DNA of 64,000 bases, taken from positions 32,001-96,000 of the IMG/VR virus record IMGVR_UViG_3300005748_000015, one strand, 5' to 3'. This document shows positions 1 through 64,000 of the stretch, in pieces. The notes beneath the pieces are model-generated. The model worked only from the letters and a program-made list of their open reading frames with translations. It was not told where the DNA came from and ran no database searches. Made by a program: the position numbers and the translations under genes. The first letter of the stretch is position 1, and each line of letters opens with the position of its first letter. The stretch comes from a virus.

Positions 1-3000
1 GAATCTGGTACGTTCTATACAATCCCTACAGGCACTCCTGCTGAAATTTTAAGTTCAACTACAAATGAAAGAGTTCAAGGCTCATTTACTCCAAATACTG
101 ATAACTACGTAGGTATTGAGTTTGTCAGAGGTGTAGACGATACAACCGCTGACCAAGTATATTTCTGGAATCCAACAACAAATATTGAGATTACAAAAAC
201 TGTACCTCTTGCTATCATTCAAGATTATAAAATTGTAATTTCGACATCTTCGTTTGGTTCAAATGTGCTTCCTGTTGCGGTTGTCCAAACAGACTCTTCA
301 AACAATGTAATTGCAATTACAGACAGAAGACCATTGTTATATAGATTAGGAACTGCTGGAAATACTGAGCCAAATCCATTTTACACATATGATTGGAGTG
401 AAACTAGAACGGAAACTTTCTATACTTCAACATCTTCTACTTCTGATCCTTTTTATGGCGGTGATAAAGTCATAAAAAATATGAAAGAATTTTTTGACGC
501 TTTAATGTCAGAATTAAAACTTCTTAAGGGTACACCATATTGGTATTCAGAAAGTGAAGCTGGTTCAATTTATAGAAATAGACAAGATTTAGGCAGTACA
601 GCATTTACTGGTAAGGGTAGTATTTCACACGGAATTGCTTTCTTTAACGGCCAAGTAACTGGCATGACTACTGATGTTAGTTTAAAAGCTATTAGTACGT
701 CAGTAACATTAGTTGCTGACAGTATTAAAGATATTGACACATTAATTAGCGAATGGAATGTTGCAAACGAAGATCAACCTGTATATTTAATTTCTGGTGA
801 CGGTTCTCAAGTCCCAGAAGCCGATATTGTATTGACATCTGCTCCTGGTAGAATTAACTGGAGTTCTGATGTTTATTTAAATTTTATTGGTGGTAGATTA
901 AGATATAAAATTAATGCCAACGAAGATACTGGGCATGTTACACTAACTGACAATCAAGTTGCTTATGTAAAACTTGTTAGAGGTGAAAACATTATTCCAA
1001 ACCTTGTGTTTACAAACGGTGGAGCAATTGTTGAATCTGTTGGTGCAGTTAATTGGACTGAAGATTTAGAAGCTGGTGACTTTATTAAAGACGCTTCTAA
1101 AGGCGATGAGTATTATTATGAAATTCAATCTGTCGATTCATTGTCCCAAGTAACTTTAACAGAACCTTATCAAGAATTATCATCAGGACCAAATGGTTAT
1201 GATGCTCAATATGCTTTTGGTGTTTACGAAACATCTCCTGCTCCCTCAACTGACAGACACATTTATGTTGCAGACAGAGGTTCTGTGCCATTTGTTGAAG
1301 ATGTGTTCTGGCTATTCTTTAGAGCTGACGATGGTGGTTCTCCACAAGTTTATGTTAGAATGCTTGGTGGTAAAGAGCTAGAGCAAGGTGAAGAAAGAGA
1401 AGTTTCTGATAACACTTCTCAATCAATTCTTAACTATATCGGTGCAGCTAATGAATCTGACAATGCACCAAACTATACAGATGCTACTGGAAGTCCAATT
1501 ACAAATATTCACTTAATTAATAGTGAAAATTTAACGCTAGGTATGAAACGTCTTGAGCATAGAGATGATGTAATTCCTAGAGTTAGAGTTATTGATATTG
1601 TTTCAACAGCACTTCCAACAGGCCCTTCTGCAACAGTAGATGGACAAGTTCTTATAAATGGTGATTATGTTTTCTTTACAAATTCTGCAATTGAAGGCCT
1701 ATATAAAGTATCTGGTGTAGGTAGTGCTGTTGCGTTTGAAAAAATCCACGCATTTAAAGGTGAGCAAAACCCTTCTGATGGTGATTTAATTAGAGTTGAA
1801 AATGGTACAATTTATTTTAGAACTGTATGGAAAAGAGTTGCTAACGAATGGAAGCCATTAGAAGTTAAAGAAGCTACAAAAGAGCCTACAGGTTTTCCAA
1901 ACAGAGTTGATTCTGAAATGGAATTTGATAATCTGACTAGAACTTTTAAAATCAGACCGAAAGCACCTCAAACATACTTTGATATTTTTATAAAAGGTAA
2001 ACCTTATAGATTTGAAACAGAACAAAGCATTCAATCTCCTGATGATGAAGGAATTTTCTTCTTTTATTTTGATGACGGTGTTTTAACTTTTGATAATACT
2101 TTTGATCTAACATTGATTACAGAAAATGCTTGGTGTGCTACGGTTTATTGGGACAAAGTAAATCAAGTAAACATCTTATTAGGTGATGAGCGTCACGGAA
2201 TAAAAATGGACGCTGCTACTCACGAATACTTACACAATCTAAATGGTACAGTACTTACTCGTGGTGGTGATATTGGCTTTACACCATATGAAGAGCCAGC
2301 AGCCGCACAGTTTGATGGTCAAGTAGCTGGCATGACTACTGATGTAATTATTGATGCTGACAATACAGGTTTAGCTGGAAATGTTACATTAGTTGCTGAC
2401 AGTATTAAAGATATCGATCAATTAATTCTAGATTGGAATACGGCTAATCCAACAAATACTTTAACATTAACTGCTGGTGATGGCTCTCAAGTTCCAACAG
2501 CTGATATTGTATTAGCTGGTGGCATAGATGGTTCTGGTGATACTGACGATGATGCTCAAATATCTCTTAACGATATGACATTAAGAGATGAAGATATTGT
2601 CATGAATATTGAGCACAATGCTGCTCCATCAGAAATATTCCAACAAATATTAGACCCAATTGCTGAAATACCTATTTATTATAGAAACGATACAAATGGT
2701 GATTGGCGTAAAGATACAGCAACACAATTCCCTGTAAAACAAGGTGCTGCTAGGATACAATACAACAATCCTGCTGGACCGTGGACACAAGAAGATGTTC
2801 AAGAAGGATATTATGTTTCAATGTGGATTTATGCCACAAACAATCAAGACGAGCCAGTTATTGCTATTCTTGGTCAAGCAGAGCACAGCTCACTTTCTAC
2901 AGCACAAGAATTGGATACTCCACAGTCTTTAAATTTTGGAGCACTTCCAAGTGTAGAATTTAAACTATTATATAGATGTATTTTTCAATCATCATCTGCA

Positions 3001-5046
3001 TTTACTAACGCTCCAAAAGCTGCATTAGTTGATGTTAGAGACTTAAGAGCTGTTGAAGACACTCAATTTGCCCAAGTTGCTCCTAACGATCACGGATCGC
3101 TTTCTGGTCTTGAAGACCCAGATCACCCAGCTAGTGCAATCAATATGGATGGCGTTGAAAAAGATGGTGGACTATCTGAGTTTGATGATAGCGTTGGTGA
3201 AGCTCTTACAACTTTAAACAGACTTCTTGGCCAGCTTAGAATCAAACCACATCCAGTAAATGGAAATAGAGTTATTATTACTGGTGCAAATAGAATTTTA
3301 AATAGTGGCACAACATTAATTCAAGAAATTAAAAATCTTGTTCTTGATTTTGAAGGTGCTGAAATTGACTTTGTAACAGGTGAAATTTTTAAAGCTGATG
3401 GATTCACTTCGCTTGGTATTGATTTTACTCCTGAAGTAATTCCTGCAAGTGAATATTTAAACTACTCAGTAACTTTAATTCCTTCTGAAGTAAATGTTGA
3501 CAATACAATTGCTGCTCAACTTATTGTACTTCCAGGTGCTGGTTCAAATGCTGTAAAAGCAGATGCTCCAAAAGCTCCATTTGCTCAAGGTACAAAACTT
3601 GGACAAGTTACAGTACAAGAAAGTGGTGGTGGAATCGTAGCTCTTACTGAGGCATCAATTTCTCAACTTGGAACTGGCGGTGGCGGTTCTGGTGGAACTG
3701 GTGATGCCAACGAATTATTAGAAAGATTAAAAAATAGACTTAACACATACGGTCTATATGAATACATGACTCCAGTTATCTTTTCTTCTGTTGAAGAAGA
3801 TTTAACTGATGACGTTAATACAACAGCTGAGTATAGTGTTGTTAACTCAAATTATGATTTCCCATTAACAGGAAACATTTTCCAATCTATTCAAATGCTT
3901 GATGATGAATTTTTATCTGAAGAAATTGGATTAGATAAAGTTGAATTAATTCATTATTGGAATTTAGAATCTATTGATACTGGTGCCACTTATGAAGTAT
4001 CACGAGATGGTGGTAATAACTGGCAAACCGTTTCTATGACAAGAATTGGTCAATCAGACACTTACCAAGGTTCTCATACGTTTACTGATGAATCATCAAA
4101 TAGTTTCACACAAACTGTAGGTGCGGCTATAACTAGTGTTACAGATTTTACAGATTTAAATGAATTGTCAAGACAATTTACTTTAGCCGAAACTACAACT
4201 GTTAAAAATATAGTTGCCGAAATCACAAAGACAGCAGCGGCTACTGGTTATATCTATGCTGTAGTTGTTAAAGATAATGGTGGTGGACTCCCATCAACAG
4301 ACCCTCTTGATAAAGTAGCTCAAAGTAGCTTTATTAGCATTGATGGTTTGTCTGTTGGTTCTCAGAATGTTGATTTTGGAATGAATTTTACGCTTCCAGC
4401 TGGTGATTATCACGTAATCTTCAAAACGGACAGTGTATATAAAACTGATTATAATTTAAATGCTGGTGCTAATAAAATTTCTATTAGTGACGATGGAACT
4501 GGAATTGTTTACACCTTACAAGGTTTACAATTAGATTTAAGAGTTAGAATTACATCAAGTGCTGACGAAGTTGTGTCTGAAGGTTTCGGTATCTTCTATA
4601 AAAATGATACAAAAATTACACCAGTTGATGGTTCAATTTTAAGACATGTTTCACAATTTGTTGGTGATGTTGATAACCTAAATGAATTTACATTGTCATT
4701 TATCCCTGATGTAAGACTTATGACGGTTTATGAAATAGGAACTGGACAAGCTTATAGATATGGTGCATGGATTATTAATGCAGATGGTAATGTAGAATTT
4801 CCACCAAATACATTTAACAAACCTGAAACTGTAACATTAGAATTCTTACAGATTCAAGGTGGAAGTTTCGATAATAGTGATAGAAATCAATTGGTGTTAG
4901 CAGCACAACATTTAGGTTCATTAGACCCTCAATTGGATTTTAGTGTTGCTGGGCGTGGTTTTCACTTAAGAAGTGATGATGGTACATTGTATGAGGTAGT
5001 AATTAAAAATGGTGGTGTCGGATTTGACATCTACGAGGTAAACTAA
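1..5046 (+). CDS. Large virion structural protein (tail fibre/baseplate-associated), 5'-partial
   Basis: Frame is open from base 1 (ESGTFYTIP...), so the ORF extends beyond the window; >1680 aa, acidic, beta-rich; contains NDHGSLSGLEDPDH and GTGGGGSGG motifs typical of fibre proteins; followed by tail-collar genes. Confidence 0.7.
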   Translation, partial: ESGTFYTIPTGTPAEILSSTTNERVQGSFTPNTDNYVGIEFVRGVDDTTADQVYFWNPTTNIEITKTVPLAIIQDYKIVISTSSFGSNVLPVAVVQTDSSNNVIAITDRRPLLYRLGTAGNTEPNPFYTYDWSETRTETFYTSTSSTSDPFYGGDKVIKNMKEFFDALMSELKLLKGTPYWYSESEAGSIYRNRQDLGSTAFTGKGSISHGIAFFNGQVTGMTTDVSLKAISTSVTLVADSIKDIDTLISEWNVANEDQPVYLISGDGSQVPEADIVLTSAPGRINWSSDVYLNFIGGRLRYKINANEDTGHVTLTDNQVAYVKLVRGENIIPNLVFTNGGAIVESVGAVNWTEDLEAGDFIKDASKGDEYYYEIQSVDSLSQVTLTEPYQELSSGPNGYDAQYAFGVYETSPAPSTDRHIYVADRGSVPFVEDVFWLFFRADDGGSPQVYVRMLGGKELEQGEEREVSDNTSQSILNYIGAANESDNAPNYTDATGSPITNIHLINSENLTLGMKRLEHRDDVIPRVRVIDIVSTALPTGPSATVDGQVLINGDYVFFTNSAIEGLYKVSGVGSAVAFEKIHAFKGEQNPSDGDLIRVENGTIYFRTVWKRVANEWKPLEVKEATKEPTGFPNRVDSEMEFDNLTRTFKIRPKAPQTYFDIFIKGKPYRFETEQSIQSPDDEGIFFFYFDDGVLTFDNTFDLTLITENAWCATVYWDKVNQVNILLGDERHGIKMDAATHEYLHNLNGTVLTRGGDIGFTPYEEPAAAQFDGQVAGMTTDVIIDADNTGLAGNVTLVADSIKDIDQLILDWNTANPTNTLTLTAGDGSQVPTADIVLAGGIDGSGDTDDDAQISLNDMTLRDEDIVMNIEHNAAPSEIFQQILDPIAEIPIYYRNDTNGDWRKDTATQFPVKQGAARIQYNNPAGPWTQEDVQEGYYVSMWIYATNNQDEPVIAILGQAEHSSLSTAQELDTPQSLNFGALPSVEFKLLYRCIFQSSSAFTNAPKAALVDVRDLRAVEDTQFAQVAPNDHGSLSGLEDPDHPASAINMDGVEKDGGLSEFDDSVGEALTTLNRLLGQLRIKPHPVNGNRVIITGANRILNSGTTLIQEIKNLVLDFEGAEIDFVTGEIFKADGFTSLGIDFTPEVIPASEYLNYSVTLIPSEVNVDNTIAAQLIVLPGAGSNAVKADAPKAPFAQGTKLGQVTVQESGGGIVALTEASISQLGTGGGGSGGTGDANELLERLKNRLNTYGLYEYMTPVIFSSVEEDLTDDVNTTAEYSVVNSNYDFPLTGNIFQSIQMLDDEFLSEEIGLDKVELIHYWNLESIDTGATYEVSRDGGNNWQTVSMTRIGQSDTYQGSHTFTDESSNSFTQTVGAAITSVTDFTDLNELSRQFTLAETTTVKNIVAEITKTAAATGYIYAVVVKDNGGGLPSTDPLDKVAQSSFISIDGLSVGSQNVDFGMNFTLPAGDYHVIFKTDSVYKTDYNLNAGANKISISDDGTGIVYTLQGLQLDLRVRITSSADEVVSEGFGIFYKNDTKITPVDGSILRHVSQFVGDVDNLNEFTLSFIPDVRLMTVYEIGTGQAYRYGAWIINADGNVEFPPNTFNKPETVTLEFLQIQGGSFDNSDRNQLVLAAQHLGSLDPQLDFSVAGRGFHLRSDDGTLYEVVIKNGGVGFDIYEVN
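643..834 (+). repeat. Internal ~64-aa module, copy 1 (FNGQVTGMTTDV...VTLVADSIKDID...GDGSQVPEADIVL)
   Basis: Clear protein and DNA similarity to 2311-2514; shared DNA stretch ACATTAGTTGCTGACAGTATTAAAGATAT. Confidence 0.9.
2311..2514 (+). repeat. Internal ~68-aa module, copy 2 (FDGQVAGMTTDV...VTLVADSIKDID...GDGSQVPTADIVL)
   Basis: Paralogous to 643-834. Confidence 0.9.
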
Positions 5047-5047
5047 T

Positions 5048-5896
5048 ATGGCAAGAACTTTAGTAAACAGTATTGATACAGATCAAATTGCAAATGACAT
5101 CAAGACTAGTGTTAACGATGCTTCTAAGGGTTATTTGTCTGGTTTGATTACAGAAAGAACTGGAAACCGTGAGATCAGAATAAACATTGGTTCTTGCATA
5201 GATTCTACTGCCAGTGAAATCATGGAGATACAAACTCTTATAAGAAAACAAACCGATATAGCTTTTTCGGAAGGAGAACTTGGTGGTTGCAATGACGGGT
5301 CTTCTGTTGCTGCGAATACATTTAAACATATTTTTGTTATTAAAAACCCAACATCAGGTGTAACTGACATTTTAATTTCAACTAGTGCAACAGCACCGAT
5401 TATGCCAGCTGGTTATACTTTTTTTAGAAGAATTGGTGGTATTTGGCTGGATGGTAGTGCTAACATAAGAGACTACAAACAAGTAGGGGATTCTTTTCAT
5501 TATACACCATGTTGGGTTCAAGAACTAAGTATAACAACAGCAGAGGCAGATCGTCCATTAAATGCATTGCCTACAGAAATAAGTTGTATGGCAATGATTG
5601 TTCCAATTGTTAGACAAGCAACAAGTGCAGTAACAAATGTTGTTAATTTAGGTGCTCCATTTCAAGATTTAGCCGAACCTAGCTATGTTGGAAATGCTGC
5701 TGGAGGAAGGATTTTAACAGAAGGATATAGTGCTCATTCTCATCAGGCTGGTGACTTTAGTGTTGCTATGCACTCATCTGTATCTCTAGCTGTTATACCT
5801 TGTGTAAATAGCCACATAAGAATACAATATTCAGCTCAAAATGGGACAGTTAGACTTGATATTATAGGTTATATAGATAGCAGAGGAAAAGAATAA
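5048..5896 (+). CDS. Tail fibre-associated protein
   Basis: SATAPIMPAGYTFFRRIG motif common in phage tail fibre proteins; structural context. Confidence 0.6.
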   Translation: MARTLVNSIDTDQIANDIKTSVNDASKGYLSGLITERTGNREIRINIGSCIDSTASEIMEIQTLIRKQTDIAFSEGELGGCNDGSSVAANTFKHIFVIKNPTSGVTDILISTSATAPIMPAGYTFFRRIGGIWLDGSANIRDYKQVGDSFHYTPCWVQELSITTAEADRPLNALPTEISCMAMIVPIVRQATSAVTNVVNLGAPFQDLAEPSYVGNAAGGRILTEGYSAHSHQAGDFSVAMHSSVSLAVIPCVNSHIRIQYSAQNGTVRLDIIGYIDSRGKE

Positions 5897-6690
5897 TGGC
5901 ACAATTTTTTGGCACAGAAGATATTAAAGATTTGACAAAAACTAGCCAGACAACTCTGGAGTGGGCCGCTGGGTCTGTTTTAAGAATTGGAGGGCAAGCT
6001 TATAGTGTTTCTTCTGCCTTAACACTAGATTTGGCAACTGATATTGATACTGGCTCAGTAGCAAACGATACTATATATTATGTATACGCTGTTGTTGTAG
6101 CTGGGGTGGTTAGTCTTAAATACTCATTATCAAGCTCTGCTCCAACAGGGTTTGAAGCGTATAGAAAGATTGGTGCTTTTAGTACAGATGATAGTGCTGA
6201 AGTAACAGGGTCTTCTGTAAAAGACCAAGGTAGAGTGGGAGATATTATTCAATCAATGCTAACCGAAGAACAATTTATTGCTGAAAATGGTGCTGGTTGG
6301 GTATTGGCTGACGGTAGAAGTGCTGCTGGTAGTAAATATGCCACATTAATTGGGGCAAGTGTTCCAGATTTAAGAGGACAATTTTTACGTGGTAAAGATC
6401 ACGGCAGACATGCAATAGATGGTAACGGAAATCCCGATGGTGATTTAGCATTAGGGCAAGAACAGTCTGATAGATTAGGTAGTCACTCACACAGGGTTTG
6501 GGGTAAAACTTCTACAGGAGCAAGTTACAATGACCCTTTAAATTTTCCAGCATCGGGTATTACAGGTGAACAGACAGTAGGTAATGAAGGTTGGTTTAAC
6601 CAATATATTGAAAATACTGGCTCTGCTGAAACAAACCCAAGAAATATAACAGTAAACATATTTATTAAAATAGATGATATAGCGATATAA
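5896..6690 (+). CDS. Tail collar domain/short tail fibre protein
   Basis: GWVLADGR...VPDLRGQFLRG...SHSH...ETNPRNITVNIFIK collar-type motifs. Confidence 0.8.
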   Translation: MAQFFGTEDIKDLTKTSQTTLEWAAGSVLRIGGQAYSVSSALTLDLATDIDTGSVANDTIYYVYAVVVAGVVSLKYSLSSSAPTGFEAYRKIGAFSTDDSAEVTGSSVKDQGRVGDIIQSMLTEEQFIAENGAGWVLADGRSAAGSKYATLIGASVPDLRGQFLRGKDHGRHAIDGNGNPDGDLALGQEQSDRLGSHSHRVWGKTSTGASYNDPLNFPASGITGEQTVGNEGWFNQYIENTGSAETNPRNITVNIFIKIDDIAI

Positions 6691-6699
6691 GGATGAATA

Positions 6700-7860
6700 A
6701 TGGTACAAGGTAAAAATTCAAAGTCCTACAAGAAAAAGAATACGAGTGATCAAAATCAACCTCACACGGGTTTTAAAAATCTTGTATTTGGACATCAGTT
6801 TGCAAGTGCTGGGGAAACGATTATCCCTTTTAATTCCCTTGTCCAACCTACTGATTGGCCACAAGCTGGACTTGTAAACCCAAACGCTCAAACTCTTCTT
6901 GCAGCACAATTACAATTACTTAAAGATAATATCACAGTTACATCGTCAGCTCGTGGTTTAATTCAAAAATCTGAATATATTGTAAGAGCTAATGCAATTG
7001 AATTTTTAAATATTGAATCTCTTGCAAATGAAGCGTTTGAGGTTGAAGTTGCTGATTTAATGATCACTGGAAACTTAATTGTTGATTTACAAACAATTAG
7101 AATTCAAGGTGAATTACAAGATACCGAAACTGATTTTAACATGGGATATGCTTTTGATGTATTAAACGAAGAAATTATCGTATTCAGAAATGGTGTCCAA
7201 CTGTTTAGGTCTGACAATAACGACTCGTCAGGAACTACTGGTAACTATTATTACTTGAACGAAGATGAAAACGGTAAATCTAGTATTATTAGATTTTTTG
7301 AAGCTGCGACTTGGGATGAGCCTATTTTAATTGCTACGACTGGTGGCGTTGTTGACAATGCTAATGTTAGTACATTTCAACAGATTGAGCATTTAGCTGG
7401 ACAGTTAGATGCAATTGTTCCAACTGTTGCAGCATTAGCTGGTGTGCCAGAGACTAACTTTAGAAGTGGGCCGAATAATGTTGATTTAACTCAATTTGGT
7501 AATAAAGTATTGCAGAATGAAAATGACATAAATACAATAAACAATCCCTTCAAACAAGAAAGCTCAAATGGATATGTTGAATTACCAGGCGGTATATTGT
7601 TACAATGGGGAAATATTGTTTTGCCAGGTACAACTTGGAAATCTGGAGCAGATATATCTTTCAATATACCCTTTAGTACACTATATAATGTAACGGCTAC
7701 TGCTGTTAGAAACGATCTTACCACTTATACAACAGCGTTTCAAATAGATAATGGTAATAGTTCAAATAGCTCTTTTAGAGTTTGGAGTTCTATAGGCTTG
7801 GATGCAGAGGATGCTTCAACATCTTTAAATTTAAATTGGTTTGCTATAGGTAAGAAATAA
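6700..7860 (+). CDS. Tail fibre protein with gp53-like C-terminal domain
   Basis: C-terminal NGYVELPGGILLQWG...FNIPF...WFAIGK. Confidence 0.7.
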   Translation: MVQGKNSKSYKKKNTSDQNQPHTGFKNLVFGHQFASAGETIIPFNSLVQPTDWPQAGLVNPNAQTLLAAQLQLLKDNITVTSSARGLIQKSEYIVRANAIEFLNIESLANEAFEVEVADLMITGNLIVDLQTIRIQGELQDTETDFNMGYAFDVLNEEIIVFRNGVQLFRSDNNDSSGTTGNYYYLNEDENGKSSIIRFFEAATWDEPILIATTGGVVDNANVSTFQQIEHLAGQLDAIVPTVAALAGVPETNFRSGPNNVDLTQFGNKVLQNENDINTINNPFKQESSNGYVELPGGILLQWGNIVLPGTTWKSGADISFNIPFSTLYNVTATAVRNDLTTYTTAFQIDNGNSSNSSFRVWSSIGLDAEDASTSLNLNWFAIGKK

Positions 7861-7886
7861 AAGTATATTAATAAAAAGGCTTAAAA

Positions 7887-8654
7887 ATGAAAAATTATAA
7901 ACATGGGAAATATATTGTATACGCTTTGATTGATCCTAGAAATAATGAAATAAGATATGTAGGAATGAGCACTAACGGACTTGTTAGACCTAAAAAACAT
8001 TTGATGCCAAGTTCATACAATAATAAAAATAAAAAACATTATCATGTTTATAATTGGATACGCAAACTTATTTCTTTAAATTTGAAGCCAGAAATAAAAG
8101 TACTAGAATCTTGCTCGAAAGAAAATTTATACAAAAGAGAGCAATATTACATTTTAAACTATAAAGAAATTGGATGTAATCTTACAAATAAAGTAGACGG
8201 TGGGCCTGGTATGTTGGGTTTAAAACATTCCGAAGAAACTAAAAAAAAACTATCTATAAAAGGTAAAAACAAAAAAGTTCCAGAAAAAACTTTAAAAATG
8301 TTTAGGAATCAAAAAGGGAAAAACCACCCTATGTACGGTAAAAAACATTCTGAAGAAAGTTTAAAAAAAATGAGAGAATCTCACTTAGGATATAAAATGC
8401 CTGAAGAACAAAAGAAAAAAATATCCAACTCTTTAAAAGGTAGAAAGTATGGCCCAGTTTCTGAAGGTCACAGAGAAAAACTGATAAAAGCCAAGAAAAA
8501 CAAAATGAAACCAATAATATGTTTAGAAACAGGTGAAAAGTTTGAATCTATAAATGACGCTTGTAGAAAGTTAAATTTAAATAAAAACTCTATTAGAAAA
8601 GTCATTAATGGAAAATGGAAAAAAACAAAAGGGTTAACTTTTAGCTTAATATAA
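7887..8654 (+). mobile_element. Free-standing GIY-YIG homing endonuclease with NUMOD3 repeats and NUMOD1 tail
   Basis: IVYALIDPRNNEIRYVG; repeated HSEETKKKLS/HSEESLKKMR; ICLETGEKFESINDAC; very Lys- and A-rich. Confidence 0.9.
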
Positions 8655-8666
8655 AGGAAATAAAAT

Positions 8667-8987
8667 ATGCCAAAAACATTATTACTTAACCAAAATGTAC
8701 AACTTTCATCTCCCAATCCTGACATAGATTGGAGTAGAGGTGATACTTTCTATTTAGACACAACTGTAGATGAAACTTTTACATTTTCAAATGTAACAGA
8801 TGGTAGAACTATAATAATAATAGTTAGAAACAATGACGTATCTACTCATACTATGAACTTTCCTGCTGGGATTTTTAAACAGGAACAATTTGACGGTGTT
8901 ATATCTGCGTTAACAGAAACGGTATTTACATTAATACGTAGTAATGGCAAAATATATATTACTGAAGTAAAGGAAATGGATAACTAA
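8667..8987 (+). CDS. Small tail-fibre-related structural protein
   Basis: IDWSRGDTF...FTFSN beta domain seen in fibre proteins; SD AAGGA. Confidence 0.5.
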   Translation: MPKTLLLNQNVQLSSPNPDIDWSRGDTFYLDTTVDETFTFSNVTDGRTIIIIVRNNDVSTHTMNFPAGIFKQEQFDGVISALTETVFTLIRSNGKIYITEVKEMDN

Positions 8988-8988
8988 T

Positions 8989-10038
8989 ATGCCTAGACAA
9001 AAGCCTCTTAGTTTTATTAAAGGAATCGCTATTCCACCTTATGCAACAGGTGCTGATGGTGATTTGATTGTAGACAATGGACAAACGGTTACATTAACAG
9101 GTGGGCAAATATATCAATATGAAAATATTGACATAAGAGCTGGCGGTACGGTAAATATTGATAACTCATCGCTTAATATGACACAAATATTGGCTAGAAA
9201 AAGCTTTAATATTAGTGGAACACTAAATTGTAGAGGTGTTGAAAATAATGGATATTCTAGAACAGGAAGTTTCATATCTGGAATAGCTTATTCTTATTCT
9301 ATTAGCCAACGCCAAGGTGGTAGAGGTGGTGGAGGAAACTCCGAAGCTGACTCTGGTAAAGCTTTAGGTGGTGCTGCTGCAAATGGTTATGGTGGAGGCG
9401 GTGGGGGCGGTGCCTCACGTAGTTCATCACGAGCTAGAGGTGGTACAAATAACGGTGCTGGTGGAACTGGTCTTTACGATGGTAGCGCATTTTTAATTGG
9501 GACATTCAATAACCCTGGAGGATCAGGAAACTTCACGCAAGGAAATGGTCACAGTGGCAATGCTGGTGATCCAATTAATGGGTCAGCTAGAGGTGGAGAA
9601 GGAGGCGGTTCCGGTGGTGGCGGTGGTGGTGGTCAAGGTGGTGATCGAGGACGTGGAGGCGGTGGTGGAGGAAACAAAGGCCTCCATGGTAAAATGCTTT
9701 ATTTAATGTGCTCTTTTGATATAACAGGTACAGGTATAGTAAACGTATCAGGTTCTAATGGCTTTGCAGGAGGAGCTGGTGGTAATATAGTCGCTGGCGA
9801 AGGTGGAGCCGGAGGCGGTGGCGGTGGTGGAGCCGGAGGCTCAGGCGGTCATTTATATGTACAAGCCCTTTCTTTTGAACCATCACGAAGTTTTGGAGGC
9901 GGTTCCGGTGGTGCTGCTGGGCCTAGAGGTGCAGATAGTAGTGCATCTGGTGGTGAAATTGGATTATCTTCGCAAGGTGGGCAATCTGGTAATTCTGGTA
10001 GTTATTTTTTAGAAACTAATGTTTTTAGGTCAAGTTAA
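8989..10038 (+). CDS. Glycine-rich tail fibre/adhesin-like protein
   Basis: TGADGDLIV N-terminus followed by many GGGGGG/GGAG runs (polyglycine II type). Confidence 0.7.
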   Translation: MPRQKPLSFIKGIAIPPYATGADGDLIVDNGQTVTLTGGQIYQYENIDIRAGGTVNIDNSSLNMTQILARKSFNISGTLNCRGVENNGYSRTGSFISGIAYSYSISQRQGGRGGGGNSEADSGKALGGAAANGYGGGGGGGASRSSSRARGGTNNGAGGTGLYDGSAFLIGTFNNPGGSGNFTQGNGHSGNAGDPINGSARGGEGGGSGGGGGGGQGGDRGRGGGGGGNKGLHGKMLYLMCSFDITGTGIVNVSGSNGFAGGAGGNIVAGEGGAGGGGGGGAGGSGGHLYVQALSFEPSRSFGGGSGGAAGPRGADSSASGGEIGLSSQGGQSGNSGSYFLETNVFRSS

Positions 10039-10544
10039 TGAAAGTATTTACGGTTACAGAGAAAAAAATTAGGTATTGGGATAAAGTTAGGGATATGCCT
10101 AGTTTTAAGCTAAATATAGAAGCTACATACAATATAACTGTTGATTGTTATGTTGTAAATCACAATAATTTTGATTTTTTATCTTTAAATTATACAAACT
10201 TTGAAGTGTCAGAAAATAAAGATGAGATTATCTTTATGCAGAGCGTTTATAAAGATAAAATTAGACAAGATTGGTTTGGTTGGCCTACAATGGAATATGA
10301 TGAATTGCAAGCTAACTATACAAGTGAGCAAATTGAACAAATAAAAATTGCCAAAAGTAATTATACAAATAATCAATGTAAAACTTGGGAAAAGTATTTG
10401 CATTGCAATATAGACCCAGCTGATTATAATGACGAAATACCTGAAGATTTTCCCCGGATACCAAGGGTATATATTGATTTTGTGATTGATGAATTAGATT
10501 GGGAAGAAGTAGCAAGAGTGGATGTAACAAAATATGAAGCTTAA
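10038..10544 (+). CDS. Hypothetical protein
   Basis: 168-aa ORF translationally coupled to both neighbours. Confidence 0.6.
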   Translation: MKVFTVTEKKIRYWDKVRDMPSFKLNIEATYNITVDCYVVNHNNFDFLSLNYTNFEVSENKDEIIFMQSVYKDKIRQDWFGWPTMEYDELQANYTSEQIEQIKIAKSNYTNNQCKTWEKYLHCNIDPADYNDEIPEDFPRIPRVYIDFVIDELDWEEVARVDVTKYEA

Positions 10545-11196
10545 AATAGTTGAAAAACCTGTCAAACATTTAGTTGTAGAAGATTTTCTTTCAAAAGAAG
10601 AAATGGCTTTATGTTTAGAAGAATTAAAAAATTTACAAGATTATTTTCATGATGGCTATTGGTTTGATGAGATTAATGGTAGTCATGTTAATCATAATAT
10701 AAAAAAATGTTTAAATATAGACCCTTATTACTATTACATGGAAAAAAAGAATGAATCTTATATATTAAGAGAAATAATTGGAAAAAAGCTTTGGAGCAAA
10801 GAACTTAGAGATTTTTATGACAGCGCAGGTTCTGATTCAATTTTTTCTTATATGAATGAAACAGATTTTGATCAAGCTGTTATTGCTGGGTTTAGAGATG
10901 GAGATTTTTATAATTGGCATAGAGATTTAGGCGTAACAACTGCCAATATAATGTTATCAAATATTGAAGGATTTAAAGGTGGAGATTTTGTATTGAGTAA
11001 TAGGTGCGGTTTAGGTGAAAATGAAAGGATTATAGGTGATAATTTTGAAACAATTACTTATGAATATAAACCTGGAATGGCAATTATATTTCCAGCAAGA
11101 TTTCAACATAAAGTCACCAAAACAGAAACTATAAATGATGATATAGAAAATATAAGATTTACGTTACAAAGTAGATGTTATGTAACCAATTTTTAA
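10534..11196 (+). CDS. 2OG-Fe(II) oxygenase (prolyl-4-hydroxylase-like)
   Basis: VVEDFLSKEE; YNWHRD (HxD); FKGGDF; IIFPARFQHKV (distal His); RFTL (2OG Arg). Confidence 0.85.
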   Translation: MKLKIVEKPVKHLVVEDFLSKEEMALCLEELKNLQDYFHDGYWFDEINGSHVNHNIKKCLNIDPYYYYMEKKNESYILREIIGKKLWSKELRDFYDSAGSDSIFSYMNETDFDQAVIAGFRDGDFYNWHRDLGVTTANIMLSNIEGFKGGDFVLSNRCGLGENERIIGDNFETITYEYKPGMAIIFPARFQHKVTKTETINDDIENIRFTLQSRCYVTNF

Positions 11197-11205
11197 GGAA
11201 TAATA

Positions 11206-11769
11206 ATGGGAAGTTTATCACGAGGAACTAAAGCAGATCAATTTACCTATGTACCAGCTGGTACAGTTTTACCGTTTGCTGGTGCAACAGCTCCTGCTGG
11301 CTGGGCAATATGCAACGGTGATCCTGTCAGTAGAACTGATTATGCAGAATTGTTTACTGCAATTGGTGAGTTGTGGGGAGTTGGTGACGGTTCTACCACA
11401 TTTAATCTTCCAGATATGAGAGGGCAGTTTTTAAGAGGCAAAGATTACGGCAGAAATGCGATAGATGGCAAGGGAAATCCCGATGGAGATTTAGATGTAG
11501 GTGTTTATACAGAAGATGCCATGCAAAGGATTACAGGTCAGACTTATCCTGAAGCCACAATACCTTATAGTATCGGTTCTGGTGGTATTTTCCAAGGGGT
11601 TTTCAACCAAGGTGGGACTGTAGGTAATAGGGTTTCAACTCAAGCTGGAACAGGTGGTAGAACTTTACTTTTTGACTCTGCATCTTCAACATCTCCAAAC
11701 CCAGCTAAAACAAACGATAATGAAACTCGCCCTAAAAACGTAACAGTAAATTATATAATTAAATTATAG
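11206..11769 (+). CDS. Phage tail collar domain protein
   Basis: PAGTVLPFAGATAPAGWAICNG...YAELFTAIG...FNLPDMRGQFLRG...ETRPKNVTVNYIIK. Confidence 0.9.
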   Translation: MGSLSRGTKADQFTYVPAGTVLPFAGATAPAGWAICNGDPVSRTDYAELFTAIGELWGVGDGSTTFNLPDMRGQFLRGKDYGRNAIDGKGNPDGDLDVGVYTEDAMQRITGQTYPEATIPYSIGSGGIFQGVFNQGGTVGNRVSTQAGTGGRTLLFDSASSTSPNPAKTNDNETRPKNVTVNYIIKL

Positions 11770-11779
11770 GAGAATAATA

Positions 11780-12286
11780 ATGGCAACAAATCCTTTGACT
11801 CCAAGAGTTAACAATATTGAAACAGGTGGTACTTGGAAGATTGGCGATGTAAAACAATCGTTTCTTACAGAGGCAGAATTCCAGGCTGAACATGACGACA
11901 CATGGGTTTTATGTGATGGTAGAGATGTTATAGGTAGTGATTATGCTATTTTAAAAGAAGGTGATGCGGTTACTTCTCACAATATTCCTGATGCTAGAGG
12001 GCAGTTTTTAAGAGGTTTAGATACAACGGAAGGTGTTGACCCTGATTTTGCCACAAGAACATTAGGTAGTAGTCAGGCTGATGAGTTTAAAAGTCACGCA
12101 CATACTACGTCTGATATTTTTAGATACGACAAAGGTGGAGGCTCTTCTGGAGCAGATAGATACTTGGATGTAGACCTTCAAGGTCGTGGTACACCTACTA
12201 TAAATCCCTCTGGTGGAGATGAAACAAGACCTAAAAATGTAGCATGTAATATGTTTATAAAAATAAACAGAGAGCCTAGTGCTTAG
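11780..12286 (+). CDS. Phage tail collar domain protein
   Basis: IGDVKQS...WVLCDGR...IPDARGQFLRG...SHAH...ETRPKNVACNMFIK. Confidence 0.85.
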   Translation: MATNPLTPRVNNIETGGTWKIGDVKQSFLTEAEFQAEHDDTWVLCDGRDVIGSDYAILKEGDAVTSHNIPDARGQFLRGLDTTEGVDPDFATRTLGSSQADEFKSHAHTTSDIFRYDKGGGSSGADRYLDVDLQGRGTPTINPSGGDETRPKNVACNMFIKINREPSA

Positions 12287-12288
12287 TT

Positions 12289-12963
12289 CTATCTAAATGG
12301 ATGTCCTTCTTCAAAGTAATTATTTATCCATTTTTTCTCTGGCACTACTTTAGATAAAAAATGATTCATATCTTTTAGTTGTAGCCACAGTAGCATTCTG
12401 CTGCTTTTATTGCCTTTATATATTACCATAAGTGCATTTAAATAAAAGGCAACAGTTTCTAATTTACTTACTTTTTTATTGTTAATTTTTTTGACATAAA
12501 AAATATCCCATAAAGGTAGTAAAAAAGTCAAGCAATAAACTTCTTTTATTCTATTTTGCCAGAAATAATTTCTGTGTTCTTTTCTTATTTGAAATAACTT
12601 TATTAAAGCTTTTAATACATTTATTACGGATAATTTTTCAGGTTGATAATCGTCAAAATTACAAAAGTTCCAGTGTGATTTTTCTAAATCTTCAATCCCC
12701 AAATACCCCAAAGAAATCATCCCTATAACTTCGTCTTTTGACATAGGCGGCTCTTCTTTGTCTGGCAATCTGTTTATTTTTAATGGACTATAACTTTTGA
12801 CACATTTTTCAAAAGCTAATTTTCGTTTAGAATCGGTTATATGATCGGATTTTTCTGTTAAGTATTTTGAATAAGCTGTATAAATATTTCGATTATTACT
12901 TCGAGGTTTTCCGTTGATGCATTTTCTATCATGCCAATAAGTATCTTTATCTTGGTAGCTCAT
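12289..12963 (-). CDS. Hypothetical protein
   Basis: 224-aa ORF, last gene of the minus-strand run. Confidence 0.65.
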   Translation of the reverse strand: MSYQDKDTYWHDRKCINGKPRSNNRNIYTAYSKYLTEKSDHITDSKRKLAFEKCVKSYSPLKINRLPDKEEPPMSKDEVIGMISLGYLGIEDLEKSHWNFCNFDDYQPEKLSVINVLKALIKLFQIRKEHRNYFWQNRIKEVYCLTFLLPLWDIFYVKKINNKKVSKLETVAFYLNALMVIYKGNKSSRMLLWLQLKDMNHFLSKVVPEKKWINNYFEEGHPFR

Positions 12964-13376
12964 TAGCTATTCTCCTGAATTACCTCTTTAACAACTTTAG
13001 CTAGGATAGCTCCGTCTACATTGTCTAGTTTTTTCTTGATAGAACCTATCGTTTTACCTACCTCACTAGAAGGATTTTGTTTTAAATATTCTTTTACGTA
13101 TTTTCTAGTCTCTTCTTCAGACAGCTGCTTTGGTAAAAGCTCCTTAATTAAATTATATTCTTTTTCCAAGTCTTCGTACTTGTCTGTATTTTCATACATT
13201 TTTAATGTTTTACTTAGTTTTTTTGCATATTTTTTTATTAGTTCTGTTTCGTCAATTTTATTTTTAGATTTTTCATTGTTTAAAAATTCAGATTTTAATA
13301 AAACAAAAACATTTGCTGTAAATTTATCTTTATTTTTTTTAGCTTCAATTATTTTTTTATTTATCAAATCTATCAT
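12963..13376 (-). CDS. GatB/YqeY domain protein
   Basis: EAKKNKDK...LLKSE...EYNLIKELLPKQLSEEE...VDGAILAKVVKE matches YqeY pattern. Confidence 0.8.
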   Translation of the reverse strand: MIDLINKKIIEAKKNKDKFTANVFVLLKSEFLNNEKSKNKIDETELIKKYAKKLSKTLKMYENTDKYEDLEKEYNLIKELLPKQLSEEETRKYVKEYLKQNPSSEVGKTIGSIKKKLDNVDGAILAKVVKEVIQENS

Positions 13377-13624
13377 ACTCGATCCTTTAAGTATTTTTCA
13401 AAATTAACTTTTGACTCAGTGCTAATTTGTTGTGATGTAATTTTTTTCCAATTTACCAGACAACAATATTTTAAATTATTTGTGTTTTGAATTTGCTTCT
13501 TAACCAGCGATGGTACAAATACATCTTCATCAAAAGCCATCTCAATAGAGCATATAGATTCTCCGTCATTATAACAGACAAAATACCATGACAAATCATC
13601 TATCGATGTGTATCTGTCTATCAT
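13373..13624 (-). CDS. Hypothetical protein
   Basis: Coupled small ORF. Confidence 0.5.
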   Translation of the reverse strand: MIDRYTSIDDLSWYFVCYNDGESICSIEMAFDEDVFVPSLVKKQIQNTNNLKYCCLVNWKKITSQQISTESKVNFEKYLKDRV

Positions 13625-13830
13625 TACTCTTTATCCTTTATACACTCGGAAAGTCTATCTGGACTCCACCTTTTTCCGATCTCAACCCCATACATTGAAT
13701 ATTTTGTTTTTTCAACACACTCAATCAGCTGTTTTTGACATTTTTTTTGATACTTATCAACCTGTTTGATAACTTTAAATCCGTTACCGACCTGACAGGC
13801 CAGGATAATTACTTGTAATATTTCAATCAT
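13624..13830 (-). CDS. Small 4-Cys protein with hydrophobic N-terminus (paralogue A)
   Basis: Start moved to MIEILQ (SD GAGGT, ATGA overlap); CQ...KYQ..C......C...C pattern. Confidence 0.6.
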   Translation of the reverse strand: MIEILQVIILACQVGNGFKVIKQVDKYQKKCQKQLIECVEKTKYSMYGVEIGKRWSPDRLSECIKDKE

Positions 13831-14024
13831 TTTAACCTCTTTCTCATACATTTTTCTATACGATCATTTGCTATTTCTTTTTTAATACAATCCATGTACC
13901 AGACTCTACATTCTAATTGATATTTTTCTACATTCTTAAGTTCTGTCCATTTACTTTTGTTGTCTTCCAACGCACTAATCTGACATAAAGAAACAATCAA
14001 TGTGAGCGTTTGTAAACTAAGCAT
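13827..14024 (-). CDS. Small 4-Cys protein with hydrophobic N-terminus (paralogue B)
   Basis: Start moved to MLSLQT (SD GGTGGA); same Cys pattern as neighbour. Confidence 0.6.
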   Translation of the reverse strand: MLSLQTLTLIVSLCQISALEDNKSKWTELKNVEKYQLECRVWYMDCIKKEIANDRIEKCMRKRLK

Positions 14025-14520
14025 AAGTCCACCTTGGCTCTCTAGCGTCCATATCCCAGCGATCATTAATGTAGGCCTGGTAAGCAGCATGTACATCTTT
14101 GACGTGTTTGTAATTAAGTCCTAAACTATCGTGTGCTGCACAGTTAGGAAATTCTGTTCTAGCTCCAGCAGGGATGTTTTTGGCAAAAGCCATTGCAAGT
14201 TTAATATTGTTTCGAGCGTTAGCATGACCCTTGCCACCACGCCTATAATGTTCGTTTAAAAACTCTAGCGTACTTCTACACATATGTAAGAAATTTGACC
14301 TGTTTTTTCTTACCCATATAGTACACGGATGATTAAAATGCCCCTTAGTACCAAAAGGGTTGCCGTTTAGACGTTTAGGAAGTTGATCTGGTGTTGCACC
14401 GTGAAATCCCATAGCTACAGCAATCATTTGCTGAAACTCGCTTATAAACTTATTTAAACGCACATTATCCATAAATTTAGCGTTTTCTCTAGGTGTTGGC
14501 ATAGGTACTGGATAGTTCAT
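14017..14520 (-). CDS. Pyrimidine dimer DNA glycosylase/endonuclease V-like protein
   Basis: KFISEFQQMI, HFNHPCTIWVR..RSNF, AYQAY motifs of the phage pyr-excise family. Confidence 0.75.
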   Translation of the reverse strand: MNYPVPMPTPRENAKFMDNVRLNKFISEFQQMIAVAMGFHGATPDQLPKRLNGNPFGTKGHFNHPCTIWVRKNRSNFLHMCRSTLEFLNEHYRRGGKGHANARNNIKLAMAFAKNIPAGARTEFPNCAAHDSLGLNYKHVKDVHAAYQAYINDRWDMDAREPRWTYA

Positions 14521-14696
14521 TGCAAAGGCTCCTTTGGTTCTCCCCTGATCATATTCTTGACATTTACGTAGACATTCTTACTGTCAGAATCAATGCCTAC
14601 TAACAGCATATCATATAAATCAGATATTTCAAAGAAAACAATCTCTTTATTTTGCTCAAACTCTTCTAAATATTCAATAAATTCTTTTACAGTCAT
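14517..14696 (-). CDS. Hypothetical protein
   Basis: Likely start MTVKEFIEYLE, a common phage small-ORF N-terminus. Confidence 0.5.
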   Translation of the reverse strand: MTVKEFIEYLEEFEQNKEIVFFEISDLYDMLLVGIDSDSKNVYVNVKNMIRGEPKEPLQ

Positions 14697-14697
14697 A

Positions 14698-14850
14698 CTA
14701 TTCCACGGGTATAAAGGGTTTTTCACACATATAACAGGGAACAATTTCCCCTAAATCCGATTCCTCAATGTCTTGTACTTGACCACAATGAGGGCATTCT
14801 GTTTGTAACGATCTCCAAGCTTCTGCGTCTGGTATTTCGTTTTCGTTCAT
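14698..14850 (-). CDS. Small zinc-ribbon protein
   Basis: CPHC...CYMC; likely start MNENE. Confidence 0.55.
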   Translation of the reverse strand: MNENEIPDAEAWRSLQTECPHCGQVQDIEESDLGEIVPCYMCEKPFIPVE

Positions 14851-15140
14851 TATTTCACTCCAAATCCTGTGCATTTGCACTTACATTTTCTAAGCCAATC
14901 TCTAAGATCATAGAGTTGGTTATCACAAACTGTTTTTAAATGTGTCTCATCAGCTTTTTCAGATAAACACAAAGACCATCCTTTCATAGCTTTGTTATCT
15001 TTCAATTTTAAACTTAAAAGATCGTCGTAAGTTTTATAATACTTTTTTTTACATTCATTATATTTATCTTGATACTTACTAACCATTCCATATAATGACA
15101 GTATAATAATTAAATACAAAACATGTGTTGTGCGACTCAT
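14850..15140 (-). CDS. Hypothetical membrane-anchored Cys-containing protein
   Basis: N-terminal hydrophobic helix then coiled coil with Cys. Confidence 0.5.
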   Translation of the reverse strand: MSRTTHVLYLIIILSLYGMVSKYQDKYNECKKKYYKTYDDLLSLKLKDNKAMKGWSLCLSEKADETHLKTVCDNQLYDLRDWLRKCKCKCTGFGVK

Positions 15141-15334
15141 TTACCCAACTCCCACGCTACAGAATTAATCCAATCAATATACCATCGTTCTGTTTCAAGT
15201 CTATCGCCAAGTTTTTCAGTTAATTTTCTGGTATTAACCGTATGCTCCCAGCAAGCTTTAAACATATCAACTTGTTCTGGAGTATATCTATCCTCAGAGC
15301 CGTCCATCCACTCTTCAAATGTTTTTCTTTCCAT
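15137..15334 (-). CDS. Hypothetical protein
   Basis: SD AAGGAG; TFEEW...ACWE motif of phage small proteins. Confidence 0.6.
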   Translation of the reverse strand: MERKTFEEWMDGSEDRYTPEQVDMFKACWEHTVNTRKLTEKLGDRLETERWYIDWINSVAWELGK

Positions 15335-15408
15335 AAAAGCTCCTTAATGATTTATATACACTTACTGAAGTTTGTACTGTTAATATTGTAAAAAAATAAA
15401 AAAACAAA

Positions 15409-15417
15409 ATTATATCA
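15409..15417 (-). promoter_or_regulatory. Extended -10 promoter TGATATAAT
   Basis: Perfect TGnTATAAT in AT-rich intergenic gap. Confidence 0.6.
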
Positions 15418-15429
15418 TTTAATATTTTT

Positions 15430-15645
15430 TTAATTAAATTTATTTTTGACATAAAAAATCTCACAATTATCTCTTTTGTCACTCTCCCTTTCCCATATAT
15501 AACCGTCTGTATCTGCTTTTAAAAGAAATGTGCCTTTTACGGGCGCACCCTTATCTTGTAAAATAGCAAGTGTTAATTGTTCTTTTTTAAAAAATTGATA
15601 TTTATGATTTTTCCAATCTTCCGGTCTAATTATAAATCTATTCAT
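15430..15645 (-). CDS. Hypothetical protein
   Basis: Likely start MNRFII, overlapping the upstream stop. Confidence 0.5.
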   Translation of the reverse strand: MNRFIIRPEDWKNHKYQFFKKEQLTLAILQDKGAPVKGTFLLKADTDGYIWERESDKRDNCEIFYVKNKFN

Positions 15646-15943
15646 TTTCAAACTCTCCAAGTGAAGGGTTCCAATTCCCAAACATACCATCTTTTGCATA
15701 CATTTCTTCAGGTGGACCAGATAGATCAATGCCAAGTTCAAGGGCTAAATCTATACATTTATTAACTGTTTCAGGAGCATACGTAAATCTACCATCAGCA
15801 TATCTTCTAGCCATCCACAAAGTCTCTCTTATAATATGTTCTAGATCATTAATTGCATTTTGAGCATCCATACAAACACCATAATCACACTTGTCTAACT
15901 CCATCATTCTTTCTAGTCCATCTTTAATCAAATTTATTTTCAT
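15638..15943 (-). CDS. Hypothetical phage protein
   Basis: TLWMARRYADGRFTYAP motif; coupled ORF. Confidence 0.6.
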   Translation of the reverse strand: MKINLIKDGLERMMELDKCDYGVCMDAQNAINDLEHIIRETLWMARRYADGRFTYAPETVNKCIDLALELGIDLSGPPEEMYAKDGMFGNWNPSLGEFENE

Positions 15944-16160
15944 GAATCTTTGCCTTCTTTTTTAATTTTATTTTCAACTGTTTAGATGTTTTATAAAATC
16001 CGTTTTTAGCTTGCCAACATCCTATAAATATATTTTTTTCAACATCAGAAACATCTCCTAAACTTTCCATATATTCCTTCTCTTTCTTTCTTGCATATTT
16101 TGTAAAAATGCCAAATTTTCTGTATATCCAAGCGTGTAATTTTAGTAACATTCTACTCAT
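15924..16160 (-). CDS. Hypothetical protein
   Basis: Coupled small ORF. Confidence 0.5.
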   Translation of the reverse strand: MSRMLLKLHAWIYRKFGIFTKYARKKEKEYMESLGDVSDVEKNIFIGCWQAKNGFYKTSKQLKIKLKKKAKIHENKFD

Positions 16161-16395
16161 CCTCTGGCTTCCATCGACAAAAATGTTTTATGTATCTTAA
16201 TCTAACTTCTTCGTCCGATAAATAAGCAGCCCCATATCCAACCTTACTTTCTTCTATATTTCTATCAAAAGGAGGTAGCATCCCCACTTCTTCACAAGAA
16301 GTTAACATTCTATCAGCAATTTGCTCTAAGGTAAGTACAAATTCTGAATCACCAGCTTCTACCATTAGTTTTACCATTTCACTTCTTTTCTTCAT
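16153..16395 (-). CDS. Hypothetical protein
   Basis: MKKRSEM...GMLPP...W.PE; coupled ORF. Confidence 0.55.
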   Translation of the reverse strand: MKKRSEMVKLMVEAGDSEFVLTLEQIADRMLTSCEEVGMLPPFDRNIEESKVGYGAAYLSDEEVRLRYIKHFCRWKPEDE

Positions 16396-16675
16396 TAAAT
16401 TCCTCTACACTAATCTGCTCAACACTTTCATCCATTCCTTTCAGTTGATTAAAGATACTCAAAGCTACCATGTTCATACCTTCCATTTCTTTATGGCATT
16501 TGTAAATAGAACCTGAGTAGTTGTGCATTAGATAGTAGTCTCCATCTTCTTCGATTCTTTCAAGCCCTGAAGAAAGTCTCCAAGAGTCGCCATCAAGATA
16601 ACCTCCTGACCAGCTTCCTAAAACCTTAGCCCCACCTGGAACTTTTACAATCACCCATCTGTCTGGTTTGTGCAT
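16379..16675 (-). CDS. Conserved phage hypothetical protein
   Basis: PDRWVIV...SWSGGYLDGDSWRLSSG...SGSIYKC motif widespread in phages. Confidence 0.7.
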   Translation of the reverse strand: MHKPDRWVIVKVPGGAKVLGSWSGGYLDGDSWRLSSGLERIEEDGDYYLMHNYSGSIYKCHKEMEGMNMVALSIFNQLKGMDESVEQISVEEFNEEKK

Positions 16676-17034
16676 TAATACTCCTTATACTCTGCATGAC
16701 CTTCCATTACAAGAAGATCGTTTATATTCATTATGCTTGCTATCCCATCATGTATAATTATTTCTCCAACCCAGCGGCCATACTTTCCTTTTTCTTTTGT
16801 CTCAATCAATATATTATAGCCTTCTTCTATATGCTCATTTATGGTTTTTCTCAGAAAATCTCTCGCCTCATATCCACGCTTTTTTTCTTCAGCATCTCTT
16901 GTTCTAATTTCTGGCGTATTAATTCTGGCTAATCTTACCTTAATATCCATGCGAATATTAAAGCCTAAATCAACAACTCCATTTAGAGTGTCACCGTCAT
17001 AAATATTTGTAATGTCTAATTTGTAAGTGTACAT
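16675..17034 (-). CDS. Thermonuclease (SNase-like) family protein
   Basis: YDGDT, VRLARINTPE, GKYGR motifs. Confidence 0.85.
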   Translation of the reverse strand: MYTYKLDITNIYDGDTLNGVVDLGFNIRMDIKVRLARINTPEIRTRDAEEKKRGYEARDFLRKTINEHIEEGYNILIETKEKGKYGRWVGEIIIHDGIASIMNINDLLVMEGHAEYKEY

Positions 17035-17036
17035 AT

Positions 17037-17243
17037 TTACCTTATGGGTTCAAACTTTAAATGTCCTGTAATCCATATTAGCAAGAACAAAAAAGAAAAC
17101 ATATTTATATGTCCAGTAATGTATTTTGGAACACCTTCTTCAATTGTTAAATATTTTTCTAATGCTCTACTTAAAGATAGGCACCCTATTAATATCACAT
17201 AAAATATTACAAGTCTTCTAGTTATTTCTTTTAAAATTCTCAT
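17037..17243 (-). CDS. Small two-TM membrane protein
   Basis: Two hydrophobic segments. Confidence 0.5.
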   Translation of the reverse strand: MRILKEITRRLVIFYVILIGCLSLSRALEKYLTIEEGVPKYITGHINMFSFLFLLIWITGHLKFEPIR

Positions 17244-17533
17244 TCAAGATCATCCATATCTACTTGATTTTCTTCAAGAATTTTTCCAATACTGAATCTA
17301 ATATTCATTGCAAACTGATGTAATACAGCAGATTCTTCTTTGCTAATTACGTGATAGCCTTCAGGAAGGCATATTTTACTACCAGGTTTAATGTCGGAAT
17401 CATATTTTATAATATTTCTAAGTAAATTGTCAATATCATGAAATGCAATATAAGCATTAGTAGCATTTGTACATCTACGATGTGCTTTTTTATCGCTTGG
17501 ATCGTCTAAATCAAACTCAATTGTTGCTTTCAT
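17240..17533 (-). CDS. Hypothetical phage protein
   Basis: MKATIEFDLDDP N-terminus. Confidence 0.6.
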   Translation of the reverse strand: MKATIEFDLDDPSDKKAHRRCTNATNAYIAFHDIDNLLRNIIKYDSDIKPGSKICLPEGYHVISKEESAVLHQFAMNIRFSIGKILEENQVDMDDLE

Positions 17534-17741
17534 TTTTACACTTACTCCTTATTATTGTACAGCAATGCGGTTGCTCACATGGTTTTGGACAAAAATCACA
17601 TTTTATAGGTATTTTTTTTCTAAGATTTTTTAGCTCTTCCTTTAAAACAGCAGATTTAAACTGTCCGTTTACAACATATCCATACATATGTTTTTCTATA
17701 TAATCAAAAGCGTACTCTATACCTTTATTAAAATCATTCAT
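17517..17741 (-). CDS. Hypothetical Cys-rich protein
   Basis: CDFCPKPCEQPHCC. Confidence 0.5.
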   Translation of the reverse strand: MNDFNKGIEYAFDYIEKHMYGYVVNGQFKSAVLKEELKNLRKKIPIKCDFCPKPCEQPHCCTIIRSKCKNESNN

Positions 17742-17932
17742 TATTTTGCCTTGTAAATGTCTTTACAAACTTTTACAGATTTTTCTGCCTCAACACCGTG
17801 CTTACCGATCAACTCTATAGTACATTTTTTTAATTTTTCTTGATATAATAAGGTTTTATTTTTATTACTTCTAGATGCTGGCGATGGCAATGCACAACTT
17901 GTTAATGTAATTAAGATTAATAAAATTTTCAT
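17741..17932 (-). CDS. Putative small lipoprotein
   Basis: MKILLILITLTSC lipobox-type signal; SD GGAGG. Confidence 0.6.
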   Translation of the reverse strand: MKILLILITLTSCALPSPASRSNKNKTLLYQEKLKKCTIELIGKHGVEAEKSVKVCKDIYKAK

Positions 17933-17943
17933 TTATCCTCCAA

Positions 17944-18921
17944 TCAAATTCTATCCTCTTTAATTATATAACGAATAGCTTTTTTTGTCAAATCATTAGT
18001 CTGTGCTAAATTAAAACGTAAGTACTTGTTTTTATTTTGTTTATCTATTTCTACACTTTTAACATTTAGTTTGTCTAACAATCTGCACACATAAGGCGTA
18101 GCCCATGCAGAATAAAACATGCCATTATTAGGAACGGCCTGTCCATCAAATAAATAACAAATTCTATCAAACATTTCTCTATTATTATTTACCCTATATT
18201 TTGCTGATCTTAAAAAGTTATCCAAATCTGTATTGTCAAACACGTCTATTATTAAGTCTTGACTAAGAAAGGGCATTGTACAATTTTCGTACACACTTTC
18301 AGCTAAAAAATTATCGTAATCTTGTTTGTTATTTGTAGCTATCCACCCAATTCTTGCGCCCGTAAGTCCAAAAACTTTACTGTATGATCCGCAATTTACT
18401 CTGTGGTCTGGCTTAACTGGTATATCGTTAACATACACAGTATTATGGTATACGCTATCCCAGATAATATTGTTGCCAACATCAGAATAAAGAAGTAAAT
18501 CACCAGCAGGATTAGATGGGCTATCCACAATACCGACCGTATTAGGATGTTTAAGCTGCTGTTTGTGTTGCCTGTAAAGTCCTGTTTTATGTTCATAATT
18601 GTTTTTCTCTATTATACCGGGATAATAAGGGAAGTAATATTTGTGCGTATAACACACATCTCTTCCTTCCTTAGCAAAAACTCTCAGGGCAATATTGATT
18701 GCACTCGTTGTTCCGTGAGTTATTATAATATAATTATATTTTACTCCAGTGCATTGCTCAACAAATTGTCTGGTATAATCTATCAGTTTTGGATTGCCTG
18801 GGTCTGGAGAGTACATTATAGAATCTATATCTATAGGTTTTGCAACCCTTCTTTTATAATAATGTTTTAAAGCTTCTCTAACGCAATACGGTTCACCCCA
18901 ACTGAAATCATACTCTATCAC
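17944..18921 (-). CDS. PLP-dependent aminotransferase class I/II
   Basis: ITHGTT, SPSNPAG, DSVY, SYSKVFGLTGARIGW (Schiff-base Lys), LRFN. Confidence 0.85.
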   Translation of the reverse strand: MIEYDFSWGEPYCVREALKHYYKRRVAKPIDIDSIMYSPDPGNPKLIDYTRQFVEQCTGVKYNYIIITHGTTSAINIALRVFAKEGRDVCYTHKYYFPYYPGIIEKNNYEHKTGLYRQHKQQLKHPNTVGIVDSPSNPAGDLLLYSDVGNNIIWDSVYHNTVYVNDIPVKPDHRVNCGSYSKVFGLTGARIGWIATNNKQDYDNFLAESVYENCTMPFLSQDLIIDVFDNTDLDNFLRSAKYRVNNNREMFDRICYLFDGQAVPNNGMFYSAWATPYVCRLLDKLNVKSVEIDKQNKNKYLRFNLAQTNDLTKKAIRYIIKEDRI

Positions 18922-19393
18922 TATCTTCTCCTAATATGTCTTTTAAAGACTCTTCAAGTTGTTTAATTGTAAAATCCTTTTTAATACTAAGTAATTTTTC
19001 ATAAATTTTATCCATATCATTTTCATCGATATTATACTCTTGACATATACTTTGCAAAGTCTTTTCTTCGTATGCTTTTAATTTTTTTTCAAATTCTATG
19101 CGTTTTAATTCTGCATCAACAAATATTTTTTTTACGTACCCTTCATGTTTTGGACTCCAATAACAATCACGACATACAACAGTTTTATTTCCCATAACAT
19201 CCATATCAAACCAGTTATGAGTATCTTTACATTTATTTTTTTCTAATTCTTTCATTTCTTTTTTTATTTTTTTGACAGAGCCAATCCCCCTTAAAACCCC
19301 ATTGACAACAGTTACAACCAGAAATGAAACCCCAAAAGCAATTAGTAAATCTTCCAACGTCATGCTTGTTAAAAAATTAATAAAATTTTCCAT
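18908..19393 (-). CDS. Membrane-anchored hypothetical protein
   Basis: N-terminal TM helix; C..H/CRDC metal-binding-like motif. Confidence 0.6.
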   Translation of the reverse strand: MENFINFLTSMTLEDLLIAFGVSFLVVTVVNGVLRGIGSVKKIKKEMKELEKNKCKDTHNWFDMDVMGNKTVVCRDCYWSPKHEGYVKKIFVDAELKRIEFEKKLKAYEEKTLQSICQEYNIDENDMDKIYEKLLSIKKDFTIKQLEESLKDILGEDSDRV

Positions 19394-19395
19394 TT

Positions 19396-20115
19396 TTAAC
19401 TCCCTTTTGGTTTTTCTATTTTGTCAATTAGATTTAATTTCAACGCCATTTCAGCATCAATAAACGTATCAAAATTAAGCATACACTCTAGTTTTTCTCT
19501 ATTAATTTCTATTAATTTTCTTTTTGATCCTGAGTGTAATTTTAAAGCTTGCTTATATTTACCTATTAAATTTAAATATTCTTCTTGAGTTATTTTTACA
19601 TTTTCAAGCTTTTCAAGAAAAACATCTTCCATAAGCTCGTTAATTTTTTCGCTTTCTAACGCTGATTTTAAAACTGTTTTTGAGTGAGCATTTGCCCCAT
19701 CGTATCCGTAATGAATCATAATTCTAGAGTTTTCACTCATAACTCTAGAATCAGCTGCTTGTAAAACCCAAGACCCCATACTCATAGCATGACCATAAAC
19801 TTTTATGGTAATGTGGTTTTTACAGTTTCTAATAGCATCATATATTGCAAGGCCGTGATAAACTTCACCGCCCGGATTATTCATTATGATAGTTATAGGC
19901 TTGTTTCCTTTTCTAGATTCTGCATCTTGATTATCTAAAATGTGAAGGGTTTTAATGACTTGTTCAGCCATGCTAAAATCAACCCCTGATTCTCCTTCAT
20001 AAGTATCGTAATAAGTACTACCCATATAGATAGTTCTAGTAGGAAGATATATGTCATTGTCCATAAACTGATCGACATCATCTTTTTTAAATTTGTGATA
20101 AGTTTCATCACTCAT
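19396..20115 (-). CDS. clpP: ClpP-like ATP-dependent protease proteolytic subunit
   Basis: ITIIMNNPGGEVYHGLAIYDAI, AMSMG (Ser), IMIH (His), FDTFIDAEMALKLNLIDKI. Confidence 0.85.
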   Translation of the reverse strand: MSDETYHKFKKDDVDQFMDNDIYLPTRTIYMGSTYYDTYEGESGVDFSMAEQVIKTLHILDNQDAESRKGNKPITIIMNNPGGEVYHGLAIYDAIRNCKNHITIKVYGHAMSMGSWVLQAADSRVMSENSRIMIHYGYDGANAHSKTVLKSALESEKINELMEDVFLEKLENVKITQEEYLNLIGKYKQALKLHSGSKRKLIEINREKLECMLNFDTFIDAEMALKLNLIDKIEKPKGS

Positions 20116-20123
20116 TTTTTACC

Positions 20124-20945
20124 TCACACAGATATTTTGTCAGCATAATTCCATCCTGATTTAACAGCTGTTAACCATTCTCTTTCTTTAAAATCTGATT
20201 GTTCTTCAAAATAACCCTCTAATACGTGTATTGTATTATCCAATCCAAATCCATTTAATGCAAGCTCACATCCAATTGACATCCACATTTGATTCCTAGA
20301 GCCTTCCATATTATGCACACCCTCTTCTAGAATATCTTTAGCCCATCTTTTGATACCAGATATTTTAGGTATTCCCGTGTGGTTTCTATGCTTTTTAACA
20401 AGTGGTTTTGGAGCTTTAGCAGGATGTTTGTTTAGCCAATCATGTAGTTCATCTAAACTTATTCTTTTGCCCATATGAACAATCTTTTGTTCTTTTCCAG
20501 TTTCAGGCCTGATAACCCCCGGAAACCTTACAGACCTACTTGGATTTTTTGTTTTTTGATCGGCTTGAGTCATTATGTTTAAAATCCATTGATATGTAAA
20601 TCTATAAATTTGTTCGCCAGGAACTTCACGATCTAATACCAAGGCAAAGTGTAAAGACTTTGAACCAGAATGACAACAGTATGAGAATGGAAAATTCATA
20701 CTTTTTACATAATCCCATTGTTGAGCAATTGATATGTCATCACATTCAATCATAAAAGTTCTATATGTTGTTACGTTTTGATCACACCTTTGACCTGTAA
20801 TTGGATTCATTGCAACCAATACAGTTTTTTCTTCGTCAATATTTTCTTGAGGTTCACTAGGATAGGCATATGGATTTGAAGAGAAACAAATTTGTTCCCC
20901 CGGATCAAAAAATAAATTTAAAAACTGCTTAGTTACTTCCTTCAC
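20124..20945 (-). CDS. AEP-type primase/primase-polymerase with PriCT-like C-terminus
   Basis: MIECDD, HSGSKSLH, KNPSRSVRFPG, GSRNQ; near the helicase. Confidence 0.75.
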   Translation of the reverse strand: MKEVTKQFLNLFFDPGEQICFSSNPYAYPSEPQENIDEEKTVLVAMNPITGQRCDQNVTTYRTFMIECDDISIAQQWDYVKSMNFPFSYCCHSGSKSLHFALVLDREVPGEQIYRFTYQWILNIMTQADQKTKNPSRSVRFPGVIRPETGKEQKIVHMGKRISLDELHDWLNKHPAKAPKPLVKKHRNHTGIPKISGIKRWAKDILEEGVHNMEGSRNQMWMSIGCELALNGFGLDNTIHVLEGYFEEQSDFKEREWLTAVKSGWNYADKISV

Positions 20946-21147
20946 CTAATAACCTTTGTAATTCTAATAATTCAAATTTTAAATCTGCAAGATTGTATTG
21001 TAAAAATACACTTAAAACTCTAAGCCTGTCTGTGTTTTCAACTTTATCCATAGCTTCAGATAGAGTTTGTTGGTAATCTCTTAACTCAGGAACTCTGTGT
21101 AATAATTCAAACAATTCTTTCCTAGCACTTTCTACTGTATAATTCAT
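20929..21147 (-). CDS. Hypothetical protein
   Basis: Coupled ORF between primase and helicase. Confidence 0.55.
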   Translation of the reverse strand: MNYTVESARKELFELLHRVPELRDYQQTLSEAMDKVENTDRLRVLSVFLQYNLADLKFELLELQRLLGEGSN

Positions 21148-22310
21148 TAGTCTTTCCCAATTTTATCCAAGCCATATTTTTTAATATCATCTTGAGTTTT
21201 TCTTTTTGCCCTTTCTGCTGTAACTTTAGCATCCCACTCAGCACTAGGGTCTATGTACCTTTGCATTTTTTTATCAAAAGCTAAGTATTGTAATGGTTGA
21301 AAATTTTCGTGACTAAAACGTATTTTATGACCGTAAAGCCATGAGCAACTATTGTCAAAATCTCTTGTTAACTCAATAATATCAGTAGCATACATAAGAA
21401 TACTTTGGCCACCTATCCATCTATACTGCGGCTGAGAAGAAGCATAATCAATCTGGCCTTTGTTTTCTATTTTTTTATCAGATTTAACACCCTTACATTG
21501 TGCAAATAATATAATTGGAAAAGGTGATGAGTCTTTAAAAATATTTAATTCCGTAGCAAGCTCATTATTAACAGTCCAAGCATCTTGTTTTACTTCTTGA
21601 TTTCTATTTATATTGGTATAGTAATCAATAATAACAGCATCAAATTTACCTTTTGCACTATTCAAAGTAGACATTACACCTTTTACAGTTGTTACCCTGT
21701 ATGCGTCCTTTGAATTTTTAGGAGATATTACAATTAACTTTTTATTATTAGAAAGGTGCATTATGTCATTTGTAACTTTTTGGATTTCTTCTTTTGTGCA
21801 TTTGTTTGTTTTGTAATCACCAAAAGAAACTGTTTGTCTTAGACAAGAAATTCTAGCTCTAATATCTGTTTCTTTTTCTTCGTTAGATAAAATTAAAATT
21901 CTTTTATCTTCATTTATTAATGTTTCGGCTATTTTTGCTGTAAGAGTGGATTTACCATTATTTGTTTGAGAGCATACTACCATCAAACTACCGGGAGCGC
22001 AAATAAAGTTTTTAGACATTTTTTCATCAATAAAAGTGAGAGCATTTTTACGATCTTCTAAATCTTTGTAAGATTCATTGATATCAAAACCTCTATCTAA
22101 TAAATTTTCTTCTTCGATTGTTTCTTGTAATTCTGTAGCCTCATCTATTTTAGTTTTTCTTATTTTTAATTCTTTATGACGAATTTCAGAATACATTCTT
22201 TTGTTTTCTTCGTCAATTCTTTGAAGTTCTAAGCTTTCTTCGTACTCACTTTTCAAAGCTTCTTTGAATTTTTCTTTTGAAACAAAATGTTCTTTGTTAG
22301 AATCGCTCAT
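21147..22310 (-). CDS. DnaB-like SF4 replicative helicase
   Basis: Walker A SQTNNGKST, LSNEE, Walker B IIDY, LFAQ. Confidence 0.75.
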   Translation of the reverse strand: MSDSNKEHFVSKEKFKEALKSEYEESLELQRIDEENKRMYSEIRHKELKIRKTKIDEATELQETIEEENLLDRGFDINESYKDLEDRKNALTFIDEKMSKNFICAPGSLMVVCSQTNNGKSTLTAKIAETLINEDKRILILSNEEKETDIRARISCLRQTVSFGDYKTNKCTKEEIQKVTNDIMHLSNNKKLIVISPKNSKDAYRVTTVKGVMSTLNSAKGKFDAVIIDYYTNINRNQEVKQDAWTVNNELATELNIFKDSSPFPIILFAQCKGVKSDKKIENKGQIDYASSQPQYRWIGGQSILMYATDIIELTRDFDNSCSWLYGHKIRFSHENFQPLQYLAFDKKMQRYIDPSAEWDAKVTAERAKRKTQDDIKKYGLDKIGKD

Positions 22311-22316
22311 AATTAT

Positions 22317-22327
22317 ATAATATCACA
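22317..22327 (-). promoter_or_regulatory. Extended -10 promoter TGTGATATTAT, 6 nt before helicase ATG (leaderless)
   Basis: Repeated motif; no room for an SD. Confidence 0.6.
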
Positions 22328-23137
22328 TTATTTTTTTAAAACATTAATAATATTTTCGTTTTCCATTATTATTAAATTTGTTTCGGGGTTTCCATAATAC
22401 ACATTATCTCTAGGATCAAGTCCTAAGTCTTTGATATCCTGAGCTGTCAAATGATTTCCAGTAAGATAAACAGCTCTAACCATTTGGTTATCTTTGTATA
22501 AAAATCTTGTCTTGTTATTTTTTATGTCGTTTTCTTTTAGTATTTCCTTATATCTTTTTTTACTAATCCTTTTATATCCGTATACTTCTGGATATCTAGC
22601 AAGGTCAACATCTGAAGGATTGTTTTTTGCATTGCCTATAAAAAACAATTGTTTATTTATTGTACCTCTTATATTTTTATTTTTACCTTTTGAGAATCTG
22701 GCAACTTCTTGCATTCTTTGATTTAAAAATCTACTTAGATTATAACATTCCTGTCTGAACACATCCATTTTATCAGGCTCACTATCTTGGCCGTATTGTT
22801 TTTTGTGTTTTAGTATAAACTTTTCCATCAAATCAGGATTTTCAGCAAGACCACTCATGGAAATAAAAGACACGGTATGTACTCTTGCAATGTTTCTAAG
22901 GTCTTCCATTTCAAAGCCTACTTCATTAAATAGCTGATAATTTCTGATAAAAAACTTATCTGAAATATTACACAGCATCTCTTCAAATTGAGCAAGTCTT
23001 TCTGGCGTTGGATTTGTAGAATTTCTGAAATAACGATGTCTCATGTATACAAGCTCAAAATAATCTTGAGAATCTATTTTCATATTGTCTACGACATCTG
23101 AATCGGGTAAATCCCGAAGGTATTTTTTTTCTGACAT
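22328..23137 (-). CDS. Divergent sigma-factor-like protein (region 2-like)
   Basis: FNEVGFEMEDLRNIARVHTVSF resembles sigma region 2.2 (G.e.eDL.q.g.igl); strong SD GGAGG. Confidence 0.4.
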   Translation of the reverse strand: MSEKKYLRDLPDSDVVDNMKIDSQDYFELVYMRHRYFRNSTNPTPERLAQFEEMLCNISDKFFIRNYQLFNEVGFEMEDLRNIARVHTVSFISMSGLAENPDLMEKFILKHKKQYGQDSEPDKMDVFRQECYNLSRFLNQRMQEVARFSKGKNKNIRGTINKQLFFIGNAKNNPSDVDLARYPEVYGYKRISKKRYKEILKENDIKNNKTRFLYKDNQMVRAVYLTGNHLTAQDIKDLGLDPRDNVYYGNPETNLIIMENENIINVLKK

Positions 23138-23236
23138 ATTTCCTCCGCAAAATAAAAGAGTCTAAACCCACATCCTCTTTTGGCCTCTCCACTCAACAGC
23201 TTAGAGACTTTCCTAGCCCACCGGATCAGAAGGCAT

Positions 23237-24277
23237 CTATGCATCTAGCATTTTTACTTGATCTAAAATTCTTTGTCCCATTTCAAGGTCGTCAGCAATA
23301 GCTTGTGCCATAGCTTTTTTACCTTTATAATTTTCACCTTCATAAACGTAAGTTACGTTATTAGGTCTTTCAATTATACCAGTATTTACGCCAAGCTCAA
23401 AGATTTCCTCGTGCTGATTAATAAAACCTTTTTTATAATCTAGTGTAACTTTAGCCGTTCTACCAGCTTGTCCCACAGAATTTTGTTCCATTTTAACGTA
23501 AATTTTATGTCCTGTTACAGCCTTTTTACCTCTGGCATCTTTGATTTCTCCTTCAAATGATTGTCCAGAAATATCTTTTTTATCGTCTGCTGACCCTGCT
23601 TTTTTTACTGATAAGAAATATTCGTGATTATGCTCACACGCTTTTGGCACAGCTGCTTTGACATCAGGCCCGTACATTTCACCAATATTCATACGTACTT
23701 GAGCTACCGTAATATATGTAATCCCATGTTTTTTAAAAAACGGAATTATTCTATCAAGACCTCTAGTAATTGTCAAAGCTTTATCGCCAATCAAGTGATC
23801 TCCTACTGATCGACCTTCAGCTTTAATACCACCGATTGCCGTAAGAGAATCTATAATAACCATTTTTAATGGCATACCATCTTGTACCATTGGTTGCACT
23901 TCGTCAGCTAGATAATCAAAAACATCTCTAGGGTCAGACGTGTCATATGTAACAATTCTGTTAGGGTCAACATTTCCAAAAAAACCTTTTTGATATTTAC
24001 CCTTCATTTCTGTAGAAAAATATAACACAATACCTTCACCATCATCCTCATGCAGTTGCCCTGCAATAGCTTGTGATAACAGTGACTTACCAGCTTTAGG
24101 CTCAGAAAAAAGTAAAACACCAGAACCTTTTGGAATACCATGGGACTTATTTGCAAAAATCCAATTCACATACGGACTAGGTGTGTATGTACAATTTTCT
24201 GGAGCAAAAGCATCATAGTTATTATCTACAGCTGCATCGCTTTTCCTTAATTGTTTTAACCATTTGTTCTCTGCCAT
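23237..24277 (-). CDS. recA: RecA/UvsX-like recombinase
   Basis: GIPKG, SEPKAGKS, VIIDSL, AQVRMNIG, LDYKKG. Confidence 0.9.
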   Translation of the reverse strand: MAENKWLKQLRKSDAAVDNNYDAFAPENCTYTPSPYVNWIFANKSHGIPKGSGVLLFSEPKAGKSLLSQAIAGQLHEDDGEGIVLYFSTEMKGKYQKGFFGNVDPNRIVTYDTSDPRDVFDYLADEVQPMVQDGMPLKMVIIDSLTAIGGIKAEGRSVGDHLIGDKALTITRGLDRIIPFFKKHGITYITVAQVRMNIGEMYGPDVKAAVPKACEHNHEYFLSVKKAGSADDKKDISGQSFEGEIKDARGKKAVTGHKIYVKMEQNSVGQAGRTAKVTLDYKKGFINQHEEIFELGVNTGIIERPNNVTYVYEGENYKGKKAMAQAIADDLEMGQRILDQVKMLDA

Positions 24278-24278
24278 T

Positions 24279-24503
24279 TTAGAATCCTTTTTTAAGCTGT
24301 TTCTTTACTTTTCTATAAAAATACTTACTTTTGTTTACAACAACCTGTCTCACAACTTCTTTGGGAGGCAAAAGCTGTCCAAAACCATCTCTGAAATAAA
24401 CAACTTTTTTTACAGTTTTTAAAGCACCGTACTCAGCTTGTCTAAGATTTTCTTTTGTCATTCCAAGTTGTTTTCTGATTTTTCTTGCTTTTTTTGCGTT
24501 CAT
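24279..24503 (-). CDS. Small basic hypothetical protein
   Basis: MNAKKARKIRK...YRKVKK. Confidence 0.6.
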   Translation of the reverse strand: MNAKKARKIRKQLGMTKENLRQAEYGALKTVKKVVYFRDGFGQLLPPKEVVRQVVVNKSKYFYRKVKKQLKKGF

Positions 24504-24748
24504 TTTGATTCCTCATTATATTCTTTTAGAATTTTGTTTAAAGCAGACTCTTTAATTTGGGATTTTAACCCTTTTATTTCTACTTTATACTCAACCTCTA
24601 CCTCTTGTGTTTGGTATAGTTTGATTTTTTTAGTATCTTTAGTTTTTAATTCCAACATATAATCAATAGCTTTTTCTGACGTATCAAATGTTTTGTAACT
24701 ATAATGAGTATTATTACCGTACAAATATTTTACTAAAAATTCAGTCAT
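24500..24748 (-). CDS. Hypothetical protein
   Basis: Likely start MTEF with SD GAGGT. Confidence 0.5.
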   Translation of the reverse strand: MTEFLVKYLYGNNTHYSYKTFDTSEKAIDYMLELKTKDTKKIKLYQTQEVEVEYKVEIKGLKSQIKESALNKILKEYNEESK

Positions 24749-24752
24749 AATA

Positions 24753-25247
24753 TTACCTCGTAGTGATTCCATTTGTTCTAAAGTAATCCATTTGCTTCTT
24801 TAGAAACCTGGAAGTGTTTTCCATTATCTTCATATGTGATTCAAAATGCTCTAACATTGCTTCAAGTTTTTCAACATGCTCTTGTGCTTTTTTGTAGTCT
24901 TCATTTCTTGCAATAACAGCATTTCTGAATTGAGCATTACCTGTTATACCTTTAGGCATAGTTTCCATAAGCTTTGGTATTTCTTCAAAAATAATGTCTG
25001 ATTTAATTTCTTCTACATTTTGTCTAGCTTTCTTTAGAGCATCACCAACCTGGATTGCATTTCTTTTTGATTCTCTCCAAGCTTCTTGAAAAGTAAATTC
25101 AAGATCAAGGTAGTTAGATGCTACAAGTGTTTTGGCTTCTGGAAAACGCTTCATAGCTACTTCCCAACCTGACATTTGTAGTCTAAGCTCTGGACAATGT
25201 CTAAAAGCAGGGACAACCATAGTTGTCCCATTATTTTGTTCACTCAT
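24753..25247 (-). CDS. Helical protein, possibly UvsY-like recombination mediator
   Basis: Coiled-coil ORF between SSB and RecA; function inferred from position only. Confidence 0.35.
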   Translation of the reverse strand: MSEQNNGTTMVVPAFRHCPELRLQMSGWEVAMKRFPEAKTLVASNYLDLEFTFQEAWRESKRNAIQVGDALKKARQNVEEIKSDIIFEEIPKLMETMPKGITGNAQFRNAVIARNEDYKKAQEHVEKLEAMLEHFESHMKIMENTSRFLKKQMDYFRTNGITTR

Positions 25248-26266
25248 TAGATGTTACCGCTTTCTACCGCTTTGAAAAAGTCTTCATCACTCATCTGAGA
25301 TAAATCACCACCATTAGCGGCTGGCTGCTCTTGAGTTGCTTGTGCAACAACTTGTTGAGTTGTAGTCTCACTAGTGTTTGTACTGATAGTCGTATCAGCA
25401 GTATTAGTACTAACAATTTGCTCAGTTGCTTGTGTAGTAGCTTCTGTAGACTGAGAAACAAGTCCTAACTCTTGTTGAGTTTCTGTGCTTGAAGCTTGGC
25501 TAGTTTTTTTAGAGTTTCCAAGAATCTCATCAACAGCAGATGGGCCTTCGTGTACAATTCTGTACTCTTCTTCAGCAGTTACAGAAGGGTAAACTTTATT
25601 AAGCTCAAATGCATCAGTCTCAAGCTTAGACAGAATAGAATCTGTTAAGCTGTGAGGGAAAGGTGCGTCTACAACAATTCTACCTGTAGGGCCATCAATT
25701 TCTTGTTTTTGCTTATATTCTGTAACAGTGTAAAGAGTATCCCTACCCTTTCCTGACCTATTAAATACAAGATATCTTCCGTTTTCAACACCAATAGGGT
25801 CTACACCTTCACTTCTAAGCCTATCAATTTCAGCCTTAAGAGCTTGGTATCCTCTGTGACCAATTTTAAATAGACCTACATTACCTTGCAAATCAACTGC
25901 GTTCATGTAGTGTTTAGCGTCTTGATTGTATTGTCTAAGAAGTTCTCTGCATCTTTGCTCAGTAGCAGTATCTCCAGAATCTTTTGCTTGATCAGCCTGA
26001 TTTTTTAGACCTTCTCTTCTTTTGTGAGCTTCAGACTCAACCTCTACCATACCTTGGTAATTAACAACTCTAGGTGATAGAAATGGTTTTAATCTGTTAT
26101 CAGAAGTCTTGTATCCAAACTCAACTTTGTGATAAACAGACCACTTTCCTGCGTCAGCAAGCTCACCCATTGGTGGTAGAATTCTTAAAATGAACGTATT
26201 CTGATCTTTTCTAAATGCAAAATAGTTCTTACTGCTTTGTTCGTACTTTGGTTTTCCTAGTTTCAT
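25247..26266 (-). CDS. Single-stranded DNA-binding protein (gp32-like)
   Basis: LRILPP, YMNAVD, SGKGRDTLY, low-complexity T/Q linker and acidic tail MSDEDFF. Confidence 0.7.
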   Translation of the reverse strand: MKLGKPKYEQSSKNYFAFRKDQNTFILRILPPMGELADAGKWSVYHKVEFGYKTSDNRLKPFLSPRVVNYQGMVEVESEAHKRREGLKNQADQAKDSGDTATEQRCRELLRQYNQDAKHYMNAVDLQGNVGLFKIGHRGYQALKAEIDRLRSEGVDPIGVENGRYLVFNRSGKGRDTLYTVTEYKQKQEIDGPTGRIVVDAPFPHSLTDSILSKLETDAFELNKVYPSVTAEEEYRIVHEGPSAVDEILGNSKKTSQASSTETQQELGLVSQSTEATTQATEQIVSTNTADTTISTNTSETTTQQVVAQATQEQPAANGGDLSQMSDEDFFKAVESGNI

Positions 26267-26277
26267 GCCATTCTCCT

Positions 26278-27036
26278 TTAAGCGTTTGCGGCTATTTTCT
26301 TCAAGGCTTCGCCAACTCCTTCTGAGTCAACATCTGTTAAATTTGCAATTGTATTAAAATCCTCTAAATCAGAATCGCCAGCTATAACCCTGACAATTCT
26401 AGGATTGATCTTTATAATATCACGTGATAATGTTTGAATCAAGGAAAAATCCTCTGAATAAATCAAAATAGGTACAATTTTTGATCTATAATTTTTATTT
26501 ACAGCTTCTTGAGCTGTTCTTTCTAGTGCATCAAGAGCTACTACCTCTCCACCAACAATATCATTGAGAGCATCTCTAACTACTAAAACCATCTCATCTT
26601 CATTTTTTACAACCCTTTGGTATTTAGAATTGAACATTAAGGAGTTATAAGACAAGACATCTAACGCTTTCATTTTCTTTTCAAGCACATTATCTACGAC
26701 ATCAAATATAGAAGCGTTAACAGTTTTACCCTTGTAAAGCTGTGGATGGATATCATTTACAATTTCTTTTGCAAGAGTTTCACCAGAGATTGAAAAGCAC
26801 CCAAAGTCTTGTTTGGCAATATTTCCAAATGATTCAGACTCACTACCAGTTACCAGTATAAAAACAGCTCTGTTTAAAATTTCGTTTTTATAATCAATGT
26901 AAAGGCCTTCAAGTTTGTTCTTGGCAGAATCTACTTGTCCTTTTTTATAAGGATAAGCTCTAGGACTTACTTGGCTAAGATCAGTTTCTGCAATTTGTTT
27001 TTGTTTGTTAATTTCATCTAAAATTTGTTCTAACAT
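26278..27036 (-). CDS. Hypothetical protein
   Basis: 252-aa ORF with SD AGGAG and own promoter. Confidence 0.7.
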   Translation of the reverse strand: MLEQILDEINKQKQIAETDLSQVSPRAYPYKKGQVDSAKNKLEGLYIDYKNEILNRAVFILVTGSESESFGNIAKQDFGCFSISGETLAKEIVNDIHPQLYKGKTVNASIFDVVDNVLEKKMKALDVLSYNSLMFNSKYQRVVKNEDEMVLVVRDALNDIVGGEVVALDALERTAQEAVNKNYRSKIVPILIYSEDFSLIQTLSRDIIKINPRIVRVIAGDSDLEDFNTIANLTDVDSEGVGEALKKIAANA

Positions 27037-27067
27037 TAAATACTCCTATATAAATTTTTGTACAACT

Positions 27068-27078
27068 ATAATACCATA
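27068..27078 (-). promoter_or_regulatory. Extended -10 promoter TATGGTATTAT
   Basis: Member of the repeated TRTGnTAnnAT motif. Confidence 0.55.
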
Positions 27079-27107
27079 CACAGCTAAAATAAAAAAGCAA
27101 ACAATAG

Positions 27108-27131
27108 TACTGGTCAACAAAAGGGCCAGTA
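27108..27131. terminator. Hairpin TACTGG(TC)...(GG)CCAGTA, possible terminator
   Basis: Inverted repeat in intergenic gap; T-rich tail on the minus strand is imperfect. Confidence 0.4.
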
Positions 27132-27169
27132 AAATATGGCTTAATTCTCTAAATATAAACTTTATAAAA

Positions 27170-27403
27170 TCATATAATATCAAAATATTTTCTAACATCT
27201 TCTTCATTTTTGTATAAATTTATTTCTTCTTCCATGTTTACAATTCCATTATAGCTGTTTGGAAATTGTTTTTCGGAAACAAACCTACCCGATTTATAAT
27301 TTATTTCTAAAACATAATTTTGCTCATCATATGTAATATATGTTATCAAAAAACAATCTTTAGATATTTGTTTAGATTCTAACTTTGTTTTTAAATCTAA
27401 CAA
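27170..27403 (-). CDS. Hypothetical protein
   Basis: SD AGGAGG and promoter immediately upstream. Confidence 0.65.
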   Translation of the reverse strand: MLDLKTKLESKQISKDCFLITYITYDEQNYVLEINYKSGRFVSEKQFPNSYNGIVNMEEEINLYKNEEDVRKYFDII

Positions 27404-27423
27404 TGTTACCTCCTATTAAAAAT

Positions 27424-27434
27424 ATAATATCACA
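27424..27434 (-). promoter_or_regulatory. Extended -10 promoter TGTGATATTAT
   Basis: Repeated motif. Confidence 0.6.
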
Positions 27435-27441
27435 CATTTTT

Positions 27442-30400
27442 TTAAACAATATCTTCTACTATTAAATCTTCAATATTTGTGTGATAATTTTCTTTGTTCA
27501 TTCTTCTACGCATAAACAAAAATACTACAGAATTTTTACTCAAGTTATCTGGATATTTCAAAACACCCGTTTCATAATCAGGCCATACTACCAACTCATC
27601 TAAATATCCATCAACATCAACAATTAATTTAAGAGCTTTTTTCTCACCATTTTTATAAGAAAACTCTTTAGATTCAACAACATACGCTGCCACACAGAAT
27701 TCTATGATTTTATCGCTGTCAGGTTGATATTCAATATTTTTAATATTTTGATAGGCCTTGCCATTAATCAGTCTTGTTTCTTTGCCATAACTACTAATAG
27801 CAAAGCTTGAAACGCTAGTGTTTATAATTTTTACAGTTTTACAATTTTTTTTGATGATATCCGTCAGCTGTATTGGCATTGTTGGGAATATCGATTTTTT
27901 TAATATAAAATCTTTGACTCGATTCATAAAAATATATTTCTCATCAATCTTGCCTTCTTTAATGACATGTTTACAGCGTGAAGTTTTAGGATGCTCTTTT
28001 GCAGCCTGAATAAATTTATCAATGGGTTGATCCCAATAAACTTCATTTTCAGACTTTTTCATAATTTTATCTTTATATTTATAAACTTCTACAGCGTTTT
28101 CAAACTCTTGCATTTTTTCCATCAAGTTAGAGTCAGGTTTAAAAAGACTATCTAAAACACCTACATGTATTAGTTTAAGTGTTAAAGAATGGCCTACAGC
28201 TTTTTTATCTACAAAATCTTGTATATCCTTATAAGGTCTACCATTTGTAATCTTATTAGCTACTTTCTCTCCAAGCCCTTTTAATACCGATAGTTTACTT
28301 CTAATAGTGCCAGAATTATAATCAATCACCATCTCTTCTTTTGACAAGTTGATATCTGGTGGCGATAAAATACCCCTAACATGTGGCCATAATACTTCTG
28401 TGATTTCTTTCTCTTCTGCATTTGACAGTACAGCTGCCCACCATTCTAATGGATAGTGATGTTTTAAATATGCACAAGCATATGCAATCATGGCATAGGC
28501 AACAGCGTGTGATTTGTTAAAACCATATCTACCAAATGTCTCAATCATTCCCCAAACTTCTGTCGCTGTTTTTTCATCAACAATACCATTGTTAACAGAA
28601 GCTTCAATAAATTGAGGTTTAAGCTCTTGAATCATTCTTAGTTTTTTCTTACCAACGGCAATACGAACATCTTCGGCTTTCTCGTCGTCCCACCCTGTCA
28701 TTTCCTTGGTAAGCTTTGTAACCTGTTCTTGATAGACAAAAACACCCTGAGTCTCAGGTAAAAGTCTATTAAGGATTTCAATCTCACCCTTACTTCGACC
28801 GTGTACACGTTCGATATATTCTTCGGCCATATTACGACCTGTCTTTTCATCAACAAAGTCTAATGGCCCTGGTCTTACAAGCGATGTAACAACCGCACAT
28901 TCTTCGATTGTTTTGGGCTTCATTTCCATTACGAATGGTGTAACCGATGTAGTATTTAATTGAAATACGGTTTCAGTCTTGCCTTCGCCAAGCATTTGAA
29001 ATACTTCAGGCTCTTCGGGTAAATCCCATATATAACAATATCCACCTTTATGATTAAAATATCCTGATTCTAATTTTTTATCCGAATCTTGTCGGTGGTT
29101 AATATATTTTAATGCCAATTCAATATCATTAAGACACTTAACAACTAGAAAATCGTACTTGTTTAGACCAGCCGCCTCAACTTCTGATGGCTCATATTGA
29201 GTTACGTTTTCATTGTCACCAACTTTCATTAAAGGAATAGTCTCAGTCAAAGCTTTTTCTGACAACACAAATCCACAATTATGAACTAGAATTCCATTTA
29301 TATATCCAACATTTTCTAAGGGTTCGTTAAAATCCCATACAGGAGATTTTCCATAATCTTCTATGTACAGACATTTTATCTTATTTGGTTTATATATTGT
29401 CCATTTAGCATCTTCTATTATTTGTCTTAGTCTTTTAGACTTATAATCTTGATAAAAACCTACTAAATTTTCAAAAGCAATTTTGTTTGTAACATGCGGT
29501 ATTGAAAGTGTTGCTGTGGATTTACTTGTATAAACTCCATTGTAGTGTTCGGTTTCTTTGGGTTTAGAATAAGAACAACTCGTATTAATATCGTGAGAAT
29601 TTAACCAAATTGCAATGTCTGAAATTAATAACTTAGAAGTTAATTTAATTGCAACAGTAGGTCTTGTTGATAAACAATATCCATTAGCACTAAATAAACC
29701 GCACATAAAATCTCTTTGACACTTCAGGTTCCACTCCCAAAAAACACGAGGCAGTCTTTTACTATGTGTTTTTTGGTTAATTTTAAACTCTACTGGAAGG
29801 TTGTAGGTTTTATATTTATCTTTTCTTTTTTTATCAGATGTTATTTTATAACCTTTTTTATTTAACCAACTAAATATTCTTTTCTTTGCTGCATCATCTT
29901 TTTTTGGAGTAAAATAAAACTCAAACCTATCTTTATCCGATTTTATATATGCCCCATCATTTAAAAACCACCCCAAAGCAAAAGCCATATCACTTTCTAC
30001 TTCCCCATCTTCAGAAGTGTTAATAAATGGTTTATAAGATACAGTTTCGCCTTTTAAATCCTTAGCTTCAATTTCTTTATCTCCAACCATAAACCTATGA
30101 TCTGGTGTACATTGAATTGACACTCCATTATTCATAGATACAACTACAGTATCTTTTACTCCAGAATACCATGTTTTAATAGGTTTATTATCAGCAAATT
30201 CTGGGGCTAAATCTATAAAATCAACTTTACCATTGCTGTCCACTAAAGTACCAGATGCAAAACACGCATGTCGCCCATTTTGTCTTGATATACCCAGAGT
30301 GCGCTTGACAATTTCCCATTCGTCAGGTCTTTCTTTTGTGTATTTTAATAACTTGTAATCTTTTTCTAACAACCCTGGAATATGATTTCCATCACTATCT

Positions 30401-32070
30401 TCATATCCAAACACAAAATCTTGATCTGATATACCTTGCGGAGTAGCCTCAATTGATTTGGCAAGTTTTTCTATTTCATCCTCGACCGATCCATATTTAA
30501 ACCTATTAACATCTCTAATAGCTGACTTAAGTTTCATAAGAGTACGGGTAGATAACTGTGCCCATCTGTCTTTGTAATTGTTTTCAAAGAACCCATCAGA
30601 CCCTATAAGCAAATCTCTGTCAGGCAAATCAACGTCAACATCGGGTAAAGTACCCTTAAGAATACGTCCTAATGTTAGGAATCTTGAAAAATATAGACCG
30701 TATTTAATAGGGTCTACCTGTGTTATACCCATACAATACATGAGAAAAGAACCGCCAGCAGAACCCCTTGCAGGACCTACAACACGTCCTTGATCAGTAT
30801 AATAATTTAAAACTTTACTAATTGGAAAAAAATATGGCAGCAAATCAAGCTTGCCATTATTATGAATGACTTCTATTTCATGTCTCAGTCTTTTTACATG
30901 CTCAGGATTTTTTTCGTCAAATCTGCCGATACTTTTAATTAAATCCATTGTAGCTTTTAAATTATTGTCGTGCTCTTTTACAAGTTGATAGTCGTATTCA
31001 AGTTTAAAATCATCAAAATTACTAGCCCACTTGTAGCTATTTTCTGTTAGTGTTTGTATAAAATCTACATGGTAATGCTTACTAAAGTACACATTTACAT
31101 CGTTATTTGATCTCATATATAGTTTAGTATACATTCTACAGTCATCACCAAGCTTTAAATCTTGAACTAATTTATCGTCTTTGTTTGCAAAATATGAATA
31201 GTCATTTATAAGCAATAAAAACCCGTACTTTTTAGACAGCATGATCATAAAATCATTGTACTTTTTAAATATGTCGGTATCAATATCTTTAAAATCTTTA
31301 TGATTACAGGCAGATACAATATCTTTGTTTACATTATACCCTATTCCATTTACATATATTCTTTTGATAGATTTGTGCTTGCCATGTTTTTCAGCCACTT
31401 CTTCTAGTGATACCCTAAATGTTTTAGCGTAGCTAGTTTCTGCCATAAGCGAAGAATCAAGCGTTGCCGTTTCACCATTGACAAATGTAAATATACTAGA
31501 AGTTACCCATTTTTTATTTAACTCCATTGGCAAGATAGAACCGTATAAATTTTTGCCAAACATTTCATGGAGTTTTTTACAAATTTTTGCACCGACAACA
31601 GGCTCGTTAACAAGTAAGTTTTTAGTTACGATATCCTGTGGCCCACCTAAAGATACCGTAAATTCTTTTGTTGAAAAATCTTTTAGATCATTCCAGTTAA
31701 AAGTAGGATATTCTTGATCCAATATTTGGATTGTGTCTCTATTTTTTTCTGATATTTTTTTGACAAGAAATTGGTAAGCATTTTGTGTTTTGGCATGAAC
31801 AGTAATTGTATAGTATTTGATTTGTTCAGCTTTTGTACCTTTAATAATGTCACATTCTTTATCGACAAAATAAAGCTCACAGCCAGCAATAAATTTAAGA
31901 CCTTCCTGTTTAGCCTTACTATAGCCTTTCATGATATTGGTTAAATAACCGTTGTCGGTACAAACACAATATCCTGTATCTAGCTCTTTTGCTTTTTTAA
32001 TCATAGATTCTACTGTAGAACCAGTAAAGAAACTAGATAAATGTGTATTTGGTGATATAAAATTACGCAT
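27442..32070 (-). CDS. dnaE: DNA polymerase III alpha subunit (family C) with intein
   Basis: PHP-like N-terminus, GPARGSAGGS, PDVDVD, KYDFL, VFQL, VYQEQ, YGFNKSHA. Confidence 0.95.
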   Translation of the reverse strand: MRNFISPNTHLSSFFTGSTVESMIKKAKELDTGYCVCTDNGYLTNIMKGYSKAKQEGLKFIAGCELYFVDKECDIIKGTKAEQIKYYTITVHAKTQNAYQFLVKKISEKNRDTIQILDQEYPTFNWNDLKDFSTKEFTVSLGGPQDIVTKNLLVNEPVVGAKICKKLHEMFGKNLYGSILPMELNKKWVTSSIFTFVNGETATLDSSLMAETSYAKTFRVSLEEVAEKHGKHKSIKRIYVNGIGYNVNKDIVSACNHKDFKDIDTDIFKKYNDFMIMLSKKYGFLLLINDYSYFANKDDKLVQDLKLGDDCRMYTKLYMRSNNDVNVYFSKHYHVDFIQTLTENSYKWASNFDDFKLEYDYQLVKEHDNNLKATMDLIKSIGRFDEKNPEHVKRLRHEIEVIHNNGKLDLLPYFFPISKVLNYYTDQGRVVGPARGSAGGSFLMYCMGITQVDPIKYGLYFSRFLTLGRILKGTLPDVDVDLPDRDLLIGSDGFFENNYKDRWAQLSTRTLMKLKSAIRDVNRFKYGSVEDEIEKLAKSIEATPQGISDQDFVFGYEDSDGNHIPGLLEKDYKLLKYTKERPDEWEIVKRTLGISRQNGRHACFASGTLVDSNGKVDFIDLAPEFADNKPIKTWYSGVKDTVVVSMNNGVSIQCTPDHRFMVGDKEIEAKDLKGETVSYKPFINTSEDGEVESDMAFALGWFLNDGAYIKSDKDRFEFYFTPKKDDAAKKRIFSWLNKKGYKITSDKKRKDKYKTYNLPVEFKINQKTHSKRLPRVFWEWNLKCQRDFMCGLFSANGYCLSTRPTVAIKLTSKLLISDIAIWLNSHDINTSCSYSKPKETEHYNGVYTSKSTATLSIPHVTNKIAFENLVGFYQDYKSKRLRQIIEDAKWTIYKPNKIKCLYIEDYGKSPVWDFNEPLENVGYINGILVHNCGFVLSEKALTETIPLMKVGDNENVTQYEPSEVEAAGLNKYDFLVVKCLNDIELALKYINHRQDSDKKLESGYFNHKGGYCYIWDLPEEPEVFQMLGEGKTETVFQLNTTSVTPFVMEMKPKTIEECAVVTSLVRPGPLDFVDEKTGRNMAEEYIERVHGRSKGEIEILNRLLPETQGVFVYQEQVTKLTKEMTGWDDEKAEDVRIAVGKKKLRMIQELKPQFIEASVNNGIVDEKTATEVWGMIETFGRYGFNKSHAVAYAMIAYACAYLKHHYPLEWWAAVLSNAEEKEITEVLWPHVRGILSPPDINLSKEEMVIDYNSGTIRSKLSVLKGLGEKVANKITNGRPYKDIQDFVDKKAVGHSLTLKLIHVGVLDSLFKPDSNLMEKMQEFENAVEVYKYKDKIMKKSENEVYWDQPIDKFIQAAKEHPKTSRCKHVIKEGKIDEKYIFMNRVKDFILKKSIFPTMPIQLTDIIKKNCKTVKIINTSVSSFAISSYGKETRLINGKAYQNIKNIEYQPDSDKIIEFCVAAYVVESKEFSYKNGEKKALKLIVDVDGYLDELVVWPDYETGVLKYPDNLSKNSVVFLFMRRRMNKENYHTNIEDLIVEDIV
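29278..30264 (-). mobile_element. Intein (329 aa) with LAGLIDADG endonuclease in DnaE
   Basis: GRHA|CFASGT...TPDH...LGWFLNDG...GLFSANG...ILVHN|CGFV. Confidence 0.9.
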
Positions 32071-32288
32071 TATATACTAGATAAAATCCTTGCTTGCTTG
32101 TTTAAAGAATGTAATTTAGCTTCTATTTCTCTTATATCCATTGCTGCATCAGCAACACCGTGCCAATCTTTTTGATCAACTTTTAATAGTAAATAATCTG
32201 TCATACCACTCGCTTCTTTTTCTAATTTTTCTATATCATCAAATATATCCTGAACTATATGCAGAATATTTATTTCTTTACTATCCAT
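32070..32288 (-). CDS. Hypothetical phage protein
   Basis: DWHGVADAAMDIREIEA motif. Confidence 0.65.
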   Translation of the reverse strand: MDSKEINILHIVQDIFDDIEKLEKEASGMTDYLLLKVDQKDWHGVADAAMDIREIEAKLHSLNKQARILSSI

Positions 32289-32289
32289 A

Positions 32290-32487
32290 TTACGACACCT
32301 TTGTATTTATGTCAAAAAAATATTTTTTTAATTTTGCAGTTTTAATTTCAATAACGGAAAAGTCTTTTTTATAATACAATGCATATCTTACTTTTGCATC
32401 GCCATTTTCGTAAATATGAAAAACTCTAAGTATTTCACATCCTAAATCTGTTGTATCATTTGTATATCTGCCGCATAATTCTTGCAT
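32290..32487 (-). CDS. Hypothetical protein
   Basis: Coupled small ORF. Confidence 0.5.
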   Translation of the reverse strand: MQELCGRYTNDTTDLGCEILRVFHIYENGDAKVRYALYYKKDFSVIEIKTAKLKKYFFDINTKVS

Positions 32488-33134
32488 TACAACTCCACAA
32501 TTTTTAATAGATCATTATCTTGACCTACACTCATTAGGTTTGCTTGACTTGCTTTCTTCATAATATCACACAATCTAATGTATATTTCTTTTTGCATATG
32601 AACATCATCCTTGGCTCGGTGGGCAGTACCCTTAGGTAGCCCAAAGTATTCGATAAGACTACTAATGCTACCAACATTTCCTGGCAACATATCTAGCTCT
32701 TTAAGCCACGTAACTATTCCTGTAGTATCTAATGAGTTATGATTGATTCCACATTTTTTCATTTGACTTTCTGTAAGAAAACCTTGGATTTTCATAAAAG
32801 GAATATCAAAAGCTACAATGTTTTGCCCAAGGAATCTGTAGTGTTTTTGTTTTCTAGGAATTTTGTGGCGATTAAGCATTGCTATAAGCTTTTCACGACC
32901 TTCTGTATACGTTATTGTGTCTGGATTGTCAAGATGTTCTTCGGGATTTATATCGGTAACTTTAAAAGCTTCTTTGGTTCCGTGTATTTTACCCTCATCA
33001 TTTTTTAAATACAAATGTAGGTCTTCTAATAAATTCCAATCTTTATCCCAGATTGCAAAATAAGCTTCGTTAATGGTGTGGTTAACCATATCAAAGCCTC
33101 CTGTTTCTAGGTCAAAGCCTAAGTAATGTGCCAT
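32487..33134 (-). CDS. DEDDh 3'-5' exonuclease (DnaQ-like)
   Basis: FDLETGG, GQNIVAFDIPF, SLDT, AHRAKDD. Confidence 0.9.
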   Translation of the reverse strand: MAHYLGFDLETGGFDMVNHTINEAYFAIWDKDWNLLEDLHLYLKNDEGKIHGTKEAFKVTDINPEEHLDNPDTITYTEGREKLIAMLNRHKIPRKQKHYRFLGQNIVAFDIPFMKIQGFLTESQMKKCGINHNSLDTTGIVTWLKELDMLPGNVGSISSLIEYFGLPKGTAHRAKDDVHMQKEIYIRLCDIMKKASQANLMSVGQDNDLLKIVEL

Positions 33135-33325
33135 TATTTCACCTCGTAATCATCGTAATAAACTGGTTTTACTTCTGTTAATATTTCTATTCCTATAATC
33201 TGGCCGTCCTTATCAAAGTCTATACAAATACCATTACCCATATCTTTGGTTGTAAGTGGCTTCATTTTTTCTTTAAATTCTTTAACACTTAGATAACTGG
33301 CATAATTTCCTATTTTTAATTGCAT
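33134..33325 (-). CDS. DUF2283-like small protein
   Basis: ICIDFDKDGQIIGIEIL. Confidence 0.65.
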   Translation of the reverse strand: MQLKIGNYASYLSVKEFKEKMKPLTTKDMGNGICIDFDKDGQIIGIEILTEVKPVYYDDYEVK

Positions 33326-33342
33326 AATACCCCTATAAAAAA

Positions 33343-33431
33343 TGGTGGGGGCTTAGGTTGTACATTATTAGTCGCTAAACCGAATGCCCCATGCTACCAT
33401 ACGTTTTACGCATTTGTGTATGGATGCCCCC
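33343..33431 (-). ncRNA. Candidate 89-nt structured RNA with tRNA-like ends (GGGGGC...GCCCCC-A-CCA)
   Basis: GC-rich island; complementary ends plus CCA then T-run; internal CCATAC/GTATGG stem; promoter 8 nt upstream. Confidence 0.6.
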
Positions 33432-33439
33432 TTGTTTAT

Positions 33440-33450
33440 ATAGTATCATA
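33440..33450 (-). promoter_or_regulatory. Extended -10 promoter TATGATACTAT (with -35 TTGAGG at 17 nt)
   Basis: Repeated motif, placed to start transcription at the candidate RNA. Confidence 0.6.
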
Positions 33451-33480
33451 TAAAGAAAGCGACCTCAAGTAAAAGGTCGC
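33451..33480 (-). terminator. Rho-independent terminator
   Basis: GCGACCT-8nt-AGGTCGC perfect 7-bp stem followed by TTTCTTT on the minus strand. Confidence 0.75.
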
Positions 33481-33513
33481 CAAAAGAGATAAAATGTTTA
33501 ATTTATTTTTTAG

Positions 33514-33723
33514 CTAAACGCCAAGATTATTTTTTAATTTTTGAATTGCTGACTGATAAGTTTCTTCAACCTCTTCCTCAGTCATATTAAGAACTTTGGC
33601 AATTGTATGAATTTCAACGCCTTCAGGATATTTTTCTATAAGTTTGGATAGACTATTTTTGAATTTTGGGTAATCTATAAAATCTTCGTCATTTAATATT
33701 TTATGCTTTTTTTCGTTTTTCAT
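33514..33723 (-). CDS. Stand-alone sigma-70 region 4-like HTH protein
   Basis: GVEIHTIAKVLNMTEEEVEETYQSAIQKLKNNL; likely start MKNEKK with SD GGAG. Confidence 0.6.
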   Translation of the reverse strand: MKNEKKHKILNDEDFIDYPKFKNSLSKLIEKYPEGVEIHTIAKVLNMTEEEVEETYQSAIQKLKNNLGV

Positions 33724-34117
33724 GTGGAAACTCCAATACATTATTTTCAAATTGTAATCTATAAGCCCTTTCAAATCTTTCCATTTCTTCTTTGTGAAAC
33801 ATTTCTTTTCTTATTAGCATTTGCTCAAGTGGCTGAACTTTTTGCCTGTAATATTTTACTCTAGTTTCAACTAATTTTTTTTGCTGTTTTATTTTTTTAA
33901 ATTCATTTAAAGAAACAGCGGCTTTTGTGTTATGTAAAAAATCTATATTCTCTTCTATTTTTTTTAACATTATTTTATTATATTCAAGTTCGTTTTTAAA
34001 CCGTTCAAGGTCCTTGGAGATCATACAAAGTTCCAGCTCCATTCCTAAAATTTTACTTCTTAACTGTTTAACTTCCCTCGTTTCCTTCACCCTCGTCAAT
34101 CCTTCTTCTAAAGCCAC
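33701..34117 (-). CDS. Coiled-coil hypothetical protein
   Basis: Heptad-rich; start uncertain. Confidence 0.55.
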   Translation of the reverse strand: MALEEGLTRVKETREVKQLRSKILGMELELCMISKDLERFKNELEYNKIMLKKIEENIDFLHNTKAAVSLNEFKKIKQQKKLVETRVKYYRQKVQPLEQMLIRKEMFHKEEMERFERAYRLQFENNVLEFPHEKRKKA

Positions 34118-34502
34118 ACTTACAACTTAAAACTTTACTTTTTGTAAAGTTCATTACTGCATAACCTTCACCTTTGATAGTATCACATTCAGGACATTTT
34201 TTTAATATAATATTCTTGTTTTGTTCCATTTCTTGTTTTTTTCTACCTCTTTCGGTTTCTTTATATTTAAAACTATCTACCAATTCTATAATGTCTTCTA
34301 CTTTTTCATTCGACAATTTTTCATTAATATACTGGCAACTTTTATCAAAGGCTCTTTGTAAACTTGCCAAGTCTTGTTCTAATTTTTTAACTTTGTTTTT
34401 TTCTCTCTTTAAATCCGATTTAAGTTTTTTATTTGCATCTTTTATTCTTCCTTCACGATCTTCTGGATATACCATTTTCAACTTTCGGTTATTCTTTGCC
34501 AC
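34068..34502 (-). CDS. Coiled-coil protein with C-terminal zinc ribbon
   Basis: CPEC...CKCG; SD AAGGAG, GTG start. Confidence 0.65.
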   Translation of the reverse strand: MAKNNRKLKMVYPEDREGRIKDANKKLKSDLKREKNKVKKLEQDLASLQRAFDKSCQYINEKLSNEKVEDIIELVDSFKYKETERGRKKQEMEQNKNIILKKCPECDTIKGEGYAVMNFTKSKVLSCKCGFRRRIDEGEGNEGS

Positions 34503-34528
34503 GAACTCTCCTTGTGTAGAGTTTATAG

Positions 34529-34539
34529 TTTAAAGATTA
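34529..34539 (-). promoter_or_regulatory. Candidate phage-sigma (late) promoter TAATCTTTAAA
   Basis: Identical 11-mer at 59474-59484; both ~26 nt before a start codon. Confidence 0.4.
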
Positions 34540-34578
34540 CTTCTAAAGAATATTAACTAAATAATTAGAATTACTAGC

Positions 34579-35751
34579 CTATTCGAGCAGTATATTAAAA
34601 CTTCGATACATTTTATAGCGTCTATTTTGAGAATTTACAAAACTATTAAGCGTTTGCGATGCCTCTCCATTAAACCCTAAAACAGAAGCAAAACTATCAT
34701 TTCCAGTTAAACATCCGTTTATTTGTATCCTTCCGTTTTTAAAGCTTGTAGGCTCATGAAAGTGACCGCCCCTCATGTAATCAATCAAAGTGTCTAATTG
34801 ATGAGCACGTTTTGTCATGTGAGCTTCTAAGGCTTTTCTATCAGGACTTTTGCAATTATCATAGTGTTCATACAAAACATTGTTTCCATAAATATCTATA
34901 ATAGCCCAAGGCTCTTTAGGTATTACAAACTCAATGTTTTTTAAACCAGCTACTTCTGCAAAATCTTTTATGGCGTTATATATAACGTATGTAAAATTTT
35001 CTTCACCTGGATCATGCATAGTTCTTTGTGTTCCATCTCTATCGTGATTACCAGTTACACCTACAACTCTCATAGGAATACCTAGTTTATTAATCGGAAC
35101 AATTACTTTTGAAAACAAAGTTTTTAAAGCTTCATGAATTTGTTTTGCATTTCCAAACTCACATCCTTTAGCAGATTCCAAAACATGCATAGAATAGTTT
35201 TCTATAATATCGCCTAAAAAAGCCACGACTATTTCATCAATATTATATTCTTTACTATCTCTTTCAATTTCACTTATAGTAGCATGAACAACTTCGTCTA
35301 GTCTTTCTTTTAATATTTCTAAATTAAAACTACCCGTTAACTTGCCAAAATGAATATCTGACAACAGCAACTCTTTTGTCATACCCTTCTTTCTTTTGCT
35401 TTTTTTGGCTTTTTTACCGCTTGCTATTTTTATTTTGTTTATTTCTTTAGCGGCAGACTTTACGGAATCTAATATGTCGTCCCAATCATTCCACGCTTGA
35501 AGTATTGTTCTATTCTCTTTTGAAGTATAAGAGTTAGATTTTTTTGTTCTAGCAATATCTTTTAACTTTTTAATATGATAATCATCACTATCAAAAGAGT
35601 TTTTGTACTTGTGATAAGCTTGTTTTATTTCTAACTCATCCAATTCAACCCCAAACTTTTTAGCAAATTTGCCAGCTATTTCATCAAACGCACGTTTACT
35701 TATTTGTTTTTGATGTAATATAAAAGCTATTTGTTCATCTGTAAATTTCAT
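34579..35751 (-). CDS. Calcineurin-like metallophosphoesterase with N-terminal HTH-like region
   Basis: LSDIHFG, LGDIIE, GNHDR, GGHFH. Confidence 0.85.
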   Translation of the reverse strand: MKFTDEQIAFILHQKQISKRAFDEIAGKFAKKFGVELDELEIKQAYHKYKNSFDSDDYHIKKLKDIARTKKSNSYTSKENRTILQAWNDWDDILDSVKSAAKEINKIKIASGKKAKKSKRKKGMTKELLLSDIHFGKLTGSFNLEILKERLDEVVHATISEIERDSKEYNIDEIVVAFLGDIIENYSMHVLESAKGCEFGNAKQIHEALKTLFSKVIVPINKLGIPMRVVGVTGNHDRDGTQRTMHDPGEENFTYVIYNAIKDFAEVAGLKNIEFVIPKEPWAIIDIYGNNVLYEHYDNCKSPDRKALEAHMTKRAHQLDTLIDYMRGGHFHEPTSFKNGRIQINGCLTGNDSFASVLGFNGEASQTLNSFVNSQNRRYKMYRSFNILLE

Positions 35752-35760
35752 ACAAATCCC

Positions 35761-36384
35761 CTACTCTTCTTGAGCGACTTGCTCTTCTTGAATATCAGCG
35801 TTTGCTGTTACCAATTCTTGTTCTTCAACTTGCTCATCTTCAACAGTTTGTTCTGCTTGCTCTGCCCCAAGCTCATTAATGGTAACATTATAAATTTCCA
35901 TTATTTCAAGATCAAGCTTGTCTTCTTCGCCTTTGATTAATTCTCCAACTTTTTTACCTATAAATTTGTTTTGTAGCTCTTCAACTAGTCTTGAAGTTAA
36001 AAATTGAATTCTAGGATTTTCAACGGTACCATTTTTATTAAGCTCACGAGCTACAACTAAAGAATTATCTGTAACTTCTTCAGCTGCTGTAATTTGTTTT
36101 GCATTTACCAAATCGTCAACTCTATCTTTTAAGGCTTGCTCTTTTAACATTACAACTTTTTCATTGATGTTATTGTTTGAAAGCGATTTACCTTCATTTG
36201 ACAATGCAATTACTGACTCTAGTTTTTCATGCAATAATTGTAATGCATCTTTTAAGATATCATTTTCTCTTGACAAATTGAAAACAATCATCTCAAGCTC
36301 TCCAACTCTTCTTTGTGTAGGAACTAGTGCCGATTCAATTGCCGATAGTCTTTCACTTGCCTTAACTTTTTTTGATTCACTCAT
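35761..36384 (-). CDS. Coiled-coil protein with possible FKBP/GreA-C-like domain
   Basis: LQNKFIGKKVGE...LEIMEIY; acidic tail. Confidence 0.45.
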   Translation of the reverse strand: MSESKKVKASERLSAIESALVPTQRRVGELEMIVFNLSRENDILKDALQLLHEKLESVIALSNEGKSLSNNNINEKVVMLKEQALKDRVDDLVNAKQITAAEEVTDNSLVVARELNKNGTVENPRIQFLTSRLVEELQNKFIGKKVGELIKGEEDKLDLEIMEIYNVTINELGAEQAEQTVEDEQVEEQELVTANADIQEEQVAQEE

Positions 36385-36387
36385 TTA

Positions 36388-37245
36388 TTACCCCTTTTGT
36401 TGTGCTTTTTGCAAAGCAGCCATTTTCATTATTCTTCCAAAGTCACTCATTTTTGTATCTTGCATTGCTACCTTTTGTGAATAGTAGCTATTTACTGCGT
36501 CTTGATTTATGTTTGTTTTAGGAACAGGCCTTCTATGTCTTTGTGCAACAATCTCATTTGCCTCTTCTAAACTTTTACCCTTAAACCTATCCATAAATCC
36601 AATTTCTTCATTGTCAGATTTTTGAATATCAACATCCGGTTTGCTTATTTGTTGTACAGGTCTTTTTTTCTTTATTTTTTTTGTCTGTTTTTTTACATTT
36701 TTTGTTGCTTGTTTTTTCTGACCACCCAATGAATTCAACCTTTTAGTCGGTTCTTGTTTTTTTACTGTATTCAATTCATTTTTAACAGGCTCTGAATTGG
36801 AAGTGCTATCTGTCATACCCTTAGACATTTTACTAGCAACTTTCTTTAGTACCTGAATTTCAAGCTTACTAAAGTCGGACTGTATTGTTACTGGTTGTGC
36901 TTCTTTTTTAGCTCTCATACCGAGCATTTCTTCTAGTTTTTCAAGAATAAAATCTTTAAGTTGTTTTTGCACGTTTGCAATTGCTGTAGGATCAGCATCA
37001 ACGCCTTCAAATAAATTATGATTTATAAGCATATTGTAAAGTCTACCCTGTTCCAATCTAACATGGGCTTCATTAACAGTATCGATTTCTTCTTCATCAT
37101 CGTCATACTCTTCAATAAAGTCTTCGTAGAACTCTTCGTCATAATCGTAACTAATATTATTTTCAATAGCTTCCTGTTTGTCACGTAGCTCTTGTTCGCT
37201 TGGATATTCTCTATCCCACATTCCCATTTCTAAATCATTACTCAT
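36388..37245 (-). CDS. Hypothetical protein
   Basis: Acidic N-terminus, Lys-rich linker. Confidence 0.7.
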   Translation of the reverse strand: MSNDLEMGMWDREYPSEQELRDKQEAIENNISYDYDEEFYEDFIEEYDDDEEEIDTVNEAHVRLEQGRLYNMLINHNLFEGVDADPTAIANVQKQLKDFILEKLEEMLGMRAKKEAQPVTIQSDFSKLEIQVLKKVASKMSKGMTDSTSNSEPVKNELNTVKKQEPTKRLNSLGGQKKQATKNVKKQTKKIKKKRPVQQISKPDVDIQKSDNEEIGFMDRFKGKSLEEANEIVAQRHRRPVPKTNINQDAVNSYYSQKVAMQDTKMSDFGRIMKMAALQKAQQKG

Positions 37246-37267
37246 ATATTACCCCATGTTTATTAAT

Positions 37268-37278
37268 ATAATATCACA
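37268..37278 (-). promoter_or_regulatory. Extended -10 promoter TGTGATATTAT
   Basis: Repeated motif. Confidence 0.6.
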
Positions 37279-37280
37279 CA

Positions 37281-39023
37281 CTATCCTTCGCAGGATGCAC
37301 ATCCATCATCTCTACTGGCTACATCAGCTTGAATACCAGCTTTTGATCTACAGTAATAAAGTGTTTTTACTCCATTTTTCCAAGCCTCAATGTGTACACT
37401 ATTAAAATAGCTAGGCTTTACATCTACTGGAAAAAACAAGTTCAAACTTTGAGATTGACATATAAACTTTTGTCTTTGAGCCGCTTGTTGTACAATACTC
37501 ATTTGATTAATCTCATAAGCTGTTTTAAATATGTTTTTTTCTTCATCAGATAAGAAGGCCAGATGTTGAACTGATCCGTGTTTTCTAGCAATGTCTTTCC
37601 AAATTTTTTCATCATTCTTTCCATGCTTATCTAATAATATCATAAGATGTGGATTTTTTCTAATAAAAGTTCCCTTGGCTGTTTTGTCTACATAAGCATT
37701 GGCAATTATAGGCTCAATTCCTGCCGAAACATCACCTGATATTATAGAGTTAGATCGTGTTGGAGCAATAGCTGTAAGATGTGAGTTAAACATTCCTGTG
37801 CCCTCACACCATTCAGGTTCCCCAAATTCATAAGCCATTGACTTAGATTGTTTTACAGCTTCTTTGTTTATATACTTAAATATTTCAGCATTTAACATCA
37901 TTGTTTGAAATCCTTCAAATGCCATATTTTTAGATTGTAAAAGTGTATGCCAACCTAATACACCAATACCGATGGCACGACCTTTTTTGGCATGTCTAAC
38001 AACTTTTTCTAATCCAGATATTTGAGAGCCTTTATCAATAAACTCGTCTAATACAGCGTTTAAAAACAACGTAGCTACTGCTGGTATCGAATACCCTCTA
38101 ATGTTGGTATTTCTCCATTCGTCCCATCGTGATAAATTTAACGAAGCCAAGCAACAAATAAAACTATGATCATCGTCTGTATAAAGCGTGATCTCACTAC
38201 AAATATTTGTCATGTCAATTTTAAGATCGTTTTTTTTGTAAGCTTCTGGATTGTTGTTATTTACATTATCTTTATACATAATGTAAGGCTCACCTGTTTC
38301 CATACGAGATTTCATAAGTTCAGCCCATTTAGCTCTAGCTTTGTAGTCACCGTCTAATACTTTTTCCATAAAATTATTATCAATAACAGTACAGTGGTGT
38401 AAGTTTTGACACTGACGATTTACATCGCCTTCTGGCCTTCTCATTCTTACAAACTCATGCCAATCACCATGTTCAATGTTTAGATTAGCAGATGCTGCTC
38501 CACGCCTAGTAGAGCCTTGAGATATACCGATAACCGTTGAGTCGTATATTTTCATAAAAGGAATGATACCTTCTGAACTACCATTCTCACCATTTTTAAT
38601 TAAAGAACCTCTTGGGCGAACTCTTTGTAAGTTTATACCTACTCCACCACCACCTTTGGTTAGTAAGGCAAGCTCTGTAGCGCACCCCATAATACTCTGT
38701 ATAGAGTCTCCTACGTCATTTCCATAACAAGATATAGGTAACCCCCTATCAAGGCCTAGATTAGACAGTACAGGGCTTGCAGGGCATAACCAATTGTTCC
38801 ACATGGCCTGAAAAAACATGCCAGATAAATGATGATAAGACATATGAAAGTTACGATCTTTCAAGTACTTAGCTGCACTTTTGGCTACACGCTCGTACAT
38901 TTTACGAGGCGTTTCGCCTTTAAGTCTGTAACCTCTTGAAATTGTTATATACCCTGCTTTCGTGTACCACTCCGGTGCCTCCCCTTTCTTTTTCAATTCA
39001 TTTAACTCTTTTTCGTAATCCAC
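37281..39023 (-). CDS. nrdA: Ribonucleotide reductase class I alpha subunit
   Basis: PASPVLSN, PISCY, TRRGA, TNICSEI, AIAPT, TLYY, C-terminal CASCEG. Confidence 0.95.
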   Translation of the reverse strand: MDYEKELNELKKKGEAPEWYTKAGYITISRGYRLKGETPRKMYERVAKSAAKYLKDRNFHMSYHHLSGMFFQAMWNNWLCPASPVLSNLGLDRGLPISCYGNDVGDSIQSIMGCATELALLTKGGGGVGINLQRVRPRGSLIKNGENGSSEGIIPFMKIYDSTVIGISQGSTRRGAASANLNIEHGDWHEFVRMRRPEGDVNRQCQNLHHCTVIDNNFMEKVLDGDYKARAKWAELMKSRMETGEPYIMYKDNVNNNNPEAYKKNDLKIDMTNICSEITLYTDDDHSFICCLASLNLSRWDEWRNTNIRGYSIPAVATLFLNAVLDEFIDKGSQISGLEKVVRHAKKGRAIGIGVLGWHTLLQSKNMAFEGFQTMMLNAEIFKYINKEAVKQSKSMAYEFGEPEWCEGTGMFNSHLTAIAPTRSNSIISGDVSAGIEPIIANAYVDKTAKGTFIRKNPHLMILLDKHGKNDEKIWKDIARKHGSVQHLAFLSDEEKNIFKTAYEINQMSIVQQAAQRQKFICQSQSLNLFFPVDVKPSYFNSVHIEAWKNGVKTLYYCRSKAGIQADVASRDDGCASCEG

Positions 39024-39259
39024 TCGTGTATCTCCTTAATTTTATCAACAAAAACATCTTTTGACATATCTCTTTTCATATAGTTGCATTCACTACAACA
39101 AGGTACTACGTTATCTTTATTGTGAGGTAATTTTTGATTTAACCTATCTAGTCCGTTATATATAAAAAAACATTTTTCTATATTATCTCGAAAAGACATT
39201 TGTGTAAAATATTCTTCACCTTTTAATTGAAGCTCTTCTAATTCTTTTTGTAATGACAT
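39002..39259 (-). mobile_element. Truncated HNH homing-endonuclease remnant with an NrdA-like N-terminus
   Basis: YNGLDR...NVVPCCSECNYMK HNH core; first 15 aa mirror the NrdA start. Confidence 0.65.
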
Positions 39260-39262
39260 TTT

Positions 39263-39472
39263 CTACCCTTTAAATCCTATTTCTTTCATTTCTGAATCGG
39301 TAAAACAAATATTGTAATGTATATACTCTCTACCACAATCCTCGTGTTCTTCTGATTTGTATCCACTCACATTCCCAGCAATAAAGGGGATATTACATAT
39401 AACCTCTTTTTTACACTTTAAACATTTACCTTTAATATATTCTTTGGGCCAAGGTCTTTTTTCTTTACTCAT
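39263..39472 (-). CDS. Small Cys-containing hypothetical protein
   Basis: CLKC...H..CG. Confidence 0.5.
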   Translation of the reverse strand: MSKEKRPWPKEYIKGKCLKCKKEVICNIPFIAGNVSGYKSEEHEDCGREYIHYNICFTDSEMKEIGFKG

Positions 39473-40437
39473 TATTCTTCCTCAAATAAATTATCTATTG
39501 TAAATTGACACTTAGCATAATCGGTAACACGACTACTAAAAAAATCTGTCAACTTAGTTCCACCACTAAGCTCATCAAACCATGCCATTTTTTTGAGACT
39601 TTCCTGGTCAATATTTTTCCAGTTAGTTTTAAGTCCTAAATCATGTAGTTTAGCATTAGCCCTCATTCTAATAAAATTTTTAAGATCACTAGGATTAAGG
39701 CCTCTAATTTCGCCTAAGCTAAATGCGTTTTCAATAAAATCATCCTCTAGCTTTACCGATAGTCTTGCTGCATTGTATATTTCTTTTTTAAGTTCATCAT
39801 CCCATATGTCAGGATTTTCTTCAATAAAAGTTCTGAACAACCAGCAACCAGCTTCTGAATGTAAGGATTCATCACGCACTGACCAGCTAACTATTGTTTC
39901 AACGCCTTCTAACAAATTAAAACGTGAAAAATTCATAAGTATTGCAAAGGAACTAAATAAATTTACACCTTCAGTAAATCCACTAAATATAGCCAGTGAT
40001 CTAGCTATATCTCTTTTGCTTTTGCCTTTAACTTGTTTTAGTGCGTCTAATTTTGCAACAGCAGTTTCGTCTTGTAAAAATGCTGAATAATCATCTAAAC
40101 CCAAACTATCATTAAGATATGAATATCCTACAATATGAATACTTTCCATTGCGCCAAAAGCTGATGCCATCATAGCTATTTCAGGCTTTGGAAACCATTT
40201 AGAAATTCTTGTGCTCCAATATTCATTAACATTTATTTCTGTTTGCGTAAATGATTTCAATATCTGACCTATCACAAGTCTTTCTGAATTGGTTAGTTTA
40301 CCTTTCCAATCACTAATATCTTTTGACATAGCTACTTCTGATGGTAGCCAGTGTGCGTTTTGTTGTTTTTCAAAGTATTCGTAAGCACGATTGTACTCAA
40401 AAGGTTTGTAGACTTCTCTGGGTTTTGTTAACGGCAT
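39472..40437 (-). CDS. nrdB: Ribonucleotide reductase class I beta subunit
   Basis: KPFEY, HWLPSEV, ESIH..GY, EGVNLFSSFA, RDESLH, DFF..RVTDY. Confidence 0.95.
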   Translation of the reverse strand: MPLTKPREVYKPFEYNRAYEYFEKQQNAHWLPSEVAMSKDISDWKGKLTNSERLVIGQILKSFTQTEINVNEYWSTRISKWFPKPEIAMMASAFGAMESIHIVGYSYLNDSLGLDDYSAFLQDETAVAKLDALKQVKGKSKRDIARSLAIFSGFTEGVNLFSSFAILMNFSRFNLLEGVETIVSWSVRDESLHSEAGCWLFRTFIEENPDIWDDELKKEIYNAARLSVKLEDDFIENAFSLGEIRGLNPSDLKNFIRMRANAKLHDLGLKTNWKNIDQESLKKMAWFDELSGGTKLTDFFSSRVTDYAKCQFTIDNLFEEE

Positions 40438-40466
40438 ATCACTCCTTGCAACTTTAACTTACAACC

Positions 40467-40477
40467 ATAATATCATA
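40467..40477 (-). promoter_or_regulatory. Extended -10 promoter TATGATATTAT upstream of nrdB
   Basis: Repeated motif. Confidence 0.6.
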
Positions 40478-40489
40478 TTGTTTTTGAAA

Positions 40490-41290
40490 TCAGAAGTAAA
40501 AAATTCTACGGGTAATTAATATTGATATAAACAAAAGTAAAACACGAAAAAATGCTTTACCATACGCTTTGTATCTTATTAAATCAGAAACTTCTTTTGT
40601 AGCACCAGCCGCTTGTTTTTCTTTAAGCTCAATTAATTTTGTTGTCAACTTTTCTTTTTCTAATCTTGTTGCAGAATAATTCCGTGGCCAATCTTTTTTA
40701 AGATAGTAATCCATGTCTTTTTGTTTTTGTTTTATTTGCTCTTCTAACAATATAATTTGTTGAGCGATTACATTTGTATTACTTGTAGTTTTACTACTAT
40801 CAATAAAAGTTTTTGATGTAATAACAAATAGCATTAAACAAAAAATACTTGTTCGTAAAACTCCAACTGCTGCTGTTTGTATTTTTGTATCAGAACGATA
40901 TCCAGATAAAAATATAAAACATACTTCTGTTAGAATTGCTTTTACATAAGTCTTAGTATTAATAGAACCATCAATAGAATAAAACTCTAAAGCTTCACTT
41001 ACAAGAAAGCCTGTGATAGTAACCAATAGTAAAAAATAAAATAACTTGCTAATGTTTCCAAAAACTGTATTATAAATCCACCTTTTTAGCCGTGATTGTT
41101 TCCACTTGTCAAGGTTTTCTTGGCTAAATACTGTATAAACTGACAAAGAAGAATCACTAAAAATTTTTCTAATAAGATCGTTAATCTCATCAAGAAAAGA
41201 CATAGTTTCTTTTTCACTATCTTCTAACTCTACTTGATAGTCTCTTCTAAGTTTGTTTACCTTGTCTAATATTTCTTGATCATTTTTCAT
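40490..41290 (-). CDS. Multi-TM membrane protein with coiled coil
   Basis: Three to four hydrophobic helices flanking a heptad region. Confidence 0.65.
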   Translation of the reverse strand: MKNDQEILDKVNKLRRDYQVELEDSEKETMSFLDEINDLIRKIFSDSSLSVYTVFSQENLDKWKQSRLKRWIYNTVFGNISKLFYFLLLVTITGFLVSEALEFYSIDGSINTKTYVKAILTEVCFIFLSGYRSDTKIQTAAVGVLRTSIFCLMLFVITSKTFIDSSKTTSNTNVIAQQIILLEEQIKQKQKDMDYYLKKDWPRNYSATRLEKEKLTTKLIELKEKQAAGATKEVSDLIRYKAYGKAFFRVLLLFISILITRRIFYF

Positions 41291-41627
41291 CTTTATATTC
41301 TTTATTTAAGAAATCATCCCAATTAAAATTATCATTAACATCTACAGCATAAATTTTTTCTTCTTGTTTATCAATACAAATGTCACGCTTCCATTGTGTG
41401 GTATCTTTAATTTCCGCACCATCTACAAAACCTGGATGTTCAAAGGTAGCAACATAAGGGATAGAAAGATTATAAACGCCTAATTCCTCAATACTGATTA
41501 ATTCTGTATCAAAAGGCAACTGTACCATTACATACCCTACACACCTGTCTATGCATTCTTTTATTTTGTACTTGTCATTTCCACACATCACTCCAGATAC
41601 TTCAAATTTATATGTAATCTGTCCCAT
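41280..41627 (-). CDS. Hypothetical protein
   Basis: Coupled ORF. Confidence 0.55.
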   Translation of the reverse strand: MGQITYKFEVSGVMCGNDKYKIKECIDRCVGYVMVQLPFDTELISIEELGVYNLSIPYVATFEHPGFVDGAEIKDTTQWKRDICIDKQEEKIYAVDVNDNFNWDDFLNKEYKDEK

Positions 41628-42257
41628 TTAAACCTCTTGTTGTTTTTTTCTTTTGGCTTCACGTTCAGTTTTGCGTCTTTCTTTAGCTAATCGCTTTTCT
41701 TCTTTTTCTTCCAAGTGCTCTTGGTATTTTTCTTTTAGCTCTTCAATCTTATCATCCAAATCCCAATCACCAGCTTTGTATTCTGAGTAATCGATATTCT
41801 TTCTAATAAAATTTTCTTTATCACTTTTTATTTTGTGACAACTTGGTTTTCCATCATTCTTTTTTAAAGGTGTACTACAAACAACTTGTAAATTATCTTT
41901 GCCACAAAAAATACGCTCTGCCATTTCATCATAGGTCATATCAGCTTCAACCTTATACAAGGGAACAACTGGATCGATATGATCAACTTGAACATATTTT
42001 TGCATAAACATACCACCACAAATAGCGCACGTATACCTTACTTGAAATCTTTTCCCTGGTGTACCATCCTTTTTTAGTGCTGGCGGTAATTCATGCCTAG
42101 CACGTTGCAATGTCTCCCACATTTGCGGAGACATTCTAAAAGATTGTCTTAAAGCACCTTTTACCCTATTTCTCTCTTGATTCCAACGCCCATTTTCATC
42201 ATACTCTTCATGCACATTTTCCAGCGATCTTTTGGGTTTATTTTTTCTGCGTGGCAT
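41628..42257 (-). CDS. HNH endonuclease
   Basis: CAICG...VQVDHIDPV...NLQVVC...CHKIKS. Confidence 0.8.
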   Translation of the reverse strand: MPRRKNKPKRSLENVHEEYDENGRWNQERNRVKGALRQSFRMSPQMWETLQRARHELPPALKKDGTPGKRFQVRYTCAICGGMFMQKYVQVDHIDPVVPLYKVEADMTYDEMAERIFCGKDNLQVVCSTPLKKNDGKPSCHKIKSDKENFIRKNIDYSEYKAGDWDLDDKIEELKEKYQEHLEEKEEKRLAKERRKTEREAKRKKQQEV

Positions 42258-42763
42258 TACAGCTCTACTCTAATATCCTCAGTTCCAAATTTTTCTTTTA
42301 TATAAAACGAAATATATTTACATTTCATATCTAAAACTTGTATGGTAGGATTATAGTCTTCGTTTATTTGTTTAATCAAGTCAGATATTGCATTTAATTC
42401 TTCATCTTCTTGTTTTTGAAACTCTACAGAAGCAAGCTGTCTCTCATATTCAATTAAATTTTTTTCAAACTGCTCTCTAAGCTCACCTTCAAATTTATAT
42501 CCAAACTTATATATGCAATGCTTCATTTTTTTAATAGCCGAAATTGTTTGGTTGTATGCTTTTGAAAGTTCTGCTTTTTTTATTTTTAATTTTGTTAATT
42601 CTTCGTCACGTTCTTTGGCCATAACAAGGCCTTGTTTTTCACGCATGTAAATGACAAGACTATCTTCAAGTTCTTTTTGTGCTCTCATGTCTTTAATCAT
42701 ATTAGCAAATTGTGGAAACTTTTCTTCAACTTTTTCTTTCAAACTTTTTTTAGACATAACCAA
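42257..42763 (-). CDS. Helical hypothetical protein with internal duplication
   Basis: ERDEEL...YNQTI / QEDEEL...YNPTI halves. Confidence 0.6.
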   Translation of the reverse strand: MVMSKKSLKEKVEEKFPQFANMIKDMRAQKELEDSLVIYMREKQGLVMAKERDEELTKLKIKKAELSKAYNQTISAIKKMKHCIYKFGYKFEGELREQFEKNLIEYERQLASVEFQKQEDEELNAISDLIKQINEDYNPTIQVLDMKCKYISFYIKEKFGTEDIRVEL

Positions 42764-42768
42764 TCTCC

Positions 42769-43128
42769 TTAAAGTTTATCTTCTCTTTTATCAAATTTAG
42801 CTAATCTTTTTAAACAACCTATTTTATTTAAATGCCCTATGGTAGCCTCAATAACACAAAGATTAGGTAAATTACCCTGCGTCACTGGAACCTTTCTTTC
42901 TCCTAAAAAAATCTTCATATTATTGTTAGAAAAATTATGTTTAGCAGACCCAATGATTGCATTTAAATCATGGTTGTCCATTAAATACTCAGCCTTATTT
43001 AGATGAATATATTTATCAAATAACTGTCTAAGCGTTTTTACTTTATCATTTTCTGTTTGATTTCTTATATTTTCAAGGAATCTTATAATATCTGAATTTA
43101 ACTGCTGTTCTAAATCTTTACTAGTCAT
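42769..43128 (-). CDS. Hypothetical protein
   Basis: 119-aa ORF; promoter motif at 43165-43175. Confidence 0.6.
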   Translation of the reverse strand: MTSKDLEQQLNSDIIRFLENIRNQTENDKVKTLRQLFDKYIHLNKAEYLMDNHDLNAIIGSAKHNFSNNNMKIFLGERKVPVTQGNLPNLCVIEATIGHLNKIGCLKRLAKFDKREDKL

Positions 43129-45170
43129 ACTACAAAACTCTCTTCGTTTACTCGCCTTACTTTTATAATATCACACACCATCTCTTTAACCTCAGAAGAA
43201 TGATCTACCATTAATATTTTTTTATCCGTACTAATATTCTTAAGTATTTCTAAACATTGAATTTTAGAAACAGAATCAAGCCCGTCAAAACCTTCATCAA
43301 TAACTGAAAAATTAACACCCTTACGAGTATAGTTTTCAATCATTTCGCCTACAGCCAAGTCTACAGCTAAATCAGCTGCTGTGCGCTCTCCACCAGATAG
43401 TGTCTTAATAGATACGGCCAAATCGCCCTCAAGGTTTATTACGGCATTTACTTCGTTTTTAATCTTACCAGTTTTAGTCTCTTTAGCCCCTTCAAAATAA
43501 ATTACAGCATTGGCCATGTTAGGAATCATATTGATAATCTCAGTAGCTCTAGCACCGATATAATCAAGGGTATCTTGGAATTTCTGGAGAGTGTAGTTTC
43601 TAATAAGCCTAATTGACTCTTCTGATAATACAATATTCTTTTCAATCTTTTCAAGTTCTTCTGTGTTGTTTTCTAATTTAGTTTTAAATGCTTCAATTTT
43701 AATGTTAATATTTTCAACATCTGTCTCGTAAGCTTTTAAAGCATCTTCATAGTTTTTCTGTTTAAGTTCTGCCGTATCAATTTCATACTGAAGTTCAGCA
43801 AGTTTTTCTTTAATTCTGAATTTTTCGTTTTTAAATTCATTTTCAACAAACTGCTGTTGCTGATTCCATTTATTAAATTCTTCAAGGTATTTTTGTTTAG
43901 CCACGCTTTTAACATTGTCTTTTTCATTTTGAAGTTTTCTAACGTCTTCTTCAAGCATTACAAGTGCTTGTTTTTCATCAATGTTAATTTGCTTAAGTTG
44001 TCTATCCTCAAGGATTTCAATAGCTTTCTCTTCCATTACCATTAAGTGTGGTATTCGCTCAATCTCACTTCTATAACCAGCGATCTTTTCTTGATGCATA
44101 CCAGATTTATCTTTTAGCTCTTGTAGCTTATCACCACTATCTTGTTTCCACTCTCTCATACAAGTGGGACATTTTTCCTCTTCAACATGTTCAATTTGCT
44201 CCAATAGTGCGTTATGTCTATTTACCTCATCAATAAGAAGTTCTTTATAACTATTAGCTTTGGTGATATTGTCTTGAATTTTTCTTACAGCAAAGTTGGC
44301 TTGATCAATAGATTCTTTGTGATTTTTTTCATTTTCCTCAATTCTAGTTTTTAAAATTTCAATGTCAGATTTTTTAAGTTGTAAAGTTCCTTCTTTTTCA
44401 AATTTAGGACTTTCTGGCTCTTGTGGTTTAGGGCCAATACTCGTAACCATTTCTGTATATTTAAGTTCTTCACTTTGAAGTTTTTGTTTAAGCACATCCA
44501 TTTCAAGCTTGATCTTGTCGATATCAACGATCTCAGGCTTTACAGGTTTTTCTTTTTGTTTTAAGTGATCTTCAAATTGCTCAACTGTCTTTTGTAGTTC
44601 AAACACAGAACTTTCAAGCTCAATTTTTTTTGGCTTGTATTTATCTTTTAGTACATCATTCATTTTGTTAATTTTATTTTGATACTCTGTAAGATCAAGA
44701 CAGTCGATAAGGAATCCATGCGATTCTTTGGGTGTAAGATTTAAGAAGAACCCACCCTGTTTTTGACGCTTATAACACATTGTTTTAAGGAGTTTTCGAT
44801 TAACCCCGATAATTTGATCTAATTTTTCTTCTGCTAATTTGCTATTGCCTGATACAGTTTCTTCGGGCGTTTGAATAGTTAGCCCATCTTTTTTGGAGCG
44901 AGTAATGGTAATCCCTCCCTCAAATTCACCCTGAACCCAGATAGGAGACTTAGTAATCCTACTCTGCAATTGGGTTGAAGGGATATCCGATATTCCAAGG
45001 AGAAAAGCGAGTGCTTCCACTGTTGTTGATTTTCCTGCTCCACTAGAGCCTCCTGTGTTTGTATTTTCACCATCGATTTGAATAAGATGATCTCGACTTT
45101 CAAGATCAATAGTTTGCTTTTCAACAAACCTACCTATGCCTGAAAATGAATACCGTTTTAATTTTAACAT
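43125..45170 (-). CDS. sbcC: SbcC/Rad50-like SMC ATPase
   Basis: GSSGAGKST, CPTC zinc hook, long coiled coils, LSGGE, IDEGFDGLD, VDH. Confidence 0.92.
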   Translation of the reverse strand: MLKLKRYSFSGIGRFVEKQTIDLESRDHLIQIDGENTNTGGSSGAGKSTTVEALAFLLGISDIPSTQLQSRITKSPIWVQGEFEGGITITRSKKDGLTIQTPEETVSGNSKLAEEKLDQIIGVNRKLLKTMCYKRQKQGGFFLNLTPKESHGFLIDCLDLTEYQNKINKMNDVLKDKYKPKKIELESSVFELQKTVEQFEDHLKQKEKPVKPEIVDIDKIKLEMDVLKQKLQSEELKYTEMVTSIGPKPQEPESPKFEKEGTLQLKKSDIEILKTRIEENEKNHKESIDQANFAVRKIQDNITKANSYKELLIDEVNRHNALLEQIEHVEEEKCPTCMREWKQDSGDKLQELKDKSGMHQEKIAGYRSEIERIPHLMVMEEKAIEILEDRQLKQINIDEKQALVMLEEDVRKLQNEKDNVKSVAKQKYLEEFNKWNQQQQFVENEFKNEKFRIKEKLAELQYEIDTAELKQKNYEDALKAYETDVENINIKIEAFKTKLENNTEELEKIEKNIVLSEESIRLIRNYTLQKFQDTLDYIGARATEIINMIPNMANAVIYFEGAKETKTGKIKNEVNAVINLEGDLAVSIKTLSGGERTAADLAVDLAVGEMIENYTRKGVNFSVIDEGFDGLDSVSKIQCLEILKNISTDKKILMVDHSSEVKEMVCDIIKVRRVNEESFVV
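43165..43175 (-). promoter_or_regulatory. Extended -10 promoter TGTGATATTAT inside the 3' end of sbcC
   Basis: Exact motif match ~37 nt upstream of the next start. Confidence 0.45.
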
Positions 45171-45403
45171 TATTCTCCATTTACTTCTGTAAAATTTACC
45201 ATCATCTTTTCTGATGGATGATAATATAGCCTTGCGTATGTGGCTACGTCTTCTTCATCTACTTCATCATAACCTAAAAGCAGATTAAATTCAACAAATT
45301 GTTTCTTTCTTATTTTATCTATAACTCTTTGACTAACAAGGCCTTTGTAATTAAGGCCTGTGTTTTCATAGGTTAATTCTAATAAGTAAGTTTTTTCACT
45401 CAT
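45170..45403 (-). CDS. Hypothetical protein
   Basis: Coupled ORF. Confidence 0.55.
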   Translation of the reverse strand: MSEKTYLLELTYENTGLNYKGLVSQRVIDKIRKKQFVEFNLLLGYDEVDEEDVATYARLYYHPSEKMMVNFTEVNGE

Positions 45404-45675
45404 TTTAAATTCTCCAACACAGAATCTCCACGTTTTTTTAGATCAGCTTGTTCTCTATCTTCAATAATCTCTACAATCTCTCTATCAAGTTCGGTAGCTT
45501 TAGCTTGTACGCCATTATCAATTACCATTTTACTTCTTTGTGTAGGGCCTGATAAAGTTCGTTTCATTTCTTCCCCACATTCTTCACACTTTATATTGTT
45601 AGTAATTTTTAAAGCGGTTGAGAAGAATTTCTTCTTCTCATAACCGCATGTACATTTGTAACTGATTCTTGGCAT
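45400..45675 (-). CDS. FmdB-like zinc ribbon protein
   Basis: MPRISYKCTCG...CEECGEEMKRTLS. Confidence 0.7.
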   Translation of the reverse strand: MPRISYKCTCGYEKKKFFSTALKITNNIKCEECGEEMKRTLSGPTQRSKMVIDNGVQAKATELDREIVEIIEDREQADLKKRGDSVLENLK

Positions 45676-46652
45676 TAATATTGGCCACTAGTTAAAAATG
45701 TCATATAAACAATTTTTTGTTTTTGAATAGCTTGTTCTTGACTTTTTTGTTTTTGAGCCTCAATGCTTTCAAAAGTCAAAGATTCGTCCATAGCACAAAG
45801 CTCGGCTTTTCTTCCTTTGTCTACAACTTCACCACTATAACTGCTGATTCTTGGTGGTACATCTTTTTTAAGACATTCCTTACCAAATTTGCCGCCCTTG
45901 TTAAGAAACTCATCTACACCCATAAAACCATTGTTAGTTCTAATATTTGCAGTTACGCTAATTGGATATGTGATAATTGGACATCCACTCATAGTTAAAT
46001 CAATTACCATACCAAAGAATTGTACTTTACTTTTTCTAGTTGCTTCGTCAAGCCCTTTGTCGCATCTTACGGTTACGATTTCATCAGCATAACCATTTTC
46101 AACAGCTTCTGCTCCGTTTAACCAAAGCTCATTATCATAGTCTGAACGATATTGAGTAAGAGTCTTAGCACCATTAGTTCTTTTAACGGTTTGTTTGTCC
46201 ATTAAATCAATAGTTCTTAACCATAGACCATACCTAGAGTCTAGCTGAGATGGTCCACCACCAAACTCGCCACCAAGACTACCACGTGCTTTGTGACTCA
46301 TAAGCCTACCATAGTTTAATATATATCTATCGCCAAGATGTTGAACAAGTTGGAATCCCATAGACGCTGAAAAAAGCGTTATAGTATGAATTGGCCTGTT
46401 CAAGCCTTTTAATGCTTCAATAAGTTCAAGACCAGCTTGAATTGAACCGCCTGGTGTATTTAAGAACAAATACATAGGATAACCGTTTTTAAGGTCTGCG
46501 TCTTTTTGCCTTGCCTCTTGGATAAGCTGTGTTACAGATTTAGCTGTAAACGGCTTGTCAAGCACAAGTACGTTGTCTTTAGTTAGTTTGATTTCTTTTG
46601 CCATGGTTAGGCTGGCCGTGAAAAAAAGTGCCAGAATAAGTAATAGCCTCAT
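45675..46652 (-). CDS. ClpP/crotonase-fold serine protease with signal peptide
   Basis: MRLLLILALFFTASLTMA signal; YLFLNTPGGSIQAG, SASMG, LMSH, WLNGAEAVENGYADEI. Confidence 0.8.
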   Translation of the reverse strand: MRLLLILALFFTASLTMAKEIKLTKDNVLVLDKPFTAKSVTQLIQEARQKDADLKNGYPMYLFLNTPGGSIQAGLELIEALKGLNRPIHTITLFSASMGFQLVQHLGDRYILNYGRLMSHKARGSLGGEFGGGPSQLDSRYGLWLRTIDLMDKQTVKRTNGAKTLTQYRSDYDNELWLNGAEAVENGYADEIVTVRCDKGLDEATRKSKVQFFGMVIDLTMSGCPIITYPISVTANIRTNNGFMGVDEFLNKGGKFGKECLKKDVPPRISSYSGEVVDKGRKAELCAMDESLTFESIEAQKQKSQEQAIQKQKIVYMTFLTSGQY

Positions 46653-46684
46653 AATAAACTCCTTTGGAAGCTTTCGTTACATAT

Positions 46685-46712
46685 ATAATATCACATGACT
46701 CTTTCAAGTCAA
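46685..46712 (-). promoter_or_regulatory. Sigma70-type promoter TTGACT-16-TATTAT with TGTG extension
   Basis: Both boxes visible. Confidence 0.7.
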
Positions 46713-46723
46713 ACAAAAAACTT

Positions 46724-47359
46724 TTATTTATCGTTTTTTTCTTCATCTTTTAATTTTGCTAAGGCTCTTAGTGCATCGCCAGCATTTCCTGGTGTAATTT
46801 CGATAGTTTTATCATCGACTTGTTCGACTACACCCCCTGCTGCGTTAATGTTGACTGTTGTGTTACTGCCACCGCTACGGTTTATATTTGAAGGATTAAG
46901 AATTTTTTCAAGCATTTCTATACTTTTAAAATATTGTGTAAGTTGTTTTAAATCAAGACCGTCAATAATATCACGATCTCCCGTTCTTAAATATTGATTA
47001 ATTGCATCACCGTAGTATTTGTGGTGCATATTAATTAAAGATGAAATAAAATTAAGACTTTCAACTCGTGTTTCCGTTACTTTTTTAGTAATATTTTTTT
47101 GAATATCATCAAGATACTCCATGCGTTTTTCGTACCATTTCATTTTAGCTGCCATGTACAAAACTAAATCTTTTTTTACACGTGATATTTTGCTAATTTC
47201 AATGTAAGTTTTTCCACTCATATAGAGAGCAAAAAGATTGTTGACTTTATATTCATCTTTTACAAGAGTTTCAAGGCCAACGCATCCGTTAGATACAAAC
47301 GTATTTATTTTTTCAACTTCATCATCTGTAAAGTCATTATCAATTTTACTCAAGTCCAT
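46724..47359 (-). CDS. HTH protein, possible terminase small subunit
   Basis: LYMSGKTYIEIS...W HTH, helical middle, NTTVNIN C-terminal strand. Confidence 0.4.
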   Translation of the reverse strand: MDLSKIDNDFTDDEVEKINTFVSNGCVGLETLVKDEYKVNNLFALYMSGKTYIEISKISRVKKDLVLYMAAKMKWYEKRMEYLDDIQKNITKKVTETRVESLNFISSLINMHHKYYGDAINQYLRTGDRDIIDGLDLKQLTQYFKSIEMLEKILNPSNINRSGGSNTTVNINAAGGVVEQVDDKTIEITPGNAGDALRALAKLKDEEKNDK

Positions 47360-47717
47360 TCTTATTTCCCTTACTAGAATCTGTATATCCTCTTATACTA
47401 GTTGAGATATCTACTTTAATATCATCCCAAAGCATGTCTCTAACCCAGCTAGTTAGTATTTTACATAACTTAACAAACTCTTCTTCTTTTGGAACATGTT
47501 CAGGCGGTATTTCTAATCTATATATAACATAGCCTTCGCCAGTTTCTTGAGTATATTCTTTGGTAAGATCATATTTAATTTCAACATTTTGCACATTGTC
47601 AAAAATAATATACGGCCATTTTTGAAGGCTTTCTTCGTGAACACTAGAGATTTCACCAGTTAGCATGGTAATTTTTCTCATGTCTTCCAATATACCTGAT
47701 ACTGCTTCTTTCTTCAT
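47346..47717 (-). CDS. Hypothetical protein
   Basis: Coupled ORF. Confidence 0.6.
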   Translation of the reverse strand: MKKEAVSGILEDMRKITMLTGEISSVHEESLQKWPYIIFDNVQNVEIKYDLTKEYTQETGEGYVIYRLEIPPEHVPKEEEFVKLCKILTSWVRDMLWDDIKVDISTSIRGYTDSSKGNKNGLE

Positions 47718-49384
47718 ACTTCCCTCAAAAACTCTTTTATACTTTCTTTTTTAACACCCTCAATTGGCTGGAACTCTGTCTCAAGATATTTTTCAAGTGT
47801 TATTGAGTTATCTTTATTTACTTTTGTAATACGATCTGTTGGTTTGACTTTAATATTAGCTAATTTTGACAAGTCTTTTTTAATTTTACTAATCCAAGCA
47901 GATTTGCCTTCTAATATTACATAGTTACGAGCTTCTGGGTTAAGTTCTGGTAATTCTTCACCCTCTTTGACTTCGTAAGTTTTAATAGGCGTTACAACGT
48001 GATCTGTAGAAAAAAACTGTTTTTCTCTAGTTGTTCCATCCTCAGCATGGGTAATTATATAAAGACCTTTGGGTTGGTTGGCATCGGACATGGTATCCCA
48101 TTTAGGCGTTCCTGGGTAGAAACATTTTCCTACTTGTTGGCTTTTGTGGATATGCCCTGATATAATTTCTTGTTGCGGAACTAACGCAGGGTCAATTCCT
48201 TCCTCACTAAAAAATCCATTTTCATATTGAGCACCAGTAAACGTCTGGTGAGCAATAAGACAATTTGTAGCACCTTGTTCGTAAAGATATTCACAATCCT
48301 CTAAAAAACTTTTGTAATCTTCATAGTATGGCATATAGCCTATATTATCTATTTCTGTAGGTACGTCAATAATGTTTATATTATACTTGTATTGCTCATC
48401 TAAAAGAGATACAGAATTTAAACCAGCATTTTTTGATTGTCCTAAAATCATATCGTGATTTCCTACTAAGGCTATTATGTCGTATTGTTTTTGTATTTTT
48501 TTAAAAGTTTTTTTCCAAAAATCAAATATTTCTATTCTAATTACACCGTGGGTATGAAACAAATCTCCTAAAAAAACTATTGTGGATACGTTATTTTCTT
48601 TTGCTATTTTTATTATAAAATCTATTAATTTTTCACAATCTTTTAGGTTATTTATTTGTGAATGTGGATCACCTACGTATAAATATTTATTAAATTTTAT
48701 TTTGTTTTCTATATAGCTTTTTTTGTCTTTTATATAAAATGGTATTCTAATTAATTTTATGCCATTCTTTTTACAAATGTCGTTTTTTATTTCATCTCTA
48801 TTATTTATTGTAAAAAAATCTTCTTTAAAAAAATCAGTATTTTGAAAATGTTGTTTTCCATCGTATTCAAAAGCTAACTTTAACTCTTCACAATAGCCAT
48901 CTAATTCTAATTTTTTTCCTGTCTTATCATTTACAAGCCAGTCAGGTCTTTCTTTTGGAAATTTTTTTCCAGTGATGTCCTCAAATATTTCTCTACAATA
49001 TTCTTCGTTTTTGTATATTTTATTTTTTAAATGAGGTATTATTCCATTTACTTTAAAAGAAAACAGTGTAGTTTCATATTCTTTGTTGTCTGGGCCTAAA
49101 ACTTTTAATTTTCCTTTATTGCCATTGTATTTTGTAGATAGTAGTTTGTAACCTTTTTCTTCAAAAAAACCCCTGACTTCTTCTATGTTATATTGTCTTT
49201 TTCCTGCACAATAAGAACACCTATGACCTCTTTTAAAAACCTTAAAAGACATCGGAAAAACATGTCCCTTATCACATTCTATATCTAATTTTTGTAGTTG
49301 ACCTTCGTATTCATTAGAAAGTAATTTATACCCTTCTTTTTCTATAGTATTTTTGACATACTTTAAAGTGTGTTTATTTGGCAT
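47714..49384 (-). CDS. sbcD: SbcD/Mre11 nuclease fused to an N-terminal homing-type PD-(D/E)xK endonuclease
   Basis: N: CDKGH...CSYC, LELDGYCEELKLAFEYDGKQH, LIRIPF; C: VGDPH, LGDLFH, VGNHD, IAH, SGHIH, YPGTP. Confidence 0.85.
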   Translation of the reverse strand: MPNKHTLKYVKNTIEKEGYKLLSNEYEGQLQKLDIECDKGHVFPMSFKVFKRGHRCSYCAGKRQYNIEEVRGFFEEKGYKLLSTKYNGNKGKLKVLGPDNKEYETTLFSFKVNGIIPHLKNKIYKNEEYCREIFEDITGKKFPKERPDWLVNDKTGKKLELDGYCEELKLAFEYDGKQHFQNTDFFKEDFFTINNRDEIKNDICKKNGIKLIRIPFYIKDKKSYIENKIKFNKYLYVGDPHSQINNLKDCEKLIDFIIKIAKENNVSTIVFLGDLFHTHGVIRIEIFDFWKKTFKKIQKQYDIIALVGNHDMILGQSKNAGLNSVSLLDEQYKYNINIIDVPTEIDNIGYMPYYEDYKSFLEDCEYLYEQGATNCLIAHQTFTGAQYENGFFSEEGIDPALVPQQEIISGHIHKSQQVGKCFYPGTPKWDTMSDANQPKGLYIITHAEDGTTREKQFFSTDHVVTPIKTYEVKEGEELPELNPEARNYVILEGKSAWISKIKKDLSKLANIKVKPTDRITKVNKDNSITLEKYLETEFQPIEGVKKESIKEFLREV

Positions 49385-49407
49385 TTATTTCAACCCTTTT
49401 TTTATAT

Positions 49408-49734
49408 TTATTTATTATTTTCCTCGATAAACAAAACATCTTTCATATGCCCAACAACAAAGCCATCTGGAAACATATCTGACTCCATAATAGCTCGTGG
49501 CCATTTGTGTACATGCAATGTTTCTTCTTTAAAAAAAATTTTAGAGCCTTTTTCAATCACTCTAGTTTTATTATTACCCAAATCAACTACCGTGTCAAGT
49601 AAAAGTTCTAATGATTCTACGCCAATTTTTTGGGCGGCCATAGCAAAACCTGTAGCTGCCTGTGTTGCTTTTAATTCTTTAGCTTTTCTAAACGGTGTCA
49701 AAACTAAATTTCCATTTAATGAATAAGTACTCAT
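49408..49734 (-). CDS. Divergent GroES-like co-chaperonin
   Basis: SLNGNLVL, mobile-loop-like ATGFAM, IEKGSKIFF, terminal KDVLFI; 108 aa. Confidence 0.5.
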   Translation of the reverse strand: MSTYSLNGNLVLTPFRKAKELKATQAATGFAMAAQKIGVESLELLLDTVVDLGNNKTRVIEKGSKIFFKEETLHVHKWPRAIMESDMFPDGFVVGHMKDVLFIEENNK

Positions 49735-50762
49735 AAGTCTACTCCTTTAAGTTTAATAATTTTTCTTTCTATTATTTTTAAATTTTTACATTGAACTAAT
49801 ACGTTTTTTAACAAATCTGCTTTTTCTATAGTTGATTCCACTATGTTTTCTTCTTCAAAATAAGTATCATATACTGAAAAACCTTCTTCATCAATTTCTG
49901 TTTCAACACTTTTCATATCCGAACCATTTAATAAATTTTCAAGCTCATACATTTCTAGCTGTCTTTTATCATCATTATCTTTTAAATAACCATTGATTGC
50001 ATCTAATAATACTTCTGAATCTTCAATTTTTTCACGACTTTTTAACAAGTTAGCTTTGTATATAATTTTTTTATCTGATGGATAATAGTGGAGTGAAGTT
50101 TGATTGTACAATTCCATAATGTTACTTTTCATACGACCAATACAAACACTTCTAAATACAGTCCTAAAAGGCCCTACCCATTTGTCTACCCCAATACACA
50201 AGCCTGACATTGAAGCGTTAATCATATCCATTAATGTAAGATGGCTTTTAGGTACGGCTTTATAAAATTTCATAGCCTCATTGATAGCAAGCGGCATACT
50301 ATTTTCAATTATTTTTTGCCTTATATATTGATGTTCATTCCAATTTTTTAAAGCTTTAGCTGGTAGATTACCTCTCCAATTTTCAATTACAAATTTCATA
50401 AACTTGTAATTTATATTAAAATCTTTAATTCTTTGAACATCATCTTTTTTAAAAGCTGGCGATATATATGTACCAAATGTTTTAGAATCCTCTCTAAAAA
50501 AAGGCCTAGCTGTTAAAATATTTCCACGTTCAATTTTAATATACATTAAAAATTTTTGATATATCTTATCGCTTTGTTTGTAGGAGTTTATATTTTTTTT
50601 AAAGTTTTTTTCTAGCTCCATCATGCGTTCAACTTGAGCTTTTTGTTGTGCAGTAAATTCTTTTCTAGTAAGTTTTTTACCATTATTATTATCTTTCAAT
50701 ATCTTGGCAATGCCGTTGGCCAAGTTATAAAAAACTGGATCGTTAACTTTTTTTCTTGCCAT
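49731..50762 (-). CDS. RNA polymerase sigma-70-like factor lacking region 4.2
   Basis: IRQKIIENSMPLAINEAMKF...LMDMINASMSGLCIGVDKW...FRSVCIGRM (region 2); ends LKIIERKIIKLKGVDL (4.1 only). Confidence 0.75.
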   Translation of the reverse strand: MARKKVNDPVFYNLANGIAKILKDNNNGKKLTRKEFTAQQKAQVERMMELEKNFKKNINSYKQSDKIYQKFLMYIKIERGNILTARPFFREDSKTFGTYISPAFKKDDVQRIKDFNINYKFMKFVIENWRGNLPAKALKNWNEHQYIRQKIIENSMPLAINEAMKFYKAVPKSHLTLMDMINASMSGLCIGVDKWVGPFRTVFRSVCIGRMKSNIMELYNQTSLHYYPSDKKIIYKANLLKSREKIEDSEVLLDAINGYLKDNDDKRQLEMYELENLLNGSDMKSVETEIDEEGFSVYDTYFEEENIVESTIEKADLLKNVLVQCKNLKIIERKIIKLKGVDL

Positions 50763-53320
50763 TAATTTACCTTAATATATTTTATATTTTTATCTGTTTC
50801 TTTGTACATTTTTATTCTTTTGTTTAAGTGAGACTCCATAAGAGGCACGTTAGTTATTTTAAAATCATAAATTTTAGAAAAAGGTTTTGGCTTGTGTAAG
50901 TCTGCATACTCACTATTTTCTAAAATTCTTACACTTCTTCCTACAGCACCTTGTTTGGTTCTTACTTCAGAACTACCGCCTACCCAATTTACTGTATTGT
51001 GCGTACAATAAATATTTGTTCCCGTTGCAATACAGCTTGTACCAATTAAAACCTTTACTACTCCACGATTAAAAGCCTCAACAGTTTCATCGACCTTTTT
51101 AGTTTGAAGGCCAAATTTAGTAGCATCTGCTTTTGATGCAGAGTGAACGTATTCATATGGAACATCCAATCTGTCAGTTAACATTTTGATTTGCTCTAAC
51201 TCTTCCACTAAAATTAAAGTTGATTCTTGAGAGTATTTCCAAGCACCATTAGCAATTTTAGCTGTAATATCAGCAATGTTTGAATTGTACAAGAATTGTT
51301 TTCTTTTGGCTTTTAGTGGGTCTTTGTATTTTTTTGAATCCTTACTTATAGTTTCAAACACAAAAAATTTAACAGGACAAATATACCCACCATCAACCGC
51401 TTCTTTAGTTGACAGCTCATGAACTTTCTTGCCAATGATGGCCTCTAAAAGTTTATCCTTACCATCCCCTCTAACCTGAGTGCCTGAAAGAAAAAATCTA
51501 TAAGGAACATTTTTAAGTACTCCATGAAAAGTGGCTTCAAGGGTATTTGCAGCATTTAGATGGCTCTCGTCACTAATGATAACATCTGCATTTGCAAAAA
51601 AATCATATTCAGGCGTACCTTCCTTAAGCATTGTCAAAGATTTTGATACGCACACTGTAAACTTTTTTCCAATCTTTTTCTTACCAGCTCCGTAAGCACC
51701 GACATGGGTTTTGCCGAAGTGGTATTCAAACTTTTTGAGCATCTCTAAAAAAATAGATTTACTTGGTGTTACAATGACAGTATTTAATCCAAGTTCACGA
51801 GCGAGTGTCAATATAATAGCTGTTTTACCTGAATTATGAGTTACAGTAAAGTCATCCATTACGTACAAATTATCGCTATCTACTTCAAAACCAAAATACT
51901 CATCTTCTGGAAGTTCCTCTACTTTAAAACCAGTTCTTAATACACTTTTTATTTGTTTTCTTTTTTTAGCCTTTTTTCTTTCTAGTAAAACTGGTATTCT
52001 ATCTATATCTCCAGATATAGTAACTCTGTAATAAACACCCTCAGTTCCATTTTGACTTTTCTTTTTTTCTTCTTTCTGATATGCGGCAAAACCCAAAGAC
52101 CTAGCTACAAAAAGTATATCATCGGATAGATTTTTATTTTTTTGGGTAATTTCATAATAGTTGTTACCTAAATAACCATCTGAATCAATTAATCCTGCTA
52201 GTATTTTTAGTCTTTTTTCTTCGGAATTTACTTTAAAATCTTCTGGAATATGTTTGTTAAGTATTAAGCTGTAATGTTTTAGATTATTTCTTAACACATT
52301 AAAACCCTTACCTCTTAATGGACTGTACATGTAAAGTGTTTTTGCTAGATTTTTTTCCGATATTTCCTCTTCTCTTATATTTAACCCTAATTGTTTTGCG
52401 TATTTAACCCATTCTTTTTTTAGCTCCTTATCCATCGTGGTCAGTGATGGCCCATCTGAGTTTCCATCTCCAAGCCATAATCCTAATATATATGGGTCAA
52501 TTGCGGTTAATTTTTCTTCAAAAACAACACCTGTTCTATATAGTTTGTATCTGTGTTTAAACGACTTCGTTTGTTTTAAATAGTCTTTAACAGAAATGTT
52601 TACAATTGGGTTTGTTCCCTTAAAATCTTTTCTTCTTTTTTTATCTTCAACTCTGTATTGTGATCGATTGTTTGTTCTTTGTAATGACAAAATATGCCCC
52701 ATATTTACAACAAAAGACTCGCCCTTAACTGGAATTATTTTTGCCATTTTTTCTTTACCCCTGTGTAGTTTTAGTACCTTACGAGGTTTTGAATCTGACC
52801 CCATTAACAAATCTCCAACAACAACATTTTCCACTTTTTTTAAGGAGCCGTCATACATTAATATTTTTTGACCTTTTGCGTGACACCCTGTACATAACTC
52901 TACACACCCATGTTTTGCCTCTATCAATTTTTCAACTGATTGCTTTTGGTACGGATACAACTCAAATGAAAGTGGTTTCCTCCAGGCTATCTTGCGAGAC
53001 TCAGGATAGTTTATTTTTTCAAGCTCTTCAAAGCTAAACCCTTGTAAATAGGGAATAGAACCCGGATGAAAAAAATGACTATTCTCTTGATGATCATATT
53101 TTAACATACAAGTTGATAATTTTTTTTCAAGTTCTTGCTTTCTTTTTCTAAATGTATCAGGGTAATTTAGCTGTAACCACTTGTTTTCTTTGAGTTTTTT
53201 TAAATTAAAAGCTACAGAGGTATCGCTATACGTCAACTCTTTACACAAGAGATTTAGCGTACTTGAGTCGCATTCTTCTATTAAGGTTTTTGTTGGTGAT
53301 ACTGTTTTAATCTTTATCAT
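50762..53320 (-). CDS. SF2 helicase (UvsW-like) with intein
   Basis: LYPYQ, CTG|SGKT, DESH, SGT, ATGTN, QGAVGR; start moved to MIKIKT because the longer start overlaps clpX and a promoter. Confidence 0.88.
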   Translation of the reverse strand: MIKIKTVSPTKTLIEECDSSTLNLLCKELTYSDTSVAFNLKKLKENKWLQLNYPDTFRKRKQELEKKLSTCMLKYDHQENSHFFHPGSIPYLQGFSFEELEKINYPESRKIAWRKPLSFELYPYQKQSVEKLIEAKHGCVELCTGCHAKGQKILMYDGSLKKVENVVVGDLLMGSDSKPRKVLKLHRGKEKMAKIIPVKGESFVVNMGHILSLQRTNNRSQYRVEDKKRRKDFKGTNPIVNISVKDYLKQTKSFKHRYKLYRTGVVFEEKLTAIDPYILGLWLGDGNSDGPSLTTMDKELKKEWVKYAKQLGLNIREEEISEKNLAKTLYMYSPLRGKGFNVLRNNLKHYSLILNKHIPEDFKVNSEEKRLKILAGLIDSDGYLGNNYYEITQKNKNLSDDILFVARSLGFAAYQKEEKKKSQNGTEGVYYRVTISGDIDRIPVLLERKKAKKRKQIKSVLRTGFKVEELPEDEYFGFEVDSDNLYVMDDFTVTHNSGKTAIILTLARELGLNTVIVTPSKSIFLEMLKKFEYHFGKTHVGAYGAGKKKIGKKFTVCVSKSLTMLKEGTPEYDFFANADVIISDESHLNAANTLEATFHGVLKNVPYRFFLSGTQVRGDGKDKLLEAIIGKKVHELSTKEAVDGGYICPVKFFVFETISKDSKKYKDPLKAKRKQFLYNSNIADITAKIANGAWKYSQESTLILVEELEQIKMLTDRLDVPYEYVHSASKADATKFGLQTKKVDETVEAFNRGVVKVLIGTSCIATGTNIYCTHNTVNWVGGSSEVRTKQGAVGRSVRILENSEYADLHKPKPFSKIYDFKITNVPLMESHLNKRIKMYKETDKNIKYIKVN
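51833..52885 (-). mobile_element. Intein (351 aa) with LAGLIDADG endonuclease in helicase Walker A
   Basis: CTG|CHAKG...LGLWLGDG...LAGLIDSDG...FTVTHN|SGKT. Confidence 0.92.
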
Positions 53321-53328
53321 ATAACTAT

Positions 53329-53339
53329 ATAGTATCACA
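53329..53339 (-). promoter_or_regulatory. Extended -10 promoter TGTGATACTAT, 8 nt before helicase ATG
   Basis: Repeated motif; no SD. Confidence 0.55.
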
Positions 53340-53353
53340 CAAAAAGTAAAAAA

Positions 53354-54298
53354 ATGATAAAAAAGCCCAAACAGATTAAGAAAGAATTGGATAAGTATGT
53401 TATTGGACAAGATGATGCTAAAAAAAAGTTAAGCGTGGCTGCTTATAATCATTTAAAAAGAATAAAAGGTCAAAAATGTAAAAAAAATAATTTACTTTTT
53501 ATTGGGCCTACTGGGTGTGGAAAAACCTACATGGTTTCAAAATTATCTAAAATAATAGACACTCCTTTTTTAACTGTAGACGCTACTAGTTTTACCTCTG
53601 CTGGATATGAAGGTAGAAGTGTTGAAGAAATTGTTACAGATTTAATATTTATTTGTGAAGATAATCAAAAAAAAGCTGAAAAATCAATAGTTTACATAGA
53701 TGAAATTGACAAGGTTAGAAAAAATAATAAAGATTCAGATGTCAATGGTGCTGGTGTGCAACAATCTTTGCTTAAATTAATAGAAGGGTTTGAGGTATCT
53801 TACGCTTCTAAAAAATCAAAAAATGGCGAGTGTGACAGTAAGTTTGATACTAAAAATATTTTGTTTATATGCTCTGGAGCTTTTGAAGGTTTGGAAAATT
53901 TTGATACAAAATCACTAATAGAATTTGGTATGATGCCAGAATTTTTAGGTAGATTTTCTTCGGTAAGTAAGCTGGAAAAATTAAACAAGGAAGACTATAA
54001 ACAAATATTGTTGCATTCAAAAGATTCTATTTTGGTAGATTTTAAAAACTGGTTTAAAAGTGAAAACTGCGAACTGGTAGTATCAGATGATGCTATTAAT
54101 TTTATAGCAGAAAAGGCTGAACAAAAAGGCTTGGGAGCACGAGGCTTACATGGCATCTTAGATGATATTTTTTTAGACATACAATTTGAATTACCCAGTA
54201 TGCTGATAAAACCTCATTTTTTTCTACTAGACAAAGAGGCTATTGAAAAAAACAAACTAAAAAAAGGGTATAGAAAAAATGAAAACTTACAAGTATAG
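53354..54298 (+). CDS. clpX: ClpX-like AAA+ unfoldase lacking the zinc-binding domain and IGF loop
   Basis: LDKYVIGQ, GPTGCGKT, AGYEG, YIDEIDK, GVQQSLLKLIEG, FICSGAF, PEFLGRF, GARGL. Confidence 0.9.
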   Translation: MIKKPKQIKKELDKYVIGQDDAKKKLSVAAYNHLKRIKGQKCKKNNLLFIGPTGCGKTYMVSKLSKIIDTPFLTVDATSFTSAGYEGRSVEEIVTDLIFICEDNQKKAEKSIVYIDEIDKVRKNNKDSDVNGAGVQQSLLKLIEGFEVSYASKKSKNGECDSKFDTKNILFICSGAFEGLENFDTKSLIEFGMMPEFLGRFSSVSKLEKLNKEDYKQILLHSKDSILVDFKNWFKSENCELVVSDDAINFIAEKAEQKGLGARGLHGILDDIFLDIQFELPSMLIKPHFFLLDKEAIEKNKLKKGYRKNENLQV

Positions 54299-54701
54299 CT
54301 CCAAATCAGCAGCTAAATTGGCCACCTGTCACCCTGATATTCAAAAATTACTAAACAAAGCTATAAAATATTACGATATAACTATCTTAGAGGGTGTTCG
54401 CAGCTTAGAACGTCAGGAAGAACTTGTACGTACTGGCATGTCAAAGACTATGAATTCTAAACATCTAAAACAAGACGATGGATATTCTCATGCTGTTGAT
54501 TGTGCTCTGTGGCCAATTGATTGGAATGACCGTGAAAGATTTGTCTTTTTACAAGGGTATTTAAAAGGCCTTGCCGATGTCCTATATGAAGCTGGTGAAA
54601 TTACTCATAAACTTCGCCTTGGGGTTGATTGGGATGGCGATGGCAATATCAAAGAACATTCTTTCTTTGATGGGCCGCACATTGAGCTTATTTTAGTTTA
54701 A
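54279..54701 (+). CDS. Endolysin, M15 L-alanyl-D-glutamate peptidase (T5 Lys-like)
   Basis: EGVRSLERQ, SKTMNSKHL, SHAVD, FFDGPHIEL. Confidence 0.9.
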   Translation: MKTYKYSSKSAAKLATCHPDIQKLLNKAIKYYDITILEGVRSLERQEELVRTGMSKTMNSKHLKQDDGYSHAVDCALWPIDWNDRERFVFLQGYLKGLADVLYEAGEITHKLRLGVDWDGDGNIKEHSFFDGPHIELILV

Positions 54702-55243
54702 GCATAAGACTTCCAAAGCGGTCTACCCATAAACTTTTCTGCTAACTCGTAAGCATCTTTTTCCCACGGCAATGCTGTGTAGTGATATTCTTCAGCCAAT
54801 TTGCCAGACTTTTCTCTGATTTTATTAAATAAGTCTACCTTAAAAGGTGCTCGTCTATGTTTTACACCTTTATATACTAAATAGTTACCACCAAATGATA
54901 CCCACATTTGTCTAGATTGGATTTGTTTTACATGTACAAGTTCGTGACATGCTAAGTGTGCGATATTCATTGGACTTCTAGGGTTTACAAATTCAACAAA
55001 ATTATATGGGTTAAAATACATTTGTCCTAACGTCTTATTGTACATATCGTTAAAACCACCAAATAAACCTGGTGATTCGTATCTATTTCTAGTTTTTCTC
55101 ATATCAACAATAATATCTAAAAGTCGAATATCGTGCAGTTGGCAAAATTCTTTTATTAAAGCTTCGCATTTTTTTGTATTTGCTTTTGTCATCTTGTTAC
55201 AAATAAAATGAATTCTAGGTTCTTGATTGTAATAATGAAACAT
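54698..55243 (-). CDS. HExxH zinc metallopeptidase-like protein
   Basis: CHELVHVKQ...PWEKDAY. Confidence 0.75.
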   Translation of the reverse strand: MFHYYNQEPRIHFICNKMTKANTKKCEALIKEFCQLHDIRLLDIIVDMRKTRNRYESPGLFGGFNDMYNKTLGQMYFNPYNFVEFVNPRSPMNIAHLACHELVHVKQIQSRQMWVSFGGNYLVYKGVKHRRAPFKVDLFNKIREKSGKLAEEYHYTALPWEKDAYELAEKFMGRPLWKSYA

Positions 55244-56304
55244 TATGCCACCTCCACAGTCATATTATGACCATTGTAATTTACAAATATATCTTTACGC
55301 ATCATAGCTTTTATTTTGTGTAACATAATAACTTGATTGTTAAAATCTCTTGTACTTTTATCTCCACACCTGTAATAAAACTTTTTGATATTATCTGGAT
55401 GCTTTCTTAAAACCCTAGCAAATAACTGATTAGATATATCAACATCAGGACTACATCTAAGATCAAACAATCCTGTAATGTTATTATCACTAAAACCTAA
55501 AATACCACGCATAACAACTACTAGGGTATCATACTTTCCATCTTTAAAGTCTTTGACCATTGTATTGTTTTTGTCATTTTTGTGAGTTGACAATGCAACT
55601 TTACGCCCAGACTTTTGTAAATAATATGCAACATTATTTGCTTCGTTAACAGTATTTACTGCAATCATTATTTTAGATAAATTTTGACCTTTCTTTTTGG
55701 CATGGTTGAGCATCGAATATAAAGTCTTCTTGATGTTTTTCTTGTACTCAACAGGTACAACATCCATTGTAACAGAAGAGAAAACATCGTTACCCATAAG
55801 ATCGTTTCCGCAGATGTAAGTAATTGCATATTTTTCTCCTTGTTTTTTTAACAAATTAAATTGAGATGGCGATCCTGTTAGCAAAACTTGATGCTTAGGC
55901 TTAAGTATTTTTATAATTTTTTGAACCATAGGTTTTAGGTAATACTCATGGCACTCATCAACTACAAGCAAATCAATTTTTTCTAAAGGAAGTTTTTTTA
56001 TAGAATGAGGTAATCCAACAAGTACTTGAGCACCAGAATCAAACTCACCAAATGTAAAGTTAATATTAACATGAGGCTCTTGTAAACTTTCAATGTATTG
56101 ATTTTTAAGGATATTCTGTCCGTGAGTAAGTACTACCACACGTGCATCAGGATATTTTTCAATATATCTTGAGATCACAATATGTGATATCGTGGTCTTA
56201 CCGGAACCTGGTGCAGCAGCAAGAACGGCTGCTTTAGTAAACATTTTAAGGGTATTCTTAAAAACTTTATTTGCTGTGTGAATTTGATAGCTGTAGTCAC
56301 TCAT
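55243..56304 (-). CDS. SF2 (DExH) helicase
   Basis: YSYQ, AAPGSGKT, VDECH, LTGSP, QLFARVLR; start moved to MSDYSY. Confidence 0.85.
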   Translation of the reverse strand: MSDYSYQIHTANKVFKNTLKMFTKAAVLAAAPGSGKTTISHIVISRYIEKYPDARVVVLTHGQNILKNQYIESLQEPHVNINFTFGEFDSGAQVLVGLPHSIKKLPLEKIDLLVVDECHEYYLKPMVQKIIKILKPKHQVLLTGSPSQFNLLKKQGEKYAITYICGNDLMGNDVFSSVTMDVVPVEYKKNIKKTLYSMLNHAKKKGQNLSKIMIAVNTVNEANNVAYYLQKSGRKVALSTHKNDKNNTMVKDFKDGKYDTLVVVMRGILGFSDNNITGLFDLRCSPDVDISNQLFARVLRKHPDNIKKFYYRCGDKSTRDFNNQVIMLHKIKAMMRKDIFVNYNGHNMTVEVA

Positions 56305-56310
56305 AAATAT

Positions 56311-56321
56311 ATGATACCACA
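56311..56321 (-). promoter_or_regulatory. Extended -10 promoter TGTGGTATCAT (with -35 TTGCAT), 6 nt before helicase ATG
   Basis: Repeated motif; no SD. Confidence 0.55.
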
Positions 56322-56351
56322 CCTTATGGAATATGCAATAAAAAAATTGTT

Positions 56352-56855
56352 TTAATATTCTCCAGTTGCTTCGCCATCACCCTCAAGCTCTGAACCTTCT
56401 TCATCCCACTTTTTTAGAATTGAATTTACTTTTTTTATTCTGCTATCTTTTGATTCTTTTTTTTCTTGTTTTTTATTTTGATGAAAAGATTTCAGTAGGT
56501 TAGCGTAATTTTTCTTTTCTTCTTCGCTTTTAACATACTGCTCAAGCTCATCAATACTAGCATCAAGCTCGTTAGCACCACCCTCTTCTGGAGCAGCTTG
56601 CATCTCTTCTGGTGGAGCTTCCATTCCTGGCTGCCCTTCTTCTGGTGGCAATTCTCCACCACCTTCCATGCCCGGCTCACCGCCCTGCATACCCATAGCA
56701 GCAGCTTCTTGCATTTGTTGAAGTTGCATTTCCATATCCATAATTTTTTGATTTTTTTGCCCTTCTTGTACGCCAAGTCTAAAAGCAACATCAATTGCAT
56801 TCATATATTTTGAACGTAACTCGTAATACTTTTGTCTCCAATTTACTTTAGACAT
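56352..56855 (-). CDS. Low-complexity protein next to portal (possible scaffold/prohead core protein)
   Basis: Q/M/E/G/P-rich; position downstream of portal. Confidence 0.5.
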   Translation of the reverse strand: MSKVNWRQKYYELRSKYMNAIDVAFRLGVQEGQKNQKIMDMEMQLQQMQEAAAMGMQGGEPGMEGGGELPPEEGQPGMEAPPEEMQAAPEEGGANELDASIDELEQYVKSEEEKKNYANLLKSFHQNKKQEKKESKDSRIKKVNSILKKWDEEGSELEGDGEATGEY

Positions 56856-56863
56856 ATTTACTC

Positions 56864-58705
56864 CTAATCAATATCTTCATCTAACATATCTTCTGATAAC
56901 ATTTTTAAAATTTCAATAGCATCAGGTCTTGATGTAAAATAAGCCTGAAGAGCATCTGGACTAGTTTGCCCTAGCATTTCTAGTTGTTGAAACCAAAAGC
57001 CATCTCTTCTATATTTTAGCACTGGATCAACCATGTAAGCTGGATCAATCTTGTGACCTATGTAATGTGATGTTTCTAAGTATTTATCTACAATTACTTG
57101 ATATCTTTCATTAAAATCTACATTACCAGCAAGATGATTTCCAACAGGCTGTTTGTCAACATAATCAAGAACTTCATCCATATTCATGTGAATAGGCATG
57201 TCTTGCTGTAACCTTAGTGCTTCATCTTGTCTAGTATCAGAGTCAAGGCCTGATAAGCTAATTCTACAAATTTGAGCAAGCTCAGGGTCAACTAAAGGAA
57301 AAAGTTTTTCGTTAATAAAATCTTCAAACCTTAAAATAAGCGGTCTAATACCTGTATCACGAGCAGCAGTTAATTTGTATTCGTTATTAGCTTCAGACAG
57401 TGATTGTTGGTTAGTACCTTTTGAAAGATGCCCATAGCCAGGAAGTTCGTCTGGAGACATACCAAATGCAGACAGTATGTTTCTTGCAACAGAATCATAA
57501 AGAAATTGAAATTCACCGTCTTTCTTTTGCTGATTCATTGGCATCCATTGAACATTATCTTCAGAGCTTACACCAAAAATAGGTGTTCTGAATGAGTTGC
57601 CTACGCTATTAATTGATGCATTAAATTGCTGTTTAATACCTTCAATTGTAGCTTGATCGATTTCATCAGACTTAATTACTATCATACCTTTAGTAGCTCT
57701 ACCGTTTGCAAAATAAAGCCTATTGTATGTTTCAATTGAGATATGCGTAGTAACAGATTGCATGATTGTATCAAGCGGTGTTACAGGATATCCATTGTGC
57801 TCAATATCACTGGACGGAAAAAGATTGCACACAAGCATCTCGTCTTGACTAAACGCCTGTCTTGGAATTCCTTCTACAACCTGAATCCATGAGTAACTGC
57901 CAGCCAACGCAGAGTCCGGGTCAATTTTTGAACCTGTCTGTTGCTCTAAAAGTTTTATAGATGACTGTCTCACATCATCAGCATACTCACCTTTTTTTAC
58001 AGCTTTCATAATAGTACCAGCATCAACTGGTCTAAATCTATGAAATATTTTTTGCCCTAGATCATCTTCGTCATAAATAATTTCTGTAGCAAACCTACCA
58101 AATGAAAGGCCGTTTTGTGATGATATATATAAATATTCTGACAAAAGCATTCTTTCTTCAGTTGCAACACCTTCGTTACTCCCACACTTAATTAAAGTAT
58201 CAAGTGTTTTGCTAATTCTTTCTTGAATTTTGATTCTTTGTTCTGGCGTAATTACTTCATCAAATTCTTGTTTTAAATTACACTCAATACCGATATCAAA
58301 ACGATCTCTTCTAATACGACCGAACATTGACATCGTATTACCTCTAGCACGTAGGATAGAAGCAATCAAATGGTCTTCTTGTCTTATTTTTTTAATAGTC
58401 CAATCAGGTAATAGCTTTTTCTTGTTTTTAAAAAGACCAAAATAGTTATCTTTAACAACAGGGTCTTCTGTAAAAGCCATTCTTGGAACTGTTGTTTTTT
58501 TACTTCTTTTTGCAGAACCGCTAGTCAAGCCAATTAGGTCTGAAATACTTTGAGAAGCTTTGTCAGGATTGTCCATGTAGGACTTCATTAGCTCTCCATT
58601 AATTTCATTGGCCATACTTACAATAGGTCTTTTAACTTCTTTTGAAGCTGATTTTTCAACCTTGTTTAAATTCCATGGTCCATTTTTTTTGTTGTCGTCA
58701 GACAT
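56864..58705 (-). CDS. Phage portal protein
   Basis: FRPVDAGTI, GYPVTPLD, YNRLYFANG, FQFL...ILSAFGMSPDEL, GIRPL. Confidence 0.85.
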   Translation of the reverse strand: MSDDNKKNGPWNLNKVEKSASKEVKRPIVSMANEINGELMKSYMDNPDKASQSISDLIGLTSGSAKRSKKTTVPRMAFTEDPVVKDNYFGLFKNKKKLLPDWTIKKIRQEDHLIASILRARGNTMSMFGRIRRDRFDIGIECNLKQEFDEVITPEQRIKIQERISKTLDTLIKCGSNEGVATEERMLLSEYLYISSQNGLSFGRFATEIIYDEDDLGQKIFHRFRPVDAGTIMKAVKKGEYADDVRQSSIKLLEQQTGSKIDPDSALAGSYSWIQVVEGIPRQAFSQDEMLVCNLFPSSDIEHNGYPVTPLDTIMQSVTTHISIETYNRLYFANGRATKGMIVIKSDEIDQATIEGIKQQFNASINSVGNSFRTPIFGVSSEDNVQWMPMNQQKKDGEFQFLYDSVARNILSAFGMSPDELPGYGHLSKGTNQQSLSEANNEYKLTAARDTGIRPLILRFEDFINEKLFPLVDPELAQICRISLSGLDSDTRQDEALRLQQDMPIHMNMDEVLDYVDKQPVGNHLAGNVDFNERYQVIVDKYLETSHYIGHKIDPAYMVDPVLKYRRDGFWFQQLEMLGQTSPDALQAYFTSRPDAIEILKMLSEDMLDEDID

Positions 58706-58713
58706 AAACTATC

Positions 58714-59448
58714 CTATCTTGCTATCATCACAAAAACTTGAACATCTTCATCATTTTCATTAATTATTTTTATATCTTCTACTTTTGTACTTTTTAAAAA
58801 ATATGCTGGATTTTTTACCCCATTTACAATTACCGGATAAATATCGCCCTCTACTATATTATTTACTACAACCTTACATCTGCCACTGGCTTCTAAATAC
58901 AAAAGCCTATAATCTTCTGTAGCTCTTTCAAAATATAAATCTGAATTTAACTCTTGTGCCGAGATAAATTCTGTGTAATTATAAAATACATTAATAGTAT
59001 CTCCAATTTCAACTTCTTGTTCTCCATCTATAGCAAAAGAATTTATCCATGTTATTACTGTTTCAGTTTCTTTTACTTCTATTTCAAAATCAGTATCTGA
59101 AAAAGCTAAAACTCTGTTTATTGATAATATTAAGCTTTTGGGTATTATTCTTCTAGGTATTGTTATACTTTGCCTATCATCTTCTGTCGTTATTGATATC
59201 GATTCTTGACTAGGGATAGGTGTAGAAATTGGGTTTTGTGCCGTCATGTCTGATTCTAAAGTAAAATTTGCATTTAATTCAGAAAACAAAGTTTTCATAG
59301 TTTTAGCTTTTATAACCGCTTCTCTTGTAAACTGCTCTTGTATATTGAAGCCTTGCCAAGATATATTTTTTAGAGAACTATTGCTAGATGCATTTAATTT
59401 TTGATCCTCAAAAATCTTTAAATCTACTAATAAATTCATTTTCGACAT
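58714..59448 (-). CDS. Hypothetical (probable virion) protein
   Basis: Between terminase and portal; beta-rich. Confidence 0.55.
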   Translation of the reverse strand: MSKMNLLVDLKIFEDQKLNASSNSSLKNISWQGFNIQEQFTREAVIKAKTMKTLFSELNANFTLESDMTAQNPISTPIPSQESISITTEDDRQSITIPRRIIPKSLILSINRVLAFSDTDFEIEVKETETVITWINSFAIDGEQEVEIGDTINVFYNYTEFISAQELNSDLYFERATEDYRLLYLEASGRCKVVVNNIVEGDIYPVIVNGVKNPAYFLKSTKVEDIKIINENDEDVQVFVMIAR

Positions 59449-59473
59449 TATATTACCTCTAAAGTACTTGTAA

Positions 59474-59484
59474 TTTAAAGATTA
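59474..59484 (-). promoter_or_regulatory. Candidate phage-sigma (late) promoter TAATCTTTAAA
   Basis: Second copy of the 11-mer, upstream of the portal operon. Confidence 0.4.
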
Positions 59485-59487
59485 ACA

Positions 59488-62481
59488 CTATATATCCCAG
59501 ACAATTCCTTTTTTCTTGCCTGATTTCAAAGTGTTAACTGTTTTATTACCTGTTAAGTCATTAATTTTATTTTGCAGGGTTCTTGGGTTGCCTTTAATAT
59601 TCTCTAAATCGTATGAAAACAATACCTTAGAACCACGTCCAAACATGCTGTGATGAAAATACCGTATCATATCCATGATATCAGCTACTCCATCTTTCCC
59701 ATGCTCAGGCTTGCCATCAATAGGGTTTCCCTTCCCATCAAGTTTTAATTTATAAGTTTCAAAAGAATCAAATACACGCTCGTTATTACGTGTTTTCAAT
59801 ACTTTAAAATGTCTATTATTATTAGCATCTACAATCTTAGCTTTAACAGCAGTAATTCCATCGATTACAGAGTCAGGCCCTTTCTTAACGCCAATAGCTG
59901 GAATCTTGCCATATACTGTGTCTGTTTTTCTAAGCATCTTTATATATGCTGGATAGTTGGAATCACAAAACCATTTTTGAACTTTATATATTTCCGTTAA
60001 TTCTTTAAGTTTTTCTTTAATTTCAGGTATTTCCATGCCTGGAGCTGCTGTCATATCAATTAGCCATGCCTTTCCACCAGCTATTTTTACAAACACTCCT
60101 ATTGCAGTTTCATCTGTATCACCCCAATCGGCAGCACCATAAAATTCAATACCAAGATTATGCATGTACTGAACTAATTCATCTAGTGTTTTGTTCTCAA
60201 TCTTGTCACCTGACAAATACTCCCAAGCTTCGTCAATACCAATGGCATTTTGAACCGAGCAGAATCTAGGATAAACAAGTCCTGATGAACTAGGTTTGTT
60301 GCACAACAATTGTGCTTCGCCCATTTCTGGAGAGGTCTGTTTAAAGTTATTGTGAACAGCAAATATTGGCTTGTAAAGATTTCCAAAATCACCTTGAGGT
60401 CTATCTACCAACCAATTATGCATAACAGAAAGCATGGGATGTTCTGCAATCCCAGCATAAGCTTCAATTGCTTTATACTTATCTCTTGACTCTTCATTTA
60501 TCTCGGCAAATTCTTCTGGCGATAAATTTTGCAAAGGAAGCTCTCGTGAAATATATCTTAATACCTTTTCTTCGTTAGTTCTAGCTTCTACATTTGTAAG
60601 CCTTTCTGTAACATCAATAATATTCCAACGTAAAACTTCACCGCCAGATCGCTCTGTATCTTTGAGAGTTTTTTCCATTAACCCCCCTGCATACTTTCTA
60701 GTAGATAAATACACAGTTAATGGAAAATAATTTTTATAAACTGAAGGAATCATTTTAGCTTCTTCCAACGCTCTTGGGTCTTGAACAACGTCAATCTCAT
60801 CCATAAAAAGCATAGGTACATGCTCAGAATTATGTACCAAAACACCATTAGCATAAAAGCTTTTTTGATGCTCATTGTTTGTATCGACTTGTATATCTAT
60901 AAGTTCTTGTTTTCCTATTAGTTCTATTTTTTCAATAGTTGTATTTAAATTATTTTTAATCGATTTTCTTAAATTTCTGCCGTATTTTAAATTGGACAAA
61001 GAACTATTGCTCCATGTAAAACCGGATGAAGGTTCTGTTTTTAACACAATATTTCCGGTATCTATTTCTCTTGTAAATTGAGAATGCTCTAAAGGAGGCA
61101 ATAATTTGTACTTTAAACAGTTTGAAAAATAAGGTCTTATAACTGTTGACAATTCTCTTGATGAATTTTTTGATAATTTTACACCTGTATATTTGTCTTT
61201 TTTCCACAAAGAAGCCTCAAAACCATATTCTTTAAATTTATCAACTAACATCATATTTTCTTCTTTAGAAAAATTAAAAGTAGATATTTTAATACCTTGA
61301 CTTTTGTGAACTCCAATTTTCTTAGAATTTACCGTACCATCATCCATTATTAAATAAGAAAAAGATTCTGGAGTCAACAATTTAATCCATTCTTTTGTTA
61401 ATATTTTTTTGCCATTAATGTGAGTTATACTACTAATGTTTTTAAAAAAGTCATGACATTGAGTAGTTAATTTAAATTGATTATTTTTATCTTCACAAAT
61501 GTTACAATGTATTCCATTAATTTCAAAAATATTTTTTGTATCATTTAGGTATTCTAATTGATCTTTTGTGTGGCTTACTTGAAACCTAACAGAACCGCTA
61601 GGTAAAAAATTCAAAGAAGCATCACCCAACAATTGACCTAATACCATCTGATCAAGTCTTTTATCTATATCCAAAGAAAAAACTTCTTGTTTACAATTTG
61701 TACCCTTAGTTTTTTCTTCCGTATGCAATTTATATCCTACCCTTAATTGGTCGGCAGTAATCCAACCTCTTTGAGTAAAAACCTGATGGTCATCAGACAA
61801 TATAAGCTCTGCTCCATTACTCAATATTATTTTTCTAGCTTCTTTTATAGTATAGCCAATTTTTTTGATAGGATTAAATACTTGTTTTTCTTGAATATAA
61901 TCGTAAGTTTTTATAACATCCTCAACAAGTACATCTTTAGCTAATAAAACTCCCCTATCAGTGTCTACAAAAGCATATGGGGAAATACAATTCATTCCAG
62001 CGACCGTAGCAACAACAATTCTAAGATAAATAGCATCGCCTTTGTCGGTAAGCCATTCAATCTTAGCTTTACTATCTGAAATCTTTTTCCAATTGTTTTC
62101 TTCTAAATATGGACCTACTTTTCTAAAAAAAGAGTTGACATATTGAATTGCTTTTTCTGATTGCGATTTAATTGCCGCACCGTGAGCAACAGAGATTTCA
62201 AAATGAATCATACACAAAACTTCAATAGCAGCAGCTGATAGAGTCTTATAAGAGTCCCTTGATGCTAACATACAAACTTGTGGAACATCTCTACTTCCAC
62301 CAGTTTTCATAAGATTATAAATACGCCACATAGCATCTATAGGGCCGTGCGTAGAACCGGGGTAAACGACACCCATTGGAAATTTTATATCCAAATAAGT
62401 GTACATCCAATCCTGTAATTCCTGAGCACTATTAAGTGGTTTTAGGATTAGGTCTGCTTTAAGCTTTTCTAATTCATCCAT
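59488..62481 (-). CDS. terL: Terminase large subunit with intein
   Basis: ASRDSYKT (Walker A), LFMDEID (Walker B), YLST, GLVYPRF, ADWG, DIMDMIRY. Confidence 0.88.
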   Translation of the reverse strand: MDELEKLKADLILKPLNSAQELQDWMYTYLDIKFPMGVVYPGSTHGPIDAMWRIYNLMKTGGSRDVPQVCMLASRDSYKTLSAAAIEVLCMIHFEISVAHGAAIKSQSEKAIQYVNSFFRKVGPYLEENNWKKISDSKAKIEWLTDKGDAIYLRIVVATVAGMNCISPYAFVDTDRGVLLAKDVLVEDVIKTYDYIQEKQVFNPIKKIGYTIKEARKIILSNGAELILSDDHQVFTQRGWITADQLRVGYKLHTEEKTKGTNCKQEVFSLDIDKRLDQMVLGQLLGDASLNFLPSGSVRFQVSHTKDQLEYLNDTKNIFEINGIHCNICEDKNNQFKLTTQCHDFFKNISSITHINGKKILTKEWIKLLTPESFSYLIMDDGTVNSKKIGVHKSQGIKISTFNFSKEENMMLVDKFKEYGFEASLWKKDKYTGVKLSKNSSRELSTVIRPYFSNCLKYKLLPPLEHSQFTREIDTGNIVLKTEPSSGFTWSNSSLSNLKYGRNLRKSIKNNLNTTIEKIELIGKQELIDIQVDTNNEHQKSFYANGVLVHNSEHVPMLFMDEIDVVQDPRALEEAKMIPSVYKNYFPLTVYLSTRKYAGGLMEKTLKDTERSGGEVLRWNIIDVTERLTNVEARTNEEKVLRYISRELPLQNLSPEEFAEINEESRDKYKAIEAYAGIAEHPMLSVMHNWLVDRPQGDFGNLYKPIFAVHNNFKQTSPEMGEAQLLCNKPSSSGLVYPRFCSVQNAIGIDEAWEYLSGDKIENKTLDELVQYMHNLGIEFYGAADWGDTDETAIGVFVKIAGGKAWLIDMTAAPGMEIPEIKEKLKELTEIYKVQKWFCDSNYPAYIKMLRKTDTVYGKIPAIGVKKGPDSVIDGITAVKAKIVDANNNRHFKVLKTRNNERVFDSFETYKLKLDGKGNPIDGKPEHGKDGVADIMDMIRYFHHSMFGRGSKVLFSYDLENIKGNPRTLQNKINDLTGNKTVNTLKSGKKKGIVWDI
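60829..61989 (-). mobile_element. Intein (387 aa) with LAGLIDADG endonuclease in TerL
   Basis: AGMN|CISPY...SDDH...LGQLLGDA...LIMDDG...YANGVLVHN|SEH. Confidence 0.92.
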
Positions 62482-62490
62482 TTTTTATTA

Positions 62491-64000
62491 TTAAGCCCTT
62501 ATGTTAGCTTCGTTTATATATTCATCAGCATGATCAACAGCTCGTCTAAAATCTTGCTCTTCTTTCCACGCTTGTAATTCTAACTGGTTATCTCGTGGGC
62601 TGGCAATAATACCACCAAGATTACCCATAACACTTGCAATAGATACACTATTTTCTAATGCCTGAATAACGGCTTGAGAAGCATCAAAAATCCCAAGCTC
62701 TTCAGGACTACCAAATTCCATATTTTCAATATCGTAAACTTTAGTGGTGTTTTGAAAATAATCAGTGTAAATCTTGTCAATTTCTTCTTCTGTATACCCA
62801 GCATTGCCCAATAACTTAGCAAGCGGCTCCATTAGACTTGGTATGAGAACTTGAGTTACAAGATTGTAATCTCTGTTATCTTCGTCATAATCTGAGTGCA
62901 ATTTCATACAAAGATTTACTAAGACTCTACAGCCGCCCGGTAATGCTCCGTGTTTGATTGTACTTCTAACGGCACACACAGCATCTTCACATCTATCATG
63001 CCTTTCTTTAAGCTCACCATTAGATGCACCATAGATTTTAAGTTTAGCAATACCGTTTGTAAGTTTTCCAAGTCTTTCTTCAAGATCAAGTTTTTCGGCA
63101 ATACTTGCTGCATTTGATAATTGAATCTCAAGCTCTTCAGCTCTCTCTTCAATGTTAAGCTCGTTTGGCTCACCGACTACTGTAGCTCTAAACCTATAGT
63201 ATTCAAATATTTCCATATCTGAGCCAAGGTCTTCAAGTGTAGCGTTTGATACTTGATTGGTCATATCAAAAATTTTAGCCCCAGTAAATGCGGCTAAATC
63301 ATGAAGAAATTCAAGTCTTGAATTTTTAATATTTGTCATTGGAGTTGCCACAGGTACAACATTTAATGTAGTAGGATTTGAAAAGTTAAACGCCAAGTTA
63401 GTAAGTACATTTTCAGAAAAGCCGTGTGATACAAGAACTAGATTGCTGAATTCTGAATTACCTTCGTTAACATATTTTTCTCCTAAAGCCTCAATTAAAG
63501 GCAAAAAAGAAACAAGATCATTAACTATACCATCAAACAAAAGAAATAATGGCTTATCTAACTTACATCGTTGGTTAGCTTTATCATTAATAAATGCAGT
63601 ATTAAACTTACCAATGGACTCTTCGTATCCAATAGCTATTGGCAAACCTTCAATAAGCTCCACCTCATACCCACCTGGGCCAGATAGCTCTTGAATTGTA
63701 ACATGAGAAGACTCTCCAAACCCTACTTTTTCAAAAGCATCCATAACTGCTTCTGCCATTTCTTCATCACCATTAGCAGATACTTGTGCAACTTTTTTTA
63801 GTAAATGTTGATTTTCAAGGTCAATTTGTATTGCCTGTTCTTTTACAGCAGGAATCAATTGTTTTTTTATAATTTTATTTAAGACCCTAGTAGATCGTTG
63901 AGGCGACTCTTTGGGGTTATTCTTACAATACTCAAAAAGACTTTTAACCAGAGTGGCTGAGATAATAGTAGTGGCAGTTGTATTGTGCGTAGTAATAAAG
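62491..64000 (-). CDS. groEL: GroEL-like chaperonin, 5'-partial
   Basis: VAQVSANGD, LHDLAAFTGA, LEERLGKL, ELKERHDRCEDAVCA, GALPGG; frame stays open from 63858 to the window end. Confidence 0.9.
   Translation of the reverse strand, partial: FITTHNTTATTIISATLVKSLFEYCKNNPKESPQRSTRVLNKIIKKQLIPAVKEQAIQIDLENQHLLKKVAQVSANGDEEMAEAVMDAFEKVGFGESSHVTIQELSGPGGYEVELIEGLPIAIGYEESIGKFNTAFINDKANQRCKLDKPLFLLFDGIVNDLVSFLPLIEALGEKYVNEGNSEFSNLVLVSHGFSENVLTNLAFNFSNPTTLNVVPVATPMTNIKNSRLEFLHDLAAFTGAKIFDMTNQVSNATLEDLGSDMEIFEYYRFRATVVGEPNELNIEERAEELEIQLSNAASIAEKLDLEERLGKLTNGIAKLKIYGASNGELKERHDRCEDAVCAVRSTIKHGALPGGCRVLVNLCMKLHSDYDEDNRDYNLVTQVLIPSLMEPLAKLLGNAGYTEEEIDKIYTDYFQNTTKVYDIENMEFGSPEELGIFDASQAVIQALENSVSIASVMGNLGGIIASPRDNQLELQAWKEEQDFRRAVDHADEYINEANIRA
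63982..64000 (-). mobile_element. C-terminal end of a probable intein in GroEL
   Basis: In-frame FITTHN|TTATTIISATL where GDG should precede TT. Confidence 0.7.

Follow-up and report, generated by a model that had tools for sequence, protein, structure and literature searches.

The put antitermination RNAs of HK022 are promoter-proximal, cis-acting leader RNAs of a phage, and the C4 antisense RNA comes from phages P1 and P7. Together with pre-4.5S RNA and the phage M3 RNA, the phage-derived C4 antisense RNA is named as a non-tRNA substrate of RNase P in PMC11143913, a figure legend of which describes RCCA as pairing with the RNase P RNA. Phage T4 encodes two stable small RNAs with tRNA-like ends, rnaC (species 1) and rnaD (species 2), which are annotated in NC_000866, lie inside the T4 tRNA cluster and are co-transcribed with other genes; rnaC carries a T-arm-like GGTTCGAATCC element. 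Excerpts of PMC2839356 and PMC4122927 describe PeSL cassettes of T4-type phages, in which a stem-loop terminator plus an early-type promoter flank variable cargo, and in which close relatives differ by replacement of the whole cassette at the motif. Finally, tRNA-mimicking non-coding RNAs of the YrlA/bacterial Y RNA type (RF02553) are reported in PMC4201824 to occur also in phages.

In this study, a window of 64,000 nucleotides (positions 32,001–96,000 of IMG/VR record IMGVR_UViG_3300005748_000015) was analysed together with its whole record of 128,193 bases (80% complete; the 128-kb record). The source phage is marine and belongs to an uncultured group of large marine phages with a DnaE-type polymerase. 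The feature under study is an 89-nt stretch on the minus strand, here called RNA-A. Like the RNase P substrates as presented in PMC11143913, several of which are phage-encoded, RNA-A would be a short structured RNA with an end helix, an unpaired RCCA-type tail and no cloverleaf, but it showed no sequence or model similarity to them in Rfam, and its putative 5′ leader is just 0–2 nt long. It shares with rnaC and rnaD the tRNA-like end and the position in a common transcription unit with other genes; in contrast to these, it lies in a record without tRNA genes, and it has no counterpart of the T-arm-like element of rnaC. A search of NC_000866 (69500–74500) with model R2, filters off, gave no match on rnaC or rnaD, the best E-value being 0.18 elsewhere in this 5-kb locus.

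The likeness to PeSL cassettes is one of arrangement: a repeated terminator-plus-promoter composite bounds variable cargo that is replaced between close relatives. The RNA-A phage is not T4-like; it has a DnaE-type polymerase, and the best cultured match was Myxococcus phage Mx1 (34.7%). In contrast to PeSL cassettes, which explain shuffling but not an RNA, the cargo here begins with a conserved structured RNA. Unlike YrlA and the Y RNAs, RNA-A showed no Rfam match and no mimic of a T- or D-arm, and Ro60 (TROVE) was absent from the record. By analogy, RNA-A may also be compared with the put RNAs of HK022 and with attenuators, being a structured RNA just downstream of an early promoter and before a long read-through operon, but it is dispensable in relatives, and its own terminator departs from the canonical geometry in that the 4 nt of ACCA separate the stem from the U-run.

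Locus, promoter and exclusion of known RNA classes

The minus strand contains the 89-nt stretch exactly at 33431–33343, and a T6 run occupies the next positions, 33342–33337 (Table 1). The original prediction held that an upstream terminator insulates the RNA and that the RNA starts 8 nt after a TATGATACTAT promoter. Both features were confirmed: a terminator-like hairpin is present at 33481–33458, and G1 of the RNA lies 8 nt past the promoter motif at 33450–33440. The hairpin was the sole terminator-like site in a terminator scan of 32500–34500 (mean for shuffled sequences, 1.0), and an equivalent upstream hairpin was found in the relatives L002, L004, L020, L025, and L028. It ends the upstream gene, which encodes a 69-aa HTH protein, and forms with the promoter a stem-loop-plus-promoter composite 5′ of the slot.

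Table 1. Features at the RNA-A locus, in window coordinates
Feature	Position	Strand	Basis or remark
Intrinsic-terminator-like hairpin	33458..33481	-	9 pairs, 5 of them G-C; loop of 6; T-rich tail
Promoter motif TATGATACTAT, read as extended -10 (TG-n-TACTAT)	33440..33450	-	Motif recurrence; relatives
Probable transcription start (AA), 7–8 nt past the -10 hexamer	33432..33433	-	Inferred from spacing
Swappable cassette (RNA plus DUF2283)	33126..33436	-	Replaced in a near-identical strain, run X2
89-nt structured RNA element (RNA-A)	33343..33431	-	Sequence, folding, homologues in L028 and L024
P1, 5′ strand GGGGGC (nt 1–6)	33426..33431	-	Pairs with 33347–33352; pair probability 0.99
P2, 5′ strand CCATAC (nt 9–14)	33418..33423	-	Pairs with 33397–33402; two both-sided changes in relatives
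P2, 3′ strand GTATGG (nt 30–35)	33397..33402	-	With the following T contains TGGT
Internal GGGGC (nt 42–46)	33386..33390	-	Can replace the 5′ end in pairing with GCCCC
Third arm, P3	33356..33381	-	Tentative base GGTT/AACC, alternatively GGG/CCT
P1, 3′ strand GCCCCC (nt 80–85)	33347..33352	-	Folding, covariation, RNAalifold
Single-stranded ACCA tail	33343..33346	-	Identical in all three family members
T6 run, 4 nt past P1	33337..33342	-	Read as weak/non-canonical terminator or AU-rich processing site
Shine-Dalgarno GGGG (33330–33333) and DUF2283 gene (33134–33325)	33134..33336	-	Protein part of the cassette
Downstream operon: DEDDh exonuclease (32487–33134), two small ORFs, DnaE-type polymerase (27442–32070)	27442..33134	-	

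The promoter core TGATA[CT]TAT is repeated in the 128-kb record, where TGATACTAT occurs seven times (six on the gene strand) and TATGATA[CT]TAT seven times, and several copies of the core lie directly 3′ of hairpin-plus-T-run sites. The core was also found at the equivalent position in the loci of 13 relatives, and the 6-nt spacer plus AAGG that follow it are identical in the window, L024, L028, L020, and L025. Downstream of the RNA, the DUF2283 gene (Pfam DUF2283, E = 5.2e-8), the exonuclease gene, the two small ORFs and the DnaE gene form a block without intergenic gaps. A motif search of the record revealed no further strong promoter motif downstream of 33450–33440 on the operon strand, and transcription of the DnaE operon must therefore read through the T-run.

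The original prediction had noted that a T-loop, an anticodon arm and the SRP domain-IV motif are missing, and ARAGORN and Rfam were negative on the 89-nt stretch. ARAGORN detected no tRNA or tmRNA gene in either the window or the 128-kb record. With Rfam, no tmRNA, SRP/4.5S, YrlA/Y RNA, riboswitch or leader match was obtained in the window at the gathering threshold, and the six weak matches at E ≤10 on 33200–33600 included none to tRNA and none on the RNA body. The stretch shows no cloverleaf with D, anticodon and T arms (RF00005); a T-arm as in tmRNA is likewise lacking, and the third pair is G-C and not G3:U70 in all members; and SRP/4.5S domain IV gave no match at gathering or at E ≤10. 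For L024 and L028, Rfam gave no match at gathering and only a chance match to IsrR (E = 0.3). Protein searches of the 128-kb record (80% complete) found no CCA-adding enzyme, no RtcB and no Ro60 (TROVE, PF05731), the control for the latter being detected in two of 14 reference genomes. A leader peptide was considered as well, as the window RNA contains a 12-codon ATG ORF, but it was rejected because ATG is entirely absent from the L028 and L024 RNAs; in neither relative does an ORF of ≥40 aa overlap the RNA.

In a canonical intrinsic terminator the stem ends 0–2 nt before the U-tract, whereas P1 ends 4 nt (ACCA) before T6, and the terminator scan of 32500–34500 omitted the P1/T6 site. Runs of T6 or longer number 669 in the record; four of these follow a G-C-rich 6-mer with a perfect complement ≤130 nt upstream, with a spacing of 0 at two sites, 5 at one site and 4 at the RNA-A site.

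Fold, homologues and covariation

The 6-bp GGGGGC/GCCCCC stem with ACCA and the second GGGGCA (nt 42–47), both part of the original prediction, are present. The end stem is more than a chance occurrence: in the 128,193 bases, either strand carries just two copies of GGGGGC and two of GCCCCC, the chance of finding both within 90 nt in pairing order is ~0.003 (a rough estimate from these counts), and relatives preserve the stem despite both-sided changes. Of the two mutually exclusive folds that had been proposed, both can be drawn, but one strongly predominates. With the end-to-end stem, the fold was calculated at -25.6 kcal/mol (pair probability 0.99), as against -22.2 and -20.7 kcal/mol for alternative folds (pair probability ≤0.006); the proposed pairing of the internal GGGGC with GCCCC came out 3.4 kcal/mol weaker and <1% populated at equilibrium.

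The whole-molecule fold of the window copy was not unusually stable (z = -1.34; 21 of 200 shuffled sequences fold as well), and the L028 and L024 homologues folded better than their shuffles (z = -2.29 and -2.09). P2 is one of several thermodynamic options in the window copy, with a pair probability of 0.03. The acceptor-like stem consists of 6 bp plus an A-A mismatch in the window copy and of 7 bp in L028, where the third arm, which contains a G-U pair, opens with a 5-bp helix one nucleotide from P1, resulting in 12 stacked pairs. P3 holds a conserved GCGACT..ATAA..GT.ACA stretch; only two of its four pairs never vary, one cell of the alignment is unpaired, and its interior is not alignable in L024. 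By eye, the P3 loop and the start-codon region could form just 4–6 A-U-rich pairs. The TGGT of the P2 3′ side is complementary to the ACCA tail, a pairing that is possible in all three members and shows no variation.

Homologues of 100–101 nt with the same promoter upstream were found in two metagenomic relatives (L028:1713–1813 and L024:2007–2106). When a model was built solely on the window copy and given the P1/P2/P3 structure, it detected L028 with 33 bits (E = 3e-6) and L024 with 17.8 bits (E = 0.043) in 131,946 bases searched. On the evidence of these matches, RNA-A can be regarded as a tiny, uncatalogued family of three members, i.e., those of the window, L028, and L024.

Covariation in relatives, for which the original prediction had called, was observed at four pairs changed on both sides, two in P1 and two in P2. 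The three-sequence alignment was fitted to the structure and covers only two independent lineages, so that one divergence accounts for all of the covariation; in it, 97.7% of 44 cells pair and four of 16 pairs are changed on both sides. Slid alignments showed 0–1 such pairs, and 9 of 500 shuffles reached the observed values. RNAalifold's own prediction, made on the same model-fitted alignment, recovered P1 and P2. All P1 and P2 pairs are Watson-Crick, and L028 and L024 show both-sided changes at two of the six P1 pairs. Conservation is highest in the unpaired ACCA and in the CCTAA preceding P1; when aligned, the window copy and L028 agree at ~20 of their final 22 nt, and the two differences fall at the covarying P1 positions. 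The U-run is T7 in L028 and is lost in L024, where another RNA is inserted, which shows that the U-run is not obligatory. The maintenance of P1 and P2 through both-sided changes, while the interior diverged beyond ordinary alignment, points to selection on the fold, and by such comparative criteria the 89-nt stretch is to be considered a real, non-coding, structured RNA element.

No further member was detected by any of the searches. Model R2, applied to the whole records behind L002, L004, L005, and L018 and to the phage's own record, found its own copy only (one of five records), and a 601-base query had no blastn match among 50,697 phage records. The AAGGGG...CCTAANNCCCCACCA pattern occurred as 33 stretches in 185,579 prokaryote genomes, with one complementary pair by chance and a best R2 score of 21 bits, and as nine stretches in viral contigs without any member among them. 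Eight of these nine are copies of one unrelated stretch without an upstream promoter motif; the ninth, L032, has neither a T-run nor a promoter motif and was not listed by models R1 and R2. The GGGGGC...GCCCCCACCATTTT frame gave eight stretches in viral contigs and no new member: three tRNA-Leu genes, four copies of one unrelated stretch and one other, those that are not tRNA-Leu genes not being called tRNA by ARAGORN. Likewise in viral contigs, the promoter plus AAGGGG was found in 96 stretches, none with the closing helix, CCTAANNCCCCACCATT in 70 stretches, none with a matching 5′ strand, and the 18-nt hairpin common to L024 and L028 in no stretch. The upstream HTH protein had 44 close homologues, and a protein-anchored search based on an alignment of 13 HTH proteins gave 227 pattern-matching stretches, none of which was confirmed. 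Within the phage genome, no antisense target with a complement of ≥13 nt was found, and the one of 12 nt is at chance level.

Exchange of the slot content

Sequencing runs were compared as assembled Logan contigs, which cannot show transcript starts or ends. In a contig of run X2, position 33125 is joined to 33437 with 996 other letters between them, and the replacement starts right after the -10; each aligned flank piece shows only three other letters, indicating a near-identical strain. Run X1 contains another near-identical strain, in which the stretch is retained in full; over 901 nt it shows 16 differences, and all 13 listed of these 16 fall outside 33279–33624. In RNA run X15 and DNA run X3, the match stops at 33518 and other letters follow, which means a different slot content. 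Among the relatives, four or more unrelated RNAs were found in the slot, and some relatives have no RNA there.

The content of the slot does not support the proposed tie of RNA-A to DUF2283 or its role in controlling the DUF2283-exonuclease-dnaE genes. In L028 and L024, RNA-A precedes an ORF for an 88-aa membrane-type protein instead, and in L002, L004, L023, and L031 DUF2283 is preceded by an unrelated RNA; no protein gene was consistently linked to RNA-A among the relatives' loci. Moreover, in L018, L027, and L029 the same promoter directly drives the exonuclease gene with no RNA between them. Since close relatives thus lack an RNA at this junction, RNA-A is an accessory cassette and not a fixed controller of the replication genes.

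Possible functions of RNA-A

The explanation that we prefer, tentatively and at somewhat less than even confidence, is that RNA-A is a leader carried on a cassette and contains a leaky, non-canonical terminator or else a processing site, which would also yield a stable RNA of ~90 nt. A leader role is favoured by the terminator directly upstream, by the gap-free gene block with no other strong promoter motif, and by L018, L027, and L029, where this promoter directly drives the exonuclease gene. RNA-A would then be the first ~90 nt of the transcript from the extended -10 promoter at 33450–33440. It is predicted to adopt a multi-branched fold in which a G-C-rich helix joins the 5′ end to nt 80–85, followed by the unpaired ACCA and U6, and this closing helix, by burying the 5′ end, should protect the RNA. 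P1 with the U-run 4 nt away would act as a leaky, non-canonical terminator or as an AU-rich cleavage site. Some of the transcripts may be terminated or cleaved at this point and build up as a stable RNA of ~90–95 nt with a tRNA-like end, while the remaining ones would read through, so that the accessory gene and the replication genes are expressed; a regulatory effect may be exerted in this way. As the ACCA spacer makes P1 a poor terminator and the hairpin flush with the U-run is 4.9 kcal/mol weaker, termination may be negligible. Further points speak against the leaky leader: L024 has the RNA but no U-run, T6 runs are common in this A+T-rich genome, a purely cis role leaves the conservation of ACCA and CCTAA unexplained, and the window copy alone is not significantly structured.

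The main rival, which we consider unlikely, is that RNA-A mimics the 3′ end of a tRNA and acts in trans. It would be freed from the operon transcript in the way that tRNAs are released from mixed tRNA-mRNA transcripts, by RNase P cleavage at G1, a second cut within the AU-rich trailer and subsequent trimming as far as ACCA. The mimic would then occupy or decoy a host factor that recognises tRNA 3′ ends, for instance the CCA-adding enzyme, another enzyme of tRNA processing or a defence toxin acting on acceptor ends. The sequence features of non-tRNA RNase P substrates, i.e., a G-C-rich terminal helix (6 bp; 7 bp in L028), G+1 and an unpaired 3′ A-CCA of the RCCA type, are present in all three members despite two changed pairs, and conservation peaks in the unpaired tail and in the junction that leads into P1. 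The acceptor/T-arm stack of a tRNA comprises 12 stacked pairs, as does the stack in L028. Furthermore, non-tRNA RNAs of similar shape are described as natural RNase P substrates (PMC11143913), and toxins that act on tRNA acceptor ends exist, according to excerpts on MenT (PMC10435456, PMC11541572) and on Cas13 HEPN (bioRxiv 10.64898/2025.12.03.690598). The RNA also accompanies different accessory ORFs in a hypervariable promoter-proximal slot, which would be a typical site for counter-defence cargo. These points are countered by the lack of a T-arm, D-arm and anticodon arm, by the third pair, which is G-C in all members with no G3:U70, by the record (80% complete) without tRNA genes, CCA-adding enzyme, Ro60 or RtcB, and by the lack of a consistently linked protein gene. 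Besides, ACCA is complementary to the conserved TGGT of the P2 3′ side, and its conservation could therefore serve internal pairing instead. Distinctly unlikely in our judgement is the related proposal of a free-standing decoy, a stable ~89-nt RNA showing just an acceptor-like helix and ACCA, which would soak up or misdirect a host factor for tRNA 3′ ends and would be traded as a counter-defence cassette with small accessory proteins; the host factors named are a defence toxin that modifies or cleaves acceptor ends and an enzyme of tRNA-end processing or surveillance.

We consider a two-state attenuator improbable. Here, a hairpin of ATGGT...GGGGC with GCCCC.C.ACCAT flush with the U-run would terminate, competition by the 5′ strands of P1 and P2 would give read-through, and a trans factor on the 5′ 14 nt would decide the state. 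The complementary segments exist, the outer TGGT/ACCA pairing is possible in all three members, L024, which has no U-run, has also lost the internal G-run complementary to the P1 3′ strand, and the operon needs read-through. However, the terminator-flush fold is at -20.7 as against -25.6 kcal/mol, with a pair probability ≤0.001; the outer pairs are invariant and thus show no covariation, and the inner ones are not kept in the L028/L024 alignment. P2 forms first in transcription, so that read-through would be the default state and no trigger is evident, and relatives lack any such element.

Also quite improbable, slightly more so than the attenuator, is a functionless by-product of cassette shuffling, a recombination remnant at conserved terminator-promoter motifs, retained only because it is recent. 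In favour are the high plasticity of the slot and the role in T4-type modular shuffling that is reported for composite promoter-terminator motifs in the excerpts of PMC2839356 and PMC4122927; moreover, the family is tiny, with no further member in any scan. Against this stand the two helices kept through both-sided changes while the interior diverged, and the strain of run X1, which keeps the whole stretch with the listed differences outside it.

A degenerate tRNA gene, with the tRNA-Leu type as obvious candidate, is very improbable. Phage tRNA-Leu genes share the GGGGGC...GCCCCCACCA ends, and the three genuine tRNA-Leu genes (85–87 nt) among the eight viral-contig stretches have the same first 6 and last 10 nt. 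ARAGORN found nothing, however, Rfam at E ≤10 gave no tRNA match on the RNA, and neither a T-loop nor an anticodon arm is present in its interior; the L028 and L024 homologues (100–101 nt) are equally un-tRNA-like and conserve non-tRNA helices. No intermediates grading into a recognisable tRNA were found among the relatives. Hardly credible at all is a DNA-level element, i.e., a promoter-primed replication origin or a protein-binding inverted repeat: it would fit the position directly upstream of replication genes, the G-cluster immediately past the promoter and the Watson-Crick pairs of P1 and P2, which would also hold in DNA, but close relatives with the same replication genes lack the RNA-A stretch, the G-U pair of the L028 third arm is a C-A mismatch on the other strand, and the element starts at the promoter and is co-oriented with it.

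As no more than a leaky leader, RNA-A would add modestly to the known 5′ leaders of phages. Should its fold and ACCA end prove functional, it would be a minimal RNA with a tRNA end only, without T-arm or anticodon arm and in a record without tRNA genes, and the capabilities of an acceptor helix with CCA alone, be it as processing signal, stabiliser or decoy, could be tested cleanly with it. The exchange observed at this locus means that in this uncultured group of large marine phages structured RNAs, and not just small ORFs, are exchanged as cargo at conserved terminator-promoter motifs.

A conserved RNA element with tRNA-like ends

The 89 nt originally reported for RNA-A, a structured element closed by a GGGGGC/GCCCCC helix (P1) and ending in ACCA, were found letter for letter on the minus strand, after a promoter and before a T6 run (see table). 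Each of the two 6-mers has only two occurrences per strand across the 128,193 bases of the record, and a rough estimate from these counts gave a chance of about 0.003 that both would lie within 90 nt in pairing order. RNA-A is present in one copy in the record. The fold of the window copy was unremarkable alone (MFE -25.6 kcal/mol, z = -1.34; 21 of 200 shuffles equal or better), and its end-to-end helix had an ensemble probability of 0.99 whatever the interior fold.

Comparison with known RNAs confirmed the earlier description of an acceptor-like stem outside known classes: RNA-A matched no Rfam family at gathering thresholds, and ARAGORN detected neither a tRNA nor a tmRNA, whether in the window or across the record. 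At E-values up to 10, six weak Rfam matches were found in 33200-33600, none on the RNA body and none to a tRNA, tmRNA, SRP RNA, Y RNA or riboswitch. The homologues in L024 and L028, two loci from relatives, gave no match to an Rfam family, and the T4 rnaC/rnaD genes did not match the RNA-A family. The ends of RNA-A are identical to those of some phage tRNA-Leu genes (three of eight stretches from an end-pattern scan), but nothing else in RNA-A is tRNA-like.

MAFFT alone aligned the three RNAs poorly, and a covariance model built from the window sequence only was used instead (P1, nt 1-6/80-85; P2, nt 9-14/30-35; P3, nt 51-54/73-76). A search of 131,946 bases (the window and 16 loci) detected L028 (33 bits, E = 3e-6) and L024 (17.8 bits, E = 0.043), and the next matches had E-values of at least 1.2. 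In the resulting alignment, which was fitted to the structure model, 97.7% of 44 cells were standard pairs and 4 of 16 pairs were changed on both sides, two in P1 (G-C to A-U, C-G to G-C) and two in P2 (U-A to C-G, A-U to C-G). The check for covariation in relatives was thus positive for P1 and P2 in three sequences, representing two lineages only, since all four changes are common to L024 and L028. When partners were slid by 1-3 columns, 45-62% of cells were paired with 0-1 double-changed pairs, and 9 of 500 column shuffles matched the observed pairing values. RNAalifold, run on the same model-fitted alignment, again gave P1 and P2, added an inner hairpin specific to L028/L024 and positioned the third-arm base elsewhere. 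P3 is tentative, with two of four pairs invariant and one cell unpaired. L028 and L024 were clearly more stable than their shuffles, with z of -2.29 (4 of 200 shuffles) and -2.09 (5 of 200); the best fold of L028 showed a 7-bp P1, one unpaired A and a 5-bp helix at the third-arm base. The best conserved part is the 3' end (CCTAA, the 3' strand of P1, ACCA and the T's), where the window and L028 differ only at the two covarying P1 positions.

No ORF of at least 40 aa overlapped the RNA in L024 or L028. A 12-codon ATG ORF inside the window copy had no counterpart, the L028 and L024 RNAs containing no ATG, and a 50-aa TTG-started ORF on the opposite strand is most likely spurious, with no counterpart of at least 40 aa in these loci. 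Five pattern scans over the viral collection and one over the prokaryote genome collection returned no further family members, and neither did a model search through the complete records behind four relatives; a sequence look-up located RNA-A in its own genome only. RNA-A is a genuine small RNA element, conserved but so far uncatalogued, and its family comprises three members from two lineages.

Promoter-proximal slot and cassette exchange

The window belongs to an IMG/VR virus record, and DNA nearly identical to it was present in marine, seawater, marine-sediment and sponge metagenome runs. The HTH protein encoded upstream of RNA-A had 44 homologues of near-identical length in public metagenomes (59-99% identity) and in Pfam only a weak HTH_69 match below cut-off. 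The hairpin that follows its gene was the sole terminator-like site in 32500-34500 (shuffle mean 1.0). TATGATACTAT is read as a putative extended -10, TG-n-TACTAT, and assuming usual spacing the transcript probably starts at one of the two A's preceding G1. The promoter core TGATA[CT]TAT recurs in the record, as TGATACTAT seven times (six on the gene strand) and as TATGATA[CT]TAT seven times, with several copies directly after hairpin-plus-T-run sites, and is found at the equal position in relatives' loci with TAATAT or TATTAT variants.

With the exonuclease protein as anchor, the stretch from the HTH gene to the exonuclease gene was read in 5 viral and 13 metagenomic loci. Terminator and promoter were conserved across the fetched loci, and the contents of the slot downstream of them varied.

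Features at the RNA-A locus and slot contents in relatives (L002-L031)
Feature	Position	Strand	Description
HTH protein gene	33514-33723	-	69-aa helix-turn-helix protein; directly upstream of slot
Terminator-like hairpin	33481-33458	-	9 pairs, T-rich tail; after HTH gene end; terminator scan
Promoter TATGATACTAT	33450-33440	-	8 bases before RNA-A
RNA-A	33431-33343	-	89 nt; sequence reading
T6 run	33342-33337	-	directly after RNA-A
DUF2283 gene start	ATG at 33325	-	after T6; GGGG Shine-Dalgarno, then ATG of 63-aa protein
DnaE-type polymerase	27442-32070	-	1542 aa; no close cultured relative
Opposite-strand ORF	33320-33472	+	50 aa, TTG start; most likely spurious
L018, L027, L029 slot			empty; promoter straight into exonuclease ribosome-binding site
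L025 slot			short hairpin
L002, L004, L023, L031 slot	L002:2655-2790		~125-nt element unrelated to RNA-A, own terminator-like hairpin, second promoter-like site, then DUF2283
L020 slot	L020:1730-1850		another unrelated ~110-nt element
L005 slot	L005:2511-2927		M15-type peptidase ORF
L022 slot	L022:2199-2498		99-aa protein ORF, no recognised family
L026 slot	L026:1673-2098		weak 2OG-Fe(II)-oxygenase-like ORF, below Pfam cut-off
L028, L024 slot			100-101-nt RNA, start AAGGGGAG, end CTCCCCACCA; then 88-aa ORF
88-aa protein ORF	L028:1832-2098		hydrophobic N-terminus
L024 insert	L024:2120-2225		extra ~130-nt structured element

The element shared by L002 and three further loci has the same promoter upstream, a hairpin GGTGG.../...CCACC at its end and, before DUF2283, TATGATATTAT as second promoter-like site; it showed no Rfam match (fold z = -1.38). 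The L020 RNA starts with AAGGTAGA and ends in TTCACCC plus T5 plus ATATAGGAG. It resembles window RNA-A at the 3' end and in the ribosome-binding region but was undetected by R1 and R2, the covariance models of the family. The L024 insert lies exactly at the place of the T7 run of L028, is closed by a long GGTGGC...GCCACC stem and is preceded by ACTATAAAGTAAGG, similar to the slot promoter's 3' portion, as though the insert had been acquired as a promoter-proximal cassette in its own right; Rfam gave nothing beyond a chance IsrR match (E = 0.3).

Assembled contigs of near-identical strains were compared from two runs, X1 and X2. The X1 contig covered all 901 bases with 16 differences, and all 13 of those listed were outside 33279-33624. 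In the X2 contig, 33126-33436 (RNA-A plus DUF2283) was replaced by 996 unrelated letters, with three differences per aligned flank piece. One breakpoint lies directly behind the -10 hexamer, and the opposite one is 9 nt inside the exonuclease gene. RNA-A was found paired with different ORFs, and DUF2283 with different RNAs. The variety of slot contents together with the X2 replacement shows RNA-A to be the head of a swappable cassette. The pattern is like the PeSL-mediated shuffling in T4-type phages, described as exchange at conserved terminator-promoter composites (PMC2839356, PMC4122927).

Leader position and possible functions of RNA-A

Downstream of RNA-A follow, without intergenic gaps, DUF2283, a DEDDh exonuclease, two small ORFs and DnaE, whose best match by tblastn, out of 50,697 phage records, was Myxococcus phage Mx1 (34.7% identity, covering 78% of the query). 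A motif scan of the record showed no further site of the strong promoter motif downstream of RNA-A on its strand, and a consensus scan one weak promoter-like site inside DUF2283 (33181-33152, 9 of 12 matches). Because the genes are gap-free, a terminator lies upstream, no other strong motif site was found and the same promoter drives the exonuclease directly in relatives devoid of the RNA, RNA-A must form the 5' leader of the transcript for the replication operon, and the T-run, placed before the operon, cannot be an efficient constitutive terminator. The geometry agrees with this: the 4 nt of ACCA separate P1 from the T-run, and of 669 runs of at least T6 in the record only four follow a G-C-rich 6-mer with a perfect complement within 130 nt upstream, at spacings of 0, 0, 5 and, for RNA-A, 4 nt.

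The original prediction proposed two exclusive folds and, as function, a tRNA mimic or a switchable attenuator; the underlying observation holds, and this interpretation is borne out in part. The alternative hairpin flush with the T-run (ATGGT..GGGGC/GCCCC.C.ACCAT) is possible on paper, but its energy lies 4.9 kcal/mol above that of the best fold and it makes up less than 0.1% of the ensemble, and in relatives its outer pairs are invariant and its inner pairs not kept. These results disfavour a balanced switch. We therefore tentatively favour a leaky, non-canonical terminator or an AU-rich cleavage site. Transcription starting at or next to G1 would let P1 bury the 5' end; a fraction of transcripts ended or cut in the T-run would give a closed, probably stable RNA of about 90 nt, and the remainder would read on into the operon.

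The main rival, judged less likely than the leader reading, is that a free RNA-A, released from the read-through transcript, imitates a tRNA 3' end. The two readings are not fully exclusive. Read-through is compatible with a free RNA, and it is well established that tRNA genes share transcripts with mRNAs and are excised from them. The invariant single-stranded ACCA, the G at +1, the G-C-rich helix of 6-7 bp and the 7+5 helix stack in L028 would suit such mimicry, but RNA-A has no T-arm, no G3:U70 pair and no linked protein gene, and ACCA is complementary to a conserved TGGT at the P2 end, an internal contact that could explain its conservation. In the record, which the collection estimates to be 80% complete, there were also no tRNA genes and no members of the three searched families related to tRNA or RNA ends, CCA-adding enzyme (PF01743), Ro60 (PF05731) and RtcB (PF01139), for which controls were positive in 10, 2 and 10 of 14 reference genomes. 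A hypervariable promoter-proximal slot beside small accessory ORFs would suit counter-defence cargo, and toxins acting on tRNA acceptor ends are known, MenT (PMC10435456, PMC11541572) and Cas13 HEPN (bioRxiv 10.64898/2025.12.03.690598). RNAs with a terminal helix plus RCCA and no cloverleaf, including pre-4.5S RNA, phage M3 RNA and the phage-derived C4 antisense RNA, are natural RNase P substrates (PMC11143913).

RNA-A has a tRNA-like end but lacks the body of a tRNA, and the uncultured group of marine phages in which it occurs carries it on a swappable cassette next to a promoter. It is classed with two known kinds of phage RNA, the structured promoter-proximal leaders and the small stable RNAs that end in CCA.
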